Assembly (NCBI GenBank): GCA_010015585.1
Contig: ML975157.1
Reading direction: 5' to 3' (one strand)
DNA from: Eremomyces bilateralis CBS 781.70
Taxonomy: Eukaryota
Length of the DNA stretch: 64,000 nt
Shown in pieces: positions 1 to 64,000 of the stretch (within the stretch, counting starts at the first letter, position 1; each line of letters opens with the position of its first letter). A model generated the notes under the pieces. That model saw only the letters and a program-made list of their open reading frames with translations. It was not told the DNA's origin and made no database searches. A program made the position numbers and the translations under genes.

Positions 1-1723
1 TATCACTCCAGTTACCATTCCACCATCGTCCCAGGGACACGGCTTACGGCAAAGGCTGTGGTATCCGAGGATAAAGGGCGAGTACCAAAATCCCACGCCG
101 CATAAACGAAACGCTGGTATTCCCGTGGGATGAAGCGCCGTGCCAGATTCACGAGCAGCGCAGCTCAAACAAAGTTCTATTCGTGACGCAGGACTTCTCA
201 CAGAAATCCCTCCTGAAAAGGGGCTTAGATAAGAAGACGCGGGTGGAGCCTGGTCATCACATGACACTCCGTGAAGGAATACATCATCAGCAAATTCGCC
301 AGCCGAATTGTCGAAGAGACAAGATCTCTCTATGCGGTGTAAATGGGCTAAAGACATGGATCGGTGACTGTGCACCGCCCATTCATATCTTCGCTTAATC
401 ACCGAATAAGGAGCCGCGTCATCGAGACGTTGTACCTCATGTAGGAAGAGTTGGGTAGTCGACAGTGGCGCAAGCTGGGTGCCGTGTCATGCAATCTTCG
501 GGTCGCATTGCTGGCTACTACCATCTGAGTGTCTGTAATCTAGAACGGCCTAGCGCTAGAAAGAAGTGCTCATTGACAGTTGTACTGAGAGGATTCACTT
601 CGAATCTGGAGCGGAGTCCGCTCGAAGAGTCGTGGATAGGGTACTGATATAACCATCCTGATTCAGGCAGCTTCTTCATCCGAATATTCTGGCGATCCAG
701 ATACGCGCAGCATCCGGATAGAGCGGAATCTTGCAGGATCCAGTCATATCCACTGATTTTTTTATTGGAAGGGCAGCCACGTCGTATAATGGACAGGTCT
801 CACGACTGCCGCAATGACGAGCGAGGCGCCTTCCAAAGGGGCAGCTGGAGACTTCGCACAATACACAGCCTTTATTTCCGTTTCGCCGTGGACCGTGGTT
901 TGATTGCGACTCATGAGACGTACTGTCGCTGGCGATAAGGGGGTGCGGCAGGATGCGGCATGCATTAATTTTAGTAATTGGAGCCCGACGTGGCCCAACA
1001 TGAATCCGGATGGAGGTCATATGTTCAGTTGCGGCCAGTTCATATAACATTGCGCCTCCAGAATCCAGGGTAGAGAAGATCGGATATGTTGATAATACGT
1101 GAATGGACCACAGCGGTGGACCGTGGCGTGGCAGAGCAGCCGGATATCTGAGGGACAAAACGCAAGCCCGACGTGGAATTGCCCTGTATCAAGGAGAACC
1201 GGTAAACCAGGCCAGATTGCGCTGATCGTGTTGCCGAAGGGGAGGACAGCTCCAGCGTTGAGGGTGCCGTGCGTGGTCAAAAAGGTAGTCAGTAAGAGAG
1301 TGAGTATTTGCGGCCACCCAGGCCATTTCAGCATTCGTCAAGCGCCTCCCCTCGAGTCCGTGCTAAAGGAGCAGCGGTATCGTGAGAGAAATCGGGGAAA
1401 GGGAAATGCGTGGGCTGGCTCCGAACAAGACATTCGTATCCAAAGGCGAAGCCGACTATTGTACCGACGGTTGGCTCTGGAGGGTCCCATAATGCCTTCG
1501 AAAAGCGGGGTTGAAGCCGGCGGTTCCAGTTAGGCCAGGAAGTGGTGATAGATCTGGAAAAGAAGGGTGTGGGAGCGGTAGGGAGGACGGCGCATTTATG
1601 TAGGAAAATGACTAGAACGAGGTGGGGTCGACGGGGGATGGGCAGCTGAGAAACGATGGCGCAGAGATAGCGCTAAGTCAGAGGCGGTTCGACGAGCCCC
1701 CTAAACCCAAAGAGGCAGCGTAC

Positions 1724-3094
1724 CTAAAGTCCTGGACAGATTTTACGATAGTACCGTAGATACTCTCCCAGAGTGCCCATGACATTATTCCTCGGAGTCG
1801 TCGCGGTATTGCGAGGTAGTTGAAGCGGGCCCCGGACTTCGATTTGGATGGTAGCCGACGGAACCCCCATCGGTTCGAGACGAACCGATATGTCCGCTGA
1901 CTGGTTCGGAGTGTCGGACGTGGTGGAGTGGGCTTGCTCTCCATGTCCTATGGAATGGGGAATTGCAGTGGAAGCCTTGAGTTTGGAGATAGAGGCTGGG
2001 GTGGAGGTTGAGGCTGAGATTGTAGTCTTGTTGACGAAACGCCTTCGTGGCTTGGACTTTGTCGCCGCCTTTAGAATGCCACATGAGCGGGCATGCCGTT
2101 TGCCCGCGAGCGATGTCGCGAATCAGAATGCGGGGCGTTCGTCTTGGCCGAATCCGCTGTCGCTATCATTGCCGCTGCTGCTGTAACCACTCAACTCTTG
2201 CTCGCCAAAATCCTCAGTGTCGAGCCTGTCAGTAGGCGAAGAGCGACGAAACTGAATAGATCGACTGCTGCTGCCATCATCACCGACATCTTCGTTGCTC
2301 TTTCTGTCGTGGAAGACTTGAACCGACACGCTTCATTGCATCTAGGCTGGTGATGAATCGTCATGACTAGTCGACTAGTGCCGCCTTAATGACGGGATTC
2401 CGAAAGCTGCTCGGCTGGACCGTCTTCGACTGAAGCAGATCTCTTTCCGGGCGGTGGTGGATCAGGGGAGTTGTTTGCAGTGGATGTCCGATCTGCACAA
2501 CTGTTGAGGGGGGTATTCGGTTCAGTCATCTGGCTTGCTTGAAGCAGATCGTCCTATACCTACAATAAGCTTTTGTCCAGGGATGCTAGATTTTGGTGAC
2601 TTACCTGCGCCAGCTGTTTTGATACCATCACCTGGATTCCTACCATCTAAGCCGCTCACGGACGTTGATATAATAGGCTTCGACAGCGCACCTAGATTGC
2701 CTTTGGCTTGGTCCGTAGTCTTGGCTCGCATTGCACCCTGGTCGGGATTCTTAACTGCTGGCGTGTTGCGCTTCAACAGCTCCTGGTGCGAAGGCAGATA
2801 GTCATCCGAATCAGAACCATAATCATTGGCTTCGCTCTCCTCGAGAACGATTGGTGTCGCAGGTAGAAATTGGCCCAGGGGTCTCATTCATCCATGCCGG
2901 ACTGGAAAGTTACTTTTGGAGGCTTATTGTTCGTTCCCGTTATTATCTTTACCGTGCTGTTCATCCCCCGACCTCGACTCGGTCAGGGTGTTGGAGAGGT
3001 CGCAGTGTTCTCTGCCGTCGCCCCCTTTGTTTCCTCGTTTCTCAGCGGCCGTTCTGCTACGAAGTCGTACGTTACTTGAAAGCTCCCCTTCCAT
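1724..3094 (-). pseudogene. Probable decayed gene encoding a long S/T/D-rich disordered protein
   Basis: Track ORFs 2924-3385, 2522-2887 and 2123-2329, plus an unlisted open stretch 1724-2122, share one minus-strand frame. They are separated by stops and an apparent frameshifted segment near 2330-2520. Confidence 0.4.
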
Positions 3095-5397
3095 ACGATA
3101 AACTTTAGCCGTAAAGTCGACGGCATATTCATTTACGGAAATATTTTCTGGACGAGGCTTTGATCCACGCGGCTTTCGCTCCGGCGGGTGGGTATAATAG
3201 TTGAAAGAGATTGGTGCTGGTGAAAATAGGTGCCGTTGTGGTGGGTTATCTTGGTGACATCGGTCGAGACTTCGCGTCACTGCTGTAGCTGCGAAGTGAG
3301 GGGGACCGGAGAGCATAAAATCTGAGAGGGGTGACAATAGCTGAATTACTGCTTGGCGGAATCGCTTCATAGCGGGTAGGTACATGTACCCGCGGACTGC
3401 TACGTGCAGGGAGCCCTATATCAAGGGTCCCTGGAATTTGACCTTCATGATACGGTTAAAGTTGACAGAAATCTCGTGTCTCTAGCTCATTTGTCTGACA
3501 CTGTATTATGGCATCATATTGCATCAATGCGAGCGCGGATCTTTGAACAGCTAAACACTCCCTAGCAGTTCCACTCGTGGATGTCTGGATCAGATCGAAG
3601 ACCAAGTTGCGGTGAAAGACTTGACATATTGAGTGATACCGTCTCAAACACCGGCTTCACATGACATTGAACGCAATCATAGCCTCGACAAATGGAGTGT
3701 GAGCGTTGAACTTCCATTTGAATCCGATGATGCAAATTGCGTGACACGACATACTAATTAGAACTGGGGGGTTGTCGCTGATGTATATCGGATGTTTCCA
3801 CCGGACAAGTATGTGGGTGAGAAGGGGACTTAATGACAACAGAATGAAGGATTGGACGGCATAGAATTACAAAACTGGCCTTGTATGACTGACTTCGCTG
3901 GACTGAGACTTGCTACATGTCGGGCCAGAAGAGAAATAAATCGAGTCTAACAGAGGTGACGAAAGGAGACGTGTCGTTTGGTTCAAACGGGGACAGGCGG
4001 TCAAGTAGCTGTGATCATAGCGCCAAAGACGCAGGCATGATCGCTGGGCTATGAAGAATGAGGCGGCAGGAACCATTTGGTTAAGAATAGATGGTGACGG
4101 GGGACCGTTTTCGCTTGCATGTCTAGAAGTGGACCCTTGCCGCCCTCAAGAGACAAGAATCGAGGGTGTGATGTTGAGGCTCTACCCTAAGGATGCTGCA
4201 GTCATTTCCACACTGACCGAATGTCCTACCTGAGTGAATGTAGAAAGTGAAAACTGCTGGCTCTAATTATTCCCCTGAAATGTTTGTTTCGATTGCATAA
4301 ATCGATGCCAATTTCTTCGGTTAAGAAAGCGGCCGGTGGATGGACCACAGCATGGGCGGATATCTTCGCATCCTGACGCGTAGCACCGGTAAGAGAATAG
4401 TATTCCGCTGGGAGAACGGTCAATCCAGAGAATGGAGCTGTGTGATTGACTCGGAAAAAGCACGCGGGCCCAAAACGGGTGGGAAAAGTCTAGTGGAAAT
4501 CTCCGCAGTTCTGGAAAATGTCTTACCGCCGGCCTTGGGCGTCGAACGGTCGACAGGATCTTGTGTTGGTATTCGGGACTGGCCATAGAGCGGCAAAGTT
4601 GAACTGAGCCTTTGTCACTAGTGAGACAAGTGACATCGATGCCATGCTGCTGCTTGTTAACCACGGTGCCGGGTTTGCCTATGAGCCTTGTTGCATTGGT
4701 GTGGTAGTTAATACGTCCGAACGGGCCTTGTTCAGACCGATCGACGCACCCAATGAAATCTATAACATGAATCATTTGTCTCCTAACTCCTCTTTACACC
4801 CATCCTCTTCTCCCTCTTGCAAGCAAAGTTGTGGCCGTCCGCAGTTTCAACTAGGAACGCCGCTAACATTTTCCTCGGCTCCATTACTTGAACGTCTCTC
4901 GCAGGAAGTGTCCTATTGGAGCCGCAAGGGGCAACATTTCCTCGGGGATGGTGGGCGATCGCTCGCTATCCTTGGTCCACGTCGGCGCCTCGAAACACCA
5001 CGGAACCGCCGGAGAGAATTAGCATCGGCAATATCCTCAACTGTTGCACGTCCCTGGTTGACAACGTGAGAGTGTTTCGTAATATTAAAGAGTCGCTTGT
5101 TCCCGGTCGTGGCCATCTTGGTAAGATTTCGAATCTCATGAGCAGCGCTCCCCCGGTGACGATATTGGCTCTAACTCAAGCACCAGGAACCATCCGAACA
5201 GGGTATCCCAAAGCCCCAGTTGACGCTTTGAATACCGTCGCGATCACGTGCAGTCCATTCCTTTCGACAGAACAAGGCGCACGGGATTGTCGTGGTTTCA
5301 TGGAGCTTGGTGATCGAGCGGGGCCGCGGACGTGCCAACCAGCGAACCTACCACCTCCCCCATTGAGACTCGTATTTGGGAAATCGTGATCAAAACC

Positions 5398-6339
5398 ATG
5401 GCACCCAGGAATCCCAGCTCTTCAGACAGGATCGACGATTCCTTGTCCGACCACCAGCTCCGCCAGCGTCGACAAAACCGAAGGCTTGACATTTATCCAA
5501 GCTCTTTACCGCATGAGGCTTACTTGCGGAACCGCGAGCTAGACGATTCTGAATCACTCATCGTACATTTTGATGAGAATGATCTAGCCGGGATCGACAG
5601 ACCACCCGATCACGAACGGGAAGGCCCGCTCCTAGTGAGAACCCCCACCAGTTCGAGCACAGATCCGTCCGCACCGTCGCAAACGGACTCGTCGAACATG
5701 TCTGCAGTGCTGTCTGCTTCCGATCAAGATACCGCTCCGACTACAGACATTTGGGGGTCGGCTTCAGCTATTTCAGAGCCGGCTTCAGACGCTGAAGTCC
5801 TTTCAATCTGCCCATTTTGGTTCCTGGGCTGCTTGCGGTGCCAATTTGACAACCTCTTGCAGTGCTTCTTGCATTCACTAGTGCACTTCCGCGAGCCAGG
5901 GACATTAAATCCCAGTCCGGACACCAGACACGTCTATATGGAAAACATCGAGTGTAATCCACACACCATGCACCTCGTCCAACCCCCCAACCGAGTATCC
6001 TGCCCTTTTCGAGACTGCAACTGGACAGAAAGCAGGATTTATGGCGATGAGTCGAACAACCTCTCGGTCGAAGACGACTGGGCTCATTGGCGAGCCAGAT
6101 TGGAGCACATCGAAGCTCACTTGAGGAATGGGAACAACCTGCAGCTGAATGGCAAACCCGAGTATGATCTCGCTCACTTCCTCCACAACAACAACTTGAT
6201 CACTCGCGTCAAGTTCCGCGACTTATACGAGGACTGGAACATGACTCGATCCCCCTCGATGCAGTCTAATGTTCGAGTCCACGGTGGTGAGGCGGAAAAG
6301 AGACTCCGCCGCAGAGGGAGGGAAACCGTGCCGCAATAA
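5398..6339 (+). CDS. Uncharacterised fungal protein with two C2H2-like zinc-binding motifs
   Basis: Uninterrupted ORF from ATG 5398 with an S/D-rich N-terminus, then CPFWFLGC..HSLVHF and CPFRDC..LEHIEAH motifs. Confidence 0.75.
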   Translation: MAPRNPSSSDRIDDSLSDHQLRQRRQNRRLDIYPSSLPHEAYLRNRELDDSESLIVHFDENDLAGIDRPPDHEREGPLLVRTPTSSSTDPSAPSQTDSSNMSAVLSASDQDTAPTTDIWGSASAISEPASDAEVLSICPFWFLGCLRCQFDNLLQCFLHSLVHFREPGTLNPSPDTRHVYMENIECNPHTMHLVQPPNRVSCPFRDCNWTESRIYGDESNNLSVEDDWAHWRARLEHIEAHLRNGNNLQLNGKPEYDLAHFLHNNNLITRVKFRDLYEDWNMTRSPSMQSNVRVHGGEAEKRLRRRGRETVPQ

Positions 6340-6971
6340 AAGAAGGCGCCGTATACCTCATCATGCTTCGAAGTATACGGCTTAGGTTGCGACCTGGATG
6401 GTACGGCATCTCGAACTTCGGAAATGTGCACTGTCGATTCAGGTCAAGTTTCGCAGACTCTTGAAAGACACATTTTGAAGGCGCCTGTTGGGCGTTTCGT
6501 CGGCGTTCCCCTTTAACCAAGACATCAACTTTCTGTTCCCATAACCGATGGTCATGGCATTTTCAAGGTCACCAGGAGATTGAAATAGAGTTCCGGATTC
6601 GGTGGGACCGAACCAAATTAGTGCCACCGGGTCGACGCGCTTTCCCCTCCCACCCTTCAGTTGTGTTCGTCTAAACCAACCTGCTGGATTTTCAGACAAA
6701 CGGACCCAACTCATCGCCAAAGAATTGGAGTCAGAATCGAACCCGTGTTTTTGTCCCCTATCACCACTAAACAGGCGATGCCTGATATCCGACGATCTTT
6801 TCGAACCTCGGCAGCCATATGAATGTTATGAGCATGGCCGCGAAATTTCCCAAGACCACCAGTATCTAGACTGAAACCGATCCAAACTTTTTCAGCGATG
6901 TCCACACCAATTCGCTCGGAAGGTCTTGCGTCCAAAAAGATCTTCTTTCTTCCGATTCCCTGCTTTCGATA

Positions 6972-7277
6972 TATGGTGCTTTTCCCTTCTCTTCTCTGGA
7001 ATCCCTGATGCTCTTAGTAGGCAGCATGCTGCTTCCTTCCTTCCTCTGTTCGTGTGTGGTTTCATGTGGTTTGTATATTTGTAAAATAAAATTCAGACTC
7101 GATTCCGTTCACTCGTTGCGGTTATGGTGCCGTTCCCTTCTCCTCTCAAAAATCCTTGATGCTCTTAGCAGGCAGAATGCTGCTTCCTTCTCTATTCGTG
7201 TGTGTAGTTTCATATTGCTTGTATATTGTTTGTAGTAAACAAAATTCAGGTTCGATTTCGTTCACTCGTGGCGGTTC
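6972..7277. repeat. Diverged direct tandem duplication, two copies, period about 151 bp
   Basis: Units starting TATGGTGC at 6972 and 7123 share the blocks GATGCTCTTAG, TGCTGCTTCCTTC, TTGTATATT, AAAATTCAG and GTTCACTCGT. Confidence 0.85.
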
Positions 7278-9378
7278 CGCACCGTTGTCGGAATCATGAA
7301 GGGACTGCGGTTCCCGGTGTCCCCCACGCTTCACCCCATCTTAAAAAAGAACATTAAGACACATTTGGCCGGTCAAGGTCCACTCGTTGAATGCTGAAAG
7401 ATATCCGGCCGCTTTGGGGAGCCGCCTTTCATATCGGTAGCATGAGGTGGTCGGTATTCCATGTTGCGGAGCATCTCGACGGGTCTCCAGAATGCATACA
7501 GTTGGAAATTTCGGAAAACGAGCTGCTCCAGGAGAGTTTAGGGTGGATGCTGTCAATATTGTGCAGCAATGTGCCGTAGGGAGTCGAGGGATCGTGTAAG
7601 AGGTAGGAAAGGGATGAGGAATGTGGAGATTGGGGTTATAACCGACAATGGGCAGAAAATGTATTGACGATATTAGAATGTATTTCGCCTTTTTGGAAGT
7701 TAGGACATCAGATTTCTCTAGTTATACCTTTCAGTATCGCCTCACCCGTAGCAAAATAATGGTGTCATCACAGGTGTGTGCAACATGAGAGAATCAAGGA
7801 TGACACCGAAAGTCTGGAATCTCCGGGTAGATCGTCGGAGGCGAAAAATATCAAACACACTGACTCGCGTCCCCTGACTGTAACCTGAAAGAAGAAAAAA
7901 TCAATAACTCTTTGCCATCACAATCAACGAACACGCCCCCACAAGCGACATATCACACTTCGTATCCTTCGAAGATATACCACTCGACGGGTGGTGGCCG
8001 CCTCTTAGGCCGCATGGATAATAGGTATAAAACGAGAATCTAAATCTTTCGATGCAACTGGCGTTTGGGCTCTAACATCTCAACTTCAATCCTTCGTCAG
8101 GCGTTCCATTCTTTTAAACAGTCTTTCTTTCTTCAGGTTGCGAGTTGCGTTTCAAATCCCCTCTTCATAAAGTCAAAGAAGAGTTCCGCGCTGGCTAGAC
8201 GAAGAAATATCGGGGATTATTGACAGAGCCATAACGAACGTGTCTTATATCTCCACGGGGCATTCAAGATGGCATCCACGCCCTTATCTCCCGGGAGACA
8301 GCTGTTTATTCTATGAATGCCTTGGGAGCTCCGCAGGTTTCGTCGCGTCTTCTCAGGAAGCAAGGTAACGGATCCAGGTCATGTGGTATTCTTGTGCCGG
8401 TGTGGACCATGTTGCTGGACATCGTTTCATTTATCACGCCCTATATTCCGCAAAGAGCATGCAGTTCTGCCATTACGTTCCCTCCGAACCCGGGCGTATC
8501 CACCGTTCCAGCCTTATTGTCTGGCGTAGATTTACCAATGAGTTACAGTCTAGGCTATGTACATGAGTAAAATAAATCTCACAACCAGCTGGAGAATTGG
8601 ATTATCAGCAAGCCAGAGCTAGTTAGGCATCACTTCGTCTCCTTCAAGCACCTTATCTGCTATTATTGCCCAATGCTCGACGTCCACGAACCCAAACACA
8701 TTTGGTGACGTGCACCAGTTCTTCACTGGTCCGCCCAGCTCAGGTCTGGTCTCATAGGTTGCTGTCCGAGAAGCACTATGCCCTCGCCCTGTTTTACCAA
8801 CCCATGCTTAACAGGTTGTCCAGTCACTATCACATCACATTTCCACAAGGGTTCTGTTCACATCAACCAACTTGTTGGCTGTGGCTTGAAATCCGAGGCG
8901 ATGCTGATTCTCCTTTTACTCTCCGTTGTTGTTTCAGCGCCCAATCATGTTGGCAAATGAAAGTGGCCAATAGTTGAAGCTGCTCTTGGTTTGACCTTGC
9001 ACCAGACGCACTAGATGCCCTGGGGCAAGGTGAGCCTTGAGTCAACCTTGACTGTATAGTCGTTTCCGCGTCTACGATATGGTTTAGTTGCAGTCTTGGG
9101 GTCCTGTGCGATACCACGATCTAAGCAGAATATCATGTCCCATAGACCTATTCTAATGTTGTACTGACGGGGAGATATTGTGCCGAGAATACTATGGCAT
9201 GGATGCCACCAACAACCTCCCTTATCACAACCAATAAATCCCACCAGCATTTAGACTTCACTGCAAGAGCTGTATCCAACCACTAAACGCCACACCAAAC
9301 CGAACACCCGTGGTCCCCTAACGCCAAACGCATATGCCTCGTAAGATCCACGTCGCTCCATCCTCGAACCCCCCCCTC

Positions 9379-10236
9379 TCAACTCTTCAACGCCTCCAGT
9401 CGCCCCCTCATCTGCGCCAACATCTCCTCCTGATCCTCCTCCTCCCCCTCCTCCTCTACCGGCTCCTCCCGCACCGGCACGCTCGGCACCTCCTCTGGCG
9501 TCGCCTTCGCCGGCAACCGCCCCTTCAGCACCTCCGTCAACACCTTATCCACCTCCGTCTCTGCCTCCTCCTCCTCGAACTCGTCCTCCTCCGGCAGCGA
9601 ATCCCCTACCATCTCCTCGATGATCCCCGCCTTCACTAGCTCCTGACTGAGCTCCCGCATCGTCCCCGTCAGCTGCCCGAGGCTGATCAGCTGGTTGACG
9701 TCCTTCATGATCCCCGTCGATTTCTTGATCGACCCCTCGATCCGCCGGAGGGCGAACGCTTCGTTGACTTGCATTTGGACCGAGTGGAGCTGCGCTTTGG
9801 AGGTGGCGAGGCGCGCTTTCTGCCGGCGGATGCGCACCATTTCTTTGGCGAAGGTACGGGTTTCGCGTTGGGCTTGGGCGGCTTGAGAGGGATTGCGTTC
9901 GGCGCGTTTGGAGGATTGGAGGATGAAGGTCTTGGTTTTCGATCTAGTGTTGGTTGTGAGAAAGGTCGACTTTAAGATGGTAGCCCGAGCTGTGTGGACG
10001 TACTCGAGGAGGCCTAAGTTCTGTATGTCCCGATCTAGCTGGCGTGAATGTCAACCACTGGCGGCGCGTTTGGAAGGGTGAATGCGTACTTTCCGCGCGT
10101 TCTTCCGTACGAGGGCATCTGTCGTGTCGTAAGCAACCATAACATGTCGAGTCAGTACTCAGGACCATGACGCACTGCACTTCTGCCGCTGCTCCTCTGG
10201 AGTCGGCCCAAACACGAATGAGCGGATGGTTTGCAT
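9379..10236 (-). CDS. VPS24: ESCRT-III subunit Vps24/CHMP3 (Snf7 family), 4 exons
   Basis: Spliced N-terminus MQTIRSFVFGPTPEEQRQKCNALVRKNARKLDRDIQ; core SKAQLHSVQMQVNE..MRELSQELVKAGIIEEM; C-terminal MRGRLEALKS. Confidence 0.93.
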
Positions 10237-10778
10237 GACTGCGAAAGTGTTGTGGGCGGGTCCCTCTCGTTCTGAGTTGAGATACAAATGAGGGTGGGTA
10301 CGAAACGGTTAACCTGTAGTGCCAACCAAAGGGTATCACCGCGACATCTTCAAGAGGCGTATACAGTAAAGTCACGACGAACCCGGCGGGATAATATGGA
10401 ATCGCATAAGATATGACATGGATGGCTGGGCTTAGCTGCCTCTAGCGGTTGATTCCTTGATGCCTGATGTAAGAGGTCCATGTCACGTGCCACAGAACAA
10501 AGTCCCTGTTTGGTCTGGTGAAGTTCAGCAAAGCGAGAATGAGCCGTACTACGTAGTAAGGCAAACGAAGAAATGTTCTGTTATATTCATAGGTATTTTC
10601 CCGGAATTCACCATGGGCACTAATCGGTATATGTCTCCTGCACGTAAGCCCAACAGACCCGACCCATGCATTGCGTCGCATAACGCCCCGCTGCAAATAT
10701 GATTTGATGTGTTCTCCCATCAAAGTACAGACCAGACCGGACGTCCGATATCTCCATGCCACAAAAGCCCACAGCATC

Positions 10779-13700
10779 TCACTCCAACCCTTTCCTAAAC
10801 AGTCGCTTGACCCCGCCCACATTCCCTAAACTTCCAAACTCGCCACCCAAACTCGCCATCTTCGCCCGCTCCACCATCCCCTCCACCCATTCCTTCTTCT
10901 CCCCGCTCAATTCCAGCTTCTTCACAGCCGGACCCGCCAACCCCACTTCTTGTGCAGATGTGAACGGAGTGCTGGCGCTCCTTCTAGAGTTGGCGGACTG
11001 CGGTCCGACGGACGGGGTCGTCTCACGTGACCCATGATCATCCGTTCCACCCCCCGGGAAGACCTCCGTGGAGGTACCGAGCTCCTTGCTAAGTGGCGTG
11101 CCAGCCATACTCGGCTCTCGGGATTTCGGGCTGGAAGTCAACACCTCGAACCCCACCCCGCCACCGACTGACCCCTCCGCATTGTCGACTCTCGTCCGCC
11201 GACCATGGTGTTCGATGTAGTTCTGAAGATACGCCCCGAGGTCCGCCCAGCCGCCGCCGACGCGGACCATCACCCGATCGCCGATACGACGGATGTGGAG
11301 CTTGAGCGGAGGAGCGGAGGTTCCCGGCCGATGGAGGTGATAGAGGCGAATGTCGGAGTCCGAGGAACCGGAAGCGTTGGGGACTTGAACTAGCGTGGAT
11401 GGAGCGGCGGATACGGAGCGGAAAGCAGGTCGGCGATGCGAATCGCTGGGAGCGCCGACCGGTCGGAGCTTTGAAGATGGCTCGGAATCTGGTGCTGGGG
11501 AGTTTCGACCTGATTCTGGCATTAACGACGGGGAAGCTCTACCAGATCGTAAATGTGATGGGGTAATTGGGGGTTTGAGCGGGGTGGAAGCCGACCTCGA
11601 ACCACTGGTGCGTGGTCCTGGAGGTCGCTTAGCGATATTGATTGTAGAAACTTTGGCGTTGGATTTAGGTCCGATTGGAGTGGTAGGTGTTGTGGATATT
11701 CTGTCGGAGGTAGGGACGGGTTGTAGTTTAATATTACCAGATACACTGCTGAGGATATCTGATATCTGCGCGTTCAGATCCGCTTTAGAAAATACTGTCT
11801 CCGTTGGCGACGCTTGCGGAGAGGCCACATCACTAGGATTGGATATAGCCGTATTGGAATTGGAGCCGTTCCGCATTCCTTCGTTATGTTGTCGAGCTTT
11901 ATTAATCCGGAGTGCTAACGGTGGCGCCTGGGAATCTGTCTTTTGGCGTAGAGGAGAATCTTCTACTGTAGCGAATGATGCACCGACTGGGTCAGAAGCT
12001 GCTGAGCTGGCAATAGATGAGATGCTGCCTGCTCGATATCGGCTACCTTCGGTGGGCCTCAGATCATTGCTAGGCGCCCCTTCTTCTTCAGATCGATCCG
12101 GGGCCGGAGGTGGAGCGCCCTCTTGTTGGGTAGTAGGACCTCCGATGGGGTCAGACTCGGATGTACGGCGACTTTGACCGTTTGAAAGAGCGGAAGGTGA
12201 AGTTGCCGTGGAGGCTCCTTGTGAAGAGGTGTGTTGAGGCATGCCTAATATCGAGCCAGAGCTGTTGCGACGGATATTGATGCTCTTGACCTAGATAGGA
12301 CGTTAGAGGTGGATATAGGCCGGAAGGGGGAATCAACAGTACCTGAGCACGGGGAAGGGACCCAATAGATGTTACCGAAGCCCTCTTAAGTGGAAACGGA
12401 GGCCTAGAATCGGCTTTACCGCCGTCGTCATCACCTGATGGCTCCCTAACTGGCTCATGCTCAGGTAGCCGAGTACTGGATTCACCAATAGGTTCGGGTG
12501 ACGCTGGAATATCGGCAGCTTCTTGGTCAGTGTCTGTCGCACTATGGATTTTCGACGCGGCAGGTTGTTCTAGGGATGATGCACGATTAACGTCTTGGGT
12601 GGTCGCACTCTCGATCAACTCTTTGGCGCCGTCTTGTACTTGCGTTACCGCTATTTCGTCCGGCAGAATAGCAGGGCCTCCAGCCAGCATATCGTGGTGT
12701 TGTATATCGGTCGGGGACAGAGTTTCATCCGGCACAGAGCTCTGCTCAACGTCTTGTCCCTGCTGTTTTACTAACCGCATCTGCAGATCGAGCACACCAT
12801 TCCGACTCTCAACGGCCCACCGTCCATATTCAGTTTCAAGATCTTCAAAATCATCGATCCACTGGTCCGGCAGGGAGTCCTCCAACCCTTCCAGGGCATC
12901 GAGCATGTCATCCAGCTTTCGGCCTAGCGAGGTGATCTTCTGCTCTAGAACGCCCTTGATAACCGTCAACGCTTCGGCATGTTGGGTAATGGATGTATCC
13001 GTGAGGCCAGAGCTGGCAACTGGCTTGATAGCTTCCCAGCCAAGCTCCATGGCTTTCGTCGCATGGTCGAGGGACTCTAGGAACTGTGGCAGGCCTCTTA
13101 ACACGCGCAATCGGACAGACCATGTATCTAAGGATGATCGGAGTGAGTAGAGGTCGGGTAAGCATTGCATGAGAAGATGTGTCGTCAAAAGAGGCATGTC
13201 ATCCATCAATTCGAGGCGCGCGAGTTGACTCTCCGTTCGACTTGCATGGGAGTAACTGGAGGTTGGGCGTGATCGGCTTGAATAGTAGCCCAAGACGCGA
13301 TCTTTCAAGTCTTCCAGCTCGAGGCCGGAAAGTGAGCCTTGTATGTCATCGAGGCGCGTTTGATGCAGATTTATCCGGGTAAGGGTAAAGGGACCATTGT
13401 CGTTTAGGACCGTATCGAAGTTGCCCGCCTTGTTTATGCCTTCCTCTCTGGCATGTTCGTCATCCGTCTCGTCTCTCATCTTAAATGAGCCACTCCAGCC
13501 CCATTTCTGGATTTCATTGCACCATCCCCTCAACCTCTCCGCGGCCTGTGCAACGCGAATAGCCAGCTCCTTCTCCGCCGCGGTAGCTGTCCGAATCGCT
13601 ACAAGTAATCTCTCATCGGCTATCACCGGTTCTTTCTCTTGTATTTGATCAACATCGCGGTCACGAAACTCCACGGCCTGTATAGCCAGCAGTGCCTGTC

Positions 13701-13875
13701 CTGGTGACACTCTTCTTAATCCATTGACAGCCGGGTCGGCATTCTGCGCCGAATTCGTTCGGTCTCGGGATTTTGCAGGCGATATGACCACTTGAGGAGT
13801 GACGCCGGATTCGTATAAGGACGGGGACAGACGCGTCGGGTCGGTAAGATCCCAGGGACCCAAAGGACTGGACAT
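10779..13875 (-). CDS. GAS2 (GAR) domain protein, probably microtubule-associated, 2 exons
   Basis: ORFs 12151-13902 and 10779-12242 join through GT-AG intron 12291-12342. GAS2 signature VMVRVGGGWADLGAYL near the C-terminus; helical N-terminal half. Confidence 0.88.
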
Positions 13876-14604
13876 GGTGTGTTTGTCGTGGGTGCGGCAC
13901 AAGAACGCTATCGGGAAGGAAGAGCAGTGAGGTATATTGTTCGCATGTCGTTATTTCGAACCTCGCGATCGGCGGAATCTAGAATTGCTCAGATGGTTGC
14001 TCGACTCCACCAAGAGGGCGATCCTGGAGGGCATGTAGGCGGGGAGTGTGCTACATCTGATGTCCCGGAACGGTCTCTTTTCTTCGGAGAGAGAGCGACG
14101 TGAATGGGAGCGAAGACAAAGCAGGAACCGATTGAATAGTTGGAGTGATGATGATTTACACTATGGATCAAAGGAAAGCCTGCAGACTGCAGACGTCAGT
14201 CGTGGCTCAACCTGGATGGGGAAGGCGCCAACGTGAACTTCCGAAGGCCGAACTGAAACATGGACCCACCGATCCACAGGGCTGGATCGCATTTAATGCC
14301 CTAGTGCCTTGGTGCCTTACAAGTCTCGATCTGAATGTAGCTGCTTTATTATCAAAGACTAATTAGCGAGGCCATTGACCTCGTGGTAACTACAGCTTGT
14401 GTTATTTCCTTATCCTATATACCTTGGTAGACAGAGCTTTTGTTGATATGCAAATGATATCCAAATACCATGAACCTCGTCACAATATGGTTCAATCCTC
14501 CACGGTCTCATTGCCCGGCCATACCAATCCTGTGCAGGCACTCTCCACCAGGTCTCTCAAACGCCGATGCTAAACCAAAGCAGAGGCAGCCCAGCCGCTT
14601 AGAC

Positions 14605-16811
14605 TCAGTGGAATTTCGCCGCGACGACCCCGTAACGGACGCCATCGACCTTCAACTCAAAGGTCAAACCAGCGCTTTCAATCCGCATATCGAGCGTGAA
14701 ATCCAGATTATCAAATTCCACGCCTTTAGTCGTAGTCAGTCGCGTGAACAGGGACCGTGGGACGGCGTTGAGGTCTGTCCGCAGGGTGCAGACGGTGGTC
14801 AACTCCTTGTGGTACGCGTCCGGCGCGTCGTCGTCGTTGCAGCCGATGAGCTCATCCTCGACGATGAGGGATTGGCCGGGGCGGAAATTGCGAGTGTAGT
14901 GGAAGGAGATGGGGTTATGCTCTGACACTTGCTGATCCTATGGCTGAATGAGCACTTGATTCCCCAGGCTGAAATGAATGAGTATACCTTGGCAATGTGC
15001 CATTGCATCCTGTCACTGACCATCCACCGCTCCCACAGCGGACTCCAGTATCGATCTTCCATTGGATGCCTCGTGGCATCGAAAACTGTCGCGTAACTCG
15101 TCCCATAATGCCATCTGCTTCTTCTAGAAATCACCATACTCCCTTCCAACCCCCTCAGCACCGCCCCCCGAACAACCGCCGTCCACGCATACATCGGGTG
15201 CATGACCTCGATGGCGCTCGAGGAATCCGTACAGGCGGCATGCGTGGGTTTCTCCGTGTACGGCGGTGGAGGTGTGGCGTTGAAATTGGCCTTCATACAT
15301 CGATAGAGATAATTTGACTGCCCAAAGCCACCAACTAGCACAATGCCGGAGACGACACCCCCTTTCCCCCTGATACTGCTCACCTGTCCCTCCACGAGCT
15401 CCACCACCTCCTTCACCACGGGCTCGAAAATCTCTTTGATTTGGGAGGGCGACATGGTCATGAACCCGTCCATGACCCCTGCGTCTTCATCGTCGGGCAA
15501 TCCCGGGAACGGGATGTTGACTTCCTGGTGCTCTTCTTCGCTGTAGGTCCGTTTGACGAATTCGTCGAAGTACTTGAGGCCCATGTTCCAGGTCTTGGGC
15601 TTCTTTTCCCGCATGCGACTGTAGTGCTCTTCGCCGATGCGCTGCTTCACATGCTCTTCAAACCTATAATTAAGGAATGCAGATCCACAGAGTCCACCAT
15701 TGCCGACTGCTGATTCTTCAACTCGTAGCGGATTAAGCTGGGTGATCTGATAGGCTATTAGGTCGACAGTCCCACCCCCTATCACAAAGTCAACTCAACA
15801 TCCACCGCAGACAAGATGCCGCGTAGTAGCAGCAAATCTGAGGCAAGGTTTACTTACCAGCGTCACAAACGATGAAGTTGTCGCCAATACTGAGATGATT
15901 TGGCTGGATCGCTTTCAGCGTATACACCGCCGCCGCCTCGGGCTCCGAAATCAACTTCAAATCATGCCGACTCCCCATCCCAGCTCTTTCTGCCGCTGAT
16001 AGTGTGCCTGCTTTCGCTGCATCCGACCAGACTGCCGGCACCGTCAACACGAACTCGACCTTCGTCCGCGCCATGAAGCTCTCGCCGTAGCGCATGGTCA
16101 ACGTTTCGACCGTGTGCTTGTAGATCTGGGTGAGATAGTCCGACACGGCATCGCCAACGGTCCGCTCGTATTTCCGCAGCTGTGCGGCTGTCTCCAAGGG
16201 CGAGACGAAGTGCGGGAGCTTCTGGTTGTGGTCGAGAAACAGCTTGATGCAGCGGAGGCGCGTTTCCTCAGGCTTGAATTGGAAGCCCCATTTGATGCCT
16301 TGTGGGCGAGGTGGTTCGGTACCATCATCATTCAGTGATAGCGGTGTGTCTGGGGCGTCTAGGAGGTCATAGTATCCAATCTCCGTCGGCACTTTGTCCG
16401 ATGTGATTCCGTTCCCTCCAGGCCATCTGCAAGGTAGCGACTTAGATTTTTGACTCAATAAGTTTGCATGAATGATTACCTACGTTTTTATTATGTCAAT
16501 TTCATCCGGACACCCGCTATACACGGCGGCCACCCTACCTCGTATCGGCGGTCAGAAGAGGGGACGCAGATCATTTGGGCGCGCGATCGGACCAGCACTC
16601 ACGCAGAATAAGTCGTGCCGAAATCAACCCCCACAATCAATCGATTCTCTTTCTGACTCTGATAAGCCAGATCTTGATCAGCAAGTGGGGAAGGGGACCG
16701 CGGTGCCGTCATCAACGTCGGTGCCGTATCAGCGGCGATAATGGTTCCCATGGATTGGTGAAGGGTTCCCAAGCCGTAGCTCGAGGATCGTTTGGGGATC
16801 TCAATCGGCAT
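14605..16811 (-). CDS. Atypical Hsp70-family ATPase (HSPA12-like), multi-exon
   Basis: Motifs VGVDFGTTYS, LTVPAVWSD, ISEPEAAA, DAGGGTVDL and VLVGGFGQS lie across canonical introns. Confidence 0.92.
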
Positions 16812-17636
16812 CTTTGCTATTCATTTGATTACATCTGTCTCTTAAATCCAGGTCGCCTGGGAAATTCCACCAGGCTATTCCGTACAGATGGATCTGCTGG
16901 CGTTGGGGTTCACAGCCAACGTTAGGCGAGCCCTTCAGGGACAAGCGCGTTTGGGGTTGCAGACCGCTCAGGGACGTCGTGTTAAGTGAGGGGCAGGACA
17001 CGGGCAACCGAGACACACAACGAAACAGCTAATAGCACCGTGTATATGCAAGCAATCCAAATCCAATATCAAGCAATTGAAACATTTATTGCCGTTGGAG
17101 AAGCGGACTGCGGAAAATAGGATGAAGCACGCGCCTGAGAATCGATCACGTCGACCGCTGGTAGCTCAGGGGTCGAAGCCCCAAGGCCCCAGGCCCAGGG
17201 TTCAGCCCTTCGGAACTCGATTAATCGAATAATTTATAATCGAATCCTTCGGGCGCACGTTTCCCCTGGTTCCATCGTATTCACTAACTCGGTAATGATA
17301 TCCGCCAGGACTGAGGACTTGACTACTTGCGAATTGAGGAGAGTCGCGATGCGCCATAATTCGTTCTCATTAATACTCCATGTTCTGCTGAAGCCTTGAA
17401 ACCTGAAGTACACGAAACCTGTCCGTGTCTGAGGGGTTTGGTCATTGTGCGAATTTTTTTAAGCTTCAACCCGTGCCCCAGCAAACACTGCTCCACGGCC
17501 AAGGACATATATTAAAATTTGACGTTTACCAAAGCGTGGAGGCCAATAATTCGAAAGTGGAATTGCAGTCGGCGGGGTTATTGTTATTTTTATTGAAATG
17601 GTATAACATGTCCCCCAGTATCCCGGAACGAGGACC

Positions 17637-19419
17637 TCAATCATGGAAGACGATTCTTGGACCCTGATAGTGCTTCCGGGCATAACAGAACCAATTCACC
17701 GTTCCAAAAAACGCTGCAATCCCTAAGATGACAACGTTGTAATCTATTCTGTTAGATAGATCTTCGTGGTGGGTGCTGCGCTGGACTTACTCATGGATTC
17801 TGCGGTGACCGGTACAAACGCCGGAAACAGGAAAAATATGCACAATATCGAAGGCATGCAAACAGCCCAGACGTTGATTATCCATCCAGCCCAGTTCGGC
17901 AAGCCGAATGCTCGGTTCCTCGGCAGGTACGTCGTGGATCTTCTCTGATACAGAACCAATGCCGTTGGCATGATGAAGGATAGCAACTGGAGTGTCACGC
18001 ATGAAGACACAAGAGCATTGAAAGCTGGATGCGAAAGTCAGCACAAATGCGGTTCCATTCGTCCCGGGAAACTCGGCTTACCAGTGTCCGATGCGAGAAT
18101 GAGCAGCCCACAGGCAGCAAGAACCCCCCAAACGACGAGGATGGACGATACCGGGACCTCGAGGGTAGGATGGATCTGACGAAACAGTCCCGAAAAGACG
18201 AGTGCATTGTCCCGCGCCAACGCCCAAGTGATTCTCGATGCAGTTTGAATCACTGCATTTAGAACGAAAAAGGTCATGATGACACCGGCAATCAGCAGGC
18301 CAACAGCTCCGGCGTCTGAGCGCAGTCCAACGCGGTTGATCTCGAAGGGCAGGTAACTAGAGACAATATGGTCAACGCATATCCGCCTTGGAGTGTGTGG
18401 CAGCCTTACCCTTCAATGGCAAGAACCTCGTCAAAATCAGATATACTATACAGTATCGCGATGCCAAAGGTGAAAGCGGTGATGAAGCCGATACCAATGG
18501 CGCTGACGCCTGCTAAGGGAACAGAAGTCCGGGGGTTGGGAGCCTCCTCAGCCATATGTAGTGCAGCATCCAGCCCAGCGAAAATAAAGGATGTCGTTAG
18601 GAGTGCAGTGAGGAAGCATACACCATCAGGCCAACCAGTACTGTTCGAGAAGGTCGTCCATACAAATGTATGTGAGGCTTTCGGCGACGAGCGAATGAAT
18701 AACCCCAGAGTCGAGATAATGAACATGATGATGGTCGTTGCAACTAAACAAAGGGGCCAGGTTAGTCTTTTAAAAGGTTGCGGGTCAGGAAAGCGCTCAC
18801 ATCCAATGTCATGGGTTCTCGGCAGCTTCTTCAGCGCCAGCACGTTGTAAAGCACGACTATGAAACCAAATGATTCATAGATCAAGAAGGCATGCCATTT
18901 CTGCAGCACAAACTCCGGGTGGTAATATGTTACTATAGCCGGGATCTGCTGGCTCGGGATAACGATGATCGCAGCGCCGATGGCTATCCATGAAAGGTTC
19001 GCGAGAATCCCACAGGTGTACGAGAGACCGCGATTGAACCGTTTCGGCGCCAGGATCGAGACGAAGTGGTACTGGCCTCCCGCAGTGGGATAGACACTGG
19101 CGAGCTCGCCCATGCTCAGGGCGATGGCCATGTAGGCACTGGCAGTGATCATCATACCGTAGAGGAGCGTTGCAGGGCCGCCTTGGATCAGTGCGATTTG
19201 AGAGCTGGCGGACAGACCAGCCCAGCTGTTGCAGATGTTGAAGCATAGAGAGATCATGGTCACGGCACCGATGCTCTTCTTCATCTGGCCCTGGCCACCA
19301 GCCATCGTCGTCTGCACAATATCCCCGGAGGCATTGCTGGTGGTTGGTCCGGCGGCGTCATTGTTCTTCTCAATTTGGCCGGATTCTGCAGGGACATTAG
19401 TGTGGGAACTTGATGCCAT
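17637..19419 (-). CDS. Amino acid/choline (ACT family, HNM1-like) permease, 5 exons
   Basis: Motifs FNICNSW, ELASVYPTAGGQYH, GLDAALHMAEE, ASRITWALARD and terminal YARKHYQGP; the frame stays open across four GT-AG introns. Confidence 0.92.
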
Positions 19420-19670
19420 AGATAACGGATACTGACCCAACGAAGAAAACTCAATATGCGTGTTGGACCCCATGGTTCTGGAAGAGATTTGATATCCCGA
19501 GAATCAAACTGTACAAAAGGATGTTCAAGGAGGATCAAATACAATTTGCAAGTTCCCATAGAGGTACCGCTTTTATACATATGTAGCCTCTCGGGAACGA
19601 AAGTGAATATCCCTTCCACTGGTTGGACTGATAGAGCGAAGGCTATTCAATTTCGTCCGCCCGGGGGGCA

Positions 19671-19690
19671 CTTATCAAGTCTTATCAAGT
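19671..19690. promoter_or_regulatory. Tandem GATA sites, (CTTATCAAGT)x2, candidate AreA/Nit2 binding sites
   Basis: Exact 10-bp direct repeat, each copy containing GATAAG on the minus strand, in the divergent permease/oxidase promoter. Confidence 0.5.
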
Positions 19691-19979
19691 GTAGTTGGGC
19701 GTTCGCAATCGAACAAGATACGTCGACAGTGGACTTGCTCAGAAGACGGCTCCCGAAGCGAGTCAAGTCTGCGCTACAGCCCAAGGGGAAGATACTGAGG
19801 TAATATCCGCCTGGGCCTTCAGCCAATCCAGCCAGTGAAGCTTCAGCGATGTCCCGGGAACCGTCCAGTCAACGGGCCCATACCCCTCACAATGCGGGGA
19901 ATTGGGCGATCCCGGACTGGAGAGTGCGAGTTAGTTATAAAGGAATCATGGAAACTACATCGTCAGTCAGTCTAGCTGT

Positions 19980-20068
19980 CACCGCGGCTAATTCGATACG
20001 CTAGGTAGGGGTTGCTAGACCCTGTACGATACCACGCGTCGATTAATGCGCTAGCACACACCGCGGCT
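19980..20068. promoter_or_regulatory. Two CACCGCGGCT motifs, candidate Zn2Cys6 binding sites
   Basis: Copies at 19980-19989 and 20059-20068; a third copy is at 24200. Confidence 0.55.
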
Positions 20069-20253
20069 CACTAGCGGGTAGATAACCCCATCAGGGCAGA
20101 TCAGCTACGACTAAGCGTCGACCCCTGCATGCCGAAAATGCGGAGAAGGACTTCATGAACCATCGGATACGGGATAACGTCAGTTATCTAATTAATTTGT
20201 TCGCTGCCACGGATGGCCGCTGGCGGCTTGGGCGTATAAGACCGACGCTCCTC

Positions 20254-21846
20254 ATGCTCCGTTCGGGAAAGACATTGATTCGCACTTCTCTGTCGAACCG
20301 ACGAGCCGTCATAACACCCTTCTCATCCGGACGCAAACCCAGACTTCTCACAATGGTTGCAGCCGCTGAATCCGTCGACGTTCTAGTGGTGGGCGCCGGT
20401 TTGTCCGGTCTCCGAGCCGCCGTCGATGTTCATCGCGCTGGACTTTCGGTCGTCGTGCTCGAAGCACGGGACCGCGTCGGCGGCAAGACACTGAGCGTCG
20501 CCGCCTCGCATCTAGGTGGGAAGGTCGACCTCGGGGCTGCCTGGATCAACGACACCAACCAGAGTGAGATGTACAAACTCGCTCGCGAATTCGGCTTCGA
20601 CCTCGTCGAACAACGCTCCTCCGGGTTCAATCTGACCAAGGGATTGGACGGAAACCTGGTTAAGTTTCCGTTTAACTCGTCGGGCCCGGCGTCACCGCAA
20701 GATGAGGCTGCCCGGGATGCCTTTTACGGAGCACTGGTGGAACACGTCTCTGTGGCGAATCATGAGAGTCCGCATTTGTGCCCGGACGCACTGAAATTGG
20801 ACTCGATGACCTTTGAAGAATTCGCCAGGGCGGAATCGAAGAGTGAGGTCGGTGTCAATGTCGCAAATAGGATGTCAGCCGCGCTTCTCGGTGTGGATGC
20901 CGAAGAAGTGAGTGCATTATTTATGGTGGATTATATCCAAAGTGGAACCGGTCTTGAAAATATGTCATCGGATCTGAAGGATGGAGGACAGTACCTGCGG
21001 AACCGACAAGGTAAGATAATATTCTCCCCCGTTTTCTTCGGATACCAAAGCTAATTCTGCGAAGGGAACCAGGCATTCTCTGCCCGCATGGCAGCCAAGC
21101 TCCCTCAGAACTCCCTCCAGACATCGACAGCTGTGTCCAAAATCACGCAGTCGGGGTACAATATCTGTGAGGTTACAACAACCTCGGGATCAACCTATTA
21201 CGCAAAAACCGTCATCGTTTCGGTGCCCACCTGCGTTCTGCCCTCTATCACATTTGATCCACCTCTACCACCGGCCCGGATGTCTCTTTCTCAGAACACA
21301 CAATTGGGCTATTACGCCAAGGCAATTTTCATCTTTGATCGTCCCTGGTGGCGTGAAGCTGGTCTGAGTGGAATCATGGAGTCCGACGAAGGCCCGATAA
21401 GCTTTTCACGAGACAGCTGTGTTGAGGCGGATGGCCAGTATAGCATCACCTGCTTTATCGTTGGCGATCCTGGAAGGCGATGGTCGAAATGGTCTGCGGC
21501 CGAGCGCCGAAGACGAGTAGCGGAACAGTTCGATGCCCACTTCGGGCAGGCCGCAAGGGATGTAGGAGTGACGGTCCCGGCGGCGGTCAACATTATTGAA
21601 AAGGAATGGATCAAAGATCCTTGGGCCTGTGGAGCGCCGTCCGCGGTGATGATGCCGGGCACCTTGACGGGAGATGCAGGCAAATCCATTCGAGAGCCGT
21701 TGAGGAATGTGCATTTCGTCGGGACGGAGACAGCACTGGTATGGAAAGGATATATGGAGGGAGCTGTTCGATCTGGCATAAGGGGAGCACAAGAAGTAAT
21801 CCAGAAGCTGTCGAGTCGGACCCTGGAAAGGGCAAAGTTGTCCTAG
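20254..21846 (+). CDS. Flavin amine oxidase (APAO/AnFAO-like), 2 exons; alternative start at 20353
   Basis: Motifs VVGAGLSGL, LEARDRVGGK, DLGAAWIN and HFVGTETA..WKGYMEGAVRSG; intron 21011-21064. Confidence 0.95.
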
Positions 21847-21880
21847 TATGTCGGGTATATTGGAGTGACCCAAGATAGTG

Positions 21881-23606
21881 TTATAACATTGGAATCCAGA
21901 ATCCTTTCTTTTCCATTAAGTACAAACCGTATGGTCCAAATGCTTGTGCACAATCCGTCTCCCAAAGCAGCTCCAGTACGTTGCAAATTGCAAAAACATG
22001 TTTCATGCGGTATCTGGACGCCCTCAAGCTTCCAACCAACTCGCAGCGCTCCGTAATGTTGGTCATGCACGATCCAGCCATGACGAGAGGCCACAGCATA
22101 ATGGTTTGCCATCGAGATGGACCTAGGGAGTGCGAAATCTCGATTATTGCATCAATGTGCGATTGAATCGCGTGCCGAGTCTCTGGATCAGAGATTAGTG
22201 AGCCCGCAAGCGCCGCTGCAAGATAAATACGCAAGCCGTATCGAAAAGCCTCGGCAGCCAATCCTGCCTCCTCGTAGTCGGCAGGATCGTCATTTGGAAA
22301 TGGTGTTGGGAGCACCCAAGAGTCGATCCGGTTCTCTAGGCTTTCATAAATCCGCACCGAATCCAGGGATGGTGATGCAACTCGGGCTTCCTCCTCCGCC
22401 AATCGTCTAGCAGCTAGCAGCGTAACTTGAGGGATCAGCTCAAACAGTCCATGACAGTCACCGAACATGGTGCCAAATGTCGAATACGAGCTGAGATTGC
22501 TCAGACATGTGACAAAGGAATCATAATGAACGGCACACCCTGATCCAGTTCCATGAGGCTTGCAGGAGTTGGTTATCAGAATGTAAGCGTAGAGCTCTAG
22601 ACACAGGCCTAGTGAGGCAGTATTGTTGCTGGATCCAAGATGGCCATGGTTATGTAAGTGTGCCAAAAGCGGGTGGATTAGTTCCCGACTTGCACGCAGG
22701 TGTTGAAAGATTGTGCCTTTAATGTCTCCAGATATAAGCTACGCATATAATTAGGGCGATACTGAAGAATTTTCAGATGGGACCAACCTCGTAGTGGCAC
22801 AGCACTATCAAGACCAGAAGCAAGCTCAACGTCTTCTGAAAGTCGTCCGAGCCCAGGCTGCCCAATTCGGATCGCAAGCCGCGGACAACGACTGAATAAT
22901 GCTGCCATGTTGCGGTTTGGATCCGAACATCCGAATCCCTTTGGAAGGCCAGATGTGTTCCACTGAGGGCGAGCACGCTATGCATGAGCAAATCGTCCGT
23001 ATAGGCGAGCGGCACAATGTGCGTGACAAAGGGGTTCTTCTGAACTGGGGCTGTCGCCAACATCGGCCCCGTCTGAACCAAGTAATGGCTAAGCAACATG
23101 CTAGAGTCCGGGGTAAGGATGCAAGCTCGTCCAAATCCGTTAGTCAAACCTGGCGGAAGCATTGGGGGCGTATTGGTGGGTATCAGTTCGCCTCCTCCAG
23201 AAATTACATCCCTTAATGTGCTTTCGACAGGAACCTCGCGTTGCTGAAGCGGCCGGTCCGAGCAAGATGTCGACTTCTCGGGCTGGTCGTGAGATGCGCT
23301 GCCTGCTACCGGCAACGGCCACTGGCAGTTTTCATGATTCCGCCGACAACCAGCGCAACGCGGTTTCGTCTCATCGCATTTCTTCTTCCTCCGACGACAC
23401 GTAAAGCAGCCCGTCTTAACCCGGGGATAGTTTGGTCGCAGGAGCGGCCGGCTGATTAGACGCGGTGTTGAACTGGCGTGGGTAAGCCGCACGGTTTCGG
23501 TTTTGTCACGTCTGCACAGATCGACGCGTGGAGGTGGAGCGGCCGCAGGCGCGGGGTCGATGTCGAAATGAACGAAGATTGTGCTCGTATCGGAATCCTC
23601 AAGCAT
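21881..23606 (-). CDS. Zn(II)2Cys6 transcription factor with a Fungal_trans_2-type C-terminal domain
   Basis: KTGCFTCRRRKKKCDETKPRCAGCRRNHENC; LLMHSVLALSG and LWPLVMAGS motifs; intron 22739-22787. The start codon is uncertain. Confidence 0.92.
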
Positions 23607-23857
23607 CGTACAATGGGGTCTGCACGCGGTGGTTTGGGATCAATCAGTGCCCACAGAAGAGTATATGGTCTACATTCCGTGGAAATAGGTGATCGGGCGA
23701 TGGAGAGGTGATAACAAAGAGTTTAAGAGGGGACAAACATAAAGGTCGGCATCGACGGCATGCGTTGAGAAGCACTGGCGCGGGGAAAGGGGAATCCCAG
23801 TGGTGACAGCGAATGAAATGGCATGTGGAGATCCACACTCTAACTTTAGTGTGTGTC

Positions 23858-23932
23858 CTAACTAACTAGTTAGTTAAGTTAACTTAATTAGTTAACTAAC
23901 TTAGTTAGTGAACTTTAAGTTAACTAAGTTAG
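23858..23932. repeat. AT-rich array of overlapping palindromes built from TAAC/GTTA units
   Basis: Perfect palindromes TAACTAACTAGTTAGTTA (23859-23876), TTAAGTTAACTTAA (23874-23887) and TTAGTTAACTAA (23888-23899). Confidence 0.85.
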
Positions 23933-24199
23933 CTTATGGAGGGTTGGTTAAGTGCCAAAATAAAAGCATCTCGAGAGTTGATCTAAAAGAAACTTACGAG
24001 TGGCGTCTCCATGTCGCAGCGATATCCATAGCCCACCATAGGTACAGATCCCGTATCCGTCTCTGCGTATCTGCATTGGGTTGTAGTGCCTTGCATTGCC
24101 ATTTGCCAGCACGTCGCCACGTCCCGGTAGCAGGGATTCGGGCGGCTAATCCGGACCCAGGACCATGGTATGGTACAGTCGACGGCTTGATTTACATCA

Positions 24200-24319
24200 C
24201 ACCGCGGCTAGATATACGACCTCCCTCTAGCAGACAACTCCTCTCGACCTCCGCGCTACAAAAGGGTTTGTATTACTTCATGTTTTGTTATTGATCTGGC
24301 AGTCGTCTTGCCGCGCTAC
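24200..24319. promoter_or_regulatory. CACCGCGGCTA motif plus two CCGCGCTAC variants
   Basis: CACCGCGGCTA at 24200-24210; CCGCGCTAC at 24251-24259 and 24311-24319. Confidence 0.5.
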
Positions 24320-24599
24320 GGTCTAGTGCAACAAGTCAGTGATGCCCCCTGGGGCGTTGTTGGAAGCCCGGCCTGGACGGCCACCGCTCTCCCCTGGCGT
24401 GGAGATTTCAAAACTGGATCCTCACGGATGCTGAAATTAAGTAGGTAGGTAGGCCATGCTCTTCAGGCGCCTGTGGCCTTTACCTTTTCTTTTCTCGACC
24501 CTGCCATCTTTCTCTGCACCCCTCTGCTATCCCCGCTGCGCCTTCCCCTACGCACTTCAGTCCGAACATTACACCTAAGTCCGTATCTTGCTTTGCAAT

Positions 24600-26642
24600 A
24601 TGTCTCCTAGGATACCTCCACCAGACATCACCTTCGTCGACTCTCCCGCATTGCCGGATCCGCAGTGGTACTCCCACGCCGCCTCCATAAACGGAGCGGG
24701 CCGCCTAATCTTCACCTCCGGCCAGGTCGGCCAGCACAAAGATGGAAGCTTCCCACTCAGCTTCGGCGATCAAGTGAAGCAGGCTGTCGCCAACCTCGCC
24801 GATGTATTACGGGCGGCGGGCGCAGCGCCTCGCGACGTTGTCCAACTGCGCTTCTATTGCGTCGACTGGTCCATGGATATCGGAGGCGATCTGGTCACTC
24901 CTGTGCTCGCTCTGCTCACCGAGACCTACGGGGTAACGTATCGCCCACTCACGACTCTCGTCCCAGTTCCGAAGTTGGCGTTCCCGGAAGCCAAATTCGA
25001 GATCGAGGCCGTGGCAAGCGTGGGCGGGTTATCGCGGCCATGGGTGTTGGCAGACGGTCATCTTCCCAACGGAGCTCAAACTCTCGTTGCCAACCGATTC
25101 CCTGTGCCTGCGGCAGAGGTGGATGTTCTGGTGGTCGGGGGAGGTTTCTCGGGTCTGATGGCAGCATATGAGTGTCAGCAAGCGGGTCTAAAGACTGTCT
25201 TGCTCGAGGCTCGGCATCGCGTTGGCGGTCGAAGCTGCTCGTTGGCTCTGAAGAGTGGCCCTGGCGTCATTGAGCTGGGCGCCACCTGGATCAACCGCAC
25301 GACTCAGCCAGCCGTCTACGCTCTCACCGAGAAGTTCGGTCTGGAGACAGCCGAGCAGTACACCACGGGTCAGGAAATCTTCCAAGGATTAGACGGATGC
25401 GTAACGAAAGTTCCAGATCCCCAGTCGCGTCGAATAAGCGTATGTGAATCCTACCCATAGCCTTGTCAATTCATTCACCGTCTTGCGCAGCTAACAGTAT
25501 TCATCATAGGACTCAGACCCAGAGACCACCGAGAAAGTACAGAAGCTCTTCCATCTGATTGAAGAGGCGGCCAACCAGCAGGACATTCGAAAATGGGACA
25601 GTTTCCCAGAGCACGAAGACGTCACTGTGGCAGAATGGGTTACGCAAAAGCGACTGTACGATAATGCCACCGTTCGAGCACAATGCCAACATTTGACGAG
25701 TGCCATTGTCGGACGCGAGCCGCACGAAACCGGAGCGCAATACTTCCTGGACTATATCAAGTCCGGCTGTGGCCTCACCAGCATCATTAGCGAGGGTGAA
25801 TTCGGCGCGCAGTCCCTGAAAGTCAAAAAAGGTACGAGTAGTGAGTGAATCGGCCATGTGGAACGCTCTTACAATGACCCATAGGAACATCGTCCATCGC
25901 AATGGCTCTTGCTTCCGAAATTGGCCCTGGCAATGTCTTCGTCCATAGCCCCATCAACACCATCGTCCAGTACAGAAAAGGAGCCACCGTCACCACCACC
26001 GGCGGCCAAACGTTCACCGCGAAGAAAGTGATCCTCGCCAATCCGACCAACACCTACAGCAACATCCAGTTCTCACCCCCGCTGCCCGCCGCAAAGCGAA
26101 CCCTCGTCTCGCGCACGAAGCCCGGCGTATATGCCAAAATGGTAATTTCTTACACCTCCCCGTGGTGGCGAACCGCCGGACTGGTCGGCAAGTTCTCCTC
26201 CCTGCTGGGGCCTATCTGCTTCAGCTGGGATACTAGCAGTGTCCCCGATCAGCAATATAGCCTTGCCTTCTTCATCGCCGGCGAGCGCGCCGCCAAATGG
26301 CATGCGCTTAATGCGCTCCGTCGTGAAGAAGCGGTGATCGAGCATCTCGCGACCCTGGTTGGACCCGAGCTAGCTGATAAGGTGAGAGATGTGCTCGAGG
26401 TGAATGAGGTAGAGTGGACCAAGGAGGAGTATATTGGAGGGGCACCGACGAGCACAATTGGCCCGGGACTGCTCCGTAAGTACGGCGCGGAGTTGAGGAC
26501 ACCGTTTAGAGATTTGCATTTCGCTGGTGGGGAACTGGCATTTGAATGGAAAGGATATCTGGAAGGTGCCGTTACGTCTGGGAAGCGAGCTGCCAGTGAG
26601 GTGATTGACGTATTGAAGAGCGGCGATGGAAGTAAACTATAG
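24600..26642 (+). CDS. Rid (YjgF/YER057c/UK114) domain fused to a flavin amine oxidase, with C-terminal PTS1 (SKL), 3 exons
   Basis: N-terminal YSHA..IFTSGQVG..QAVANL..FEIEAVA, then VVGGGFSGL..LEARHRVGGR..ELGATWIN..WKGYLEGAVTSG; introns 25440-25509 and 25832-25884; ends GSKL-stop. Confidence 0.95.
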
Positions 26643-27275
26643 GTTTGGTTAAGTCTTAAAAAGGTTGCTTGATATTGGCTTTCAAGTTATTATCTTCCTT
26701 CTTGACAATCTCAGACGGTTTTCATGGCATGATACATACTCTGTGGATCTACCAATCACCGTGCCGCCTTCATCGGGCATTCAACATACGTATTTGCTCA
26801 ATCTAGAAAATCATCAGAGGACTGTTGGTGAGTAAAGGGGAATTGGAATTTCTACAAAACAGCTCTCAATAACAGGAATTCATGGGCCTGGTCTATACAT
26901 ATGATTTCGGAGGTGATACTCGACACCTCAACTGCTCAGGTGACGACCATACCACCACGTGTAGAAGGACCTTGTCTTGGTCAATTCAAGTCAGATACGT
27001 TGAATGTATTTCCCGCGCGCTGTAAACAAATCCGAGTAAACGAATTCGCTTTAAACGAGTTCCTTCGCCCCAATGTGGTCCGGCTCGCTGTATGACGCGG
27101 TCAGTCCTGGTATATCGCCTGACATGACAGAATGTCAAAAGTCAAACAACATCCAGAACATGCTGATTCTTCGCACATTGACTAATCGGCACAGCATTGA
27201 AATAGGCCGTGACAACTCAAGTAGTGCGGGGTTCTCGATAAGAGCTCGAGGGGCAAGTCGGAATGGGACCAAAAG

Positions 27276-28361
27276 TCAAGGATTCGATTGCGGTGGTATT
27301 TCAGCTTCATCCGCCTCGTCATCATCATCACCTTGCACGTCCATCACACGCTCCCCAATTTTCTTAAGGGTTCTTTTGCTGAACGTACGAACACCGCGCC
27401 AGATGGCCTAGGTGGGAAGTCAGACGACGTCAACCAGTTGGTCCAGAAGACTCACATATAAAACTGTACCAATGCCGACCATCACAGCAATCCAGCTAAG
27501 ATTAGCAAGCCTCTGCCGCCCTGTGGTACCTCGCGCACGACCACCCCCAACGCGGATATTGAACCAGTTCCAAGGCGAGCTGAGAAACACCTTGAGGAAT
27601 CCGAGCAGGCCCAAAGAGGCCATGCCTTTGAGGAAATGGTCTGTCCAAGTGAATGGCTCCTCCACTTCGTGCCAATCGGGTTCTGTGCGGCTAATTTGAG
27701 ACAAAGTTCCCAACGGGTCAACGTAAAGGTTAATGATTGGATCCGCAATGAAGCCCAATAAGAACACGGCCAGCAGCAGGATCGCAATGGTGAGCGCTAC
27801 TTGAGCGACTGTGATCGTCAGACCATGCCAGAGAGATGCACTGTAGCATAGATACTAACCAGCACTGCTGATAATCCTCGCCCACGACATCCGCTGCAGG
27901 TGGTACCGAAACCCACACGTTGGACACTGCCAATAATTCCTCCTACCATATGCAGGGTCCACATGCCGCCACTTCTGCAAGCAATTCTCATGAACATATT
28001 TCGACGAGCCTTTGCATTTGCAGGGGCGCAGGAGACGCCCTTCCTCAGAGTCGTAGGTTACCGACGGTCCTGCTTGAAAGATGCCGGGCAGCGACTCCGA
28101 CGGAGGATGGTATGTGGGATGGACGGTATCTAAACATATCCGACACGTCCTGGGTTTCCACTGGCGTTGCTTGGGGGGGATATTCGTCTTTGGTGAAGCC
28201 GAAGCTTCCGGTGGTGCACGGTTGCCGCTGTCCGCCGGTGAGCTGGAGGATGGACCGGGTGCTCCAGAAGCTCGATGACGGGAGTCGTTGTTAGCAGGTC
28301 GGGGGGTGTCATCTAACCACTCCCAGCTGCCAAGATCCCTTCCAAATGCAGATGCGCTCAT
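27276..28361 (-). CDS. RING-CH (RINGv/MARCH-type) membrane E3 ubiquitin ligase, 3 exons
   Basis: CRIC..PCKCKGSSKYVHENCLQKW..CPTC followed by hydrophobic helices and an acidic tail. Confidence 0.9.
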
Positions 28362-28859
28362 TGTAAACCTGTAGGTCAAGCTCTTTTAGTGTATTCGTCC
28401 CAAACGCAGGGATTCCCTTTGTCAAGTAATCAAACTAGCAGCTGTCATGAGCCACTGGATAGATACATCTTCGCCTTGGACCGGCATTGGATCAAGCGAG
28501 TCTAAAAGAAACAAGGAGACCAAATGGTGAAGTGAATGTTGAACGTGGTATGTTTACCGAAGAGCTCCAAAGAATGAAGTCGAAAGATTTGAGTATGGAG
28601 AGGGGTCACGTGCAGTATCGGCCTTGACGCCTCAGCGCGCAGGAACATCAAGGAGCCGCGTCAAGCTGGAGCTCTGCCTGGACGATGGAGCTTCAGTTAC
28701 ACCGTTGAAGATACCACCGACATCTTTGTTCCCGAGAAGTATTCACATCTCAAACTCCTCGAGACCTCTCTTCAGCAACTTTTCGATACCCAGAATTCCG
28801 GTACTGTCTTCGCACTACTTGGCCATTCCCACCCACGCCTTTGCTACAATCAAGAGGCC

Positions 28860-29906
28860 ATGGCGGACCGCTATTCCTTCTCATTGACTACCTTCTCTCC
28901 CAGGTAAACATGTTTCCCCGATAAAATGGCGACAAATGTACTGACTTCTCCCAAGTGGTAAACTGGTTCAGATCGGTCGGTTACAAGCTCATCCATTTTG
29001 CACCTGAACTCATGCTGATCGACCACAGAGTACGCCCTCAATGCCGTCAACCAAGGAGTTACGTCCCTGGGTATCAAAGGTACTGCTATCCGACTCACGG
29101 CCCTTGCAGTTGATCTAACTTCTCCCAGCAACAAATGGCATCGTCTTAGCCACCGAGAAGAAATTCTCGTCTCCCCTCATCGACTCCGAATCCTCCTCCA
29201 AAGTCAGCCTCATCACCCCGAACATCGGTATGGTCTACTCTGGCATGGGTCCGGACTACAGGATATTAGTCGACAAGGCCCGCAAGGTCTCCCATACCGG
29301 ATACAAGCGCATCTACAATGAATACCCTCCGACGCGGATATTAGTGCAGGACGTTGCGCGCGTCATGCAAGAGGCGACCCAATCTGGCGGTGTCCGACCT
29401 TACGGTGTGAGTTTGCTGGTCGCAGGATGGGACGACGGTATCGAACCGGAGCAGGAAGACGATGGCGAGGCAGGCGAGACCGGTGAGGAGAAGAAGGCGA
29501 AGTCGGGCAAGACGGGTGGCATCCTGAAAGGCGGGCCCAGTCTGTATCAAGTCGATCCAAGCGGCAGCTACTTCCCGTGGAAGGCAACGGCGATCGGGAA
29601 GAGTGCCACGAGCGCGAAAACGTTCTTGGAGAAGCGATACAATGAGAGTCTGGAACTGGAGGACGCGATTCACATCGCGCTGTTGACGTTGAAGGAGACC
29701 ATCGAGGGCGAGATGAACGGCGATACCGTCGAGATTGGTAAGGAACGCTCGCGCATACCAATACCCCAAGCTAACTAGTCGCCATAGGTATCGTTGGTCC
29801 ACCCGAGGAGCGATTACTCGGTTACGAAGGCGTTGCCGGTGCCACTGGGCCCCGATTCCGCACCCTCACCTCTCAAGAAGTCGAAGACTACCTCACCAAC
29901 CTGTAG
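28860..29906 (+). CDS. PRE8: 20S proteasome subunit alpha-2, multi-exon
   Basis: Spliced [51 protein letters not shown] and [15 protein letters not shown] motifs. Confidence 0.97.
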
Positions 29907-29999
29907 GCCCCCGATGTACACGTTCGCAAAATCTTGCATGGACAGGGTATATAGCGGTTTCTTTGGTACAATTACATGGAGTCTCATGAGCGACAAGGT

Positions 30000-31565
30000 T
30001 TAATATCGGAATTTCGCGAATTCCGCCTCCTCTGCATGCCTCCTCTTGACCAGTGCAACAATCGATGCATCGTAGTAGTCTTCTGGGTTTTTGCCTGGCT
30101 TCAGGACTTCCTTCTCATGTACTGCTACTTCATCCCGCGTCATGCAGACGACATCCTGTATGTTCAACTTCGTCACTTTTTGCCCCGGAATGCTCGTATC
30201 CACAAAGTCGGCCGGTGGTGGACGCCATCTGACCAGCGCGAGTTTGGTATGTAGACCGCTCACCACGCTCTTGCCGCGGAACACCTCCTCAATGAGATAT
30301 CCAACATCCGCGGCGCTGAGAGGCATTCGCAATCCCTCTTGGTCAAAGCCCCAATGCCTCGCGAGCTTCTGTTCATACCCAAGGAGCCCACCGTGAACTC
30401 CTTCGTATAGTTTCTCCCTCCCTTTACTCGCGATGTACTCGTGCGGATAGCCGGTGATCTCTAGTATGACATGGTTTGCGATCGTGAGCCCGAACATTGC
30501 TGGCATGGTCCCCAGCACGGGGAGGATCCGAACACGAAAGTCCGGCATGACGCCCAGCTCGCCCACTTTTCCCTTCTCGAACTCGTCGTCCGGTAGCGGC
30601 AGTAATTTGGCCTTTCCGGGAACGAACTTCTCCGATGAGAATACCACGGGGACGCCATCCGCAACGCCGAGGAGTCGAAGTCGTCGCCGCACAGAGCGCG
30701 AGAGTGGATCATCGGTACTCGCGGAGATATCACCGATGAAGATGCGCGTCGGATCGGACTTGCAGCCCGCGCCCATCGAAGAGATCACGGGGATGTCATT
30801 CTTATGGCAGTAATGCAGCAGGTCGACCTTCGTTTCAATATTGTCAATCGCATCGATGACAAAGTCGGGTTTCCTCCCATCCGGCAGACTACCCAGCAAC
30901 CGCTCTACCGATTGAGCGGTGAGCATCTCATTGCAACAATCGAAGTGCACCCACGGGGCGACTTGCTCCAAGCGACGACGGAGGGTATGCACCTTGGGTG
31001 TGCCTACATCCGCCAGCGTCGCTACAGCATGTCGGTTCAGCGACGACAGCGTCACCTGGTCAAAATCAATCAGCCGGATATTGCTGACGCCGGACCGGGC
31101 CAGGGCAGCACAAGCATGCGAGCCAACGCCACCCAGGCCGATGACGACGATAAACGATGAGCGGAGCGCAGAGAGTCCTTCATCGTTCAAGAAGACGCGG
31201 TTGCGAGCCAATTGCTCGAGGATCAGCTCATCGTCGTAATCCCCTTGCTGGGCGCGGATGGCAAGCGCTCGACTGTGCTCATCTTCTTTGCTGGGCGCAA
31301 AGACCTCCGATGCGGCGCCGAACTCGGTCAACTAAACCGAAATTAGTCATCGAATCAATGCGGACAACGGGGGAGCGGTTACTTTTGTCGCCAGATGTTC
31401 ATCCGAAATCGATGGAATGGATGCTTTTAGATCCTCCACGCGCTGTCGTCGCCGAATGCTCTGAAATGTGAGGATCGCGCATGAGAAAAACGCTCCGCTG
31501 ACCACGGCGGTGGTTATGAGCTGCGCCTTATGGCTTGATACGGAATGGGATATCCATGATGACAT
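30000..31565 (-). CDS. TCD2: tRNA threonylcarbamoyladenosine dehydratase (ThiF/E1-like, Tcd1/Tcd2 orthologue), 2 exons
   Basis: N-terminal transmembrane anchor; EQLARNRVFL, GLGGVGS, DFDQVTLSSLNRH, DPLSRSVRRRL and RILPVLGTMP motifs. Confidence 0.9.
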
Positions 31566-32574
31566 CTCCTCTAACGGACGGGTTGTATTTGTTGGATTAA
31601 TACAGACGGAAGATTGCAGTGGTCGTTCGGATGAGAATCTTGCATCATCGTAAATTATATTTGCACGTGAGTTGGTATCAGGGCGAAATCTCCAATATTA
31701 ATAAATATGCTCTCAAAGTTAGCTAACTATATAATTTTGAATATTTAAAACCCAAAGATCTCCAATTTTAAATTATCCACATGCAAATAAATATTGAGGT
31801 TGCCTTGCCAATGGTGTATGGTATGCATACATACATAAAAACATCTCAAAATGCATACTATTTCATTGCCAACTGGTGCTCGTCAAGGCTCCCTGGCTAT
31901 CACCGGGTGAAGAAGTCGATATTCAAAAAATGACCTTCTGACTAGTCACTACCATGTCCAACAACCAACTATCCATACCCAGTCTTACATGAGTTGCTTA
32001 CAGTAAGGAAGGCGAAGAGTTCCAGGTTCCAGCATCTGAACCATCACGCTGAGGTTGACCCATCTTATTGGCACATCACCATCCCTATACGTACCATGCG
32101 ATGTGTTTCACCAGGAACCCCACTATCATATTAATGATTCAGGAATGAAAATTCCAGTGGCATCGTGAGATTGTTGGTGATCGTTCCTGGTCTTCGTACT
32201 ATTACAACTTACCAGGAGCCTGCAGTGAGGACCCCAACGGTTGCGTGGGGGCACCGGCATAACTTCGGTATTCCTATACCACAGCCTCAACCTTAACCTC
32301 TCTTTGAGTAAATAGAACAATCGTAAGGAAATATTAGTATTGTTCTTCCATGAAAGGGCTGCATTCCGGTGTTCAAGGTTGTCCAATATGTTCCGTTTGC
32401 GCTTTGTGTCTTAATCTGAATCTGGATCTTGTAATATGGCCGGTGTGAGCAAACACTGTGGAACATAAACTTCCACAATCCTCCCCGACTTTTAACCACC
32501 TTCTCTCACTTCCATCCTTCCCTTGGCTGTCTAGATTGGTGAAGAGAGGGAATCATCAACGCAAAGATCCAAGG

Positions 32575-33491
32575 ATGATGCGGCCACAACAGACTCCCTC
32601 CACATCCGCTGCCCCTGGACTTTCGAACTCGAGTAGAACCCGAGCCGTGCCGCAAATGGAGACCGATTCCGAAGACACCGAACTCAGTAGCAGCGACCAA
32701 CTAGGGCCCGGAGGCCCTTTGGCTATCTACTCTGATTTGCTTCCAAACGGCAAACGATCTCTCTCAGCTATTGCTCGTAATGCCTTCATCCTAGGTCTCG
32801 TCTTTGGCTGCAGCCTCTTATCGTGCATCATTCTTTTCACTCAGTCCCCATCGAACCGGTTTTGGCGCCCGTTCTTCTTCCTCTCGACACTCTCGAGTTT
32901 CCATTACCTGGAATTCTGGACGCATGCCTACGCCAATGTTCCGAACGCCGAAGTCAGCAGCTTCTTGCTCTTCACCAACGGGAAGGCGTACCAGGCCAGC
33001 CATCTGTCGGCGTTCCTGGAGACGGTCATTACGGCGTGGTTCTTTCCGGACTGGCAGGACCACTTTTCGAGACCAGCGCTGCAGATACTTGGTCTTGCTT
33101 GCGTGATAATTGGCCAGACGGTTCGCAGCGTCGCCATGGTTCAAGCGGGAACCAATTTCAACCATATTGTCCAGTCCAAAAAGAAAGAAACCCATATGTT
33201 GGTCACCTACGGCGTTTATGCATGGCTTCGACACCCGAGTTACTTCGGATTCTTTTGGTATGCGGTGGGTACGCAACTGGTCTTGGGAAACCTGCTCTGC
33301 ACCATCGCGTTTTCGGGGGTCTTGTGGGCGTTTTTCAACCACCGGATCAAGCGTGAGTTCGCCTGCCACATTCCTCTCATTCAGTTCACTAATAGTACAT
33401 AGAAGAGGAGAAATTCCTGACGAACTTTTTTGGAAAGGACTACACCGCGTACAAAGCCAGCACTCTGGTTGGCATACCGTTCATCCGATGA
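32575..33491 (+). CDS. STE14: Isoprenylcysteine carboxyl methyltransferase, 2 exons
   Basis: FHYLEF, GTNFNHIVQ and GVYAWLRHPSYFGFF motifs; after intron 33353-33402 it reads QEEKFL..VGIPFIR-stop. Confidence 0.95.
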
Positions 33492-33515
33492 CAGCCATCT
33501 CGCAAGCCCATTGGC

Positions 33516-34190
33516 TTAATATAGGAGATCTTCGTCACGTCGCCTCTTACGACCAACCTTCTTTAGGACACCAAACAAACCTTCAGAATCTCTTCGAGTG
33601 CTCCATCCACCTTGCTTGTCCAACCCAGCCATTGTCCTATCAAAGTCCTTCCATGTATTGCACTTCAAAAAATGCTTGCTCGACCCAGCAAATCCCAAAC
33701 CCCTATCCCTCAGTTCCGACTCACGTCTGTTGCCCAGTTTGCAGTTCGGTCTCGGATTAAAACGGCGGTTCGATCGGCTCGTCCTCTCGCCCTGAAAAGT
33801 ATTGAGTAATCGACTATTCACTTCCATCCGCGCCGCTGCTGTCATCAATGTCAGCCCACATCCCGCCAACCACCCTCCAGTCCTACCAATCGCATGCGAC
33901 GCGCAACGTCCGTATCCCGCCAACCGGTCATGATACCAATCCCAGACCCAAGGCGGCGGCGGCGGACCCACCCACACGGGACGAAACAGCTCTCGGGGCG
34001 GGCTGATATCGGCTGACGAATACGTGCGATGCTCCGGGCAGAAGTTCTTGACGAGGAACCGGCCCGTACCGAAATGCGGACACGGGTTCGTGGAGGAGTT
34101 CATGATGTGCCGAGACGCGCCGGAGCATCGGCCGTATGAATTTTGCTCGCATTGGCAGTACTCGTGCTTGATCCAGATTTGTCCGCACAT
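33516..34190 (-). CDS. Uncharacterised protein with a Cys/His-rich N-terminus
   Basis: ORF begins MCGQIWIKHEYCQC..C..C..CPEH; candidate 48-nt in-frame intron 33839-33886 (GTAGGA..GCTGAC..ACAG). Confidence 0.6.
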   Translation of the reverse strand: MCGQIWIKHEYCQCEQNSYGRCSGASRHIMNSSTNPCPHFGTGRFLVKNFCPEHRTYSSADISPPRELFRPVWVGPPPPPWVWDWYHDRLAGYGRCASHAIGRTGGWLAGCGLTLMTAAARMEVNSRLLNTFQGERTSRSNRRFNPRPNCKLGNRRESELRDRGLGFAGSSKHFLKCNTWKDFDRTMAGLDKQGGWSTRRDSEGLFGVLKKVGRKRRRDEDLLY

Positions 34191-34526
34191 GGTGATAGTG
34201 AGGGGTTCAGGGGCTTTGGGAAATTGGGTTGTGTTCTCCGAGTTAAGGGTGGATAACTATGTTTATGAAGCCAAGTGATAACAATGATACGGTATCCAGA
34301 GTTATATTTTCGTATGGATTGGAGCGTCTGGGTTTGCTTGTTTATGGGGAGACGGAGATGAAGGCTGGGAGGTGGGAGGTGTTGTCAACAGACTAGTCAT
34401 GTTTACAATTTACCTAAAGATACTAGAAAATAGACCACATGACAGATCGACCTCTGACTCCAACAGCAAGTTGGCTGTCGCTTTTCCTTGACCCCGTCGA
34501 TTTTGATTCTTTTACAATGACCCATT

Positions 34527-37500
34527 TTACACGACTCTGATAAAGTTCCACCGTCCATCACCCGGTGGCTCTTGAACCCGCTCCAGTTCCGGCTTGAACA
34601 CCTCATATATATGACTGTTCTCCGATCTCTGCCCCAATTGTATCATGGCTAGCCACACAGCATCGGCATTCCGTTGCTCGAAAACACTTCGAATATCTAG
34701 GTCCATCAATTGGTGCGAGAAGAGTGCTAGGGCCTCATCAAAGATATCGTCGTTGACCCGAACATTCTCAATAATGCTCAATATGAGCTTCGAAGCGCTA
34801 TCCTTGAATGACTTCATCGACTGGTCAACATATGGTTCGGGGGCTGACAAATCCGATGTACCCCTCGGCAGTGCCGCAAGGCTTTTGTCGTCTCTTCCAC
34901 TTCTGTCTGTACCTTTCCCAACTCCAGAGTTGGCTCCCACGACGGCTCCTTGCGTCTTGGTCCTGAGGACTCCAATAATCCGATGCCACTCGTCCTGTAT
35001 CCGCGACTTCACAAACTTCCCGGCATACTCGCACATCGTCCGCACGACATCAAGCGCCGCGGCGGCAACATATGGTTCTTGATCGCCGATGCGCACGACC
35101 ACAACCGGCCAGAGCGTGTTGATCAGAGGCAGGAGAGTATCCTCGTGCTTTGAGATTGCAGGCAATGTGATGGTGAGGAGTGACAGGATCGATCGTCGGA
35201 AGGGCGCGGACTGGTATGGGAGATAGTGTTGCGTCAGCTCTGATATGTTGAATAGTAGGCGGTAGGTCTTGGTCTCTGAAATTGATTTCCCGGCGTCGTC
35301 TTCTGTCCCGAGGGAAGTTGGATCGTTCTCGTCATCGCTGTGGTCTATATTGGAGGCTGAAAGATCCTTTCCCTTCGTCTCGACTATAGCATCCTCTTCT
35401 TCTGATGCCAGCCTGGCCGCCTTCTTAATACTCAGCAGCACATCTTCAAACGTGCAATCATCGATCGGATGACCACGGTGATCCTCCCCGCCTGCGGTAA
35501 TCTCCAGCTGCGGTGCCTTGACCCCTTCATCAGCAATGACCTTGATTACCGCGAACAGCAACTCCACGACGTCCGGAAAGCCATGGAAAGACTCCAGCGC
35601 TGCAAATATCGTGTCGACGACATCGTCGATAAACGGAAGTATCGACGGCCCGCACAGTCGCACCATCATCAGAAGCACCATCGGCGCGCCTGCCGAGGTC
35701 TCGAACGCGTTCAGTTTGAGGCCGACCGCGTTGACTAGATAGTCCGCGTTGGAGACGATCAGCTCGCGGACGTCGGTGTAGTTGCATGCCTCGGCGATGA
35801 TGTTGAGGCATGCTGCGGCGTGGTCTCGGAGCCCTTTGACCGGTGATCCGATCAATTGAAGCACGGGGAACAGCGCATCCACCAGGTCGAGGGAGAAGTC
35901 CTCGCCTGCCTGGTGGGCCTGTTCGGCGATACACTCAAGCGCGAGCGCCTGGAGCTGCCAGGGGGAGGAATTTGCATCGGATTCCTCCAGGATAGCTAGA
36001 GACAAAGCGTATAACTGCTCTAATGACTCGAAAGGAGAAGACTCAGATTCAATATTCAGGAACTGGGTTGTATCGGATTCGATTGCCGCACGCAGAATAT
36101 TGAGTGAGAGCCAGAACGAAGCCATCTGCTCCTCCCCAGATCCATACTCAACTGAAGCTAGAAGACCGTCCAAGTTGTTTTGCAGTAGTTCTGATGAAGG
36201 GAAACCGCTGACGAAGCTTGATATCGTCGTGAGGGCATCTTGATCGTTTGAGGAGTCTCTGAATACAGGGCTAAACACTGTCGAGCCCCGAATATGACTG
36301 GTTGGGATGCTGTCTAATGCAGCATGACCAAAGACTCCTTCTGAAATTGATGCCTTTGGCAGCGCCTTCGGAATTGATAGTAAAGTGCTCTCGAGGAGGT
36401 TGGTAATGAGTGACTGCTGCAGAATGCTTATTCCAGAGTCTGAATCAGAAAAGAGACCGATAGTGAGCTTAATAGCTTCAAGAGAGCGTAGCCGTGATAC
36501 TGGGTCTGATGTCTGTGAGAGCCTCGGAAGCGCGAGAACCCAATCGTGGGCGATCTCTTCCAAAAGTCCTGACAATTTGTCGTCGAGTAATAGGTTGCCC
36601 TTGAGTCGACTGACCAGCACGGTACTGTCATCGGTGTCGATGGATGCCAGGCAGGTCTCGAGCAGCAACCGCAACGAGTCTTGCAGTGCTGATCTGCAGT
36701 TTTCGATCAGGTCCGCACAGAGTTCTGCCACCGCGCTTCTGACCTCGCGACGCTCATGACTACGGAATTTTACAACGTTCCCGATGACAACCTTGATCTG
36801 CGATACGGCCTTGGTAGTCCATTCAGGGGACAGTTCTCGTTTGGTGTTTGGTGCCTTGGACGTTGTCATCTCCGTATGATTCGAGGCCGCTGCGAGCTCC
36901 ACAGTCTCTCCAAACATCCGGACAAGGACAAGACTAAGCAACTGGATTGACGCCACAATGACGGACGTAGTCCGCCGTCCGGTGGCCTTTGGGGCAAGTA
37001 CCTTGCTGAGTGTTGAGACTATACCAGGCAAGAACTTCGTGCCCAGGGTGACGCGATCCGGGTACATCTGAACGAAAGTATTGATAGCTGTCAAAGCTAA
37101 CCTCTGTATCTCAACCGACGGACCATCCTCAATCTGCTGGAGCACTTCAAATACCGCTTGCCCAACATGAGGAATATTCTTGGATTCCGCGATGCTTGAG
37201 CCAACCGGGCTGCTTCCCAGGGCCGAGAACGTGAGGTTGACGCATTTCAAGGTCTGACAGACCAGCTCCTCTGTGATTTTGTCGGCATTTTCCTTGTCCA
37301 TCAAAGGAGACAGACGATCAAGCAGCCGGATCGCCAGTACGGGGGGGATATTCACCCGCCATGCCGACTGGAGCAGCGCAAAGACGGATGCACATGCCAA
37401 CTCGAGGGCTCGACCCGAAACCTTGCGGAACTGGTCTAAAACATGGTCGATTGGAAAATAGACATAATCGGCAATCTTGTCGTCGACTGCCTGTGGGTCC

Positions 37501-37718
37501 TTGGAGATGATTTCTACAAGTTCGCGGTGTACTGCAGTTAAGGAAGAGACGACTGCATCCTGTATCGCTTTCGAGCTGGCAGAGGCACGTAACTCTAAGG
37601 CGGCCTGACTTAATGACACGCATGAGGGACGTAACTGATACACGGTTCCATCAGTGAAATAGTTTAAGGAACGGCGGAGGACACATACCCGCTGAAAGAC
37701 AGCTCTTGTGCGTTCCAT
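34527..37718 (-). CDS. TTI1: TEL2-interacting protein 1 (TTT complex, HEAT repeats)
   Basis: About 1045 aa helical protein with ADYVYFP, FLPGIVSTL, LIVSNADYLVN, LLPLINTLWP and NADAVW motifs; in-frame intron 37635-37688. Confidence 0.88.
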   Translation of the reverse strand: MERTRAVFQRVCVLRRSLNYFTDGTVYQLRPSCVSLSQAALELRASASSKAIQDAVVSSLTAVHRELVEIISKDPQAVDDKIADYVYFPIDHVLDQFRKVSGRALELACASVFALLQSAWRVNIPPVLAIRLLDRLSPLMDKENADKITEELVCQTLKCVNLTFSALGSSPVGSSIAESKNIPHVGQAVFEVLQQIEDGPSVEIQRLALTAINTFVQMYPDRVTLGTKFLPGIVSTLSKVLAPKATGRRTTSVIVASIQLLSLVLVRMFGETVELAAASNHTEMTTSKAPNTKRELSPEWTTKAVSQIKVVIGNVVKFRSHERREVRSAVAELCADLIENCRSALQDSLRLLLETCLASIDTDDSTVLVSRLKGNLLLDDKLSGLLEEIAHDWVLALPRLSQTSDPVSRLRSLEAIKLTIGLFSDSDSGISILQQSLITNLLESTLLSIPKALPKASISEGVFGHAALDSIPTSHIRGSTVFSPVFRDSSNDQDALTTISSFVSGFPSSELLQNNLDGLLASVEYGSGEEQMASFWLSLNILRAAIESDTTQFLNIESESSPFESLEQLYALSLAILEESDANSSPWQLQALALECIAEQAHQAGEDFSLDLVDALFPVLQLIGSPVKGLRDHAAACLNIIAEACNYTDVRELIVSNADYLVNAVGLKLNAFETSAGAPMVLLMMVRLCGPSILPFIDDVVDTIFAALESFHGFPDVVELLFAVIKVIADEGVKAPQLEITAGGEDHRGHPIDDCTFEDVLLSIKKAARLASEEEDAIVETKGKDLSASNIDHSDDENDPTSLGTEDDAGKSISETKTYRLLFNISELTQHYLPYQSAPFRRSILSLLTITLPAISKHEDTLLPLINTLWPVVVVRIGDQEPYVAAAALDVVRTMCEYAGKFVKSRIQDEWHRIIGVLRTKTQGAVVGANSGVGKGTDRSGRDDKSLAALPRGTSDLSAPEPYVDQSMKSFKDSASKLILSIIENVRVNDDIFDEALALFSHQLMDLDIRSVFEQRNADAVWLAMIQLGQRSENSHIYEVFKPELERVQEPPGDGRWNFIRVV

Positions 37719-38456
37719 ACTGTGGGATTTATTTATATATTCCCGGTCTCAGATCGAGTGGGCTCTTAAAGGGCATGTTGGAGGGTTCCTTGAAGCCATG
37801 TGGATTCCTCTTGGATGACAAGTAAGCTCCGTATATTTAAGCAATTCCTATGCCTAGAAAGTGGCCATGAACAGGATTAGAAATACCCGAATGCATGTTT
37901 AACGTGTCGGGGTGTTGGACTGGTCTTAGTGGTCTATTGATGGCTTGATGCCAAAATCCATACGTTATGGAGAAGGATGTCGGATTTGGAATAGCGTGAG
38001 TGTCCGTGAGAGCTTGTCGTGTCGTGAACCCTTGAATCTTAAGTGTCGATTATCGTGTTAATCAATCCCACGTCTGGCGACATCTTACTCTGTCCAGATA
38101 TCTTACTGGATCTCTTCGAAAGAGGGGTCGAAATTCATTTTTCATGCCCAGAATCCGGAGGTCTGTTCCGAACCTGACATCTCATCGCGACATATTCATA
38201 CGTCACTTGCCCTCTCCGAACCAATGCTTAACACGAGGTGATCTCATTGTCCTGTCGCGTTAACTGGCTCGGCGCACTCCACGGCTTTTCACGAGCAAAT
38301 CCACCTCCGACTCCCAGGACGCGTTGTACTTTGTGGGACGTGACAACTTACGACTTGAAACCGATTTCGGCCCATGCCATGCACTGATCTTTGGATTTCA
38401 CCTGCTCACTCGCTTTCGACCCCCCACATCAGGAATACATCAGACGATCGTTCGAG

Positions 38457-41400
38457 ATGGCTCGTGGGGACGCGCAAGGAAGCGACGCGCAAATGGATTC
38501 TCAGCAATGGGAGGGCCAGCGGGATCTACGTTTCAACGACGAGTTGTCATGGCGCGCCGGCCGAACAATTCCAGTTCGCGACCTCTTCACGCGCCTCAAA
38601 GCTCTCTCTGCGGAGCTCCGGGCGGTCGAACAACACGAGATCAACCGCGATTCTCTACTCCCGGTCGCGAAGTCGTTAGCGAGTACCAATCTGCTAAACC
38701 ACAAAGATCGCGGAATAAGAGCGTGGACGTTGTGCTGTGTGGTCGACATCTTGAGTCTATGTGCCCCTGATGCGCCGTATAGCGGAACCCAACTGAAGGT
38801 TCGACGGCTCGAACTATGCGGGAAGTTGACATGCTAAACAGTCGCAGACACTCTTCAATGCCATCATTTCGTCCATCCTCCCCGAACTCGCCAATCCAAG
38901 CAACTCCTATAACGAACAGCATGCATACGTCCTCAAATCCCTCGCCGAATACCAGACCATTGTCCTTCTTATCGATGCCGATCCTTCTAATAACCTTCTT
39001 GAAGCATGCTTCCGTGCCTGCTTCGATGTCTTGTCTGGGCCGTCGAAGTCCGATTCTGGAGAGGAGCTGTCCATCAACGTCCAGAATTATATGACTGATA
39101 TTCTCATTGCCTTGGTAAATGAGACGTCCGGGTCCCTCCCGACGGAAGTGGTGGAGATCATCCTCGCCCAATTTCTCCGAGCCGATCCATCCACGATATC
39201 TAACAATGCGCCTGCTAAAGGAAAGAAGGGCTCGGTAGTGGATACCACGCAGTCGACGTTACTGATCAAAGATGCGCCCGCAGCCTACAACATGGCCAAG
39301 AACCTCTGCAACAGTTGCGCTGGGCCCATGGCTCGGTGTGTTGGGACGTATTTCAGCACCATCATTGCCGATAACGCCTTGAGTTCGTTGCACCTAGGTT
39401 CCAATAGCGCGTCAAGATCCAAGTCCAGCAAAAGGGCGCCAGACTCGGACGACATAGACGGAGCAGGTGGCAAGCACGTTTCGGAGGAAGATCTTCAGGA
39501 GGTTCGCAAGGCCCATGGCCTAGCGCGCGAGCTATGGCGAGCCTGTCCAGATGCGCTCGTCGAAATCATTCCGCAACTTGATGCTGAGCTTCAGACGGAA
39601 GACATGCACCTCCGCCTTTATGCGACGGAGACGATAGGCGATATGGTGGCGGGCATCGGAGCCGCTGGGCCACCGACGATATCGCTCCTAAACCCTCAAG
39701 CCTATCCCTCACAGAGCCTTGCCAGCGCTGCGGATGGCCCAGAGGAGTACAACTTCCTTACCACCCCGACGTCACCGCAGTCTTTTATGTCCCATCACTA
39801 TCAAGCATTTCAAAATTTCCTCGGCCGAAGGAATGACAAAATACCTTCGATTCGCGCTGCAGCTATCACGGGTATTGGACGGATTCTGCTCACTTCAGCG
39901 GGCGGCGTTGGCCTTGCTCCAGATGATGAGCGGCAGTTGCTCAAGTGCTTTTCCGATATGCTCGTTGATGGAGACGATAAGGTTCGCCTCAGCGCGATTC
40001 GGGCAATTGAGACGTTCGATTTCAAGACCATCGTGCAGAGGCTGGGCAATAGCGGCCCGGTTGATGAGCCTGGGTCGATCCTCAACCGTTTGGCTGATCG
40101 ACTGAAGGACAAGAAACCCAATGTTCGATCCGAAGCTATGGTTCTGGTTGCAAAGATCTGGGGTGTCGCCGAGGGCGCAATTGCAGAGGGGAGCGAGCGA
40201 ATGGCCAAGCTCTTCGGATTGATGCCGTCCAAACTCTTCGAGACCTACTACATCAATGACCCTGATATCATAGCCAATGTCGATCGGTTGACGTATAACT
40301 ATTTACTACCGCTGGGATATCCTTCGATCAAGTCCAAAAGTTCAGCCGCACAAAACGGCAAATCAAAGGCGAAGAACGACCAAGCGAACGGATCGACAGA
40401 GGAGAGCCCCGACCAAATACGTACCGAGCGCTTCTTAGTACTGGTCAAAGGCCTGGAATCCAGAGCAAAGAGTGTGCTTCTGAAAAAACTAGCGTCACAG
40501 GGGAGCGCGGCCAAATACATGAATGCCTTTATCCAGCGATGCGAGCAGTACAACGGTGGTGTGACTGACGGAGACGATACCGCGATCAAGACCCAGTTGC
40601 AAATGATCATTCAGTTCTACGCGAAGACACTCCCGGAACCGTCCCGAGTCACAGACGACCTGTGGAAATTCGCCGAGATCCATGATCGGCGGTGTTACGC
40701 GCTAATCAAATTCTGCATGGATCCGGAAAGCGACTACTTGAAGGTGTCTCGGTCCATTCGTGAGATCACGAAACGAATCACCGAAGCGGCTGGTCCGAAT
40801 TCCTCTCTTCTCGATGTCCTTACCATCCTTCTCTATCGGGTCAGCGTGCTTGTCTACAACAAGAGCCACGTCCCTTCGATTATCGACTACTCCCGGAGCA
40901 ACGGCAAAGGTCTTGGACAAACCGCTCACGACATCCTCAAAGAGATATCGTCCCACACTCCCAGTATCTTCAAGGCACATGTGAAGGAGCTGTGCCAAGC
41001 CCTTGAAAGCGACGTTCCTTCGACCGATTCACCGGTGAAGCCGGGAGCCGTCGACAATCTCAAAGCCTGTTCTGGATTTGCACGGCATTTCGCAGACGAG
41101 GTCCCAAAGGACCGGAAATTTATGCAATGTCTCCTTGCCTATGCGACGTATGGCACGCCGCCAAAAGCGGCGAAGCACGCTGTCACGATCATTCTCACGA
41201 CCACGGATAAGAAGGAGCTGCTAGCCAGGGATATCTTCCAGAAGTGCACGTCAGGTTTCCAATATGGCTCGAAGCATTCTCTGTCGCGACTCGCAGCATT
41301 AAGCCAACTGATGCTTCTTGCTTCCGATAAATTGGACTCCAGTGAGGTCGACCAGATAATCAGTATCGCGATCAAAGACGTGTTGCAAAACCCAGAATCG

Positions 41401-42877
41401 GCCGAGGCGGCCGACGCAGATCCTGGTCCAGATCCAGATTGGCGAGACGTACCCGACGAAGCGTGCGAGGCAAAGATGTGGGCGTTGAAGATCCTCGTCA
41501 ATCAGTTGCAATCGTGTGAAGATGAGAAAACCATCAAGGACATTGCTGACCGCGGATTCAAAGTCCTGCATACCCTCATATCTCAGGGCCACCTCCCCAA
41601 GACAGGACCGTCGCCAAAGGCGCACCAATCGAGAATGCGACTTTTAGCCGCTCAACTCCTGTTGAAACTCACCACGGACCGACGGTTTGATGCTTACCAA
41701 GGGCTGCGCGAGTTTAACCGACTGGCTCTCGTGATTCAAGACCCTCTTCCGCAGGTGCGCAGCGGCTTCGCCAACAAGTTGATGCAATATTTGGGCCAAA
41801 CGAAACTTCCCCAGCGCTACTACACCTATACCTTCTTGCTCGCATATGAACCCGATAGAGAGATCAAGGACACCGCGACAACATGGATCCGGTCTCGTGC
41901 CGCTGCTTTTGCCAAAGCCAAAGACACGTCGATGGAGGGCACCATTGCACGAATAATCAGTCTCCTTGCGCACCACCCCGATTTCGAACCGAGCATCGAA
42001 ACACTTCGTGACTTCGTCAAATACATCCTGTTCTACCTGGAATGCGTTGCGAACGAGGACAATCTCTCCCTGATATACGCCATCGCCCAGCGTATCAAGA
42101 CCGTTCGCGACGCGATCAATCCGAAGAGCGAGAACATCTATCAGCTGTCCGACCTCGCGCAATCCGTGATCCGCCGATTCGAAGACATCAAGGGTTGGTC
42201 GATCCAAGCGTTACCAGTGAAGCCCAGCTTGCCGGCCGCCTTGTTCGCGGTTCTCCCGAGTCACCAAGTCGCGCAGGACATTGCCAACAAGCAGTACATC
42301 CCCGAAGAACTCGACGAGGAAATGGAGGACGTGGTCCGGGCCGGTCTCCGCCCGAAGAAGGTAACTCCGCACATCCCCGCTCCAGCGACTCGACTGACCT
42401 GTACAGCGCAAACACGACCGAACGGCTCAACCACCGGCCAAGCGGTCACGGGCGAGCCAGACCGCCGCCGGCGCGCCACGGGCGAAATCCGCAAAGAAAT
42501 CAGTCAAGTCGCGTCACGTTCGAAGCAGTCCGGCGTTAAAATCTGATGATTTGGAAGGGGCGGAGCGGCGGCGGAGCGGCCGTCACACGGGCACGAAGAA
42601 CTACGCTGAGTCATCTGGTGACGAGGATGGAGAGGGGAAGGGTGTAGGACCAGGGGAGGATGTTGCCATGGAGGATGAAGAGGATGAAGATGATGGAGAT
42701 GATGTTCATGAGGGAGAGGCGGAGGACCAGGATAACCAGGCTGATTCTCAGGAGAGTGAGGAGGAGGTCGTAGATGAGGATGTGGTCGAGGAGGAGGAGG
42801 TGGTCGCAGCCGAGAAAGTGGAAGAAGTTTCACCCGCAAATGTGAGGCGCTCAGCAAGGGCAGCGAGGCGAAGATAG
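38457..42877 (+). CDS. PDS5: Sister chromatid cohesion protein Pds5 (BimD/Spo76), 3 exons
   Basis: LRFNDELSWRAG, LCAPDAPY, IILAQFLRADP, LADRLKDKK and LLAHHPDF motifs; introns 38799-38847 and 42361-42406; acidic C-terminal tail. Confidence 0.95.
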
Positions 42878-43528
42878 AAGGACAGAGTCAAGTGAACAGG
42901 ATGATTCTAGAGCGTGTTTCATGTGATACAGTGTAGGAGCGTTCGAGCAACTGCAACGGAGTGAGGCATGGCGTTGAATGGGGGATTTGGGCCTTTCGTC
43001 CTCATTCGATCTTTATGTACTCGGACTATACGATGGTCTTTGTCCAATACGGGTTTCGTCAATATCTCTAGTTGGGTATCTGCATCTCGTTTGTGTGCCT
43101 GACGAGCGAGTCTTACATGTAACTGTCATGGAATGTGTACTTGTAGCTGCCAGGGGATATATAAGACCTGGCCCTTTATCAGCGGCATACGTTGGTCTGG
43201 TACGATTCACGAGATCAATGCTCGGATGCAGTATTCACTGGAGACCTAATTCCATGCCCTGATTATATTCCCTGACTCTATTCAGTATTGCCCGATTCCC
43301 ATAACATGAATGATCTTCGTGGCTAATTCAGTGCATTTGGTCCTCTGTTCTGATTTCTGACTAAGCATCAGCAGCTTTACGATCCCAAATCCCGTATCTG
43401 ACATACAACAGCTGAAGTTCCTCCGAGCACCACCTTAAACCACATTCATTCATTCTTGCGACCCTCCAACCGCGCGAACCATGCGTCTCCCCCCCGGCCC
43501 ATCTCTATGAACCCGGATTTCCCTCGCG

Positions 43529-44749
43529 ATGAGCGGCCCGGTCCCCCAAATCCCCGGGATCAAATGCGAGCCCGCGCTCGCCGAGGAGTTCCGCAAGGAG
43601 GTCGCGGAGCTGCTGCATCGACGACAGAGCTCGTTCCCCGGTGCGCAGCCCGTGAGTTTCGCGCGGCATCACCTCGACGAGCTGCAGAAGCGAGAGTAGG
43701 TAGGCGCGTGAATCGCGCGCGAGATCGCTCCTGGGATGTGCGGTGGCTGATCGCGCAATAGCTATTACCTGTGTGAGAAAACCGATGGCATTCGTTGCCT
43801 ACTGTATTGCACTGAGGACGAACGAGGGAACGAGATCCATTATCTGATCGATCGGAAAAACGACTACTATTTCCTACAAACCCTGCACTTCCCACACCAG
43901 GACGATCCGGAATTCCGGGAGTTTCACCGAGGGACTTTGATTGACGGCGAGCTGGTGAACGATACGCTCGAGAATGGACGGAAGCAGCTCCGGTACCTTG
44001 TTTTCGACTGCATCGTGCTAGATGGCGAGCTGCTGTTGCAAAAGCCGCTGGACAAACGGATCGGCCGATTTGGCGAGTTCGTCTTCAAACCGTACCAGAA
44101 ATTCCTCAAACGCTACACCGACGCCCTGGGGACCATGCCGTTCGAAGTCAAGTTCAAGACGATGGAGAAACCGTACGGCATCGAGATGATGTTTCGCGAT
44201 AAGCTACCGAACCTCCCGCACGGAAACGATGGCCTGGTGTTCACCTGCAAAGAGACTCCGTACGTGATGGGCACGGACGACCACATCCTGAAATGGAAAC
44301 CCGCACACGAGAACTCGATCGATTTCCGGTTACGGCTCGGCGAGTTCCCACTGATGAGCTCCAGCGACCCGAGGGAGGGACGGATCCCCGACTACGATGC
44401 AAAGCCTACATTTGAGCTATATGTGTACCATGGCGGGAAGGACTACCAGAGCTACGCACCTCTGTTCGTGACGGACGACGATTGGGAGAGCATGAAGCGA
44501 ATCGACGAGCCGATCGACGGCCGGATCATCGAGTGCTACAAAGCCGAGCAGGGTCGGTGGCGATTCAAGCGCGAGTCGGACGGATCGCCGCGATTCCGCG
44601 ACGACAAGTCGGACGCGAACCATATCTCCACCGTGCACAAGGTGATGCAGAGCATCGACGACGCGGTCTCGGAGCAGGACTTGCTGCAGGTCGCAGGGGC
44701 GGTGTACAAGGCGTGGAAACAGCGGCATCCGGAAGAGCTACGGCGGTAG
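43529..44749 (+). CDS. CEG1: mRNA guanylyltransferase (capping enzyme alpha subunit), 2 exons
   Basis: SFPGAQPVSF, active-site CEKTDGIR, LIDGEL, HGNDGLVF, LKWKP and RFRDDK motifs; intron 43696-43761. Confidence 0.96.
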
Positions 44750-44959
44750 CACTGCGATAAACGGGGTGATTTATTGGTAGGAATGGTTCCTGGGAGTTTG
44801 GTCACGGCGTAGCGATGGAAACGCGCTGGTTTGAATCGATACCCCGGGATAGTATCATGTCATGATCCAGCTATTGGTATCGTAAAAGTAGGGTTGGCTA
44901 GGGAGCTGGGATATAAGAATCTAATTTACAGGTGCTGCGATTGAGCGGCGCTTCCCATA

Positions 44960-46317
44960 TTACGCGGGAGCCGTTAATTGCTGCTGCTGTGCTTGGAAAA
45001 ATCGCTTTTGCTCCAGACATCGCTCGCTCGTGCATGCGGGGCACCGCAGGAGCATCTGCGGCGAGCAACTTAGCCCGCTTTTCAAGTGATCAAGCGCGAT
45101 TTCCGCCAGAGCTCGAATGAAGACCGGACTCCCGTTCAAGCTCTCCACCCGCTTCACGCCCTTCGCGCCCTCGTGTTCGGCTTCCGCGATGACCTCCTTG
45201 TCCAGCTCGAACAACGTCTCGATATGATCCGACGTGAATGCGATCGGGATGAGCACGAGATCCGTCTGCCCCTTTTTCACGTACTCAGACACCGTCATGC
45301 TCGTCTGCGGACCCAGCCACGCGGATGGGCCGACTTGCGACTGCCAGGCTAGTCGGTACGGATTCTTGAACCCGAGCCGCTGCATCACCGCGTACACGGT
45401 CGCCCCCACTTCGGCCGGGTAGGTGTCGCCACGGTTGACGACGCTCATCGGTAGACTGTGCGCGGAGAATACCAGGACCGCCTTATCCCTTCGGTCCTCG
45501 GGGTACGTCCGCAGCGTCGCTTCGATATTCTGTGCGAAGGCCTCGACGAGCCCGGGGTGGACCGGCCATCGGTCGATCGCACTCCACGTTATTGATCCGC
45601 CCCCCGGTGACATATCGTCCGATTTCTTCCCCTCGAGCCGGTGTCTCCATTTCCAGAGCTCGTTCAACGAGCTGCCCGTGGTGGAGCAGGAGTACTGGGG
45701 GTATTGTGTAAACGCCACGGCGCGGCCGCCCTTGCCGTTGCCGAAGCCGTCGGCTAGCAGTTTGGCATACATATCTTCCGTGAGCGGGTCCGCGTATCGA
45801 AAGGCGACATACGGCTTATGCGGTGCGGTTTCAGGAGACATCCGGTCGAGGAGCTTGCACATCTCCGCGGCCTGGTATTCGGACCATTTTCGAATCGGTG
45901 AGCCGCCCCCGATATCTGCGTATTGCTTCTTGATCTTCGGGGTTCTTCTTCGGGATATTAATGGACCTAGGTAGCCTTGTAACCGGCCCAGTGGGATTAA
46001 ATCGCCATCGGCCTGTGCAATATCGGTCAGTTGGTAGTCCTTGGTCCGAGAGAGGGAAGGCGTACGAATAATCGGCTTAAGAAGTCGCCCACTTCCCCTG
46101 TCGTGGAGGGACCGCCCATGTTCAGAAAGACCATAGCCGTCGGCCCTTTCGACCCCGACTTATCCTGCGTCACAGGCGGTACCACAGCAGCATAATGCCG
46201 CGATGGTATCCATCGTGACAATGATAGTCCCGCGCTGACTTTCGATGACTTGTGATTGGCCGCTCGAGCAGCAGCTCGCGGAAGGGAATTGAGGGCGGGC
46301 GGAAGTCGACAGGACAT
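44960..46317 (-). CDS. HEM15: Mitochondrial ferrochelatase, 2 exons
   Basis: Basic presequence; LNMGGP, GGGSPI, AFRYADP, FSAHSLP and FTSDHIETL motifs; C-terminal Cys cluster of the Fe-S type. Confidence 0.97.
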
Positions 46318-46494
46318 GATGGATTATAAGTGATATATGTTCCAGACGCTATAACAATTCCATTGTTTCCAGAACTGGCAATGAAGGGAAGAAGTGTTCA
46401 GTTGTAGACTTTGTAAAGATTCGTCCTCGGAGGCGGAGTGTAGGCGAGTCCGGCGTCATCGGCCATCTCGGGCATTTCGCTCATCCAAACTTTA

Positions 46495-46581
46495 GAGCAC
46501 GTGAACTACTGAACTTACCAATTTCTAAAGGGAGCACGTGATAGCGCGTCATCATCGCCCAGGGGCCAGGCAGCCACGCGT
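46495..46581. promoter_or_regulatory. Two GAGCACGTGA E-boxes and an ACGCGT (MCB-like) site in the HEM15/KU70 divergent promoter
   Basis: GAGCACGTGA at 46495-46504 and 46532-46541; ACGCGT at 46576-46581. Confidence 0.5.
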
Positions 46582-46747
46582 GTCGATCGCGCTCTAGGAC
46601 ATATCACATCGCATATCAGACATCGGACATGGAACGAGGTCGTCGTCAAAAACATACCACCGTCCTTGAAAATAACACAGGGAAGATTTACACCACTCGT
46701 TTAGATTCGTTCGGATTGGACACCCGTCTAGAAGTTCAGTCAATAAA

Positions 46748-48807
46748 ATGCCCGGGTGGACCAACGACTCCGAGAAAAGAGACGGGGACGAGGAGGAGGA
46801 TGAAGAGGTGGATGATTCGGGATACAAAGCCGTCAAAGACGCCGTCATCTTCGCGATAGATGTCAGTCCGTCCATGCTGAAGAAACCACCGAATTCCAGC
46901 GACCGGAAAGCCGACCGGGATACCGCAGCGTCCGCCGCTCTGAAATGCGCGTACCAGCTGATGCAGCAGCGGATCATATCCCATCCGCATGATATGATGG
47001 GCGTGCTGCTGTTTGGCACCGAAGAATCCCGTTTCACGGAAACTGTAGATTCCGGGTCCGCCAGCACCCTGAACTACCCTCATTGCTATGTTTTGACCGA
47101 TCTGGATGTCCCGGCTGCGGCAGATGTGAAGAAGCTTAAAAGCCTGGTTGAGGACGAGGAAGAGGCGGAGAAATTTCTGAAGCCATCCTCGGAGCCTGTT
47201 TCTATGTCCACTGTGCTCTTTTGCTCTAATAATCTATTTACAACCAAAGCCGCGAACTTCGCGTCGAGGCGGTTATTCCTAGTAACGGATAACGACGATC
47301 CACATCTGAACGACAAGGCACTTCGTGCGTCCGCTGCGGTCCGAGCGAAGGACCTCTACGACCTTGGGGTGGTGATTGAGCTATTCCCCATATCCCGGGG
47401 GGACCATACGTTCGACCGTACCAAGTTTTACGATGTATTCATCCCGTAAGCCCGATCTGAACCTGTTGCTGACTCACATAGGACATCGTATATCGCCCAG
47501 TTTCTGCAGATCCGGAAGCACCTGCGCCCATTGCTGGCGAATCGAGGGTTTCTGTCAGTGGAGACGGGATCACATTGTTGCAGTCCCTTCTCTCCAATAT
47601 CAACTCCAAAGCAGCACCGAGACGCGCCCAATTTACCATACCTCTCGAACTGGGGCCTGGGCTCCGGATTGGAGTGAAAGGATTCACATTAATCAAACGT
47701 CAAGAGCCGGTTCGATCATGCTACATTTGGTTGAGCGGTGAGAAGCCGCAAATCGTCACGTCGTCTACTACGAAGATTGCAGAAGATACGGCACGTGCTG
47801 TTGATAAAAGTGAGATCCGGAAAGGTTTCCGGTTTGGTGGCGAGGTTGTGTCTTTTACGCCCGAGGAGCTGGCTGCGCTCAAGAACTTTGGCGACCCAAT
47901 CATCCGAATCATCGGCTTCAAATCGCTCGACAGTCTTCCGTTCTGGGCGATCACGCGCGCCCCGTATTTCCTCTACCCGACTGAAGAAGATTTTATCGGC
48001 TCCACTCGAGTCTTCTCCGCGTTGCACCAGAAGCTCGCCAGGGACAAGAAATTCGGTCTCGCTTGGTTCATCCCCATACGAAACTCGCATCCTCGACTTG
48101 CGGCGATCATCGCTGGAGAAGAACGGCTAGATGAAGATGGGGAGCAGGTCATGCCCCCTGGCCTCTGGGCAGTGCCTCTCCCATTCGCCGATGACATCCG
48201 GCAAAATCCAGACACGCATCTCATCCGCGCGCCCAACAAACTGATTGATCTCATGCGAGATGTGATTCGACAACTTCAGCTTCCGGGCGCAAAGTATGAC
48301 CAGAAGAAGTACCCCAACCCATCGCTTCAGTGGTTTTACAAGATCCTCCAATGCCTCGCACTCGACGAAGACATCCCTGAAACCCCGGAAGACAAAACCA
48401 TCCCGAAATACAAGCAGATCAACAAACGAGCAGGGGACTACGTTCTGGAATGGGGGAGAGAGCTGGAGATACAGTATCAAGGATGGATGGCAAGTCAGGG
48501 CTATGGGCAGGTCAAGCCACCGGGGAAGCGAATTGCGGATCGAACCGCGGAGAAAGGACCGGCGAAGAAGATCAAGGCGGAGGACGGTGGGACGACTAGC
48601 TCTGCCATGGCGAAACATTTCCAGAAGGGAACGTTGGCGTCCGTGAGTGTCATCGCAACAGCGAGGGTGGACAACCGCTAACGTGATACTCCGCAGCTCA
48701 CCGTCGCAACCTTGAAAGAGTTCGCAGCTGAGAAAGGCATCAAAGTCTCCGGCAAGAAAGCAGATATCGTAGCCGCGGTTGAAGAATATTTCGAGACCAA
48801 GAGTTGA
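46748..48807 (+). CDS. KU70: Ku70 (NHEJ DNA end-binding subunit), 3 exons
   Basis: [10 protein letters not shown] vWA domain, [17 protein letters not shown] and YPNPSLQW motifs; SAP-like LTVATLKEF in the last exon. Confidence 0.96.
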
Positions 48808-49451
48808 TTCTAGAATACTCTAATCGCATGAACATCAGACCGCACGGACGCTTACCCAGGTTTCAAAAACATATTTTCAAGAACCCTACAACTTTGTGGC
48901 CCCAAAGTATCATCCTGGCCTCGCGCATCATGATTCGGCTTCCACCCGAACTCCCCAGCCGGCTCATGTTCTGCATTTTTTGATACAGGACCGGTTTGAG
49001 GCAGATGGCGTGCATCCGCACGTTCGGGGCCGAGGTCCTCCACCACGACCGCTTCCATCGGCGCAAGTCTCCAAAATCGGCGCTCTCAAACCATCGCGGC
49101 TCCGAATTTGGCGAACAATCAACCTCCAACCGACGCCCCGAATCGCCGATCGGTGGAGGTGGTGGGCGGGCCATGGACCTTAGGGCTTGGTGATCGACGG
49201 AAATCGTGTTTCGGCTGTCCCAGCGCCCGCGGACTCGGATCGCTGCCAGGATGATTCCGACGTGTCCAAGAATAGTGCAAGAGCCATCGTCGATCGTCGA
49301 CCGTCAATGATATATGATTAACGCCATACATGCTATACAACTTTCACATGTGACTTGATATAGTCTCAACTCAACCATTTGCTCGCGTTCATCAACTCCA
49401 ATCCACCAGCCCACTCGACTCGGGTATTCTCTCTATCCAGATCAACCAGCC

Positions 49452-51530
49452 CTACGCCACCACTACCTCCTTCTTCCCATCCTTCGCCCCAACCGCCCCC
49501 CCTCCCGTCCCATCCTCCCCCTCCTCCGCTACCGTCCCATCCGCAAACCATCCCGGCACCCCCGCCGCTGGCGCACCCCTCCCTCCCGTCACTACCGTCC
49601 CCACATAACACCCTAACAACGCACTCCACCGACACCCCCCCGCCAACACGCTCTTCAACAGCCGATACGCGCGCGCATCCGCATACGGCAGCCCGGTGCC
49701 CGGGTCGCGGAAGTGCGCGGGCGTGCCGGTGATGATGCAGGGTTCCATTGATATATGGGACGCGTCGGTGGCGGCGGCGGAGAGGGCGGTGGCAGCGGTG
49801 GCGGTGGCTTTGGGGCGTTTGGGGGGTTTGGTCGGGGGGGGGAGGGCGCGCGGGTTGGAGGGGTCGTAGGAGAGGAGTAGCTTGAGGAGGGCAAGGGTGT
49901 CGCGGGGTTCGTGTTTGGAGGGTTTGGAAGTTTTGGAGGGGGGGGTGGGAGGTGTGGGGAGGTCGGGGGTGACGACGGTAATGAGGTTGCGGGTTGCGAG
50001 AATGGCGGGTGGGGGGGGAGGGATTGGAAGCTCTTGTTTGGGTGGAGGGGATGGTAGGGTCGATGCGGAAGGCTCTTGTGGGATTTGAGCTGGCGGTTGG
50101 GAGGGAACTGGCTGTTCTTCCGTGACTTGAGGCGGTTGTAGAGATACGTCTGGCAGTCCTTCGGGAGCTTGAGGAGCAATTGGAGAAGCGCTTGACATCT
50201 GCTGCTGTACGTCCAAAGTGTTTTGATCTCGTTCGATACTCTGTGGCTGAGACATAGGTTGCGGCGGGTCTGGCTTTGGCGAATCTGGCTTTGGCGAGTC
50301 TGGTTTTGGCGAGTCTGGTTTTGGCGAGTCTGGTTTTGGCGGAGGATCGATGACCGGTTGGACAGGTCCTTGCTTATCTGGAAGTGAGGCCCAATACTCG
50401 ATCCCCTCGAGAAATTCATCGGCGGCTGTAATCTGCGTGGGGCCAGTCGCGCCGTGATCTGCCCCGGTCGTAGCTTGCTCGATATCCGTGTGGGATGGTT
50501 GTACTGGATTCTCGTCGATGTCCATAGGTCCTGCGACGACGGATCCGGATTCCAACGGATGTTGCGCAACCGGTGGAGCCGACGGTACTGTCACAGCAGT
50601 CTGCTGCTTCTTGATCTCCGCCTCCTGCTTCTTGATCTCCGCCTCCTCAATCGCCTTCACATCCCCATCTTTCCCCACATGCTTTATCTCCTCCCCCATC
50701 CATACCGCCGGCCCGCTCCAATACCTCACAAACGCCCCCTCCAACTTCCGATTCTTCATCGCTTCCAACTTCGCCGCCTGCTCCTCCATCCGCATCTTCT
50801 CCGCCTCCTCCCACCGGTTCAGACTGTTGCTGTTCTGCCGCTCCACAGCCGCCGCCTCCGCCAGGTGCTCGGCCTGCGTCATCGCTTTGGGCTTCTCCCG
50901 GTCGCGCCGCGCTTCGGCCGCTTGCATGATCGCGAGGGTGCGCAGACGGTGCTTCTCCTTTTCTTGGAGGCGTTCCTGCGTCTCGACGCGGTTCATCTGC
51001 GCGAGTTTGCGCGAGGACACGCGCTTGGGTCCGTCCGCATCCGTCGGCAGCCAGGAGACGCGCTCCGGCTTCTTCTTCGGCGGCGCGTCGGCCGCTTCAA
51101 CGGGTCCCTCGCTCGCGGGCCCCGTACCCGGCGGCATGGCGGCTTTCACCTTCTTTCGTGGCACCACCTGCTGAAACACGGTCCCCCTCTTCCGCTTTTT
51201 CCCCGTCCCCTCCGCGCGCTCCTGCTTCTTCAACTCACGCTCCCCCGCCTCCTCGTCGCCCTCGCCCTCGTCCTCGTCCTCATCGCTCGACGACTCGAGC
51301 GAGATGTCGCCTTGGTCTTCGGCCGCTTCGCCGCCGAACTCCTGGTCATCAGCCTCCTCTTGCCACATGGAATCGTACTCGGTCTGCGCGGCTTGTTCGG
51401 ACTCTTCGAGCGCGAGGAGGCGGGACATGAGGTTGCCAGCATTGGAGCGGCGCGAGCGGGAGACGACCATGGAGGGGCCGTTGTCTTCCTCCGAAGAGGA
51501 AGAGGCGGAGCGGTCGTCGTCGTCGGACAT
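49452..51530 (-). CDS. VPS72: SWR1 complex subunit Vps72/Swc2 (YL1)
   Basis: RSRRSNAGNLM, MTQAEHLAEA..ERQNSNSLNRWE and the YL1_C motif CIITGTPAHFRDPGTGLPYAD. Confidence 0.92.
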   Translation of the reverse strand: MSDDDDRSASSSSEEDNGPSMVVSRSRRSNAGNLMSRLLALEESEQAAQTEYDSMWQEEADDQEFGGEAAEDQGDISLESSSDEDEDEGEGDEEAGERELKKQERAEGTGKKRKRGTVFQQVVPRKKVKAAMPPGTGPASEGPVEAADAPPKKKPERVSWLPTDADGPKRVSSRKLAQMNRVETQERLQEKEKHRLRTLAIMQAAEARRDREKPKAMTQAEHLAEAAAVERQNSNSLNRWEEAEKMRMEEQAAKLEAMKNRKLEGAFVRYWSGPAVWMGEEIKHVGKDGDVKAIEEAEIKKQEAEIKKQQTAVTVPSAPPVAQHPLESGSVVAGPMDIDENPVQPSHTDIEQATTGADHGATGPTQITAADEFLEGIEYWASLPDKQGPVQPVIDPPPKPDSPKPDSPKPDSPKPDSPKPDPPQPMSQPQSIERDQNTLDVQQQMSSASPIAPQAPEGLPDVSLQPPQVTEEQPVPSQPPAQIPQEPSASTLPSPPPKQELPIPPPPPAILATRNLITVVTPDLPTPPTPPSKTSKPSKHEPRDTLALLKLLLSYDPSNPRALPPPTKPPKRPKATATAATALSAAATDASHISMEPCIITGTPAHFRDPGTGLPYADARAYRLLKSVLAGGCRWSALLGCYVGTVVTGGRGAPAAGVPGWFADGTVAEEGEDGTGGGAVGAKDGKKEVVVA
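50268..50340 (-). repeat. Coding 15-bp tandem repeat, about 5 copies (PKPDS)
   Basis: The plus strand reads RTCTGGYTTTGGCGA repeated. Confidence 0.9.
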
Positions 51531-51738
51531 GGTGAATGGTGGATGTGGAGGGAATGGAGTTGTTGTGTTGGAGAATTATCGCTGAAGCGGTTGCATTTTT
51601 AGTTCGAGGTTGTTGACGTCCTCGGAAATGGCTCGAGGGTGACGTGGATCCGAAATGGATTGAAACGTGGATGAGTTGATCGAAGGCGAAGGGGAGCTTG
51701 CCATCTCCAAGTCGTTCAAATGCGTCCGTTGGACGCGG

Positions 51739-51780
51739 ACTGGAACTGGAACTGGAACTGGAACTGGAACTGGAACTGGA
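51739..51780. repeat. (ACTGGA)7 hexanucleotide microsatellite upstream of VPS72
   Basis: Perfect repeat read directly from the sequence. Confidence 0.92.
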
Positions 51781-53835
51781 GCGATATTGAGGCGCCGAGG
51801 AATCAAGGCATCAAGGCACCAAGGCGTAAATAGCCACGCCACCTCTGCAGCTCAGCCAGCTCTGCGCCTCTGCTAGATCCCCTCTGCACGTGATATTCTA
51901 GAATCTACACTAGACCGTTTCAGAGTGGCTGAAACATGAAACACGGCTCTTGCTCCCCAGTTTCCATCTCTCCAGCAGTCCAACTCGTTTATGATTCATC
52001 AGTTCATGGCTCATGCTCTTCCATGTCCACCAGGTTTCCGCGGTTCGACTGGACCATGATCAGTACCGATCGCGGGGGAATGCATCCTGAATTCCCAATA
52101 TTCCTGGGTAATTGGGCCGTGTCCTCCATTTCGATGTTCATGCAAGGGACATATCACATATCTGACATCTACGATATGCGCCCACTAAGTCCAGTCTAAT
52201 ATTGATGGCACGTCATCTGGTCTCCGCCAAAAACTCAAGATCCACACATATTAGACAATCCTAAATCATTGCACGCTTGACAGAGACAGAGTTGACAGTT
52301 GACGCTAACTACGGAGGTCGGAGTCCTCAAGTTCCAACGCATTGAATGGAGGACCACTAGCAATCCAGGATATTCTCCGAAACACCGGCTAAATCCCGCC
52401 GGGGCCGCCTAGCTCGGGGTTGTCAGCATGGCGCGGGAAAGCCACATCGTCAAGTTTCAACCTTCTTTGTCACGGCGCGAATCACATTGATTGCCTTCGC
52501 GTTGACATGCAGGCCATCATTCGAGATTACCATAAGCGAGGCACGTCGGTGAACCACACAGCCTGGATCAGCATCGTCGATGGCTCGGTAATGATGCCGA
52601 ATCCAGGGAGGAGTGCAGGTCCCTGTCCGACGTGAACAGCAGACCCCGCTGCGTGCGCCGGATTGATTGAGGCAACTCTCAGCTTTGGGTCGCGAGGTTG
52701 GTCCAGCGTAAAAATTTATCTGGGAGGGAAGTCATGGAGTGTGTTTCCACCAGTCGTAAGGATCCCGGGCATTTTAACTTTGGCTAGTGGTACTACAGAG
52801 CAAATGGCGGAATAATTGTTCTCTAGACATCAGAGGATCGGAATGGGAGATCGGAATATCGACTATCCTGTCCGTCATAAAACTCGATATATGCGGCAAT
52901 CAAGCGCTCTGGTTTCAAATCAAGCAGAACATTAGCAACCCCGTCACATCAAAAGCGGGGCAATCTACATTCTCTCGACTGTAAACCGTTTCTTAATGGT
53001 TTAGATCCCACAATATTTCCGAAGTGCTGAGACTGGTCACTTGACGACCGACGACTGACGAGGCTGGGAGGAACCCCTGGATGGTTTATACGGAAGGAGT
53101 GAAGCGCCAGTGTTTGAGAGTAAATAGGGGGTGCATCATCCACGCCCAACGAGCTCGTAGCACCGGCACCACCCAGGCACGCATGAAAGCTGGGCGCCGA
53201 CGGGTTTGTGTGACGAACCTCGACAAGCGCTGGCGAAGGGGGGCGTATGGACCAGTGGGTGATGGCGAATCTTGTCAACCAGGCCATTGGGTCAGGTACT
53301 GGATGACGGGGCAGACATGAGATATCGGAATGATGAGGGGGGTGGTTAAGTCGAGACGAGCGGAGATGGGACCTGGGATGCGCAACGTAGGTAATCTGGG
53401 CCTCAGCGATGGGGCGGAAGGGCGAAGAGGGTAGATTGAGGTCGCGGGCACTGCCCTACAAGGTGATCAGACGGGGAGATAAATATAGAGTAGGTCGTAT
53501 ATATCGAGGGTCTGGACGCGGAGTTACCTAGGCCTCGGTCGGGTCGAGGCAGTGGTGGGAAACGCCGAAGAGTTGCATGAGGGAAGTTGGTGGGTTTATA
53601 GCGGATAGATGCACGCCTTTGTCGTAGACAGATCCCATTGATGGTTAGGACTTGATGTCCCCTCGACACTGAATCAAATCGAAAAGAACTTGACACGGCG
53701 TGACGCTAGACGTCCTGGACGGCCCTGTCACACGACGTTTACGAATTCCTTCAGGGTGGATTGGGATTGCGATTGCTCGCTTTGAGAGTGAGACGGAAGT
53801 TCCTGAAAAGATCATAGACTACAGAAGCAGGGAGC

Positions 53836-53875
53836 GATCAAAAGATCAAGAGATCAAAAGATCCAGAGATCGAGA
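53836..53875. repeat. Five degenerate 8-bp units beginning GATC
   Basis: GATCAAAA GATCAAGA GATCAAAA GATCCAGA GATCGAGA. Confidence 0.75.
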
Positions 53876-54919
53876 GACGGTCCACAGATACAGCCATACA
53901 GCACAGTTCATTGAAGCTGGACTAAGGACTTTCTATTGGAGTGTTCTGCGGATCTACCAAATACGGAGTGGACAGGATCCCCGTTGCAAAACTCGCCTTT
54001 ACGCCTTTTAGCCTTTAACTTCACTACTGCACAGTTCACTTTCACTTGGACTGCTCTCTGGTGGACGACATTGACATCGACCAACTACTGCGCCATCCGT
54101 TCAACGCCAACGCTAACGCCAACGCCAACGTCTCCATCTCCATCTTCAACTCCAACTTCACCTTCATCACCATCATCCCTCTTCTCTCTCCATTCTCACA
54201 CCCCATTCCCTCTCTCTCCTCCTCCACATCTTCATTTCCCTATACTTCTTCTCCTTTTTCTCTCTTCAGACTTCAACGCTCTACATCACCGAGGCGTCCT
54301 CCTCTGTCATTCCCACCACCTTTTCAGCTTCCATTTCTTCTCCAGCTCACCCCTTGCGATCCGTCGATTCCAAGATTCACTCGACTGCTCCCTGGTAGCT
54401 ATCCGACCCATCTTCCGACCATCTCGTCGCCGCAGTCCGCCTGTACGCCATCGTTCCTGTCTCGTCTTCGACCAACGACATTCGGAGCAACGAGAACACT
54501 TCGTTTCGGCACATTGGCTGCATCCATCGCTTCGTCGTCACTCCTTTCCTGAGGCGCCCATTTCGGTTCATATCTCCCTTGCAGAACTGGTCTTCAAATA
54601 ATCCGAGCCGATTGACGCGAGATTCCGGATCGTCGATTCTCGAGTTGATCACGTTGCATCGACCGAAAACAACCCTCGAACTCCGATCCGCAAGTTTTGA
54701 CGCCCTGGCATCAACGGTCGGAAATTCGAATCCCTCGGTCCTCAATATTGCGCTTCATCGCTCGACCTGGGCATTTCCCCGCATTGCCGTTCACTCCTTT
54801 GGCCGGTTTCATTGCCATTTCCAACGTCCGTCGAGGGTCATTCCCCAGTGCGCTATTGGCGCGAGATACCACGCACCCAACGACGCCTGGCTTGAATAAG
54901 CCCGAATATATAATTCATA

Positions 54920-57900
54920 ATGGGACCATCCACTCGACCTGAACACCACCTCAACCTCAACTACCTCCCTCAGCTGTCCTCCAACAAATCGCGCTCCGGC
55001 TCGTCCACCGCTTCGACATCGCCCATCGAGCCGCCCTCGGGAGGATCGCTGCGATTCCCCATCGGTTCTGGAAGCTCACTGGGATCCGTCCCAGCGCCGA
55101 ACCGGCTGGGTTCCGGATCCCCATCTCACGAGTTCAGCGGCCGTCTTTTCCCTAAGCGGTAGGTTGTATCCACGCATTTCTGTGCCATCGACTAACCATC
55201 CCCAGCGCCCGCGAGATCCAGGCTCAAGAAGGTCTTAACCCCCAACCATGGGGTCCCCCGACCAGCGGAAACTCCACGCCCCTCCGTGAGACGATCCCCG
55301 AGTCGCCGAACGGGGAAAGCTTCCCCGATTTCAACCAACCCTTCGGCGCCGAAACCACTCCCATCGGGTCTGCACCCCAAGTAACAAAGCGAGGACGGGC
55401 GGGGACATTGCCATCACGAATCCCATCGGCCGGTAGCCTTTCGAACAGCTTCCTCTCTCAACCGAGCCTGCTTCCTCGCACGTCGCGACCCACCCCATCC
55501 ACCAGCCCGTTCCAGCCCGGATCCAGCACCCCTTCCGAACCCCTCGGGTTTTCCGCCTCGATAAACCCCAATGCGGCCAAACTCGCCCAACTGTCGCGCC
55601 TCCGTGCGGAATCCATGCCGCAGCGTGGGCTAGGCAACCCCATCGGTTCGCTGTGGGCCCCGTCCCCCTTCTCTCAATGGGGCGGTGGCCAATCCCGACT
55701 GAGGGGCAGCACGCTCGCGAGCATCCGATCCTCCGATGGCCCGGCCTCTCCGCAATCCGCGTTTTCTCGAGACTCGCTTGCGGACACAGATGTCAAGACC
55801 CTCGACTATCTCGGACTGGTGGATACCCCTCAACAAAGCCGCGCGACGCTGGCTCCTTCCGATATTGAAATGCTGCTGGAGGGCCAGCGCAACCATATCG
55901 GTCTGGGCAGCATCGGAGACAAGAACGCCAATCGGTTCCGCTCTTATTCCGTGAACGCCAAAGAAAAATACGCGGACGAGGAAGAAATGGGGGCTTATAC
56001 TCCTAGCTACGGCAGCGCCCTCAACACGCCCGATCCCAGCTCCGCTGCCGCGTTTGCAATCCACGAAGCCGTCCGCCAACACAATCTCGAAGTCCAAGCG
56101 TTCGCCAACTTCGCCAGTCAGAACCGTCCCCGTGCAAGGACCGCTGGCGTCCTAGATTCCCCGTCCTCACGGTTGATGCGCTCCTATATCCCCACTCCAT
56201 CCCGACTCGACTCGAGCATGACGGCGGCCGAGCTGGATATCTCCGAACATTCGGAGTACGCGGGCCTGGCCGAGGCCGTGCAAGGACTCCAGCTCAACAT
56301 GAAGCCGCTGGACATCCCCGGCGAGGAGCAACTCAGCGCGGAGAGCCCAACGCGCGCGCTGTGGCTGGGCAACATCCCGTCGTCCACCACGGTGTCGTCG
56401 TTGAACGTGATTTTCGGAAACTTCGGCACCATCGAGTCGGCGCGCGTCCTGACGCACAAGAACTGCGGGTTCGTCAATTTCGAGACGTTGGAGAACGCAG
56501 TCCGCGCGAAGTCGCAGCTGAACGGGAAGGAAATCTTCCCCGGTGCGGGCCCGATCCGGATCGGATATGCCAAAGCGCCGAGTACGTCGGGCACGCCTGG
56601 GAAGAATGGACTCTATCCTTCCCCGAGCCCAGATCCGTATGCGAAAGGCGAGGATTATGTTGCCGCTGACACGCTCGCTACTCAATCTTCTGGGGCTGGC
56701 GAGACGGTATCTGGCGCCCCCATCACGCCTGCGCTGGTTGACATCCGAGGCGACATTGTTAGCATCGTCAAGGACCTCGGTGCCAATGACGAGGAGCAAA
56801 TGCGCGTTGCCGCGCTCGTCGAGCATGCGATCCAGAACGATCATTACGTGAGCGAGATCCCCCCGATCCCGGAACCGAGCCACAGCCGTGTCCACGACGC
56901 CCCGCGCCTGCGCGAGATCCGCAAGCGGATCGGCAACAACGCGTGCTCCCAGGTCGAGGTGGAAGAGATTGCGCTCGCCATGCTCCCGGAGATCGCGGAA
57001 CTGGCCTCCGACTACCTGGGTAACACGGTGGTGCAGCGGCTCTTCGAGTTCTGCTCGGACAGCGTCAAGGAAGCGATGCTGCGCGAGATCGCGCCGCACC
57101 TCGCAGAGATCGGCGTGCACAAGAACGGCACCTGGGCGGCGCAGAAGATCATCGACGTGGCGCGTACATCCAACCTGATGGGCATGATCGTCGACTCGCT
57201 GCGGACTGCCAGCGTGGCGTTGTTCCTCGACCAGTTTGGGAACTATGTCATGCAGGGCTGCTTGCGTTATCAGACCCCACTGAATGACTTCATCTTCGAG
57301 GCGATGGTGAGCCGGCTGTGGGATCTAGCGCAAGGCCGGTACGGTGCGCGTGCGATGCGTGCCTGCTTGGAGAGCCACCATGCCAGCAAGGACCAGCAGC
57401 GGATGGTCGCGGCGGCCATCGCCGTTCATAGCGTGCAGCTGGCGACGAACGCGAACGGCGCGTTGCTGCTCACCTGGTTCTTGGACACCTGCACGTTCCC
57501 CCGTCGACGCACCGTCCTCGCTCCGCGCCTAGTCCCGCATCTCGTCCACCTCTGCACCCACAAGGTAGCCTATCTCACGGTCCTGAAACTCATCAACCAG
57601 CGGAACGAGCCCGACGCGCGCGACACGATCCTCCAAGCGCTGTTCTTCTCCCCCAACGACAAGGTCCTCGACGACATCCTCAGCGACCAGGCGTGCGGCG
57701 CCACCCTCATCTTCAAGGTCCTCACCACCCCGTTCTTCGACGAGAAGATCCGCGCCGACGTCGTCGCCAACGTGCGCAACGTCCTGCTGCGCATCAAGGC
57801 CCAGCCGCAACAGGGGTACAAGCGCCTCATGGACGAAGTCGGCCTGTCCACCCGCACGGGTGGCCCTGCTCGCGACGCCCCCCTCCGCGAGCCCGCCGAG

Positions 57901-58520
57901 CACACCCGCCCGGGATCCAACCATGGCGCGCACGTCAACCCGCACCCACCGGACACCCGATCCATGTACGCGCCGCCGAATGGGTACGCCCCCATGGGCC
58001 TCGAACGCACGGGCAGCATGGACTCCAACCAATTCGAAGCGACCTTCCCCCTCACCGTCAACACGATGAACGGACCAATGTACTCCAACGCCGCCAACCT
58101 CCCCCTCGCTGCCATGACCCCCCAGTCCGGCATGCCCTACCCCCCCGCCATGATGCCCAACATGTCCCACTCCCCCCGCCCAGGCCCCGGGGCGCCTTAC
58201 TACCCCACCGTCGACCTCAACGGCTACCCCACGCCCACTACCCCCATGAATCCCCACCAGTTCCGCGGCCTGTCTGGCAGCCCCGCCGGGGCACCTGGGA
58301 TGCCGATGGGGGGGAGCCCGATGCTACCGCAGACGGGATTCCCCCCGGGAGGGTATGGGGGGAATATGATAGGGAGCCCGGGGATGTATGCGGGGTATCA
58401 GATGCAGTATATGCCGGGGCAGCAGGCCCAGCAGGCGGGAGGTGCGAGGAGAGGACGGGTGAGTCGATGAATCCTATACTGTGAGTTGAGGATGGTGACT
58501 GACTGCTTCTCCAGCGCTAA
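54920..58520 (+). CDS. JSN1: Jsn1/Puf1-Puf2 family RNA-binding protein (RRM plus Pumilio repeats), 3 exons
   Basis: RRM TRALWLGNIP..KNCGFVNF; PUF repeats DYLGNTVVQ, HKNGTWAAQ, DQFGNYVMQ and GRYGARAMR; introns 55159-55205 and 58459-58514. Confidence 0.93.
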
Positions 58521-59644
58521 GTGACGGCCTTTCCCGATAGCTACTTGCATGTTTCTGGCGCGCTCGTGTACCCGCCTCTCCGCGTGATGCATGTTGCATC
58601 CACCACTGGTCCCTGCAACAGGGTGGCGTTCTGTCTCGAACTTTCTCACCTTTCCTTTCTCACGCACCTCGCCATCGTATCGGTGCCCACGGCTGTTTCC
58701 CGCCTCCGATCGCGTGGTTCCCCGTTTCGCTACCCGCGCGGGCGCCGGTTGCTCGGGCGGCGTTGACGGACGGGGCCATGGCACGGGGGGTTTCTCCTTG
58801 TCGGATTGGGTGCTTTGGGTTTCTTCGGCGATACTACAAAAGGGATTGCAAAATTCATGAAATGGGCGGAGGGCGGTGGGTGGACGACTGTACCCTTCGT
58901 TTTTTTTGTTTTTTTCTACTTTCTCATGACGGCTCCCTCGCCATCGAGGGTGCCTTTTTCCGCAACGCATCGGGCACATGTGTCCACTAGTCCGCGGTTT
59001 TTACGAGACTCTCTCGCTCTTACGAATCCGTCCGCCCCCGCCGTGGTTTCCGGGCCGCTCGTCACTTTGTTTTGTCTTCATGTAACTTCTTCATTTCCAT
59101 TCGCGACGACGACCGAACCCAATTCCATCATGGACATAACGACTTTGATCTGATGCAATGGGAGAGAGATTCCGGAACCGGTGTTGGGTTGGGATGGCGT
59201 GAGGGCTCTCAATTCATTGTGGTTTTTTGATTTCTCTCCTTCCGTAGCAAATCAAAAAAGTACGAACGATTGCACGCTGCGTGAGTGAGTGACCTGCCAA
59301 GCCGTGGACCAGATCACTCGTCAACCAAATAGTGGGACAATCGTAACAGACAAAACAAGGTATTCGAATGCGTGTAATCAATATATTTTGATCCCGATAC
59401 CAGGAGAAGAGCACCGAGTTGAACTAGCCCCGACTCCAGTATGTCCAGATGCAACTACGATACACCTATCCCCACCGCCATCGCCCCGGTGAATGAACCT
59501 TTTCATCGGTCATGACCGTATCAGAGGTAGAGAAAACCGCCTGATATCGTGTGTGCTTGGATGATCCATTCTGCGCCAACCCTGTGACCGCAGACCACCA
59601 CCACTGCAGCCACCGTCCCCATCCCCGTGCTAGAAGCGATGCGC

Positions 59645-60270
59645 CTATTTGTCCTTCTTCTTGGTGGCGCCCTTCGTCTTCGCCGTGCCGCGGAACTCCT
59701 TGGATCGGTTCTTTCGTTGTTTGCCTGTGTAACGACAGTGTCAGTCATTGCTTCCTCTCAATCAAACCCATTGGCTCCCATCGAAATTCCACCCTATCGT
59801 GGCTCAATGGCGAAAAGGAAAATAACAATCCAAAACGTACGCTGCTGCCTGCTCGCGCGCTCGCGCTTGGTAGCCATGCCGAACCGGACGAGCCGATACT
59901 GCGGCTCGAACTTCTTCATCGAGTCGTTGCTGTCGTAGATGAGGGCGAAGCCAGTGCTCTTGCCGCCGCCGAATTGCGTCTTGAAGCCGAAGACGGAGAT
60001 CTGGTCCTTGCCGGCCTTGTACAGCTCGGACAGCTTGTCGCGGAGCTCATCCTTGGAAACGTTCGCGCGGTTGGGGTGGAGGACGTCGCTGGGTGAAAAT
60101 GGCACGGGTTAGTTGGACGATCACAGGATGGTGGACTGGGGTTGGAGGGGATTTCGGAAGGGGGATTCGGTGGGATAGAGGGAGAAGACGTACACGACCA
60201 TCTGTCGTCGCCCCAGGAGCGGGTTGCGGATGAATTTCCGGGTGCGGAGGGTGACTTGTGAGTCGGCCAT
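59645..60270 (-). CDS. RPS24: 40S ribosomal protein S24 (eS24), 3 coding exons
   Basis: [59 protein letters not shown]; introns 60089-60193 and 59725-59840. Confidence 0.98.
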
Positions 60271-60808
60271 CGTGATGATCGTGGATGATGCCTTCAAAGG
60301 TTTTCGCTCGTTAGCCCGTGCCCTCCCATCAATTGTCCATTTATCTGGACGCGCAAGGAAGCATACCCGAATCTAAAAAGTCAGTAAAGGAGATTACGGT
60401 CGGTGCGCGAGGATGGCAGTGAAGTCGAGAGAATGGAGGAGTGTCGTGAAACTCGTGATGGCAGATGTGGAGGGTCTTGGGGGAGAGAGTTCGGTTGTGC
60501 GCTTAGTCACGCGAATTTTGCTGTGAGTGGTGCGAAGATTCGTGTGCTCGCTTCTGATTGGCTTAGTGTTGCAGCGTTGGCTGTGGCGTTCAATGCAGGG
60601 GTCAAGCCACACGAAGCGGGCCGAACAGACCTGACAGAGTCACCTTCAATTGATGTGGTGGCACGAGTGGGAAGGTTTGCTTCTGTTCAGATATATTCAC
60701 CTGGAAGCGAAGCATAACATTTAAATTCAATCCGTTTCAATCAGTGGCGCCTGCGTATCCGATGAAATCGATCTACAGCTTCCTTTCCGGGTGCCACGAA
60801 CCGCCAGG

Positions 60809-62081
60809 ATGATGGCTGGAGACTTGGAACTGCTTCGCCGACAGTATCTCCAGCGAGTTCCGCTGTCCAGTCTTTCGTGGCCGTCAGAAGAGTTATTGAA
60901 AAAGATCGATGTACAGGAATGGCTGCATGCGAGCTGTTTCGATAACCAGAATATCACATTTTTGCCACAGGAGCCATACAGACTGCTCGTTTTGAAGAAG
61001 TTGATTGCTAGCATTGAAGCGGCTATGGATGACCCGGACGAGGATGTATGCCTTTCTCTCTCTTAGAATCACTTTCATCTCTATGATTTTTTCCAATCGC
61101 TCCTTCAATGCTGAAGGAGGTGTCTAGGAACTATCCGAGTCTCTCATGTCCTCGCTTGTCTCCCTTGTTTCTTCTCCTCCACCTCTCGAGTCTACAGCTG
61201 CACAGCAACCGTCTTATGTCACCTATCACTTTCCCGTGCCGTGTTCCTCGGGATCGGCGGCCAAAACCAGCATGTCACCATCATGGGGTGCCGTCACGAC
61301 GCTCGAGTCGCGCCATATTCTCTCATCCTCTGGCACCACAGGGCTGCGAACCTGGGAAGCGGCTCTTCATCTTGGCGCGTATTTATCATCGAACGGGCAA
61401 GAGTCGGGGAAGCTCTGGGTCCGTGGCAAGCATGTCCTAGAACTCGGAGCGGGCACCGGGCTGCTGTCCATCCTGTGCGCCAAGCATTTGGCCACGAGGA
61501 CCGTGACTGCGACGGATGGGGATGAGCGAGTATTAGAAACGTTGGAGAACAATGCGTTTCTCAATATGCCGGAATCGGACACGATCAAATCATTCCCATT
61601 TAGATGGGGACGGTCACTGGTCGGTACTCTACTAGAGAAGCGGATTATGGCAGATGACCCAGTCGATCTCGTCATCGGGGCGGACATTGTGGGTTTCCGA
61701 ACAATTTGCTTTGGGTAGGGCTCATGCGATGTAGACGTATGACGATGCAATCATCACTCCTTTAGTCAACGGCTTCCGCGAGCTGACTCGCCTCCGACCG
61801 ACAGTGGAATTCCTAGTTGCTGCGTCGGTTCGAAACAAACGAACGTTGGAGAAGTTCGTGGCGCGATGCGGTAGGTACTCCCCGTCACCGCGGAAGTATT
61901 TCGCTCGCATTTTGTCTATGTCCATTGACTTTGGTATTCTGGCGTAGAACAAGGGGGTTACCAGTTGACCGACGTCCCATACACTCCGGAGCCTGAGCAT
62001 CTGCAACAAGGTCCATTCTATTCAACGACTGCTCCCTTCCGAATCATCCACATCACCAGAGCCTCGGTAATCGCGTACTAA
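60809..62081 (+). CDS. EFM3: eEF2 protein-lysine methyltransferase (FAM86/Efm3, Methyltransf_16 family), 4 exons
   Basis: RRQYLQ, YRLLVLKKLI, GTTGLRTWEAALHL, VLELGAGTG, ATDG and IGADI/TYD motifs. Confidence 0.88.
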
Positions 62082-63697
62082 GCGAATAGGGGCGGGGCGT
62101 ATTGCTCCAGGCCATTAGATCGGAGCAATTGATTCCCTTATTATCAGATGTAGCCCATCTACATTGTGAAGGGGATTCTTGAAGCAGTCCAGGCTCCCAC
62201 ATCCAACTATGCTATGAGAAACCTGGTAACGAGCAACCCCGCTCCGTCGTGAAGGTTTCAAGGAACTACGGGTTCATATCTGATAGCCATCAGATTTCGT
62301 TCGCCCCGTATGACATTAAAAAAATGCCTCTGTTCATCGGGGATATTTTTATGGGAATAGATTGCGCAACGCTCAAGGCGGACCTAGCATATGATCCTGG
62401 TGTACGATTGAGAGATATAATGATCGATGTAGATTTGTTCAGGGATAAAATCCGGGCAATTGGGTTCACCGAGCTAGGTGTGGTTGCAAACGTTTGAGAA
62501 CAAACTGCGCCATTTCAATCCGTAGGCTACTAAATATATCGGTAGCTAATTTCAGGCTGGGATTGCGTACTGTTGCAAATTTCCGTACCCTGATGGCACA
62601 GCTGCGGGATTTCTGTCCAAGCATTCCAAACAAGCTGGAGAGGAGGTTTCGTCCACATCGCAACCAGTATAATCAAATCGGGCGTCGTTAGATTCATTTA
62701 TTGGCCAGCAATGGACTCATATGTTGAGCTTATATGCATGGTAGTTGGGAAGGTAGTTCAATAATTGACAAATGACAACCAAGGGCACAAAATCTTCTCT
62801 GTTCCCCAAGCTGACGCTAACACGTTTCTGCCCGTTCTAGGTTGATTTGTTCTAGAACCGTTGTACCTTGGTGGGCCATTCAACAAAACTTTCACCGGGT
62901 GTTGTCATGGTGGAACCCCTGGGCCTGATGAGTGGTTTATTGCTGGATATGTTGCCCGTCTCGTAATCAGAACCCCAAATGACGCGCGTGCGGCTTTGAT
63001 TGGGTCGATGGTCGACCTTCCACCGCATGAGGTGGTGAGTTGGAAGACTGGAGAAGTCTGAGGGATTTCCCACCTTATGCCATGTGGCTGACTGGCTGGT
63101 CCGTGAAAGGGCATTTGACGTGCTTACAGGCCTTCATCACGATTAGGGGACAGATATATCTAGCTTTTGAGGATACCGATGAGTTATAATAATGAATCAT
63201 CCTGACCGCGCATCTTCTCCTGTTTCCTTCCTTTGGTTACAGCTCCAAAGCATTCTTTCGAGTCATCACCTATCCTCAGCCCCCAGTTAAGCCTAGCAAT
63301 AGCCTGGCATATATATACTTCCATTAAGTCCTATACCTTCCTACAGTACCCTATCGACATATTACCAGGTTCTTTCTTGTTGAGCATTCGTGCAACATCG
63401 ATATCAACCAATACCACCCATTGTCCGCTCTTCATTCGCTCGACCCTTTATCAATCCATCCTGGTTCATCGGCGCCCCCCACCACCACCAGATCGGCTGT
63501 CATCAGGGCACACACCTTCTGCTATCAGTCCGCGTGTGACTCCGATTCAGGAACGCGTCAAGATATCAGACCAAAGACCGTAAATTTAGAATCGAAGGGA
63601 ATTGCTGCTACGACGTTGATTAAGCACAAAGGCCATTTATTACCCCTCTCAAAGACTCGATCTGAATCCCCTGGCTAAACCCGATTCGGCGAGCAAC

Positions 63698-64000
63698 TCA
63701 GGGCTGGAACTTGGAACTTGGAAGAGACGCGGGGCAATTGGCGCAATTGGACTCTGTCCTCCGCAATCTGATAAGCTCGGTCGAGTGAGCAACGTCAACT
63801 GCATCCCCAGCTGCAGAGTGAACACCCCTCCTGATCAAGCCATCAATCTCCGTGTCCGTTACCTTATCGGCCGCCACATTCGCTCCAGGAATCCCTATCA
63901 GTCTCGAGATATCGTACCGACAGGTGCTTACCTTGCATTCCCACTTCTGAAAAGGGATCCCCTCCCTCATCGAGTCATCGCCCATCAAAGACTCCTTCCT
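63698..64000 (-). CDS. Possible 3' end of a gene running off the window
   Basis: Open frame reaches the window edge and contains a GTAAGC donor-like site; no recognisable motif. Confidence 0.3.
   Translation of the reverse strand, partial: RKESLMGDDSMREGIPFQKWECKVSTCRYDISRLIGIPGANVAADKVTDTEIDGLIRRGVHSAAGDAVDVAHSTELIRLRRTESNCANCPASLPSSKFQP

What the first reader, a model, noticed from the sequence alone, without database searches (positions are those of the whole stretch)
17637..26642. Self-contained amine-catabolism cluster: permease, two paralogous amine oxidases and a Zn2Cys6 regulator
Seen: four intact genes in two divergent pairs, sitting among housekeeping genes. Known from recall: oxidases with these motifs (DLGAAWINDxNQS, DYIxSxTGL, DGGQY) include Exophiala spinifera APAO and Aspergillus niger AnFAO, which deaminate fumonisin or aminopolyol substrates. 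ACT-family permeases import amines such as choline and GABA. Inference: this is an inducible uptake-and-oxidation module for an unknown amine or amino-lipid toxin. It has its own regulator but no linked aldehyde dehydrogenase or esterase in this window.
Basis: partly seen in the sequence, partly recalled or inferred. Interest (0 to 1): 0.75.

Follow-up and report, generated by a model that had tools for sequence, protein, structure and literature searches.

The report
Conserved fungal amine-oxidase cluster, Rid-fused
A fungus keeps an amine transporter, a regulator and two distantly related amine-oxidising enzymes side by side, a grouping that recurs in other moulds, and one enzyme carries an extra 'Rid' domain from a branch of unknown function that may finish the reaction by splitting the imine product.

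Summary
The four genes are real, intact and arranged as described. Linkage is conserved: by consecutive accessions, permease plus both oxidases adjoin in Rhizodiscina, Thozetella and Talaromyces, and regulator–oxidase–permease in the Trichoderma harzianum complex. (1) The oxidases belong to two old, separate clades (38% identical); only AO1 has the quoted AnFAO-type motifs. (2) AO2 is an N-terminal Rid/YjgF fusion ending in a peroxisomal SKL. Its Rid domain lacks RidA's carboxylate-binding Arg105 (no Arg in 32 of 32 aligned rows), yet is as conserved as the oxidase domain. (3) Both oxidases have Ala-Pro where MAO-B has Cys397-Tyr398, like cyclohexylamine oxidase, which suggests non-covalent FAD and ketone products and would explain the missing aldehyde dehydrogenase. 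One bacterial Pro-type oxidase clade also has an Arg-less Rid directly downstream (13 of 13 loci), usually with a permease. The two divergent promoters share two CGG-containing 12-mers. Best reading: a self-regulated amine uptake and oxidation module split between cytosol and peroxisome; substrate, induction and Rid activity are untested. Fumonisin-type detoxification is possible but not favoured. New variant of a known kind.

The parts
17637..19473 (-). APC/ACT-type amino acid-choline permease, 523 aa; exons 19473-19437, 19385-18801, 18743-18410, 18356-18082, 18024-17791, 17743-17637
   Evidence: Model stop-free; all 5 introns joined in X3 contigs; PF13520; TIGR00907 E 6e-105 but below its curated cut-off; closest relatives annotated 'amino acid' or 'choline' transporter
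19474..20352 (.). Divergent promoter, permease/AO1 (879 bp)
   Evidence: Between the two start codons
19980..19989 (+). CACCGCGGCT, copy 1 (candidate Zn2Cys6 site, inferred)
20057..20068 (+). CACACCGCGGCT, 12-mer shared with the other promoter
20164..20175 (+). CGGATACGGGAT (CGG-N3-CGG), 12-mer shared with the other promoter
20353..21846 (+). AO1: unfused flavin amine oxidase of the AnFAO-like type, 479 aa; exons 20353-21010, 21065-21846; Ala410-Pro411 at MAO-B Cys397-Tyr398; ends AKLS, no PTS1
   Evidence: PF01593; identical to database protein P0042 over the queried exon and of the same length; residue mapping; intron not seen spliced in X3
21881..23606 (-). Zn2Cys6 regulator with Fungal_trans_2 (PF11951) domain, 558 aa; intron 22787-22739; zinc cluster at about 23414-23322
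   Evidence: PF00172 and PF11951; model; intron joined in X3
23607..24599 (.). Divergent promoter, regulator/AO2 (993 bp)
24048..24059 (-). CGGATACGGGAT, second copy
24198..24209 (+). CACACCGCGGCT, second copy
24600..26642 (+). AO2: Rid/YjgF-amine oxidase fusion, 639 aa; exons 24600-25439, 25510-25831, 25885-26642; Ala574-Pro575 at MAO-B Cys397-Tyr398
   Evidence: PF01042 plus PF01593; same as P0001; both introns joined in X3; AlphaFold model pLDDT 86.5, pTM 0.84; Foldseek TM 0.82-0.94 by target length to the MAO, putrescine oxidase and cyclohexylamine oxidase chains listed
24669..25019 (+). Rid domain (aa 24-140); Thr118 (24951-24953) stands at TdcF Arg105; Glu136 keeps Glu120
26631..26639 (+). 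C-terminal SKL, type 1 peroxisomal targeting signal (prediction)
   Evidence: Sequence; strict PTS1 in 8 of 30 Rid-fused relatives against 1 of 119 unfused AO1-type

Best explanation
A self-regulated module for taking up and oxidatively deaminating an amine, most likely for its nitrogen or to disarm it. Shown: four intact genes, conserved linkage, two old oxidase clades, Rid fusion, SKL, active-site residues, shared promoter words. Inferred: (1) the permease imports the amine; (2) the Zn2Cys6 protein activates both divergent promoters through the shared CGG words; (3) AO1 (cytosol) and AO2 (peroxisome) oxidise C-N bonds with non-covalently bound FAD to an imine plus H2O2, on different amines or on successive steps; (4) the preferred substrate is a primary amine on a secondary carbon, so the product is a ketone plus ammonia and no aldehyde dehydrogenase is needed (about 0.5); (5) the Arg-less Rid domain binds and helps hydrolyse the carboxylate-free imine (about 0.3). 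The confidence below is for steps 1-3.
For: Linkage by consecutive accessions: Rhizodiscina AO2 ..754, one unseen gene, AO1 ..756, permease ..757 (same order as the window); Thozetella permease/AO1/AO2 ..743/744/745; Talaromyces stipitatus ..859/860/861; Penicillium canariense AO2 ..464, AO1-type ..466. Regulator-AO2-permease adjoin in 8 assemblies of the Trichoderma harzianum complex (7 by accession, 1 by locus tag); regulator-AO1 in Clonostachys byssicola; permease-AO2 within 2 accessions or locus tags in Cladobotryum, T. pleuroticola, two Fonsecaea, Emergomyces, Blastomyces. A linked permease is shown for 10 of the 29 other Rid-fused hits; the rest were not looked up. Promoters: 1 of 1000 shuffles gives a shared 10-mer in 3 copies, 4 of 2000 give two shared 12-mers, and 2 of 2278 real tile pairs of the window show both. 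Pro at the Tyr398 position in 117 of 120 AO1-type and 39 of 40 AO2-type hits, with Lys296, Gln206 and Tyr435 kept; the same Gly-Ala-Pro stands in cyclohexylamine oxidases 6lqc and 8i6i. AnFAO, AO1's characterised look-alike, turns an amine into an imine that hydrolyses to a ketone (PMC9415688, passages). Rid domain 58% and oxidase domain 56% mean identity over 29 relatives.
Against: AO1 is absent from the Trichoderma and Fonsecaea arrangements and the regulator does not lie between the oxidases in Thozetella or Talaromyces, so the four-gene form is not universal. No induction or co-expression data; in the one spliced run AO1's intron was not joined. The promoter words could not be checked in other species, and other genomic copies of the 11-mer show no amine theme (28 of 30 examined). 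GATA sites are not enriched (5 against 3.0 expected, 49 of 300 shuffles). Pro at this site is a correlation with two enzyme types, not a substrate rule; cyclohexylamine oxidase is only about 30% identical.
Confidence: 0.75

Rival explanations
1. Detoxification of sphingoid-like aminopolyol toxins (fumonisin or AAL type) or of long-chain bases, as with AnFAO and the Exophiala oxidase.
For: AO1 shares AnFAO's start, length class and N-terminal motifs (first 400 of 1395 letters read by eye); such substrates are amines on a secondary carbon, which fits the Pro signature; an Exophiala spinifera permease (PV08_08796) falls in the same supported clade as the window's permease (96/95).
Against: No carboxylesterase nearby or on the contig, although the Exophiala enzyme needs side chains removed first (PMC9415688); no Aspergillus niger or E. 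spinifera oxidase among the 120 best AO1 hits listed; AO2 lacks the motifs; AnFAO's own affinity is modest (KM 194.7 uM for FB2), so fumonisin may not be its natural substrate; whether PV08_08796 is the fumonisin-cluster permease was not determined.
Confidence: 0.2
2. General scavenging of unbranched mono- or diamines (aldehyde products), with aldehyde dehydrogenases supplied from elsewhere in the genome; the Rid domain only scaffolds or oligomerises the enzyme.
For: Top structural matches include a bacterial MAO solved with putrescine, putrescine oxidase and MAO-B; at least 12 aldehyde dehydrogenase matches exist elsewhere in the genome (12 of 36 candidates scored); Salmonella Rid7, which lacks the Arg, did not hydrolyse imino acids (PMC4433059); secreted-type AO2 relatives have lost the Rid domain (7 rows with a hydrophobic N-terminus).
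Against: The Tyr398 cage residue of MAO-type enzymes is Pro here; among 16 plasmid loci the two oxidases with Tyr and an annotated aldehyde dehydrogenase neighbour have no Rid, whereas 3 of 4 Pro-type oxidases do; the Rid7 assay used only carboxylate-bearing imines.
Confidence: 0.25
3. Chance neighbourhood or a recent tandem duplication, with no common regulation.
For: Genes of these families are numerous (12 PF01593 matches and 22 permease matches in the genome).
Against: AO1 and AO2 sit in separate clades (SH-aLRT 100, quick tree), each closer to its ortholog in other fungi (63-74% over the queried exons) than to the other (38%); the best named hits of permease, AO1 and AO2 all come from the same two other genomes.
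Confidence: 0.04

Closest known systems
[quoted passage not shown]
   Same: Unfused flavin amine oxidase of about 464 aa, needs no added FAD, imine hydrolysing to a ketone (PMC9415688 passages); the visible N-terminal part has the same GGKTL and DLGAAW-N-D-T-N-Q motifs as AO1 (supplement of PMC10746191, by eye).
   Different: Not among AO1's 120 best listed hits; full-length identity not measured; no cluster context given in the passages read; AO2 is a different clade with a Rid domain and SKL.
Exophiala spinifera aminopolyol amine oxidase (APAO) and fumonisin catabolic genes
   Same: FAD amine oxidase giving a 2-keto product; a linked permease and an N-terminal YjgF-like extension are recalled from patents, not seen in any call.
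Bacterial cyclohexylamine oxidases (6lqc, 8i6i, 4i58)
   Same: Best sequence hits of AO2 in the PDB (E 2e-56); Gly-Ala-Pro in place of MAO-B Cys397-Tyr398; oxidise primary amines on cycloalkane carbons to ketones (PMC6262902, PMC4853734, passages).
   Different: Only about 30% identical; no Rid fusion; bacterial.
RidA and the Rid1-7 subfamilies (Niehaus et al. 2015, PMC4433059)
   Same: Rid fold, Glu120 kept; Rid genes cluster with FAD amine oxidases in bacteria.
   Different: The clustering described there is of Arg-bearing RidA/Rid3; this domain lacks Arg105 like Rid4-7, whose function that paper calls unknown; here it is fused, eukaryotic and carries Thr.
Bacterial oxidase-Rid-APC permease operons (Sinorhizobium, Arthrobacter, Pseudomonas plasmids; found here)
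   Same: Same three functions together; Pro-type oxidase; Arg-less Rid.
   Different: Rid is a separate gene with Trp at the Arg site, only about 31% identical to the fungal domain; the permease gave no BLAST hit to the fungal one; uncharacterised.
Yeast GABA regulon (Uga3 activator, Uga4 ACT permease)
   Same: Zn2Cys6 activator plus ACT-type permease for a poor nitrogen source (recalled; search listing only).
   Different: Uses a transaminase, genes unlinked, no oxidase.

Membership tests
Flavin amine oxidases (PF01593, MAO fold) | Rossmann GxGxxG, full PF01593 domain, catalytic Lys and re-face Tyr | tested here: met
   Both genes pass Pfam cut-offs; Lys305/Lys472 and Tyr449/Tyr612; Foldseek E about 1e-44
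MAO-A/B type (covalent FAD, two-Tyr cage) | Cys397 and Tyr398 | tested here: not met
   Ala410-Pro411 and Ala574-Pro575
AnFAO/APAO-type fumonisin amine oxidases | N-terminal motifs of AnFAO, in AO1 | tested here: met
   only the first 400 of 1395 letters of the AnFAO gene were shown
AnFAO/APAO-type fumonisin amine oxidases | Same motifs, in AO2 | tested here: not met
   0 of 4 motifs in AO2; DGGQY-type motif in 0 of 40 AO2-type hits; separate clade
AnFAO/APAO-type fumonisin amine oxidases | Orthology by a tree that includes AnFAO and APAO | not testable with these tools
   Neither full sequence was returned by any search
AnFAO/APAO-type fumonisin amine oxidases | Deamination of fumonisin or its backbone | not testable with these tools
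   Needs enzyme assay
Exophiala-type fumonisin catabolic route | Linked carboxylesterase | tested here: not met
Cyclohexylamine oxidase type | Pro at the Tyr398 position, non-covalent FAD signature | tested here: met
Cyclohexylamine oxidase type | Activity on cycloalkyl or sec-alkyl amines | not testable with these tools
   Needs enzyme assay
RidA imine deaminases | Arg105 (binds the substrate carboxylate; essential) | tested here: not met
   Thr118 aligns to TdcF Arg105; Thr 30, Val 1, Ser 1 of 32 rows; TIGR00004 29 bits against a cut-off of 106
Rid superfamily (PF01042) | Rid fold and Glu120 | tested here: met
   PF01042 60 bits; Glu136 in 32 of 32; model pLDDT 76-93 over the domain; Atlas TM 0.82
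Rid superfamily (PF01042) | Homotrimer with inter-subunit pocket | not tested
ACT (amino acid/choline transporter) family | TIGR00907 curated score | tested here: inconclusive
   352 bits, E 6e-105, cut-off 598, best of 3 permease models
Zn2Cys6 regulators with Fungal_trans_2 | Six-cysteine cluster plus PF11951 | tested here: met
Co-regulated catabolic gene cluster | Conserved linkage in other genomes | tested here: met
   By accession order only
Co-regulated catabolic gene cluster | Co-induction that depends on the regulator | not testable with these tools
   One contig-level run, no levels or strand

The most novel reading that the evidence does not exclude
Arg-less Rid domains paired with Pro-type flavin amine oxidases are hydrolases (or sinks) for imines that have no carboxylate. 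RidA's Arg105 holds the carboxylate of imino acids, so it is dispensable when the imine comes from a plain amine. Fungi reached this pairing by fusion (Thr at the Arg site, sent to the peroxisome) and bacteria by operon (Trp at the Arg site). This would give a first activity to the Rid4-7-like branch and define a eukaryotic pathway for alpha-branched amines.
Probability: 0.3. Interest if true: 0.8.

Novelty: new variant of a known kind. Interest (0 to 1): 0.58.

Why it matters
It points to the natural setting of the AnFAO-like oxidases, which are known mainly from mycotoxin clean-up and whose own substrate is unclear. It also hands over a single-chain test object for an open question: what Rid proteins without the catalytic arginine do. 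A fusion that keeps such a domain at 58% identity across four fungal classes, and an independent operon pairing in bacteria, predict a substrate class (carboxylate-free imines) that the published Rid7 assay did not use. The enzymes may also be useful biocatalysts for sec-alkyl amines.

Tried and rejected
Recent tandem duplication: rejected. DNA-level synteny: the metagenome scan gave 1 locus of 1.5 kb with no neighbours; no look-alike windows in the scan's own index. Run search: no RNA holder listed on record; X3 was laid anyway and shows splice joints; depths were not used to rank genes. A wider regulon behind CGGATACGGGA (32 genomic copies, 8 for the reversed control): 28 of the 30 other copies were examined; many lie inside long ORFs and the Pfam hits around them are housekeeping genes, so no regulon is claimed. 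The 13 other loci fetched for ACACCGCGGCT were not annotated. GATA enrichment: not significant. The closest bacterial relatives of the fungal Rid domain are not next to amine oxidases (0 of 5 viewed of 573 records; one has an unspecified NAD(P)/FAD oxidoreductase about 4.7 kb away). Long frames spanning oxidase and Rid in L077 and L078 are a different frame from the oxidase, not fusions. Horizontal transfer: the Thozetella permease groups with the two Dothideomycete ones (98/95) and monophyly of 8 Sordariomycete rows has p-AU 0.018, but the group was named after seeing a tree and hidden paralogy is not excluded, so it is only a hint. The careful oxidase tree did not finish; the quick tree is cited (79 of 160 hits used). 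ESM Atlas gave only generic RidA clusters at 0.80. Literature: searches found no paper describing this cluster or the Rid-fused clade; the library holds only Creative Commons papers and bioRxiv, and Garnham et al. 2020 (the AnFAO paper) and the Duvick patents were not read; I recall that they mention Rid/YjgF extensions on some oxidases.


Full report
OBSERVATION. The window is part of a 26.9 Mb fungal assembly (G000:C9:372001-436000). Database proteins that match my models at 100% over the queried exons are labelled Eremomyces bilateralis (P0001, P0042, P0345). Four stop-free models with GT-AG introns were built: permease (minus, 523 aa), AO1 (plus, 479 aa), regulator (minus, 558 aa), AO2 (plus, 639 aa). 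Contigs of run X3, which the tool only guesses to be RNA, carry joints at all 5 permease introns, the regulator intron and both AO2 introns; DNA runs X1 and X2 show none. This moved the permease start to 19473. The AO1 intron is not among the joints: one contig runs without a gap from 19675 to 22738, across AO1 and 680 bp upstream of its start. Contigs show neither strand nor level, so this is either intron retention or read-through from the convergent regulator gene. Flanking genes with Pfam hits are housekeeping genes. No aldehyde dehydrogenase or carboxylesterase was found within the window plus 10 kb each side (positive controls rang), and none of 44 esterase matches is on this contig.

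TWO KINDS OF OXIDASE. AO1 and AO2 are 38% identical over 481 columns. In a quick maximum-likelihood tree of 79 of the 160 hits they fall into two groups separated with SH-aLRT 100, and in both groups the window's protein is next to Rhizodiscina among named rows (99 and 98; the careful search did not finish). The AnFAO gene in the supplement of PMC10746191 (1395 letters, the first 400 shown, read by eye) begins directly with the Rossmann motif and has AO1's GGKTL and DLGAAW motifs, so AO1 is AnFAO-like; no A. niger or E. spinifera oxidase is among its 120 best listed hits of 971, so close orthology is not shown. AO2 carries an N-terminal Rid/YjgF domain (PF01042, aa 24-140). The fusion is present in 29 of the 40 other hits, from Dothideomycetes, Sordariomycetes, Eurotiomycetes and Leotiomycetes (class labels from my own knowledge). 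One AO1-type protein is also Rid-fused (P0136), and 7 AO2-type proteins have a hydrophobic N-terminus instead. AO2 ends in SKL; a strict PTS1 ends 8 of 30 fused proteins and 1 of 119 unfused AO1-type proteins, a wider pattern 19 of 30 and 3 of 119 (rows are related, so the p-values overstate). AO1 ends in AKLS, one residue past a PTS1.

ACTIVE SITES. Mapped on MAO-B through, both enzymes keep Lys296, Gln206, Phe343 and Tyr435, have Trp for Tyr60 and Phe for Tyr326, and have Ala-Pro for Cys397-Tyr398 (Pro in 117 of 120 and 39 of 40 hits). Loss of the Cys implies non-covalent FAD. The same Gly-Ala-Pro is in the cyclohexylamine oxidases that are AO2's best PDB sequence hits; those enzymes oxidise primary amines on cycloalkane carbons (PMC6262902, PMC4853734, passages). 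AnFAO likewise converts an amine to an imine that hydrolyses to a ketone (PMC9415688, passages). I infer ketone-forming chemistry, which would explain why no aldehyde dehydrogenase is linked. The two clades differ at fixed pocket-side positions (Arg335 against Trp502, Asn203 against Ser371, Thr348 against Ala515), which suggests different substrates. The AlphaFold model of AO2 (pLDDT 86.5) has a well-folded Rid domain, a flexible linker (aa 150-170) and an MAO fold.

THE RID DOMAIN. Thr118 aligns with Arg105 of E. coli TdcF. Of 32 aligned rows 30 have Thr, 1 Val, 1 Ser, none Arg; Glu136 (Glu120) is invariant. The domain is as conserved as the oxidase (58% against 56% over 29 relatives), so it is under selection. 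PMC4433059 (section 5 whole, other passages) states that this Arg binds substrate carboxylates and is essential for imino-acid hydrolysis, that Rid4-7 lack it and have no known function, and that Rid7 was inactive on amino-acid-derived imines. An imine made from a plain amine has no carboxylate. Two findings fit a role on such imines. First, in the same genome an Arg-bearing RidA lies about 3 kb from an L-amino-acid-oxidase-like gene. Second, in bacteria: of 16 plasmid loci viewed (one per organism, out of 66 and 37 records), 4 oxidases have Pro, and 3 of these have an adjacent Rid with Trp at the Arg site and an APC permease; 0 of the 12 others have a Rid (Fisher p 0.007, but the three are kin). 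A genome scan with two of them returned 13 loci (one is the query's own, two are copies on one plasmid): 13 of 13 have Pro and a Trp-type Rid directly downstream, 11 of 13 a permease. This is one clade, and its Rid is only about 31% identical to the fungal domain, so the pairing probably arose at least twice. Against: the five closest bacterial Rid hits viewed have no amine oxidase beside them, one Pro-type oxidase has an SRPBCC gene instead, and many AO1-type enzymes work without a Rid.

CONSERVED LINKAGE. The best named hits for permease, AO1 and AO2 come from the same two genomes, with equal contig lengths. Accessions are consecutive or one apart for all 4 non-self oxidase pairs looked up and for all permease and regulator pairs looked up: Rhizodiscina has the window's order with one unseen gene in the regulator's place; Thozetella and Talaromyces have permease-AO1-AO2; 8 assemblies of the T. 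harzianum complex have regulator-AO2-permease (regulator 40% identical over 283 aa, rank 9 of 338); Clonostachys has AO1-regulator. Locus tags put permease and AO2 within two genes in two Fonsecaea, Emergomyces and Blastomyces. Four Penicillium gene models merge a related permease with PF11951, and one Exophiala model merges a Rid with a permease, which implies adjacency. The stable core is thus permease plus Rid-AO2 plus regulator; AO1 is a variable member. These pairs were chosen for matching contig lengths, and no DNA was seen.

REGULATION. The two divergent promoters share CACACCGCGGCT (with a third 10-base copy) and CGGATACGGGAT. Any shared 10-mer in 3 copies arose in 1 of 1000 shuffles; two shared 12-mers in 4 of 2000; among 2278 real tile pairs 15 had two 12-mers, 46 had a triple 10-mer and 2 had both. 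Both words hold CGG triplets, the usual Zn2Cys6 half-site (established knowledge). The 10-mer occurs 45 times in the genome, 3 of them here. Binding is inferred, not shown, and conservation in other species could not be checked.

MECHANISM AND VERDICT. Most likely (0.75) an amine enters through the permease, the linked regulator switches on both promoters, and AO1 in the cytosol and AO2 in the peroxisome deaminate it or its relatives, giving ammonia, H2O2 and a carbonyl; ketone products are about even odds and imine hydrolysis by the Rid domain about 0.3. Fumonisin-type detoxification (0.2) and general scavenging of unbranched amines (0.25) describe alternative substrates and overlap with the main reading; chance (0.04) is the only true opposite. 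Clusters of regulator, permease and oxidase are a familiar fungal layout, and earlier unchecked notes of this scan report similar ones, so the layout is not surprising. What is distinctive is the pairing of two oxidase clades and the conserved Arg-less Rid fusion with its bacterial parallel. Seven literature searches found no description, but the original AnFAO paper and the Exophiala patents are outside the library and, as I recall, mention such extensions; supplements of PMC4433059, which may list Rid fusions, were not read. Verdict: real, conserved, new variant of a known kind; interest 0.58.

Noticed in passing
window 19675-22738: In run X3 one contig covers AO1 unspliced and extends 680 bp upstream of its start; possible antisense read-through from the regulator gene, or intron retention (a retained intron would stop AO1 at 21054).
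   Followed up: partly
G000:C17:517168-521755 (L093, L004): An Arg-bearing RidA gene lies divergently about 3 kb from a 675-aa L-amino-acid-oxidase-like gene (best PDB hits LAAO and L-lysine oxidase); both have hydrophobic N-termini by eye.
   Followed up: partly
L065, L066, L068-L080, L090: Bacterial operon of a Pro-type flavin amine oxidase, a Trp-type Rid and an APC permease in rhizobia, Arthrobacter, Mycobacterium-group, Microbacterium, Poseidonocella and Pseudomonas; apparently uncharacterised.
   Followed up: partly
window 23845-23940: AT-rich, partly palindromic patch of TAAC/GTTA words in the regulator/AO2 promoter; 77-94% similar stretches at 8 other places in the genome.
   Followed up: partly
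P0033-P0039: AO2-type oxidases of Verticillium, Colletotrichum and Stachybotrys have a signal-peptide-like N-terminus in place of the Rid domain and no PTS1; two separate positions in the quick tree.
   Followed up: partly
P0010 and P0018: Fusarium oxysporum and Stemphylium AO2 proteins are sisters (SH-aLRT 100) although the fungi are in different classes; possible transfer.
   Followed up: no
window 14800-16600: Spliced minus-strand gene next to the permease with only weak HSP70 hits (E 0.001-0.006).
   Followed up: no
window 24238-27500: The X3 contig for AO2 continues into the convergent RINGv gene, so their 3' ends overlap or abut.
   Followed up: no
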